The notes under the pieces are model-generated. The model was not told where the DNA came from. It ran no database searches and saw nothing but the letters and a program-made list of their open reading frames with translations. The position numbers and the translations under genes were made by a program. 27,204 nucleotides of DNA from an uncultured Candidatus Saccharibacteria bacterium (GTDB lineage: Bacteria; Patescibacteriota; Saccharimonadia; Saccharimonadales; Saccharimonadaceae): NCBI GenBank assembly GCA_946187605.1, contig CAMHRH010000001.1:1-27204 (forward strand), written 5' to 3'. Below, in pieces: positions 1-27,204 of this stretch (its first letter is position 1; the number at the start of each line of letters is the position of its first letter).

Positions 1-711
1 GAGCAATACCTCATGCGCATCCTGATCCTCGTGCTTAATATAGTGCGCATCGCAAGTCACTACGAGCGGCAAATCAAATTCTTTCGAGAATTCCATCAGC
101 TGATTATTAATCTTGTTCTGGACATCCCAATGTGTCGGCGAATCTGGATGACCATGGTCTTGCATCTCAAGATAAAAACGCCCTTCAAAAACCGATGAAT
201 ACCACTTAATCAACTCACGCGCACGATCAAGATCGTCATTACGAATTGCCGTCGAAATCTCCGAACCAGCACATCCCGAAAGGCAAATCACGCCTTCGTT
301 GTACTCTTCCATCACACGATGGTCGATGCGCGGCTTATAATACTTTCCCTCAGTCTCCGCTATTGTGAGCATTCGGCAAAGATTCTCGAAACCCTTGTTC
401 GTCTGTGCAAGTAAAGTAATGTGAAACCGCTCCTTATCGTAAGCCGGATCACGGTCCTCAAGCTTTCGCGCCGCCACATAGGCCTCTAACCCCAAAATCG
501 GCTTCACGCCAGCATCATTCGCCGTTTTATACAGCTCAATTAAACCCGACATTGTGCCATGATCTGTCACGGCTACCGCTTCCATGCCAGTATCTTTCAC
601 GAGTCCAACTAGCTCATCAACCTTCGTTAAACCATCAAGAAGTGAATAATGCGTGTGATTATGCAAATGCACAAAATCACTCGGCTTAAGCTGTATCTCC
701 TCCGTTGCCAT
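1..711 (-). CDS. dnaE: DNA polymerase III alpha subunit, N-terminal PHP domain (continues off left edge)
   Basis: Hand translation from ATG at 711: MATEEIQLKPSDFVHLHNHTHYSLLDG...AVAVTDHG...KPILGLEAY...YYKPRID...YLEMQDHG...CDAHY...DAHEVLL. These are DnaE PHP motifs. The frame stays open to position 1, so the ORF track did not report it. Confidence 0.97.
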   Translation of the reverse strand, partial: MATEEIQLKPSDFVHLHNHTHYSLLDGLTKVDELVGLVKDTGMEAVAVTDHGTMSGLIELYKTANDAGVKPILGLEAYVAARKLEDRDPAYDKERFHITLLAQTNKGFENLCRMLTIAETEGKYYKPRIDHRVMEEYNEGVICLSGCAGSEISTAIRNDDLDRARELIKWYSSVFEGRFYLEMQDHGHPDSPTHWDVQNKINNQLMEFSKEFDLPLVVTCDAHYIKHEDQDAHEVLL

Positions 712-719
712 ATGCTCCT

Positions 720-728
720 ATTTTAGCA
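720..728 (-). promoter_or_regulatory. Extended -10 promoter of dnaE (TG-C-TAAAAT, 8 nt before ATG)
   Basis: Minus strand reads cgTGCTAAAATaggagcatATG. Confidence 0.6.
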
Positions 729-759
729 CGAAAAAGACCACTCGCCACCCCTTCAAAAC

Positions 760-788
760 TTGACAAAGCATAAGAACTTTGATATAAT
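760..788 (+). promoter_or_regulatory. Perfect-consensus sigma70 promoter with no downstream sense gene (faces the 3' end of the pilus operon)
   Basis: TTGACA(760-765)-N17-TATAAT(783-788) with a TG extension. Confidence 0.7.
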
Positions 789-799
789 AGAAAGATAGC

Positions 800-1618
800 T
801 TATTTCTTGTAATACACGCCCGTCGGCGTAACCGTTGAGTGCGGCATTACGAAACTATTACCCTTTGGCAACTCGCCATCAATATACCAACCGTTAAAAT
901 CATACCCATCAATCTGCATCTTTGCCGCCAAACCAACACTAGCACCGGCCGCATAATACTCTTCACGCGGTAAATCTGCCGCGTCCTCCGGCACTTCATC
1001 AGTGTAGCTATATGCCACCTCATACAATGCGGCACTCGGCTCACCGATAAATACATGTTTATAATTCGCAATGGCACTCTTATTGCCAACGGCCAGATAT
1101 GAATAGTTATAGAAGTCCTGACGCACCGAATTAAGCGTACTCATTTCTGGTGTCCAAGTATAAAGCCGCACTATTGCACCACAATCAATACTTGGTAACT
1201 TCACTTGAAAACTCAAAATTTTTGTCTCTTCGTCGTATCCAAAGTCATCAACGATCTCCGCCTCACAACGATACTTATCGCTCTCAAGCACGCTCGCATC
1301 GACATATTCCAGCCCTTCTGGCACCCGGTCACGCACATCTACCACAACATCCTTTCGAATATTTCCGCTTATCTCAGCTATTTCTTCATAACCAATACTC
1401 AAATCAAACGCCAACGAAGCATTCTCTAGCACGCGCGCATCATCCTTTATTTGCTCAGCACCGCTATGGTACTTCCCGCGCATTACGTTACCAGCCGCAA
1501 AGAACGCCACAAACACAACCACGCCAAGCGCAGCAAAAAGCACTAGCTCGATTTTTCTCTTCAAACCCCCGTCACGATACATGCTCATAGCATCTTTTCT
1601 TACGCCGATAGTGCGCAA
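800..1618 (-). CDS. Membrane-anchored surface protein with an Ig/DUF11-like domain and a C-terminal InlB B-repeat-like (Listeria-Bacteroides repeat) segment; start uncertain (TTG 1618 or ATG 1588)
   Basis: N-terminal hydrophobic helix IELVLFAALGVVVFVAFFAAG; VRDRVPEGLEYVDAS motif; C-terminal YDFNGWY...FVMP..TVT..G.Y repeat-like motif; no LPXTG-type tail. Confidence 0.55.
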   Translation of the reverse strand: MRTIGVRKDAMSMYRDGGLKRKIELVLFAALGVVVFVAFFAAGNVMRGKYHSGAEQIKDDARVLENASLAFDLSIGYEEIAEISGNIRKDVVVDVRDRVPEGLEYVDASVLESDKYRCEAEIVDDFGYDEETKILSFQVKLPSIDCGAIVRLYTWTPEMSTLNSVRQDFYNYSYLAVGNKSAIANYKHVFIGEPSAALYEVAYSYTDEVPEDAADLPREEYYAAGASVGLAAKMQIDGYDFNGWYIDGELPKGNSFVMPHSTVTPTGVYYKK

Positions 1619-1679
1619 GCGCCTCCCTTGTATTTATACAATAAGCATAAATAAAATCAGCAAAATAATCAAGCAACGA

Positions 1680-2420
1680 CTACTTTGCTACTAGCCTCGT
1701 CAACAAAACATCTCTCTTATATCGCGCATCCTTATCGCAGGTCGAGAGAAGTAATAATCTATCCTCGCTATTAAACGCCGCAGTCCCCTCATACAGAAAA
1801 TTCTTTTTTAAACTCTCATAGGCCGCCTGCGCATCGCTCTTCAGCCAATCCAATTCATAAATATTCGTGTTTGCTACATTTAATACCGCAAAACCCAGCA
1901 CCTCTAGTTTGAATTCCCCCTCCTCGCTATATAATTCTCCGGTAAGGTGCGAATTAAAATAATCTCTATCACTATAATTAGTGACATCCGAAAACATCAG
2001 GCCATCCTTCATTCTATGCGCGTAGATTATCGTAAAATCATCCGCTAGTTTATTATTCCGATAATCCGCAAACACGCTTCCCGCCGTCGCAAACTCACCT
2101 GTATAATCGCGTACGAGGTATTTATTATTGTCCGGACCCTGCAGAATAGGGTGGTCTATATGCGTACCATCAATCTTCACCCAACCAATAATATCCGAAT
2201 TGACTCTTTTCAGCTCCTCCATCGAAAAACCATCATCCGAAACTGCCATCTTCACATCCTCGCCAATTTCTCCGCTACTACTGACATGTCCAGCATCATA
2301 AAACGCATATAGCCCAATGAACAAAAAAATTACAAACAACGACATCGCAATCAGATCCGCCAATTTCCCAACAAAATCACGCAAAGTATTTACCGCTTTT
2401 TCTAAGCCTCCAATACGCAC
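1680..2420 (-). CDS. srtB: Class B sortase
   Basis: N-terminal TM anchor; IIGWVKIDGTHIDHPILQ, GSVFADYRN, IIYAHRM (His), LSTC (Cys) and downstream Arg (YKRDV). Confidence 0.93.
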   Translation of the reverse strand: MRIGGLEKAVNTLRDFVGKLADLIAMSLFVIFLFIGLYAFYDAGHVSSSGEIGEDVKMAVSDDGFSMEELKRVNSDIIGWVKIDGTHIDHPILQGPDNNKYLVRDYTGEFATAGSVFADYRNNKLADDFTIIYAHRMKDGLMFSDVTNYSDRDYFNSHLTGELYSEEGEFKLEVLGFAVLNVANTNIYELDWLKSDAQAAYESLKKNFLYEGTAAFNSEDRLLLLSTCDKDARYKRDVLLTRLVAK

Positions 2421-2945
2421 CTAGATGTCCCTCACTTTCAAAGTCGTGACAATGCGCCCCCTAATGCTAGAGTTGTCGATTGCGCCAAAAATACGCGAAT
2501 CTTCTCCATAATCATAATTATCATTTAGCATAAAGAATGTTCCGCTCGGTACGCGCATAGGAAAAATTGATGCCCCATCATTACTCACGCTATCCACATC
2601 AACAATCGCACTCTTACTCTCTACTGCCCCATCAACCGTCAAATATCCATCACGATTGACATCGACTATCTGGTCCGGCAATGCTACTATCCTCGATATT
2701 TCCGTCTTACCATCATGCTCATAGAGCACAACATCATTTACGCTAAAATCACCCCCAACGCGCAGAAACATCATTAATTCACCGTCCTTAATGCTCGGAT
2801 CCATTGCAACACCAGACATCCGATTCAACCCGAATATCACACCAAAAAATAGCCAGAAAACGATTAGCAGGAACAGGATTCGCCAAACGAAGCTCAGCCA
2901 TGGCTTTAAACGAGGCGAAATCCGTATTCCCGCTATTTTTAACAT
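2421..2945 (-). CDS. sipA: Signal peptidase I-like protein lacking catalytic Ser/Lys (SipA/LepA-type pilin chaperone)
   Basis: SPase I boxes are present, but GxSM reads GVAM (A47) and KRI reads SRI (S84); DSR retained; lies between the pilin and srtB. Confidence 0.8.
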   Translation of the reverse strand: MLKIAGIRISPRLKPWLSFVWRILFLLIVFWLFFGVIFGLNRMSGVAMDPSIKDGELMMFLRVGGDFSVNDVVLYEHDGKTEISRIVALPDQIVDVNRDGYLTVDGAVESKSAIVDVDSVSNDGASIFPMRVPSGTFFMLNDNYDYGEDSRIFGAIDNSSIRGRIVTTLKVRDI

Positions 2946-2977
2946 CTTTGTTTTCCTGTTTGTTTTCAGTTCAGCTA

Positions 2978-4138
2978 CTAAGCTTTATTCTTTTTTGTCT
3001 TATTCACGACTACAATCGTACCTGTACCAGCTAATACTACTAGCAATACGAATGGCCAGAGATTCATTAAAATACCCGTATTAGGATCGGCATATTTATC
3101 ATTGCGAATCTCGGTTTTATTCTGCGTATTAAACGTCGAAGCGGTCTGCGCAACCGTAGTCTTTGAAGGCATAGTCAAATCAGGACGTGCAGTGCCATCA
3201 TAATAAGTCGTCTGATAACCTTGAGCATCCGTCAATTTGATCTGATAGCTTACGCCAATTGGAATTTGCGAAGTTGCACCACCGCCAATCGTAACCGTAT
3301 CGCCATGCTTCATGTAAATATAATTACTACTGCCGCCAACCGTTACGTCCGCAGGGTTGCCAGTACAAGTGCTCGTCGTGCTAACACTATATTTATCACC
3401 CGAAAGAACAACTGGGCTATTCGCTGGAATAATTATTTGATATTTGAAACAATCTGTCTTCTTTGCCATATTGCCCGTCACAATCTGGCTAGCCTGAATA
3501 TAAGTACGAGCTACTTGGCTCGTAAAAGCATGCGCGCCAGCCGCATCAGCTTTGCCGTCCGCCCCATCCGTCATTTGCGAAATTATGCCCTCATACGTAC
3601 CAGTCGGAACGCCATTGCTATCTAGCTGGTTGCGAACCGAAACATAAATCTTATATTCTTTCGTGTCGCGCGGATAGTTCGTCGCATCCGAAGAAGCCGT
3701 TTCTCTTACCGTAAAACTATAATCGCCAAGCTCCGAGAACGACAATCCAGAGAAGTCAATGTCCGCCGTCTTCGTCGAAACGCCACCGCTCACCGCATTG
3801 TCGTTCATTTCAATCGTAAATGGAGACGACAAAGAACCAGAAATTGTACCCGGATTACCAGAGTCCGCCGTGACCGTATACGTAAATGTATTCGTTACTG
3901 GATTTGGTACACCCGTTACCTTGCGCGTAATGCGAAACTTCCCCGGCTGACCACTAATATTACCTCCGGCCGTGCTTGTCGAGGTAGGCGAAGTCGGATA
4001 TACCGTCGTAACTGCACTAACATTTACAAATGAAGCAAACGCCAAAGCCGCCGACGAAAGACCGGCTACCGTTAAGACTTTCAACTTATTCACGTTTTTC
4101 CTTTCTACTTTATTTTTTAAGTTTTTATTGCTTATCAT
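2978..4138 (-). CDS. Backbone pilin, FctA/Spy0128-like two-domain CnaB fold, with a sortase sorting signal
   Basis: Signal peptide ending VSA; DFSGLSFSELGDYSFTVRE and MKHGDTVTI..IP.GVSY motifs of FctA-type domains; C-terminal DPNTG, TM helix and basic tail KTKKNKA. Confidence 0.85.
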   Translation of the reverse strand: MISNKNLKNKVERKNVNKLKVLTVAGLSSAALAFASFVNVSAVTTVYPTSPTSTSTAGGNISGQPGKFRITRKVTGVPNPVTNTFTYTVTADSGNPGTISGSLSSPFTIEMNDNAVSGGVSTKTADIDFSGLSFSELGDYSFTVRETASSDATNYPRDTKEYKIYVSVRNQLDSNGVPTGTYEGIISQMTDGADGKADAAGAHAFTSQVARTYIQASQIVTGNMAKKTDCFKYQIIIPANSPVVLSGDKYSVSTTSTCTGNPADVTVGGSSNYIYMKHGDTVTIGGGATSQIPIGVSYQIKLTDAQGYQTTYYDGTARPDLTMPSKTTVAQTASTFNTQNKTEIRNDKYADPNTGILMNLWPFVLLVVLAGTGTIVVVNKTKKNKA

Positions 4139-4146
4139 TACTTCCC

Positions 4147-4263
4147 CTATTCCTCATATTTCGTCCACAACACAATCACTGCTCCTCCTCCAGCACAATG
4201 CACCGTCAAAAACACTGACACTAAAAATATCGCGAAAAACAAAAACACGGGCGACGATTGCAT
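4147..4263 (-). CDS. Possible 38-aa hydrophobic small protein or gene remnant upstream of the pilin
   Basis: Hand translation MQSSPVFLFFAIFLVSVFLTVHCAGGGAVIVLWTKYEE*; stop lies 9 nt before the pilin ATG. Could be a by-product of T-rich sequence. Confidence 0.3.
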   Translation of the reverse strand: MQSSPVFLFFAIFLVSVFLTVHCAGGGAVIVLWTKYEE

Positions 4264-4367
4264 CGACCTTCTCTAAAACTCTACTTTCACCTCGTTTTTT
4301 AAATAAGTTCATCCAAAAACTTCATTCGCAGTTTTTGTTTTTGTTAGAGCTCTCACACTTAAGCACA

Positions 4368-4396
4368 AGTATAATAATTATTCAACAAAAAAGCAA
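4368..4396 (-). promoter_or_regulatory. Putative promoter of the pilus operon
   Basis: TTGCTT-N17-TATACT on the minus strand directly after the tlyA stop. Confidence 0.5.
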
Positions 4397-4397
4397 G

Positions 4398-4958
4398 CTA
4401 TTTCTGGAGCTTCAGCAAATAGAATCGCTCCACATTGCCAAATCGCCCCGCAACTTCATTATCGCGCTTGCCTAAAATCACATAGTTATGCATCTTTAGC
4501 CACATTTCGAAATCGGCAATAATCTCCCGGCGAATCTTATTATTCTTTACAATGCCGTTCTTTAGCTGCCACTTTTTTGCTTCAAATTGCGGCTTCAGCA
4601 TAACCAGCAACTCTGTATTGATGTTAATTTTCTTCCCTACACATTCAAGTATTTTCCTAAGACTCACAAAACTCACATCCGCAAGCACTAAATCAACCAC
4701 CGAACCATCCAGCTCAAATTCAAAAAAGTCCGTCTTTTCGTGCAACTCTACACGTTCGTCAAAACGTAGTGGCACCGCCATTTGATTTGTGCCCTTCTCT
4801 ACCGCTATCACTCTTTTCGCCCCCATTTTCAAAGCGAACTCCGTAAAGCCACCCGTCGAGGAACCAATATCCAACACTGTCTTGCCACGAAAATCCACTT
4901 TCAAGGCCTTAGCGGCGTCAGCTATCTTATATTCAGCTCGGCCAACCACATTATTCAT
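4398..4958 (-). CDS. tlyA: TlyA-family RNA methyltransferase, lacking the N-terminal S4 domain
   Basis: VGRAEYKI, VLDIGSSTGGFT, AVEKG..Q, DVSFVSL, LKPQFEA and G..GN.E motifs. Confidence 0.88.
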   Translation of the reverse strand: MNNVVGRAEYKIADAAKALKVDFRGKTVLDIGSSTGGFTEFALKMGAKRVIAVEKGTNQMAVPLRFDERVELHEKTDFFEFELDGSVVDLVLADVSFVSLRKILECVGKKININTELLVMLKPQFEAKKWQLKNGIVKNNKIRREIIADFEMWLKMHNYVILGKRDNEVAGRFGNVERFYLLKLQK

Positions 4959-4962
4959 GGCC

Positions 4963-5880
4963 CTATTTTACAACAGCCAAGAGCGGTACTCCAACTTTTT
5001 GGACCTCAATCTTCTTTACGCCATCTACCATCTTATATTCCCCCTCAGCCTGAATCATTATGCTCGTCGGCTCATCAAACATTAAACAGTCATAATCACT
5101 TTCCGAACCCGGTATCCGTTTAAATACTGCCCGAAGCATCATCGACACTAATTTAAAGAACTTTGTCATCCGCCCGTTCATGCTCAAAAAATCATTTTCT
5201 CTCTTAAACCAATCTGCCCCTTTCATAATTTTTGCCACCGAACGACCATTCACGGCCATATAATCCGAAACTTTCTTACACTCAATAGAGTCGCCTGATG
5301 AATCAGCCAACTGAAAACTTTCCGGCAAAAACTTTCGTCGATGATTCTTGAGCCACCAGCCAATCAAAGTAAACAAACTATAAAATATAGTCTTTTTACC
5401 TTTCCTTAATGACTTTCGCGTCTTTGGCTTATCAAAAACCGCACACGCTTCCGCAAACATACCCATCGTAAAGTAACACATGCCATAGCGCCAATGCCTA
5501 CCATTAATTCTACATTCAAGCGGATATACTTTCTCCACTCTACCGTTCAAGATATCTTTTAGCTTCAAATTGCCAAACGCACGCGCAACGTCATTAAAAT
5601 TCCCATAGCCAACCACGCCAAACTTAATATTTGCTTTTTTCGACAGTAATATTCCATTAATCGCGATCGTCGCCGTTCCATCACCACCGGCCGCAATCAC
5701 TAAATCTCCTGCCGACAAGACCTTAGCCAATCTCTGTGCGTTATCATCAACGTTTGTATCCGCAACTTCAAACTTCCCGACCGCAACGCCCTTCAAATCG
5801 CGTAGCTTATCAATCACGTCCGCTTTAACCTGCGCAAAATGCGAGCTCCTCGGATTATAGACGACTATCAAACGTTTCAT
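4963..5880 (-). CDS. Diacylglycerol/lipid kinase family protein
   Basis: VYNPRS, AAGGDGT, GxGNFND and EGE motifs of the DAGK catalytic domain. Confidence 0.8.
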   Translation of the reverse strand: MKRLIVVYNPRSSHFAQVKADVIDKLRDLKGVAVGKFEVADTNVDDNAQRLAKVLSAGDLVIAAGGDGTATIAINGILLSKKANIKFGVVGYGNFNDVARAFGNLKLKDILNGRVEKVYPLECRINGRHWRYGMCYFTMGMFAEACAVFDKPKTRKSLRKGKKTIFYSLFTLIGWWLKNHRRKFLPESFQLADSSGDSIECKKVSDYMAVNGRSVAKIMKGADWFKRENDFLSMNGRMTKFFKLVSMMLRAVFKRIPGSESDYDCLMFDEPTSIMIQAEGEYKMVDGVKKIEVQKVGVPLLAVVK

Positions 5881-6596
5881 ATTCTTTCGGCTAAAACATT
5901 ATTTAACTCTTCAATTGTCGCATAAAACATCATAATGTCATCTCTTGACATTCCCAACAACTCGTCTAATGAAATAGCCTCGAACTCTTTATTCAATCCA
6001 TCGCCAATGAGTTGCATTTTTCCATACTCCTCGATTAAGTCATCATCAGAACCATCACTATATTTTGCTTTAAAGTCGCTCAACTCCATCCGATACTCAA
6101 TCAATTCCTCCGCCAGTTTACTCAGTACTTCACTCTTCGACTCCTTCAATTTTGTGAGATTCTCATCCGTTACATTCAGCAGGAGCTTAGCGTCACTCCA
6201 AGTCCCAGCCAAACGCTCGATATATTCATATTTCTCCTTTGCTTGAAGATATTTTTCCTCTACTGCCCCATCTTTCAAAGCCGTTGAAGCTGCCAAAGAC
6301 TCCATATATGTTCGATTCTTCTCCAGCGATGCCTCAAAATCACTAATCACTCTCGCTTCGTCATCAGAAAACTCCAAATTCTTTGGTGCTGTATCAAAAA
6401 ATTTCTCAACCAGCTCTCGCGTATTCAAAATACCCGATGCATAATCTTTTGCCTCAGAATACGCCAATCGTTCATGCGTCAAAAGCAACGCCGCAAATAC
6501 CGAACCCAACGCGACAACAAAAATCACAATAATTATCGCGATTTTTTTACGAAGCGACATCGACTTTTTAATTTTACTTTCTTTCGTGCGCTTCAT
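5877..6596 (-). CDS. Hypothetical protein, N-terminal membrane anchor plus helical extracellular domain
   Basis: Basic N-terminus, TM helix IAIIIVIFVVALGSVFAALLL; 4-nt overlap with the next gene (operon). Confidence 0.75.
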   Translation of the reverse strand: MKRTKESKIKKSMSLRKKIAIIIVIFVVALGSVFAALLLTHERLAYSEAKDYASGILNTRELVEKFFDTAPKNLEFSDDEARVISDFEASLEKNRTYMESLAASTALKDGAVEEKYLQAKEKYEYIERLAGTWSDAKLLLNVTDENLTKLKESKSEVLSKLAEELIEYRMELSDFKAKYSDGSDDDLIEEYGKMQLIGDGLNKEFEAISLDELLGMSRDDIMMFYATIEELNNVLAERI

Positions 6597-7184
6597 CTAT
6601 AGACCGCTCACCCAAAGTTCACTCGGCAAAGGCCATGGATTCGGCGAACAACCTCTAAGCCCCGTCGACTGCTGTAGCATGATTGGCGCTAGCCCTGCCT
6701 CAGTCTCACAACTAACAATGTGCCCGTGCCCAAGATAATGACCAGTCTCATGATTGATTACCATCCTACGATAATCCGCCAAACTCACATTCAGGGCATT
6801 GTACGAGTCAGACGCATTCATCCACCGATCGTCGTTTATGAGCGCCAACTGGCCAACCTGGCAACTCAGCTTCGACGAACAAACCCACGGCGACGCCGCC
6901 TCAACTTCTGCTGGATTCGCCAATATAACATGCAATTGCGCACCACTTTCCACTTCCTCAAATTTCACCCCAGCACGCATCCAACCCCTATGGTCTGCAT
7001 AGGTTTCCGCTACGACTCGGCGAAACTCTTCTATATCACCTTTGACTTCGCCCCTTGTCGATATATCATATCGAATAACATATTGCACATTTTTAACATA
7101 ATGCGCATCCGCAAGTTGCTGCGCTTCTAGCTGCGCAGTCGCAACTTCTTTTGCCACCGCCAAACTTACGATGCCACTAAACAT
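6597..7184 (-). CDS. DUF3152-family zinc metallopeptidase-like protein
   Basis: D.RGW..AG..F, INDDRW, YRRMVINHETGHYLGHGH and APIMLQQSTGLRGCSPNPWP match my recollection of DUF3152; extended HExxHxxGxxH motif. Confidence 0.8.
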   Translation of the reverse strand: MFSGIVSLAVAKEVATAQLEAQQLADAHYVKNVQYVIRYDISTRGEVKGDIEEFRRVVAETYADHRGWMRAGVKFEEVESGAQLHVILANPAEVEAASPWVCSSKLSCQVGQLALINDDRWMNASDSYNALNVSLADYRRMVINHETGHYLGHGHIVSCETEAGLAPIMLQQSTGLRGCSPNPWPLPSELWVSGL

Positions 7185-7975
7185 TATTCTTCTGTTTTTC
7201 CTTCAGGCGCTTTCACCGATTCTTCTTCCGGCTCTTCGTCCGACACTTCAGTCGGGCAAACCACTATCCCCGTAATCGCCGCTTTTTCTTCGTCGCTAGA
7301 ATTCTTGCATGGATTCTTTTCGTCTAGGCTATCGTATTCCGCCATCTTCCACTGGCCATCCGACACTTTCGCATATGCTAGCACACGACGCGATACAGCG
7401 GCATTCACAATTTTTAGACTCACGACCCGATAAATGCCATTCGTCTTCACTAAATTCACCGCATCATCAGTCGCATCAAAGCTAGTTACTGAACCATATT
7501 TTTCCGTAATCAAGCTACGAATGCTTTTAATGTCTGTGCCCGTCAAAATCTCGTCCTTCGCAATCGTCGTCAAGGCATCGCTATGATTGTCTACCTTTAG
7601 TGCGCTATATAACTCAGAAAGTTGTTCATTTACGCTTTCTTTTTCCGTCTCTAGCCGAATTGCACTATTGTTATATGAATTTGCAATAATAATCGTCGTA
7701 ATTGTTGCGCCAACAAAACCAGCCGTAAGCACAATCATACAAATCGCCACGCGTTGCCAAATAAAATCTACAACCTTGCGACCACTTACAATCCCATTCG
7801 CATTCACCGCGTTTACGACATTCATCTGCACACTGCCATTCGTAGTAGATGACACATCCAATTGCTCTGGACGTGCATTTTGTACCGCATTAATAATATT
7901 TTTATTATCAAAATTCACCGCCGAATTAGGCGTCTGCGCTCCATATCCTTGCGGAAACTGATCTTGCGGATTCAT
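7184..7975 (-). CDS. Hypothetical single-pass membrane protein
   Basis: Q/N-rich N-terminus, TM at about aa 75-100, coiled coil, acidic tail; first gene of a coupled run of minus-strand ORFs. Confidence 0.75.
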   Translation of the reverse strand: MNPQDQFPQGYGAQTPNSAVNFDNKNIINAVQNARPEQLDVSSTTNGSVQMNVVNAVNANGIVSGRKVVDFIWQRVAICMIVLTAGFVGATITTIIIANSYNNSAIRLETEKESVNEQLSELYSALKVDNHSDALTTIAKDEILTGTDIKSIRSLITEKYGSVTSFDATDDAVNLVKTNGIYRVVSLKIVNAAVSRRVLAYAKVSDGQWKMAEYDSLDEKNPCKNSSDEEKAAITGIVVCPTEVSDEEPEEESVKAPEGKTEE

Positions 7976-8017
7976 TCTACCTCACCCAAAATGCTTATAC
8001 TATCACTATTTTAACAC

Positions 8018-8044
8018 AAAAATACCCCGCCTCACGGCGGGATA
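8018..8044 (-). terminator. Intrinsic terminator of the 195-aa gene
   Basis: CCCGCC/GGCGGG stem (8026-8041), loop GUGA on the minus strand, followed by a U-run. Confidence 0.7.
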
Positions 8045-8057
8045 TAGTTTTCTGAAG

Positions 8058-8645
8058 TCAAAAGAGCAAACCTTTTGCTACAATGCCCTGATACTTCAAA
8101 TGTGCTGGCGACTCAGCTATTCTTCGAGCATTTTTTCGCTCATATTTTCGAATCGCCCGATCGGACTCCGTGCTTAAAGCTGCCTTAATTGCGATCATTG
8201 AGTCTTCGAAGATGAAATCCTGCTTATAAACGGCACTCATCTCTGAAATTACCTCATACGCCAATAGTACGCTCAGCACCTCGGATCTACTGCCTAGAAC
8301 AGACGCCTGTAAAGCTCCGCCCAGCATATTTGCGTAAATGTGCGCAGAGCCAACCGCCCCAAATACGCCCGACGGTTTCGCATCATACATCGAAACAGCA
8401 TTAAATGCCCCGACATCCGGCTCCTCGGCATCGTCAAGATTTTGCTCATCACCGCGCATTGATAGGATAACCGCGCAGCGCGCCTCACCTCCACGAGACA
8501 TTATTTGGATACCGATAGTCAAGGACGGATACGCGCCCCATTCTGAGCAAAAATCCTCATAGATAATCCGCAGAGTATCCTCAATTCGCTCAATAATAGA
8601 GTTATCAATTAGCGCCGTATCGAACATACGCTTTAATTCAATCAT
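8058..8645 (-). CDS. Hypothetical protein (orphan, 195 aa)
   Basis: Has its own promoter, AGGAGG Shine-Dalgarno and terminator; no recognisable family motif. Confidence 0.75.
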   Translation of the reverse strand: MIELKRMFDTALIDNSIIERIEDTLRIIYEDFCSEWGAYPSLTIGIQIMSRGGEARCAVILSMRGDEQNLDDAEEPDVGAFNAVSMYDAKPSGVFGAVGSAHIYANMLGGALQASVLGSRSEVLSVLLAYEVISEMSAVYKQDFIFEDSMIAIKAALSTESDRAIRKYERKNARRIAESPAHLKYQGIVAKGLLF

Positions 8646-8691
8646 AAAATACCCCCTCCTGTTTTTTTCTCGAACAATAGCGTATTTATAT

Positions 8692-8720
8692 ATTATACCA
8701 CAAAACTAAGAGATAATCAA
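8692..8720 (-). promoter_or_regulatory. Promoter of the 195-aa gene
   Basis: TTGATT-N17-TATAAT with a TG extension. Confidence 0.65.
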
Positions 8721-8780
8721 ACAAAGTCTATTCGCTCATTCTATACTCATCAAACTGCAGAAATCACCATAATTGTTCCT

Positions 8781-8824
8781 ATTTTTAAAAAACTATTGAC
8801 ATTTAGCACCAAGTATGCTATTAT
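8781..8824 (+). promoter_or_regulatory. Strong sigma70 promoter with AT-tract (UP-like) driving the hairpin-array transcript
   Basis: atttttaaaaaacta, then TTGACA(8796-8801)-N17-TATTAT(8819-8824) with TG at -15/-14. Confidence 0.8.
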
Positions 8825-8830
8825 AACAAC

Positions 8831-8893
8831 ATGTTCAGCAGAAATAAACCACTGCTTGAACAATACGAGACGGGAAACCGTCGCGCACATTAA
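8831..8893 (+). CDS. Candidate leaderless 20-aa peptide MFSRNKPLLEQYETGNRRAH
   Basis: The ATG lies 6 nt after the -10 hexamer, the same geometry as valS, the femAB-like gene and the 68-aa gene. Confidence 0.4.
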   Translation: MFSRNKPLLEQYETGNRRAH

Positions 8894-9103
8894 ATTATAG
8901 TAATGCGGAATGCCGCAAATCCAGAGAAATCGCCTTACGGCGAAAAAACAGCACTTGCCTCACGGCAAACTCGAAAAATCCCAATAAAATTGCCTCACGG
9001 CAATATCAAGGAGTCGCCTAACGGCGACAATTAGTAAAAACCGAGAGCTGCTTTGCAGCGTAAAACCCCATTGCTATACCCCCTGCACACCCTAACGGGT
9101 GTC

Positions 9104-9130
9104 GACCCCCTTACGGGGGTCTTTTTCTTT
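9104..9130 (+). terminator. Intrinsic terminator
   Basis: GACCCCC-TTAC-GGGGGTC followed by TTTTTCTTT. Confidence 0.85.
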
Positions 9131-9139
9131 CGCAACATT

Positions 9140-9161
9140 AAAAATACGACCTCGCGGTCGT
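9140..9161 (-). terminator. Intrinsic terminator of tRNA-Ser(GGA)
   Basis: ACGACC-GCGA-GGTCGT then ATTTTT on the minus strand. Confidence 0.7.
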
Positions 9162-9171
9162 TATTTATTTA

Positions 9172-9261
9172 TGGCGGAGAGATGGGGATTCGAACCCCAG
9201 ATACGGTTGCCCGCATACACGCTTTCCAAGCGTGCTCCTTCAACCACTCGGACACCTCTCC
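9172..9261 (-). tRNA. tRNA-Ser(GGA), CCA encoded
   Basis: GGAGAGG acceptor stem; anticodon arm CACGC-TTGGAAA-GCGTG; long variable arm; GGTTCGAATCC; 3' GCCA; TG-C-TAAAAT promoter upstream. Confidence 0.97.
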
Positions 9262-9418
9262 AGCTCCCTGCATTTTAGCACAAAAACACCTACATTTCCA
9301 CCATCATCCAGTGCCATAAAAAATAAGTTTTTTTTCTTTGCTCAAGCATTTTCCAAACCATACCGAACAGCGTATAATTAATAAAACGCAACATCAATGT
9401 AATTATTTTTGGGGTAAA

Positions 9419-10423
9419 ATGCCGAATCAAGAAAACGATACCATCATTGAGCTAAAATCAGTCTCAAAACGCTACGGCTTTGGCGATGCCGAGTCATACG
9501 CATTACGCAACTTCGATTTGACCGTCAAGCGCGGCGAATTCATTATGATAATGGGCCCATCCGGTTGTGGCAAGACTACCCTCTTAAATATCATCGGATT
9601 GCTCGATAAAGCCAGTACTGGCGAATATATCCTCGGCGGTAAAGATGTCTCGCGTGTCTCTGCTAATAAAAAAGCGCGTTTTCGCGCCAAAGAAATCGGT
9701 TTCATATTCCAAAGCTTCAATCTTGTCCCAAATCTATCAATCATCGAGAACGTTTCTCTTCCGCTTATTTACTCTGGCTATCGCAAAACACGCCGTCTTC
9801 GCATGGCAGACAATATTCTCGAGCATTTTCACCTACGCGAACGTGAATACTATATGCCATACCAGCTTTCTGGCGGCCAACAGCAACGCGTCGCAATCGC
9901 ACGTAGTCTTATCGCAAACCCGAGCATTATCCTTGCCGACGAGCCAACCGGCAACCTCGATAGCCGCAACAGTCACATCATTATGGAAGAGCTCCAAGAA
10001 ATTCATTCTCTTGGTAACACTATCATCATGGTCACCCATAACCCAGCACTCACGACTTACGCCACACGCGTGATAAATATGCTCGATGGCGAAATCGACA
10101 CCGACATCAAGACGGTCGCCGACAGCGAGCTTCCCCGCGCCGGCAAAGGCGAGAAGGTTTCCGTCAAAGTCCTTCCATCTCGCAAACCTATCGAAATGGA
10201 AATCATATCAGATGACGACGTCGTAGTCTCTGGCAAAAAAGTCAGTACCAAAAAAGACGAAAAAGAATCCGACAAGGCCGAAAAGACTAAAAAGCCAGAA
10301 AAAGACAGCAAGGCAAAGAAAACCGAAAAAGCAAAATCCGACAGCAAGAAGAAAGAAAAAGACGAGAAAACCAAGAAAACTGACGATAAAAAGAAAGAAT
10401 CAAAGAAGGAGGACAAGAAATGA
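9419..10423 (+). CDS. ABC transporter ATP-binding protein (LolD/MacB/FtsE-like) with a Lys/Glu/Asp-rich C-terminal tail; start likely ATG 9419
   Basis: Walker [10 protein letters not shown], signature LSGGQQQR, Walker [16 protein letters not shown]. Confidence 0.92.
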
Positions 10424-11649
10424 GATTATTAGTTAATACTCATCTTCACCTCGCTATTGATAGCTTGCGCCAAAATCGCGGCCGCACTTTTCTATCAGCT
10501 CTCGGTATTGCTATCGGCGTTGCTAGCATCGTCCTGATCCTCTCCCTAACCGGCGGCATCAATCAACTTATCGGCACAAACAGCGATAAGAATAACGCCA
10601 ACCTAGTACTCGTACGCCCAAGCAATGGCAAAGAAATCACCGATAGCCTTATCGATGAGCTAACAAATGCGAGCCAATATTCCAAATCTAATCTCACTCT
10701 CGAAGACGTAAAAGTCATCAAGGAAACCGAAGGCGTCGAATATGTTGCCCCACTTGCTATCAGTAATTCTACAATCACAATAGCCGATCGTAGCTACGAA
10801 TCAACCAACGTCGTCGCAACCAATAACGACCTTCAGAATATCCTTGACTTACATCTGAAAAGCGGTCAATTCCTCGACTACAGTCTTCGCGAAAATGTCG
10901 CCGTCCTCGGCTATAATGTCGCTGAGCAGGTTTTCGGCACCACCGAAGCCGCTACACGTACATTTAATTACGGCGGACAACAGTTCATGGTTGTCGGCGT
11001 ACTCGACGAGATTAATGACCCAATCAACTTCAACGGCGTCGATTTCGATAATTCCATCCTAATCAATATAAAATTCGCTAGCACTTTTGAATCCTCGATT
11101 CAAATTCAACAAATCGACATCCGCACTTCAACCACCGATGTCGTAGATAATGTCGTCTCGTCTATTAATGAGAAGTTATCCAAGACTAAGAAAGGCGACA
11201 AAGACTATAAAATTATTACCGGCTCCGACGAGCTCCATCCGGCCGGCTCAATGATTTCGATTATTTCCAGCATGCTCACGCTCGTCGCCAGTATCTCCCT
11301 TATTGTCGGCGGCGTCGGCATCATGAATATCATGCTCGTGTCAGTATCTGAGCGCACGCGCGAAATTGGCATCCGTAAAGCCGTTGGCGCGTCATCAGGT
11401 CACATTCTCCTCCAATTCCTCTTCGAGTCGATGATATTAAGTATAATTGGCGGACTTATGGGCTTTATTCTGGGCTACGTCTTCGCATTCCTTATCTCGC
11501 TCGTCACTCCTTTTGCGCCGCATATTTCATGGCAAATCCTCGGTATCACCGGCGCAGTCAGCTTAACGGTCGGCATTCTCTTTGGCGTCTATCCTGCCGC
11601 CAAAGCCGCGCATAAAGATCCTATCGCTAGCCTCAAGTTTTACCGCTAA
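10420..11649 (+). CDS. ABC transporter permease (MacB/FtsX-like)
   Basis: RTFLSALGIAIGVASIV, GGVGIMNIMLVSVSERTREIGIRKAVGA, FGVYPAAKAA..DPI; ATGA overlap with the ATPase gene. Confidence 0.92.
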   Translation: MRLLVNTHLHLAIDSLRQNRGRTFLSALGIAIGVASIVLILSLTGGINQLIGTNSDKNNANLVLVRPSNGKEITDSLIDELTNASQYSKSNLTLEDVKVIKETEGVEYVAPLAISNSTITIADRSYESTNVVATNNDLQNILDLHLKSGQFLDYSLRENVAVLGYNVAEQVFGTTEAATRTFNYGGQQFMVVGVLDEINDPINFNGVDFDNSILINIKFASTFESSIQIQQIDIRTSTTDVVDNVVSSINEKLSKTKKGDKDYKIITGSDELHPAGSMISIISSMLTLVASISLIVGGVGIMNIMLVSVSERTREIGIRKAVGASSGHILLQFLFESMILSIIGGLMGFILGYVFAFLISLVTPFAPHISWQILGITGAVSLTVGILFGVYPAAKAAHKDPIASLKFYR

Positions 11650-11664
11650 TATCAGCAAAAGACG

Positions 11665-11702
11665 AAAAAATATTCTCCTCTTTAACGAGGAGAATATTCT
11701 TC
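11665..11702. terminator. Terminator hairpin between convergent genes
   Basis: 12-bp perfect stem AATATTCTCCTC / GAGGAGAATATT. Confidence 0.75.
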
Positions 11703-11718
11703 ATACAACGAATTATGA

Positions 11719-13719
11719 TTAAGCGCTCACAGAACTACTAGCTGGCACCGGCCGCGCCACAGCATCAACATCGTCTTCAGAAGTAGCAAAGGCTTCATTA
11801 TTAGTAGAAGCCGCATTGACGACCTGCTCTGGAGCAACTCCGGCCCTAGCTTTCTTACTGTCTTCAAGGCTCAATAATGCTTTATAAATTCTAGAAACCT
11901 GTGGAGCCGTCAAATCCGCATATGCAACTTCGCCGAAACCAATAATCTTCGCAGCCTGCGTAACTCGCTCATGCGATATACCGCGTTTATCCAAATCTCC
12001 AAGCTTTTCTTTACGATAATCATCGACTAATTTATGCAATTCTTCAATCGACATTTTCTCGACATCTTCATCCTTGAGACCACGCTCCTTCATAAAGATA
12101 AGGCTATCATAATCCTTCAAGTCAGCAACAACCGCCTCGCGTACCTGATCCTTAATCTTCGCATATTCATCAGACGTCACGACACTGCCTTCGCTAAGTT
12201 CTACGTGCTTTCGCATCTCAGGAGCTTCCAATAAAGCCATCGCCTCCTTGTCGGCCACCATCGACTTTTCAAGCTTAGAAATCTTGCTTGACAATCTGCC
12301 GATATTTAACGCAACGTTACGGAACTTATCTGCTAGCTCTTCTTGCTTCTTTTCCCTATCCTCTTCAGATATACTATCCAAATTAGCAACATTAAGCATT
12401 TCTGCGCTTATTCCGCTCATGTCGGATTCGAGCTTAGCCTTTTCAGCCCCCAACTCGCCAATTTGCAATTCTATCTGTTTGCGCACTTCCGCATTATCAA
12501 TCTTAACCAGCGTCTTTTCCGCTGCAGACTCCGCTTCTGCAGACAAATCTTGGTCGTTCTTAACGTCAGCCGGATTAGGGCTCTCTGCTTTACGTGCACG
12601 AACTCCTATCGCCCAACCCATAATTCTCTCAGCCGGATTAGGGCTCACAGGCGGTCGTCTCCTAACGATAATCTTCTCCTCAACCTTAGCATCCACCTCC
12701 CCATCAGAACTATCCTCTTCGCCCGATGCGACATCGCTCTTTACCGACTCGGGCACCTTCTTTTCTGTTGGCTTCGGCTCGGAATCAACCCCAGAAGAAT
12801 TTTTAAGGGCAATAGCGTCCGCTAAAGTAAGCTTCATCTTCTCTGTGTCCGCAAGAGAATCAAATGTACTACTATATTTTTTTAATACATCCCCCAGAAT
12901 ATCATCGTATAAAGTAATCGTCGCCTCATCGCTCAATGCTCTGCGCTCGCCTGACGTCATAATGCCGCGACTGGCCAAAAATGGTGCACCATCCCGACCT
13001 AGAGAGCGTTTCATTGCAGCCGCAATCTTAGCCTTAAATTCTTCAGGATTACCTCTGCGATCGCTAGATTTCAGACCAAGCTCACTACTAATTTTCGAGA
13101 AATAATTCCGGCCTCCACTAAACAAGCTACCCTTCAACTCCCCACTAAGTTCAGTTACTGACTTATAGTCATCACCAAAACGATCAAGCGCCCTCGCAAA
13201 CTCAGCTCCGCTCCGCCAATCACTACTTTTTCGGCCGTCCACTTCGTTAAATACATCCCGAACCCGTTTACTGACGGCGCCTAATTCGTCCTCGGAAACG
13301 CCCTCAAGCTCGCTAGTAATCCTTGAAAAGTAATCCTGCTCACCATTAATTACATCCTGAACCCGTTTACTAGCAGCACTCATCTCGTCCTGAGAGGCAT
13401 CGCCACGCTTAAAATAGTCATTTACCGATTTCAAGACATTAGCCCTGTCCTGATCAGTTAAACCGCCCCCCTCCTTTTTCGAAACAGTACGAACATTCAC
13501 ATCAGAAGATACATCCGCCCCGCCCATATCTTGAGAAATACCCCCGTCTCTCTTGTCGGCCCATTTCTTAAGACGCTCAGCGACACGCATGGCTCCATTC
13601 GCTATTTTTCTAAGTAAACGCTCTTTTTTTACTTTTTCTAGTTGCTCGTCTTTTCTTTTTTGAGCTTCCTCGCTTGCGCTTATTTCAGATGCGCTATGTA
13701 ATCTACTATTTTTTTCCAT
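11719..13719 (-). CDS. Large charged hypothetical protein (666 aa) with internal repeats, no signal peptide or TM
   Basis: Long ORF with its own TG-C-TATTAT promoter and AAGGA SD; 33-aa repeat; coiled-coil-like C-terminal half. Confidence 0.8.
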   Translation of the reverse strand: MEKNSRLHSASEISASEEAQKRKDEQLEKVKKERLLRKIANGAMRVAERLKKWADKRDGGISQDMGGADVSSDVNVRTVSKKEGGGLTDQDRANVLKSVNDYFKRGDASQDEMSAASKRVQDVINGEQDYFSRITSELEGVSEDELGAVSKRVRDVFNEVDGRKSSDWRSGAEFARALDRFGDDYKSVTELSGELKGSLFSGGRNYFSKISSELGLKSSDRRGNPEEFKAKIAAAMKRSLGRDGAPFLASRGIMTSGERRALSDEATITLYDDILGDVLKKYSSTFDSLADTEKMKLTLADAIALKNSSGVDSEPKPTEKKVPESVKSDVASGEEDSSDGEVDAKVEEKIIVRRRPPVSPNPAERIMGWAIGVRARKAESPNPADVKNDQDLSAEAESAAEKTLVKIDNAEVRKQIELQIGELGAEKAKLESDMSGISAEMLNVANLDSISEEDREKKQEELADKFRNVALNIGRLSSKISKLEKSMVADKEAMALLEAPEMRKHVELSEGSVVTSDEYAKIKDQVREAVVADLKDYDSLIFMKERGLKDEDVEKMSIEELHKLVDDYRKEKLGDLDKRGISHERVTQAAKIIGFGEVAYADLTAPQVSRIYKALLSLEDSKKARAGVAPEQVVNAASTNNEAFATSEDDVDAVARPVPASSSVSA
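13253..13400 (-). repeat. 99-nt-period intragenic tandem repeat (S.DE..A.SKRV.DV)
   Basis: acatcc[c/t]gaacccgtttact at 13253 and 13352. Confidence 0.75.
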
Positions 13720-13800
13720 GACCTATTATCCTTATGTTAATAATAGCACAATCAGACTCCCTAGGCTACGACTAACTACCCCTGTGATATAATAAACTCC

Positions 13801-14838
13801 ATGAAAATTCTCGGGATTGAATCATCATGCGACGAAACTGCCGCTGCAATTATTGAAGATGGACAAAAAGTCCTATCTAATGTTGTCGTATCGCAAATCG
13901 ATATTCATGCCGAATATGGCGGCGTGATTCCAGAAATTGCCGCTCGTAGCCACATCGAAGCTATTAATCCCGTCATCAAGAAAGCCTTCACCGACGCTAA
14001 CGAGACACCAGAGAGTATCGATGCCATCGCCGTAACACATACGCCGGGTCTTGTCGGCAGCCTACTTGTCGGCACACTTGCAGCTAGAACACTGGCCATT
14101 CTTTATAACAAGCCTTTTTACCCAACGCATCATCTTAAGTCTCATATTTACGCCAACTGGCTCAGCGGCTCCAACCCCGAATTTCCACTTCTAGCTGCCG
14201 TCGTCTCAGGTGGACATACTCAAATTATCTACATGAAGCACCACAATCATTTCGAGATTATTGGCTCAACTCGTGATGATGCCATCGGCGAGTGCTTTGA
14301 CAAAGTCGCTAAAATACTTGGTCTTCCCTACCCTGGCGGCCCAAATATCGCCAAAGAGGCATTAACTGGCAATCCAGACAAATACCAACTGCCCATCCCA
14401 AAAGTCGACGCCCTAGACTTCTCCTTCAGCGGCATTAAAACTGCCGTACTCCGCGCCGTTCAAAAGGATCTCAACTTACCAATCACCACGCCCTCGCACG
14501 AGCTAAAGAATCATCTATCCAAACAACAAGTATCGGATTTCGCAGCCAGTTTCCAGCAAACCGCCATTAAAATCCTCATTAAAAAGCTCCAAAAAGCCGC
14601 CAAAGAATATCCCGCAAAATCCATACTTCTTGCCGGCGGCGTCTCAGCTAACTCTATGCTACGCGACGAACTCCACAAAGCATTCGACAAAAGTCATCAA
14701 GTATATGTGCCGGATTTCAAATACAGCACCGACAACGGCGCCATGGTTGCATCTGCTGCATATTACTCAATTCAGTCCGGCCAAAAAGCCACCGACCCAT
14801 ACAGCCTCGATATATCGCCACGCTCAATTATTTCCTAA
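13801..14838 (+). CDS. tsaD: tRNA N6-adenosine threonylcarbamoyltransferase
   Basis: ILGIESSCDETA, HxxSH, VSGGHT, DDAIGECFDK, FSFSGIKTA, TDNGAMVA; leaderless TG-A-TATAAT promoter. Confidence 0.96.
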   Translation: MKILGIESSCDETAAAIIEDGQKVLSNVVVSQIDIHAEYGGVIPEIAARSHIEAINPVIKKAFTDANETPESIDAIAVTHTPGLVGSLLVGTLAARTLAILYNKPFYPTHHLKSHIYANWLSGSNPEFPLLAAVVSGGHTQIIYMKHHNHFEIIGSTRDDAIGECFDKVAKILGLPYPGGPNIAKEALTGNPDKYQLPIPKVDALDFSFSGIKTAVLRAVQKDLNLPITTPSHELKNHLSKQQVSDFAASFQQTAIKILIKKLQKAAKEYPAKSILLAGGVSANSMLRDELHKAFDKSHQVYVPDFKYSTDNGAMVASAAYYSIQSGQKATDPYSLDISPRSIIS

Positions 14839-15901
14839 TAATCTTTCGCTTCGCAAAGCCGAGACAGCGTCTTGCGAAAGTTTTCGCCTGAACAGCTTTA
14901 TATTTTCCTGGCCTTATTATTAACCTAAAACCGCCAATATACTCCTCGACCAATATCCCAAATCCACTCTTAAATTCCAACAACCGGTTATTATCCGAAA
15001 AATCGCCTTCCATACCATAGAAGTTCACGCGCTTAATGCCATTATTAAAACACTTCGTCAATAAATCATCCTGCAAAACCGTCATCGCATTCATGCGACG
15101 ATATTTCTGCACTGTTCCAGAAATAAACGAAATCGTCTCATTTGGGTGATCAAAAATTATTCTTCCAGCTACCGTGTCGCCATCTTCTTTCCGACGCGCC
15201 AAGACAAAATGCACCTGTTTCCCATACGCGTCACGAATATATCGATAATATGAATGGTCGCGACTTTTTGCACCATTTTTCTCGTTACTTCCCTCCATCG
15301 CACGACCAATTTCATCCAAGTCCTCATCGCTCGTCACTTCCTCAATCGTCAAATCACCGCTACACTTGCGTAACTTATTCCGAACATTCTTCTTATAAGA
15401 CGCGCGAAGCTCATCAACATTTTTAAAGCCAGACAAATCTTTACAAGTGATCCAGCGGTTTGCTTTCGGATCGACCGCAATCGTCTTGCCAAGATAAGAA
15501 TACCCATATTTTTCAAACAATTTATAGATGCCAGAACGGTCATATTCTTCGATAATCTCACCTTTATTATCGCGAATCGACAATTTAACAGGTGGGTAAA
15601 TCTCCAACATATAAAAATTGTTCTTTTTTGCATAATCCGACACATTTTTTAACCACTCATTAATGATTTTTGTATCCGACCAATCCAAAACGCCGCCCAT
15701 CTGCACCATCGCGGCACCATTTTTTTCAAGCAATAAACAAGCAGCAATGATTTTGTTTTTATCCTTCAAACCCAAAAGCTTCGCATTCCAACCCATACGC
15801 CTTCGCACTTCTGCCCTTTCAGACATCTGATACAGATTGCCGTACGGATTCTTCTGCTCAAATCGTCGAAATTCGCCACTCTCAAGTTCAACAAAATTCA
15901 T
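14828..15901 (-). CDS. FemAB/FemX-family aminoacyl-tRNA-dependent peptidoglycan bridge transferase
   Basis: GNLYQMSE..EVR..GW, RNKLRK, NFYGMEG, LLEFKSGFG..VEEYIGGF. Confidence 0.85.
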   Translation of the reverse strand: MNFVELESGEFRRFEQKNPYGNLYQMSERAEVRRRMGWNAKLLGLKDKNKIIAACLLLEKNGAAMVQMGGVLDWSDTKIINEWLKNVSDYAKKNNFYMLEIYPPVKLSIRDNKGEIIEEYDRSGIYKLFEKYGYSYLGKTIAVDPKANRWITCKDLSGFKNVDELRASYKKNVRNKLRKCSGDLTIEEVTSDEDLDEIGRAMEGSNEKNGAKSRDHSYYRYIRDAYGKQVHFVLARRKEDGDTVAGRIIFDHPNETISFISGTVQKYRRMNAMTVLQDDLLTKCFNNGIKRVNFYGMEGDFSDNNRLLEFKSGFGILVEEYIGGFRLIIRPGKYKAVQAKTFARRCLGFAKRKIIRK

Positions 15902-15957
15902 AGCTCAATTATACAACATAAGATAGAAATAACTCTTGGTGTATAATAAACATAAAT

Positions 15958-17112
15958 ATGACCTACGAGGAGTCCAGCGAAAAAGTACGCCAAGCGTTGG
16001 CGAAATTTTCTAATACCAATTCAGAAGATTGGTTCCTATGTCTTAAAGCTCGCTTCGGTATGGCAGAGATTTTTTATGCACTTCATGATATAAAACCTAA
16101 TGCAGAAATCATAACTTGCCCATATACATGCATAACAGCAATAAATCCAATTCTCGTCGCCGGATTAAAACCGATCTATGCGGACATAACACCAGACTAT
16201 CTAAGCATTTATGCACCAGATGACGTTTTAGTGGGCAAAAAAACTGCCGCAATTGTTATGCAACACACCCTAGGCATCATAAAGAACAAGCAAAAAATTG
16301 CAAATTTTGCTAAAAAACATCAGATACTACTCATCGAAGACTCCGCACACTGCCTTACCCGCTTCGCCAGAGACAAAGAAAATAACATCATATCTGATAT
16401 ATCAATCCACTCGTTCGGCGTCGAAAAAATCCTCACGACCACAAAATTCGGCGGAGCTATCTACGTCAATCCCCTGCTTCGCGAAAAAAATCCAGAATTA
16501 TATAAAAATATCACCACGCGACTTAAAAATCTACCAAAACCAGATCGCTCCATGAGTTTTCGCATGCGGACATATCGTTACAATAACGCCGTTTTACAAA
16601 GGCTCCCATCCGGAATCAAGCAAAATCTCCGAAATTTCGAAATAAAAACCGGCATTCTTGAGCCAGCAATCTACCCTTTTGAGCAAGAAGCAAAGCAAGA
16701 CCAATCACAAACCACAAACAGCTATATCAACGAACGCATATTATCTCAAATTGAAACTCTAAAATCCAACTTTATTCGCCGCGAAGCTAACGTCAACTTA
16801 TACCAAAAACACCTAAAATCTAAGAAATTCGAGAAAATCATCACAAAAACTGAGCCGCTACTGGCATACCCTATTATTTTCAACACCACCACTCAGGCCA
16901 ACCAGGCCTACGCCATGCTCAGCTCGGAATCCTATTTTATCCGCCGCTGGTATTCCCCACTACTCTACCCAGGCCCGAAAAACATCAAAGATTACTTCTA
17001 TAATCCTAAAAAATGCCCGATCGCCGAAAAAATCTGCCAAAAAACCTTATGCCTACCAACAGATTTGCCAATAATCGAAACACAGAAAATCATCAAGCTG
17101 CTAAACGATTAA
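15958..17112 (+). CDS. DegT/DnrJ/EryC1/StrS-family PLP-dependent aminotransferase
   Basis: YTCITAINPILVAGLKPIYADI, IEDSAH, SFGVEK (PLP Lys), CPIAEKIC...LCLP. Confidence 0.88.
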   Translation: MTYEESSEKVRQALAKFSNTNSEDWFLCLKARFGMAEIFYALHDIKPNAEIITCPYTCITAINPILVAGLKPIYADITPDYLSIYAPDDVLVGKKTAAIVMQHTLGIIKNKQKIANFAKKHQILLIEDSAHCLTRFARDKENNIISDISIHSFGVEKILTTTKFGGAIYVNPLLREKNPELYKNITTRLKNLPKPDRSMSFRMRTYRYNNAVLQRLPSGIKQNLRNFEIKTGILEPAIYPFEQEAKQDQSQTTNSYINERILSQIETLKSNFIRREANVNLYQKHLKSKKFEKIITKTEPLLAYPIIFNTTTQANQAYAMLSSESYFIRRWYSPLLYPGPKNIKDYFYNPKKCPIAEKICQKTLCLPTDLPIIETQKIIKLLND

Positions 17113-17157
17113 TTTAGCTCTAATGCGCGAAGCGCAAAAAAATTTTTTTTCAAAAAA

Positions 17158-17364
17158 TCACTTTTTATCAAAATCAGACAGATCAAACAAAGGACGCTTC
17201 CCCTCGTCCTTAATTTTTTGCGCTTTTTTTAGCAATTTTCGCAAACCAAGTTCTGAATTAGCCGAACCGACATGAACCGTCTTAACGACTTCCCCGTTCT
17301 GCTTCCAGCAAACCTGAACACCAGTTGCTCCGCTTAAAGTCTTGAACTTCCTAATAAAGGCCAT
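17158..17364 (-). CDS. 68-aa protein resembling the N-terminal domain of IS1634-family transposases; no DDE domain follows
   Basis: MAFIRKFKTLSGATGVQV.WK...VVKT.HVGSA..E..L..LL..A resembles IS1634 N-termini as I recall them; TG-T-TAAAAT lies 6 nt before ATG 17364. Confidence 0.6.
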   Translation of the reverse strand: MAFIRKFKTLSGATGVQVCWKQNGEVVKTVHVGSANSELGLRKLLKKAQKIKDEGKRPLFDLSDFDKK

Positions 17365-17563
17365 AAGCACATTTTAACATTTCCCCATTTTTATGCACAC
17401 AGGCCAGCTAAAAATAACCATAACAATAATCTAATTATTAGCACCCACTTGCATTAGCATCCCGCTTACGTTATACTAAGACCATCAAACGTATTGTTTG
17501 GTAGGTTGAGTAAATATCATAGGAAAGAGCATAGTCCTAAAATATTTACTATGTTTTGTCAAT

Positions 17564-17579
17564 GGTTTCACGTGAAAAC
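17564..17579. other. parS-like palindrome
   Basis: GGTTTCACGTGAAAAC vs consensus TGTTTCACGTGAAACA (13/16; GTTTCACGTGAAA identical). Confidence 0.4.
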
Positions 17580-17785
17580 ATAAGCGTATTTTTATGCATT
17601 TTTTCATGTGATTTTTTTATTAAATAACACAACCTACCCCTGTTAGCCAAGCAAAAAACAGAGAAGGGAACGCGCCGGACGAACTATATAGCAACCGTAT
17701 AAGCGCCCTTAAAAATATGTCATAATATGGATTCAAATCAATACAGTAATACTTCTCCTACCCCTGTTATAAACCAGCAAAGCTA

Positions 17786-17794
17786 TGCTATAAT
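17786..17794 (+). promoter_or_regulatory. Extended -10 promoter of leaderless valS
   Basis: TG-C-TATAAT-atagcc-ATG. Confidence 0.75.
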
Positions 17795-17800
17795 ATAGCC

Positions 17801-20362
17801 ATGAAATTCAGCAAAGCTTACGAACCGGATCAATACGAACCGGAAATTTATGCATTATGGGAAAAGTCCGACGCCTTTAAGCCGCGTGCGGACAAAAAAG
17901 CAGAGAACTATACGATAGTTATGCCACCGCCAAACGCCAACGGCAACCTCCATATCGGACACGGTCTCACAATCGCACTAGAAGACATTCTTACACGCTA
18001 CCACCGACTCAAAGGTGACAATACCTGGTATATTCCTGGAGCCGACCATGCCGGATTTGAAACATGGGTAGTTTACGAAAGAAAGCTCGATTCAGAAGGC
18101 AAAACGCGCTTCGACTACAGTCGCGACGATCTCTACTCGCAAGTATGGAACTTCGTCCATGAGCAGCGCGGCAATATGGAGCTACAACTTCGTGCACTAG
18201 GCGCATCTTGCGACTGGAGTTCGCTAACATTCACGCTTGATCAAAAAGTCGTCGATACCGTCTATAACACTTTCGAAAAGCTCTGGAAACAAGGCCTCAT
18301 CTATAGAGGGAAAAAACTTGTAAACTATTGTACAAAACATCAAACCGCCTTTGCTGATATCGAAGTAACTCATAAAGACGAAAAGGGCAAACTATGGCAG
18401 ATCGCCTACCCACTCGTTACGCCAAAAGCTGGCATCACAGAGCTAATCGTCTCAACTACGCGCCCAGAAACCCTTATGGGCGATACTGCAGTCGCAGTTA
18501 ATCCTAAAGATGAACGCTACAAGAACATAATTGGACAGAAAGTCAAGCTACCACTCACTGACCGCAAAATTGAAATAATCGCCGACGAACATGCTGACCC
18601 TGAATATGGAACTGGCGTCGTAAAAATCACCCCAGCACACGATCAGAACGACTATGAGGTAGGCCAACGCCACAATCTCGAAATGATTACAGTTATTGGC
18701 TTTGATGGCAAGATGACACTAGCCGCCGGCGCCAATTACGAAGGCCTTACGACAACCGAAGCTCGCCAAAAAGTTTTAGCCGACCTCGAAGACCAAGGCC
18801 TCCTCAGAGGGGAAGAACCAATCGTTCACTCAGTTGGCCACTGCTACAAATGCGATACCGTCATCGAACCGCTCCTCAAAGAGCAATGGTTCGTCAACGT
18901 CAAGCCACTCGCAACCGAAGCAATTAATGCTCTCAAAGAAAACCGCATCAAATTCCACCCAGAGAACAAAAAACGCGTCCTCATCGATTATCTTAAAAAC
19001 CTCAAAGACTGGAACATTTCACGCCAGATTCCATGGGGCATCCCAATCCCGGCCTTCGTCAATATCGACGACCCAACTGACTGGATTTTCGATACACGCG
19101 TCGACCAATCCGAAATCGAAAAGAATGGCAAAACCTATCGCCGCGACGAGGATACTTTTGATACTTGGTTTAGCTCTGGACAATGGCCATACATCACCAC
19201 CAGTGACCGCAAACAACATTACCCAATCAGCGTAATGGAGACGGCAGCCGACATCCTCTTCCCATGGGTTGGCCGCATGATTATGCTTGGCCTCTACAAT
19301 ACTGGCGACGTTCCTTTCAAAGACGTCTACCTTCACGGCCTCGTGCTCGACGAAAAGGGCATCAAAATGTCCAAATCCAAAGGCAACGTCATTAACCCAA
19401 TTGAAATCGTCGCAAAATACGGCTCCGACGCACTCCGCCTCGGTCTTATCGCTAGCCGCAGCGCCGGCGTAAATCAAGCCTTTAGCAGCTCTAAAGTCGT
19501 CGCCAGCCGCAACCTTTGCAACAAGATCTGGAACATTTCACGCCTCATTCAAGACATGGTAGATAACTCTGAGACCGAAGCCGTCGAACTCGAAATCAAG
19601 AGCAACGGGGAAGACTGGATTATTCGCGAAATCAACCGCACAAACAAAGAAATCCAAAAGCTCCTCGAGCACTATCGCTTCGCGGAAGCCGGTGACGCCA
19701 TCTACGATCTCATTTGGAACAAATACGCAGACTGGTTCCTCGAGGGCGAAAAACTCTGGAAGAACATACCGCTCCTCAAGAGCACACTCGAGCAAATCTT
19801 GATTATGCTTCACCCATTCGCACCATTCGTCACCGAAACCATCTGGCAAACCTTAAGCTGGACCGACGGCATGGTCATCACCGCAAAATGGCCTCAGGAG
19901 CTCAAATTCAGCCCCGCAAAGGCTAAAAACTTTGAAGAGCTAATCACTATCGTCACTAACGTCAGAAGTCACTTCCAGAGCCTCCCAGGCGCAAATAGCT
20001 ATCCAATCGCATTCTACGACGACAAACTCATCTACGACAACCAGCTGCTCATCCAGCACTACACCAAAGCACCTGGCGTTCCACAAATCAAACCAGAAGA
20101 CGCCAAAGGCCTACATCTCGCCATCGCAGGGCACCCAAACATTTATCTCGAAATCCCAGCCGATATTCACGCAAAATACAAAGCAAATCTCGAGAATCGC
20201 ATTATGAGCCTCGGTCGCGAAATTGAAGTCCTCGAAACACGCCTACGCAATCCAAGCTACGTCAAGAAAGCACCAAAAGAACTCGTAGATGAAACCAAGA
20301 ATCAACTCGAAACAAAACAAAAACTCCTCGACGATATGAAGGCTGAGTTCGAACTCGCCTAA
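17801..20362 (+). CDS. valS: Valine--tRNA ligase
   Basis: PPPNANGNLHIGH, DHAG, STTRPETLMGD, TPAHD, WNISRQIPWG, DTWFSS, KMSKSKGN, C-terminal coiled coil. Confidence 0.98.
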   Translation: MKFSKAYEPDQYEPEIYALWEKSDAFKPRADKKAENYTIVMPPPNANGNLHIGHGLTIALEDILTRYHRLKGDNTWYIPGADHAGFETWVVYERKLDSEGKTRFDYSRDDLYSQVWNFVHEQRGNMELQLRALGASCDWSSLTFTLDQKVVDTVYNTFEKLWKQGLIYRGKKLVNYCTKHQTAFADIEVTHKDEKGKLWQIAYPLVTPKAGITELIVSTTRPETLMGDTAVAVNPKDERYKNIIGQKVKLPLTDRKIEIIADEHADPEYGTGVVKITPAHDQNDYEVGQRHNLEMITVIGFDGKMTLAAGANYEGLTTTEARQKVLADLEDQGLLRGEEPIVHSVGHCYKCDTVIEPLLKEQWFVNVKPLATEAINALKENRIKFHPENKKRVLIDYLKNLKDWNISRQIPWGIPIPAFVNIDDPTDWIFDTRVDQSEIEKNGKTYRRDEDTFDTWFSSGQWPYITTSDRKQHYPISVMETAADILFPWVGRMIMLGLYNTGDVPFKDVYLHGLVLDEKGIKMSKSKGNVINPIEIVAKYGSDALRLGLIASRSAGVNQAFSSSKVVASRNLCNKIWNISRLIQDMVDNSETEAVELEIKSNGEDWIIREINRTNKEIQKLLEHYRFAEAGDAIYDLIWNKYADWFLEGEKLWKNIPLLKSTLEQILIMLHPFAPFVTETIWQTLSWTDGMVITAKWPQELKFSPAKAKNFEELITIVTNVRSHFQSLPGANSYPIAFYDDKLIYDNQLLIQHYTKAPGVPQIKPEDAKGLHLAIAGHPNIYLEIPADIHAKYKANLENRIMSLGREIEVLETRLRNPSYVKKAPKELVDETKNQLETKQKLLDDMKAEFELA

Positions 20363-20377
20363 CTATCGCCACAAGCT

Positions 20378-20408
20378 AAAAAGAACGGGCAAGGCACCCG
20401 TTCTTTTT
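20378..20408 (+). terminator. Intrinsic terminator of valS
   Basis: 12-bp stem AAAAAGAACGGG / CCCGTTCTTTTT. Confidence 0.8.
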
Positions 20409-20418
20409 ATTCCTATGC

Positions 20419-20447
20419 TTGACAATTTAGCAAATCTATGATATTAT
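20419..20447 (+). promoter_or_regulatory. Sigma70 promoter of the 247-aa orphan
   Basis: TTGACA-N17-TATTAT with TG extension; AAGGAG SD downstream. Confidence 0.75.
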
Positions 20448-20514
20448 AAAAGTACTAGTTATCTCTGCAATACGGCAGACTAGTGAACTTTAGACAATAA
20501 GGAGCTGATTATGA

Positions 20515-21258
20515 ATGAGCATAAGCATACGCATGTTATGGGGGAACAGTCCCGAAACATTAAAAATACCACCAATAAAAGACTACAAAGAGCACATCGA
20601 TAACGCATATCGGTGGCTAACCAACAGTCAAAACGGCCTGTCAGATATCCAGAATATGAAAATGCCGGCGCTGGCGCTGCCAAGTATTCCAAATTACGAG
20701 GAATACGAACCAGCAGCCTACAATTGGGCAAAATCATTATCGCTCAACCAGGAGCGACGCCCATTCGACGGGACACTCGATGGACTGGTGGCAAACTATA
20801 CAAATCATTGCTCTATCTTCATAGGGCAAGAAGGTGACGGCTTCCTAAGAGTATTTTGGCACGAGTCAAAGAAGAGTATCATCTACTCATTAAGCAAACG
20901 CGTAGTTGAGCAAATGAAGATCAACAACCGGAACCTTCTAAACTATTTACTCCGAAACGGGGTATATGCATTCCTCGAGAGGAATGCCAACATCCAAGAT
21001 GCGATCCAATACATTCCGTCCCTGGATGATTATGTATCCCCCTACGGGACGCATATGTCACTCTTCGTTAACAGCACCAAAAAAGACGACGCTTTTTTGC
21101 GCTTCTACGATAGAGGACAGAAAACAGAAGCAGTCATGCGCATACGCACCTCAAATCTCGACTCCGAACTTACTGAGTACTTAGTAAGAAACGGGGTATA
21201 TGCATTCCTTGAGAGTACAGACGAGTACGAGTGCGAACGCGTATTCCACACAACATAA
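20515..21258 (+). CDS. Hypothetical protein with a tandemly duplicated ~78-aa domain
   Basis: H.S[IL]F[IV]...D.FLR...YL[LV]RNGVYAFLE occurs twice; own promoter and terminator. Confidence 0.75.
   Translation: MSISIRMLWGNSPETLKIPPIKDYKEHIDNAYRWLTNSQNGLSDIQNMKMPALALPSIPNYEEYEPAAYNWAKSLSLNQERRPFDGTLDGLVANYTNHCSIFIGQEGDGFLRVFWHESKKSIIYSLSKRVVEQMKINNRNLLNYLLRNGVYAFLERNANIQDAIQYIPSLDDYVSPYGTHMSLFVNSTKKDDAFLRFYDRGQKTEAVMRIRTSNLDSELTEYLVRNGVYAFLESTDEYECERVFHTT
20954..21215 (+). repeat. 28-nt direct repeat, one mismatch, 234-nt period
   Basis: gaaacggggtatatgcattcct[c/t]gagag at 20954-20981 and 21188-21215. Confidence 0.9.
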
Positions 21259-21264
21259 AGCACG

Positions 21265-21290
21265 GCCTCGCCAACCCGGCGGGGCTTTTT
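21265..21290 (+). terminator. Intrinsic terminator
   Basis: GCCTCGCC-AACCC-GGCGGGGC-TTTTT. Confidence 0.8.
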
Positions 21291-21295
21291 GCTAC

Positions 21296-21324
21296 TTGAC
21301 AAAACATAAGAAGTTTGCTATAGT
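21296..21324 (+). promoter_or_regulatory. Sigma70 promoter of the 123-aa orphan; near-copy of the 760-788 promoter
   Basis: TTGACA-N17-TATAGT with TG extension. Confidence 0.75.
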
Positions 21325-21374
21325 GAAAGTATCGGGTATCACAAAAACAAAAACCAAACAAAAAAGGAGATTTT

Positions 21375-21746
21375 GTGAACGCAGAAAAGCCAAGCTACAC
21401 AAAAGAGGAGTGCATACAAGATATTCAGGAAGAAAATGCCTGGTTGCAAGAACAGCAAGAAAAAGCTGAAGCAGCCGGTGACGCCGATACGGCTAAGAAA
21501 GCTGCTGGCTATATCCTGAAGAACGAGAATCTTCTCAAAGCTCTAAACGGCGAACCTGCCCCAGACTCAAGCCCAACCCCAGGCCCAGAAGGCGCCATGC
21601 AAATCGCCAATGCTACATCCAGCGAAAACGAACCACTCGCTAAAGACGAAGACGAGTACACAGTCTTAGCCGATGGAACCATCTTCAAAAATAAAGCCGA
21701 CGCATTGCAAGCGAAAGCAGGCGTCGATGAAAAATTCGAACGCTAA
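21375..21746 (+). CDS. Acidic hypothetical protein (123 aa, GTG start)
   Basis: AAAGGAG SD 6 nt before GTG; helical N-terminal half, Pro-rich linker; own promoter and terminator. Confidence 0.75.
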   Translation: MNAEKPSYTKEECIQDIQEENAWLQEQQEKAEAAGDADTAKKAAGYILKNENLLKALNGEPAPDSSPTPGPEGAMQIANATSSENEPLAKDEDEYTVLADGTIFKNKADALQAKAGVDEKFER

Positions 21747-21770
21747 TAGAATATTGCGATGTTCTCACAG

Positions 21771-21797
21771 AAAAGTAGCCCCAAGGGGCTACTTTTT
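21771..21797. terminator. Bidirectional intrinsic terminator
   Basis: AAAAGTAGCCC-CAAG-GGGCTACTTTT between convergent genes. Confidence 0.85.
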
Positions 21798-21803
21798 GCT
21801 GTC

Positions 21804-22175
21804 CTAGAATGCAAGTTTTTCTTGAATTTCTTTAAACTCATCTTCTGTCAAACTAAGAGTACGGCCATATTCCCAAGATTCATCCATCGGCATCAAATGC
21901 ACATGCGCGTGCGGCACATCAGTACCAATCACCTTCATTAAAGTACGGCGGCCAGATACCTCCTCCATATGCGCCGAAACCTTTTTAACAGCCGCCCACA
22001 ACGCACTCCAGTCCTCATCCGGCAGATCATAAATCTTATCAACTTCAACTTTCGGAACAACCAAAGTATGCCCCTTACTCTCCGGATTTATATCAAGAAA
22101 TGCATAAGTCTTATCATCTTCATAGATTTTATAGGACGGAATCTCGCCCGCGATAATCTTCGAAAAAATACTATT
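21804..22175 (-). CDS. HIT-family nucleotide hydrolase; homology extends 37 codons upstream of the TTG at 22064 but no canonical start exists (possible pseudogene or ATT start at 22169)
   Basis: In-frame NSIFSKIIAGEIPSYKIYEDDKTYAFLDINPESKGHTLVVPK...VPHAHVHL; in-frame TAA at 22176-22178. Confidence 0.8.
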   Translation of the reverse strand, partial: NSIFSKIIAGEIPSYKIYEDDKTYAFLDINPESKGHTLVVPKVEVDKIYDLPDEDWSALWAAVKKVSAHMEEVSGRRTLMKVIGTDVPHAHVHLMPMDESWEYGRTLSLTEDEFKEIQEKLAF

Positions 22176-22216
22176 TTAACAAAAAAAACGACCCCTAGAG
22201 GCCGGTTCATTCTTCC

Positions 22217-22304
22217 TGGCGGAAGCGAGAGGATTCGAACCTCCGAGACCTTGCGGCCTACACGATTTCGAGTCGTGCGCCTTCAACCACTCGGCCACGC
22301 TTCC
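22217..22304 (-). tRNA. tRNA-Ser(CGA), CCA encoded
   Basis: GGAAGCG acceptor stem; anticodon arm CACGA-CTCGAAA-TCGTG; long variable arm; GGTTCGAATCC; promoter TTGAAG-N17-TAAGAT upstream. Confidence 0.97.
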
Positions 22305-22562
22305 ATCACTATCTTATCACAGAACCGCCACCCCTTCAACGAGCGCATTGCGCACTTTGTTTCCAAAGTAGAAACTAGCTCCACCGAATATATTCTTTCT
22401 ATCTGTAAAATAACATTATTTCCCAGCAACCACCATTATCACGGATAATTTACACTTTTAACTATGCAAGCTGATATATTTATCATCCTTAGTCTAACAG
22501 ATGTATAATAGCTAAAAGAACCATTATTGAAACTAACCCACGGGCTAACAAAAAGGAAAGAG

Positions 22563-23621
22563 ATGTATTATTTAAACCCACGACTAGTCAATCTTGAACG
22601 CATATTCGACCAGAATGAACGTAGTAGCTATCTGCGCCTCGATCTAAACGAAAACCCAGGAGGCCTCCCAAAAACGATTATTGATGATGCGCTATCCGAA
22701 ATCACTCCAGAACTAGTCGCGGAATATCCAGAGACTGCACATTTTACAAAAGTATTAGCAAAACATATCAAAGCTACACCGCAAAACATTTGCCTGACTA
22801 ACGGCTCCGCCGAAGCTATTCGCTATGTCATTGAAGCCTATACAGGCGAGAATGGCAAGATTATTGGCGTAGTGCCATCATACTTCATGTTCCAAGTCTA
22901 TTCCGAAATGTATGGCCGCAACTTCGTAAAAGTGCCGTATTCAGATTCTCTCGATATGAATATTGACGACATCCTTAAAGAGATGACTGACGACGCCCAA
23001 CTTCTCATTCTACTAAACCCAAACAACCCTATGGGCAACGTTTATAGCGACGAAGAAGTAGCTAAGCTAATTGAACGAGCACAGGAAAAGCAAATCACAG
23101 TCCTCATTGACGAAGCATACCACTATTTCTATCCAAAAACTTTCATTAACTACGCCCTAAGCAATAAAAACGTCTTTGTTACTCGAACATTCTCTAAACT
23201 GTTTTCAATGGCAGGATGCCGCTTAGGCTATGTAGTCGGCCAGCCAGAAAGCGTTGCAATGGTTCAAAAACTAACAACTCCACATAACACTAATGTCTTT
23301 GCTCTCAAAATTGCAGAAAAAGTACTAACAACAAACGGAACACTAGATACACTCATAGATAACTTTAATCAAGGACGAGCCTATCTCATAAACTGGCTAG
23401 ATTTGAATAACTACAAGCATGCAGGCTCTGCCGGTAACTTTATATTTATTCAGCCAAAGACCGATGCCGAAAAGCTTGTAGAGCACATGAAAAGCGAGAA
23501 AAAAATTCTTATTAAAAGCTATCCTAATGTCGGAAAACTAGGAGACTGCCTTCGCGTGTCAATCGGCGAACAGACGTTTATGGAACAATTCACTAAAGCT
23601 CTTCTTGAATTAGATAAATAA
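22563..23621 (+). CDS. Class I/II PLP-dependent enzyme (HisC/CobD-like aminotransferase or decarboxylase); start likely ATG 22563
   Basis: RLDLNENP, LTNGSAEAI, NPNNPMG, IDEAY, RTFSKLFSMAGCRLGY (PLP Lys); AAAGGAAAG SD before ATG 22563. Confidence 0.85.
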   Translation: MYYLNPRLVNLERIFDQNERSSYLRLDLNENPGGLPKTIIDDALSEITPELVAEYPETAHFTKVLAKHIKATPQNICLTNGSAEAIRYVIEAYTGENGKIIGVVPSYFMFQVYSEMYGRNFVKVPYSDSLDMNIDDILKEMTDDAQLLILLNPNNPMGNVYSDEEVAKLIERAQEKQITVLIDEAYHYFYPKTFINYALSNKNVFVTRTFSKLFSMAGCRLGYVVGQPESVAMVQKLTTPHNTNVFALKIAEKVLTTNGTLDTLIDNFNQGRAYLINWLDLNNYKHAGSAGNFIFIQPKTDAEKLVEHMKSEKKILIKSYPNVGKLGDCLRVSIGEQTFMEQFTKALLELDK

Positions 23622-23640
23622 TCTCTAAAAGGAAACCGCC

Positions 23641-24957
23641 ATGAAAAAAGTAATCACCTACGGCTCTTTCGATTTATTCCATTTTGGCCATCAACGATTG
23701 CTAGAGCGAGCAAAAGCTCTAGGCGACTATCTCATCGTTGGTGTAACTAGCGACGACTACGATCGCACTCGCGGAAAAATCAATGCATCACAATCCATCG
23801 CAGAACGTATTGCATCCGTAAAAGCTACCGGCCTCGCAGATGAAATTATCATCGAAGAATACGACGGCCAAAAAATCGACGACATCAAACGCTATAACGT
23901 AGACATCTTTACGGTCGGCGACGATTGGAAAGGACAATTCGATTATCTAGACAAATACTGCAAAGTCATATACCTCGAAAGAACAAAAGGCATATCGAGC
24001 ACAGAAATTCGTTCAGAAAACCGCAATACGAACCTTGGCATCATCGGCGATTCAATTCCGTTTTTCAAAAGAATATTAAATGAAGCAAAATTCGTAAATG
24101 GCATTAATATTACGAGTATTTATTGCGAAAAAAGCACGTCGCTAAAGCAAGAAAAAAATTTAGAGTTAAAGAGCTATGTAAATTTCGAAGACTTACTTAA
24201 AAATGTCGATTCGGTCTATATTAAAAGCAGTTACCAAACGCGCTACAAATATATCAAGGGGGCGCTTCAGGCAAAAAAACATGTCCTATACGAATCTCCA
24301 GCTTGTCTAGACTCTAAAGAATTTGAGGAACTCACCTCTTTGGCAAAGGCCAACAACTGTATTCTAATGGAAGCTATCCGCACAGCGTATTCTACCGCAT
24401 ATAAGCGTCTTTCATTACTTGCAGAAATTGGCAAAATCGGTGAAATCCTATCCATCGACACAACATGTACAAATATGAAAAGAAATGATCCGGAAGTATT
24501 CGCTAGTATGTATGAATGGGGGCCAAACGCACTATTACCGATCTTCCAAATCTTAGGAGTAGATTATAAAAAAAGAGAAATCATCTCCAGAACAAGCAAG
24601 GAGCAGGATATTTTCTCGCGCATAAATTTTATTTATCCTCACGCCACCGCTAGCGCGACCGTAGCCGAAGGCGCTAAATCAGAAGGAGAGCTCATAATCA
24701 CTGGCACAAAAGCTTACATTTACGTACCAGCACCATGGTGGAAAACTGAGTATTTTGAGCTACGCTATGAAGATCAGACTAAAAACAAACGCTACTACTA
24801 TCAATTAGAAGGCGAAGGAATCAGATACGAACTAGTTGAGTTTCTACAAGCAATCAAGGACGAAAAAGACAACCCAAGAATAGAGAAGCAAGTTAGCGCT
24901 GAAATCTGCAAGGTCATGAATGCCTTCAAAAACAGAGAAGATTTAGTAGAAATATAG
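23641..24957 (+). CDS. TagD-like cytidylyltransferase fused to a Gfo/Idh/MocA-like oxidoreductase domain
   Basis: GSFDLFHFGH (HxGH), RTKGISSTEI; C-terminal KHVLYESP and LMEAIRTAY motifs. Confidence 0.85.
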   Translation: MKKVITYGSFDLFHFGHQRLLERAKALGDYLIVGVTSDDYDRTRGKINASQSIAERIASVKATGLADEIIIEEYDGQKIDDIKRYNVDIFTVGDDWKGQFDYLDKYCKVIYLERTKGISSTEIRSENRNTNLGIIGDSIPFFKRILNEAKFVNGINITSIYCEKSTSLKQEKNLELKSYVNFEDLLKNVDSVYIKSSYQTRYKYIKGALQAKKHVLYESPACLDSKEFEELTSLAKANNCILMEAIRTAYSTAYKRLSLLAEIGKIGEILSIDTTCTNMKRNDPEVFASMYEWGPNALLPIFQILGVDYKKREIISRTSKEQDIFSRINFIYPHATASATVAEGAKSEGELIITGTKAYIYVPAPWWKTEYFELRYEDQTKNKRYYYQLEGEGIRYELVEFLQAIKDEKDNPRIEKQVSAEICKVMNAFKNREDLVEI

Positions 24958-24979
24958 AGAATAAGCTATAATTAAAGAT

Positions 24980-25804
24980 ATGTCTAATCCAGAGACACTC
25001 AAGAAAATGAGCGACAAAGAACTGAAGTCTAAGCTCGTAGAAGTACTTGGCTTTTTTGATAAAATTTGCGTTAAGAACAAAATCCAATACAGCCTTATCG
25101 GAGGCTCACTGATTGGCGCAATTCGCCACAAGGGCATTATTCCTTGGGACGATGATATTGATGTCATCATGACACCGAAGGAACTCAAAAAGCTCAAAGC
25201 TGCCCTCAAAAAAGAGAATAACCCTAAATACAAACTCCTGGAGCCAAACAAGGATGGCTGTTACTATTCATTCCCAAAACTAGTTTCCACAGATACCATC
25301 GTAGATGAGTTTCAGCAAAAAGAAATACCCAACTATGGTGTATATGTAGATATTTTCACTTACCACTACATTAGCGGGGATAAAAAAGCTCAAGATATTT
25401 TCTGGAAGAAATATTGCAGATATCACACAGGCATCTACACGACAAACGCAAAGCACAGCGCATGGCCGCGAAACCCAAAGTACAGATTCAAATACATTTG
25501 GTACAACTATTTCGCTAAAGCAAACTATACCGAAAAGATGATAAATCTTTTCGATTCGCTCCCAAAAGACGATACTGGATTTTTAGTCTCTAGCGACCCT
25601 ACTTACGGGCTAGAGCACGACATCATTCCGTCTGAGTGGATAAAGGATTTCATAAGAGTTCCGTTCGAGAATATCGAAGCTTCCATCTATAAAAAATACG
25701 ATGACGTCTTGCGCATAGTTTTTGGCGACTACATGCAACTTCCGCCGAAAGAAAAACAAGTCACCCATCACACCTATAATGCCTACTACAAGATTAAGAA
25801 ATAA
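24980..25804 (+). CDS. licD: LicD-family phosphotransferase
   Basis: GGSLIGAIRHKGIIPWDDDIDV, VDIF, YGDYM-like FGDYMQLPP. Confidence 0.93.
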   Translation: MSNPETLKKMSDKELKSKLVEVLGFFDKICVKNKIQYSLIGGSLIGAIRHKGIIPWDDDIDVIMTPKELKKLKAALKKENNPKYKLLEPNKDGCYYSFPKLVSTDTIVDEFQQKEIPNYGVYVDIFTYHYISGDKKAQDIFWKKYCRYHTGIYTTNAKHSAWPRNPKYRFKYIWYNYFAKANYTEKMINLFDSLPKDDTGFLVSSDPTYGLEHDIIPSEWIKDFIRVPFENIEASIYKKYDDVLRIVFGDYMQLPPKEKQVTHHTYNAYYKIKK

Positions 25805-27204
25805 TGCGGAAAAATAAATTACCAATCGGCCTTCTCAATACGGCTTCTAGCTTATTATTGCAGTTTGTTACGATCGCAAATGGGTTTATTATCCCACGAA
25901 TCGTGCTCTCCGTCTTCGGTTCCGAAACAAATGGTCTCGTTTCGTCTCTGAGCCAATTCTTAAACTATATTACCTTACTTGAAGGCGGCGTAAACGGCGT
26001 CATTATGGCAAGCCTCTATTCGCCAATCGCTAAAGGCAATCATGCAAAAATTAGCTCAATTGTAAAAACTTCTTCCAGATTCTTTAGGCGCATTTCTATA
26101 ATATTCTTAGTTTATACGGCAGGCCTGTCCGTGTTATATCCGATCCTCAGTCACAGCAGTTTCGACTTTTCCTTCATATGTACACTTACCTTCATTTTGT
26201 CAGTCAAACTCTTCTCGCAATACTGTTTTTCATTGTCCTATCAAAACCTCCTAAACGCCAGCAAACGTGGGTATATTATCTCTTTAAGCAAAATCCTACT
26301 CATCATTCTCGATGTTATCGCAGTTCTAATAATCACTCACATTAATCCAAATATTCACATTTTAGAAATAACCTCAGCTCTAATCTATTTCATTCAACCG
26401 ACTATTTTTAATTTTGCCGTAAAAAAGTATTTTAAATTAGATAAAAATGCGAAGCACGACAATGCCCTTATCAAGAACCGATGGAATGGACTTGCTATCA
26501 ATATTGCGTATTTCATTCATATGAATACTGACATTACTCTCCTAACAATATTCACAGATTTACAGACTGTTTCCGTCTATAGCGTATACGCACTAGTTTC
26601 AAGCGGCTTGTCTAAAATAATCAACTCAATCACCTCCGCAATCTCGCCATCAATCGGAAATCTATATGCATTGGGAGACAAAAAAGAATTAGACAAAAAA
26701 TTCGATCTATATGAATATATAACATTCGTGCTCGTATTCTTATTCTTTAGCGTCGGCATATTGCTCGTTACGCCATTCGTCATGCTTTACACTAACAATA
26801 TTAATGACGCCAACTATTCACAGCCGGTCTTTGGCATCATCCTCCTACTTGCAGAAGCTTTTTATGCTATCAGATCACCATACCTCAACTTAGCTTACGA
26901 TGCTAATAAATTTAAAGAGATATCCAAGTATGCATATATCGAAACCGCACTAAATATCATCATTTCTGTCATTCTGGTATACAAACTAGGGCTAGTCGGA
27001 ATCGCTATAGGCACCCTTGTAGCAATGACCTACAGAACAATTGTGCACGTCTTCTACCTAAAAAAGAAGATCCTCAAGCGCTCCATAGTAAAATTCATAA
27101 AGCGTTTTATGGCATTCTTTACGCCAATTGCGATTGCTGTAGTCAGCCTAGCATTCTTTGCGCCAGTTACAAATAATAGCATTATAGACTGGCTCGTACA
27201 TGCG
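25804..27204 (+). CDS. Wzx-like polysaccharide flippase (continues off right edge)
   Basis: Hand translation MRKNKLPIGLLNTASSLLLQFVTIANGFIIPRIVLSVFGSETNGLVSSLSQFLNYITLLEGG..., multiple TM helices; TAATG overlap with licD. No stop seen in the frame, so it is absent from the ORF track. Confidence 0.88.
   Translation, partial: MRKNKLPIGLLNTASSLLLQFVTIANGFIIPRIVLSVFGSETNGLVSSLSQFLNYITLLEGGVNGVIMASLYSPIAKGNHAKISSIVKTSSRFFRRISIIFLVYTAGLSVLYPILSHSSFDFSFICTLTFILSVKLFSQYCFSLSYQNLLNASKRGYIISLSKILLIILDVIAVLIITHINPNIHILEITSALIYFIQPTIFNFAVKKYFKLDKNAKHDNALIKNRWNGLAINIAYFIHMNTDITLLTIFTDLQTVSVYSVYALVSSGLSKIINSITSAISPSIGNLYALGDKKELDKKFDLYEYITFVLVFLFFSVGILLVTPFVMLYTNNINDANYSQPVFGIILLLAEAFYAIRSPYLNLAYDANKFKEISKYAYIETALNIIISVILVYKLGLVGIAIGTLVAMTYRTIVHVFYLKKKILKRSIVKFIKRFMAFFTPIAIAVVSLAFFAPVTNNSIIDWLVHA

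Follow-up and report, generated by a model that had tools for sequence, protein, structure and literature searches.

Among the multi-hairpin RNAs of bacteria, three described systems come closest to the locus analyzed here. CsrB/CsrC and RsmX/Y/Z of Gammaproteobacteria are abundant stand-alone small RNAs of a few hundred nucleotides, each running from its own promoter to its own terminator and repeating one tip, A(N)GGA. CrcZ and CrcY of Pseudomonas, which sequester Hfq/Crc, are abundant decoy-type small RNAs with A-rich single-stranded stretches between their stem-loops. Lastly, the ToxI antitoxin RNAs of type III toxin-antitoxin systems are repetitive, highly expressed from a promoter and terminator of their own, located in accessory or variable regions, and built of tandem, near-identical direct repeats of about 34–40 nt. 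Saccharibacteria and other CPR bacteria are hard to grow, and to our knowledge very few RNAs with a regulatory or structural role have been described in them.

We analyzed a stretch of 27,204 nucleotides from an uncultured Candidatus Saccharibacteria bacterium (the window, to whose numbering all coordinates refer; assembly G000, 739 kb, 88% complete) and found in it a gene whose product, some 250–295 bases long and predicted to fold very tightly, shows a CC-UNAC-GG tip four to six times. Like CsrB/CsrC and RsmX/Y/Z, this product is an abundant small RNA of a few hundred nucleotides that stands alone between promoter and terminator and repeats a single tip, and in this architectural sense the likeness to CsrB/RsmZ-type titrating RNAs drawn in the first-pass annotation of the locus is sound. 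The likeness does not extend further: the tips are CC-UNAC-GG instead of A(N)GGA, part of the molecule is predicted to form a clamped domain, and no homologues were found. The entire RNA contains only three GGA triplets, the repeated loops (UUAC, UCAC and UAAC) hold none, and a search of the 88% complete assembly for CsrA (PF02599) did not find it while the controls were found. Since the repeated loops lack GGA and CsrA was not detected, we conclude that this is not a Csr/Rsm RNA. In agreement with this, the Rfam search proposed at the first reading, run both at gathering scores and with E-values up to 10, returned only tRNA plus chance-level matches (ncS54, suhB and CrcZ), and no family matches the RNA locus. 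The CrcZ match is of this chance-level kind (9.7 bits, E = 3.8): with CrcZ, an abundant decoy-type RNA, it has in common predicted A-rich single-stranded stretches between stem-loops, but neither Hfq nor ProQ was detected in the assembly (88% complete), and CrcZ has no repeated UNAC tips.

The comparison with ToxI fails in a different way. The RNA is repetitive, highly expressed from its own promoter to its own terminator, and sits in a variable region, but a TRF search of the locus (score ≥30) detected no tandem repeat, and the hairpins share only an 8-nt apex. Downstream of the terminator there is no toxin gene but a convergent gene for tRNA-Ser(GGA) (9172–9261, minus strand) with a terminator of its own (9146–9161). 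On the other side lies p195 (8058–8645, minus strand), an orphan 195-residue protein gene that is divergent from, and outside, the RNA unit. The protein lacks a signature of ToxN or AbiQ and matched nothing in Pfam, PHROG, PADLOC or NCBIfam, and no toxin or defence family; a weak RNase H-like lead from Atlas was accompanied by an AF2 model (pLDDT 61) that had no significant fold match in the PDB. Only three p195 homologues were found, and one of them, on metagenome contig L053, occupies the same site in a relative without the RNA, from which it follows that p195 is not an obligate partner. We therefore rejected both a ToxI-like identity for the RNA and a role for p195 as its partner or toxin.

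Other identities were discarded as well. RNase P RNA and tmRNA are both found elsewhere, on contig C11; the 6S and SRP RNA models miss the locus, and the RNA is absent from relatives. A CRISPR array is incompatible with the irregular spacing of the hairpins (25, 34 and 24 nt) and the lack of a tandem period, and no cas-like families were present among the ORFs scanned in positions 1–15901 of the window. Overall, the product is a multi-hairpin stand-alone small RNA that fits none of the named families tested.

Transcription unit and expression in the rumen

The unit is preceded by a sigma-70-type promoter on the plus strand, TTGACA-17-TATTAT (8796–8824), which scores 11/12 and whose spacer ends in TGC, providing a TG extension; an A/T tract resembling an UP element can be read immediately upstream of the –35 box (8782–8795). 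Promoters of the same type (TTGACA...TRTGCTAWWAT) are also present in relatives. The predicted transcription start, A8831, lies 6 nt past the –10 box and is the A of an ATG. At the distal end, a hairpin with a seven-base-pair stem (9104–9121) is followed by a U tract, forming an intrinsic terminator that reaches 9131. The promoter and the U-tract terminator seen at the first reading were thus both borne out, as was the lack of a long ORF: the region is ORF-poor and offers no good coding frame, and no gene is called at the locus in the protein collection. Taken together, these signals suggest that transcription proceeds along the plus strand from near 8831 and ends at 9121–9131.

To characterize expression, three rumen RNA runs from two studies (X6, X9 and X12) and one rumen DNA run were mapped on 8500–9400. 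Each of the three metatranscriptomes yielded exactly one stand-alone contig of 243–246 nt, which carries no direction, placed at 8841–9083 in X6 (depth 22.7), 8839–9083 in X9 (depth 33.2) and 8844–9077 in X12 (depth 3.2). The flanks were silent in RNA, with zero depth at 8500–8809, on the p195 side, and again over 9089–9150, the spacer towards the tRNA gene; the 8810–8840 bin held a trace of 2.1 in X9. In contrast, the DNA run gave one continuous contig across 8500–9201, and contamination by DNA therefore cannot explain contigs whose flanks are silent in RNA. Stand-alone contigs of this kind over DNA that is continuous show that a discrete, abundant RNA exists, and we hold with high confidence that it is a real, stable, stand-alone transcript.

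The contigs start inside the first predicted hairpin, 8–13 nt past A8831, and stop before the last two hairpins of the unit. Random-primed libraries commonly lose the ends of transcripts, and a very stable hairpin at the 3' end would aggravate this; the missing ends could be such losses, or could result from processing in the loop of the first hairpin and just past the long-range helix described below. The RNA of 8831–9130 proposed at the outset is upheld by fairly abundant stand-alone contigs over 8839–9083, while its last two hairpins lie outside this coverage.

The sequence recurs in five RNA runs (two studies) and in more than 10 bovine gut DNA runs, and across rumen samples of several studies it shows few changes, with the modelled stems unaltered; one rumen DNA run carries an AA insertion at 8786, in the A/T tract. 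The RNA is directly visible in public rumen metatranscriptomes, where it is one of a small number of transcripts assembled from its organism.

Predicted fold and the repeated tip

Compared with shuffled sequences, the 305-nt stretch folds with a z-score of –7.9 on the plus strand and –6.2 on the minus strand. The model opens with a 5' hairpin, H1 (8832–8862), whose 10-bp stem has a single bulge and carries an A-rich loop of 10 nt, present in both the minimum free energy and the centroid folds, followed by H2 (8866–8885), capped by a GAAA tetraloop. A 10-bp long-range helix with one G-U pair is then predicted between 8896–8905 and 9069–9078, and was recovered in the minimum free energy and centroid folds of three sub-ranges; the RNA contigs stop at 9077–9083, just past its 3' arm. 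This clamp would close a multi-branch domain containing hairpins 1–4 of the array described below and a hairpin with a UUU triloop (GCUGC/GCAGC, 9047–9059), joined by A-rich single-stranded linkers, while a local hairpin at 8904–8917 competes with its 5' arm. The likely order along the molecule is thus H1, H2, the clamped domain and two tail hairpins, the second of which is the terminator. The stems outside the array that had been noticed at the first reading all hold in this analysis, at 8832–8862, 8866–8885, 8904–8917 and 9047–9059. The four substitutions observed between samples inside the RNA (8927, 8935, 9061 and 9066) all fall outside modelled stems, a result with a chance probability of about 0.06 that is suggestive and not significant; one of them, 8935 T>C in a rumen DNA run, is the first loop position of hairpin 1.

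The most distinctive element of the RNA is an array of six perfect Watson-Crick hairpins on the plus strand, each closed by a C-G pair below a U[U/C/A]AC loop; all six that the first-pass annotation had listed were recovered, by reading the sequence and by script. Hairpin 1 (8930–8943, stem UCGCC/GGCGA) has the loop UUAC, and hairpins 2 (8955–8968, UUGCC/GGCAA) and 3 (8989–9004, AUUGCC/GGCAAU) share the loop UCAC. Hairpin 4 (9013–9028, GUCGCC/GGCGAC), with an AAGGAG linker on its 5' side, displays UAAC, as does hairpin 5 (9087–9102, ACACCC/GGGUGU), which has no U tract. Hairpin 6 is the terminator hairpin (9104–9121, GACCCCC/GGGGGUC, loop UUAC); it and hairpin 5 are the two that lie outside the RNA contigs. 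UNAC tetraloops form a described class of GNRA mimics (Zhao et al. 2012, cited in PMC12550061).

When the six hairpins are aligned, the 8-nt apex CC-U-N-AC-GG is invariant and every cell pairs (100%), while the lower stems, including those of hairpins 5 and 6, differ, the flanks are unrelated, and both sides are altered at three of five stem positions. However, GCC/GGC is common to all four central hairpins (1–4), which are therefore probably paralogous local duplicates, and could have arisen by recent duplication. The claim of covariation within one molecule has to be narrowed accordingly: pairing is kept throughout and three of five positions are changed on both sides, but with the central four paralogous this amounts to few independent compensatory events.

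To place the array in its genomic context, we counted, on either strand of the 739-kb assembly, the perfect hairpins with a tetraloop and a stem of 5 bp or more. The C(UHAC)G class accounts for 11 of 1909, and six of these 11 lie inside one 192-nt stretch at this locus, where they make up six of the eight local hairpins (binomial P about 1e-14). This concentration shows that they are not generic REP-like elements dispersed over the genome, a result that the first-pass annotation had named beforehand as grounds against its proposal. A seventh C(UHAC)G hairpin (8026–8041), with the apex CC-UCAC-GG, doubles on the opposite strand as the neighbouring gene's terminator.

Distribution and genomic slot

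A covariance model, R1, built on 8896–9078 (183 nt, 47 bp), found nothing credible when searched against the genomes of 58 species in the genus and against 150 genomes from the order; its single match, of 21 bits, lies inside a coding region and was taken as false. BLASTN in 60 relatives matched the promoter alone, no leader or clamp sequence is common with any relative searched, and in the closest named relatives R1 found nothing at the syntenic loci either. Wider searches gave the same picture: nhmmer over 532 fetched loci returned only trivial matches to tandem arrays, BLAST of phages and plasmids gave no homologue, and scans of genome, viral and metagenome collections with two- and three-hairpin patterns produced hundreds of unrelated matches, mostly tandem arrays with a period of 17–33 nt in high-GC taxa, and no homologue. 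The gene is thus an orphan, restricted to a single lineage of Nanosyncoccaceae-type Saccharibacteria from the rumen. The first-pass annotation had named a lack of homologues with conserved loops, beforehand, as grounds against its proposal, and about 210 related genomes yielded none; this removes the comparative support and does not undo the RNA itself.

In relatives the gene order is p263, tRNA-Ser and an ABC transporter, and the slot between p263 and tRNA-Ser is hypervariable: two species have unrelated spacers of 254 and 323 nt, each of two others has a different small gene, and here the slot is filled by orphan p195 and the RNA gene. Metagenome contig L053 agrees with the window in its upstream region and in its tRNA-Ser and ABC transporter flank and has a p195 of 86% identity, but about 190 nt of unrelated sequence stand where the RNA gene would be. 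Remnants of the gene were sought in L053, and only short colinear 7–9-mers, which are not significant, were found. As this near relative has the same flanks and lacks the gene, the RNA is dispensable, and its presence in one lineage and absence from a relative with identical flanks amounts to a natural presence/absence experiment. The slot beside the tRNA gene may have witnessed a recent birth of an RNA gene; the narrow distribution limits the general importance of the RNA.

Candidate function and alternative readings

We propose that the product may work as an RNA, namely as a multivalent platform of repeated, GNRA-like UNAC-capped hairpins. The repeated tips, possibly together with the A-rich linkers, would bind several copies of one partner, most plausibly a protein other than CsrA, Hfq or ProQ that is titrated or scaffolded by the RNA. 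Multivalent recognition of the apex seems the best explanation because an invariant apex recurs on differing stems, within a closed domain and among A-rich linkers; a clamped domain presenting a single GNRA-like tip again and again has the look of a design for multivalent binding. We put this sponge or scaffold mechanism, which we infer from these features, at a probability of roughly 0.35. If a partner exists, the system would use none of CsrA, Hfq and ProQ. Several observations weigh against multivalent binding: the gene is absent from a near relative and no homologue was found, the four central hairpins could stem from recent local duplication, the neighbouring gene's terminator bears the same CC-UCAC-GG apex, and the RNA contigs, which carry no direction, leave out the last two hairpins.

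A second reading, which we regard as doubtful, is that of a young, lineage-specific transcript without adaptive function, arisen when a strong promoter of the genus type landed beside duplicated terminator-like hairpins in a hypervariable hotspot, and accumulating solely through nuclease resistance. Its appeal lies in the absence of the gene from all related genomes searched and from the relative with identical flanks, in the different content of the p263–tRNA-Ser slot in each close relative, in the GCC/GGC shared by the four central hairpins, and in the tip itself, which complements terminator loops of the GNRA type and recurs as the apex of the neighbouring gene's terminator. Such a transcript would nevertheless have to come with an 11/12 promoter, a TG extension and an A/T tract, to keep its sequence across many rumen samples of several studies with few changes and none in the modelled stems, and to hold one apex constant over unrelated lower stems, hairpins 5 and 6 included, in a locus where TRF detects no tandem DNA repeat. 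That the transcript might instead be a leaderless mRNA, or a dual-function RNA, is unlikely. The ATG at the predicted start opens a possible 20-codon frame (8831–8893, plus strand) for a hydrophilic 20-residue peptide, for which the hairpin array would serve as a stabilizing 3' UTR. An ATG lies exactly 6 nt past the –10 box in 11 of 81 strong promoters of the genome, as against 1–4 at other offsets, an enrichment indicating that leaderless starts are real in this organism, and five of these 11 open long ORFs; the other six, the ATG at 8831 included, open short frames only. Moreover, the AUG would be buried in the 10-bp stem of H1, the frame crosses two stable hairpins, the RNA contigs begin at 8839–8844, past the AUG, and the peptide has no homologue and no called gene in the protein collection.

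Island-encoded small RNAs that stand alone between promoter and terminator are common in other bacteria, and the size of the unit, together with single-stranded linkers that include AAGGAG, would also suit a trans-acting small RNA that uses its A-rich linkers or loops to base-pair with mRNAs, either in the cell that makes it or in the host bacterium. We consider this quite improbable, as exact complementarity to the rest of the genome reaches 14 nt at most (E about 3), Hfq and ProQ were not detected, and a crude scan with RNAduplex across the regions of 987 translation starts gave a best energy of –73.9, no better than 11 shuffled controls (–60.9 to –73.5); base pairing would also leave the repeated identical tips unexplained. 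Large ornate RNAs assemble by docking loops into helices, and UNAC loops that mimic GNRA, a clamp that encloses a multi-branch domain and a z-score of –7.9 would be in keeping with a self-contained architectural RNA in which the loops dock into helices of the same or other copies to build a compact particle or multimer. This is a very unlikely reading for so short an RNA with no homologues found, in whose sequence reading by eye revealed neither the 11-nt receptor nor another motif of that kind. Finally, it is highly improbable that the contigs, which are directionless, derive from the minus strand by read-through or processing downstream of tRNA-Ser, even though that strand also folds well (z = –6.2) and, with loops reading GUAA, GUGA and GUUA, would present four true GNRA loops out of six. 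We favour the plus strand because its 11/12 promoter sits at the correct distance from the start of the RNA, because no promoter-like site is present on the minus strand upstream of 9083, because tRNA-Ser has its own terminator (9161–9146), with zero RNA depth over 9089–9150, and because the loops on the plus strand all belong to a single class, UNAC, while on the minus strand GUUA falls outside GNRA.

A further variant of the multivalent-binding reading concerns the letters of the loops. It is barely conceivable that the NAC tips make the RNA a multivalent binder or sensor of the tRNAs for Tyr, His and Asn, or of some enzyme or toxin directed at them, and that it belongs, as an accessory gene, to the variable islet of an epibiotic bacterium. 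The loop triplets UAC, CAC and AAC, each of which occurs twice among the six tips, match the codons that the queuosine-family tRNAs for Tyr, His and Asn decode with their GUN anticodons.

The variable slot beside tRNA-Ser(GGA) and its divergent gene

The interval between p263, the gene on the far side of the slot that holds the hairpin-array RNA, and tRNA-Ser(GGA) is hypervariable between close relatives, as shown by comparison of window 7976-9171 with four other loci (L043:1257-1510, L052:1188-1510, L048:862-1510 and L051:221-1015). The content of this position differs from species to species, being either a small gene that changes with the species or an unrelated spacer that has repeats and hairpins of its own, and the slot behaves like a small cargo islet adjoining a tRNA gene.

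The divergent neighbour of the RNA, the 195-residue protein p195 (window 8058-8645, minus strand), is an orphan with just three homologues among 5.8 billion clusters (86, 85 and 51% identity). Profile searches returned no family match for this protein, the Atlas gave a weak RNase H-like lead, and its AF2 model (pLDDT 61) had no significant fold match in the PDB. The terminator of this gene (window 8026-8041) presents on the plus strand the apex CC-UCAC-GG, the same as that of the RNA hairpins, and its loop on its own strand reads GUGA; terminator-like hairpins of this type may have been the source of the hairpins in the RNA.

Tandem hairpin arrays on unrelated contigs

Long tandem arrays with a repeat length of roughly 27-32 nt (~31 nt in L374 and L411) were also encountered on unrelated metagenome contigs (L374:10480-10870; L411:800-1030 and 1500-1766 (-); L350; L339; L399), and every repeat in them bears a hairpin of the form C(UUAC)G or C(GUAA)G. 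L374 and L411 each hold two distinct arrays side by side in opposite orientation. These arrays are a recurrent repeat system that is not homologous to the RNA.

Signal recognition particle components in the genus

A survey of 26 genomes from the genus (the source genome of the window and 25 other species, 14 of the 26 being at least 90% complete) gave no match in any of them for the small signal recognition particle (SRP) RNA (RF00169) or for the M domain of Ffh (PF02978), and the large SRP RNA model (RF01854) had none in the source genome. The controls of this survey were detected in 11-14 of 14 model genomes, varying by model. Judged by the SRP RNA models and the Ffh M domain, a recognisable SRP may be absent from the genus, or very divergent.

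Leaders and leaderless starts behind strong promoters

A conserved leader of ~250 nt recurs in several relatives (L005:1517-1790; L009; L010; L011; L012), where it lies downstream of the same genus-type strong promoter and is followed by a small ORF. The ribosome-binding site in the L005 leader is covered by a perfect 10-nt helix (1604-1613 with 1766-1775), and these leaders may form a regulatory family.

Across the source genome, 11 of 81 strong promoters have an ATG exactly 6 nt past the -10 hexamer (for example C19:8480, C22:1479, C38:3763, C56:3490 and C81:252), against one to four for each other offset. Of these eleven ATGs, five begin long ORFs and the other six begin frames just 4-33 codons in length. 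Leaderless starts, many micro-ORFs included, seem to be a regular trait of this genome.
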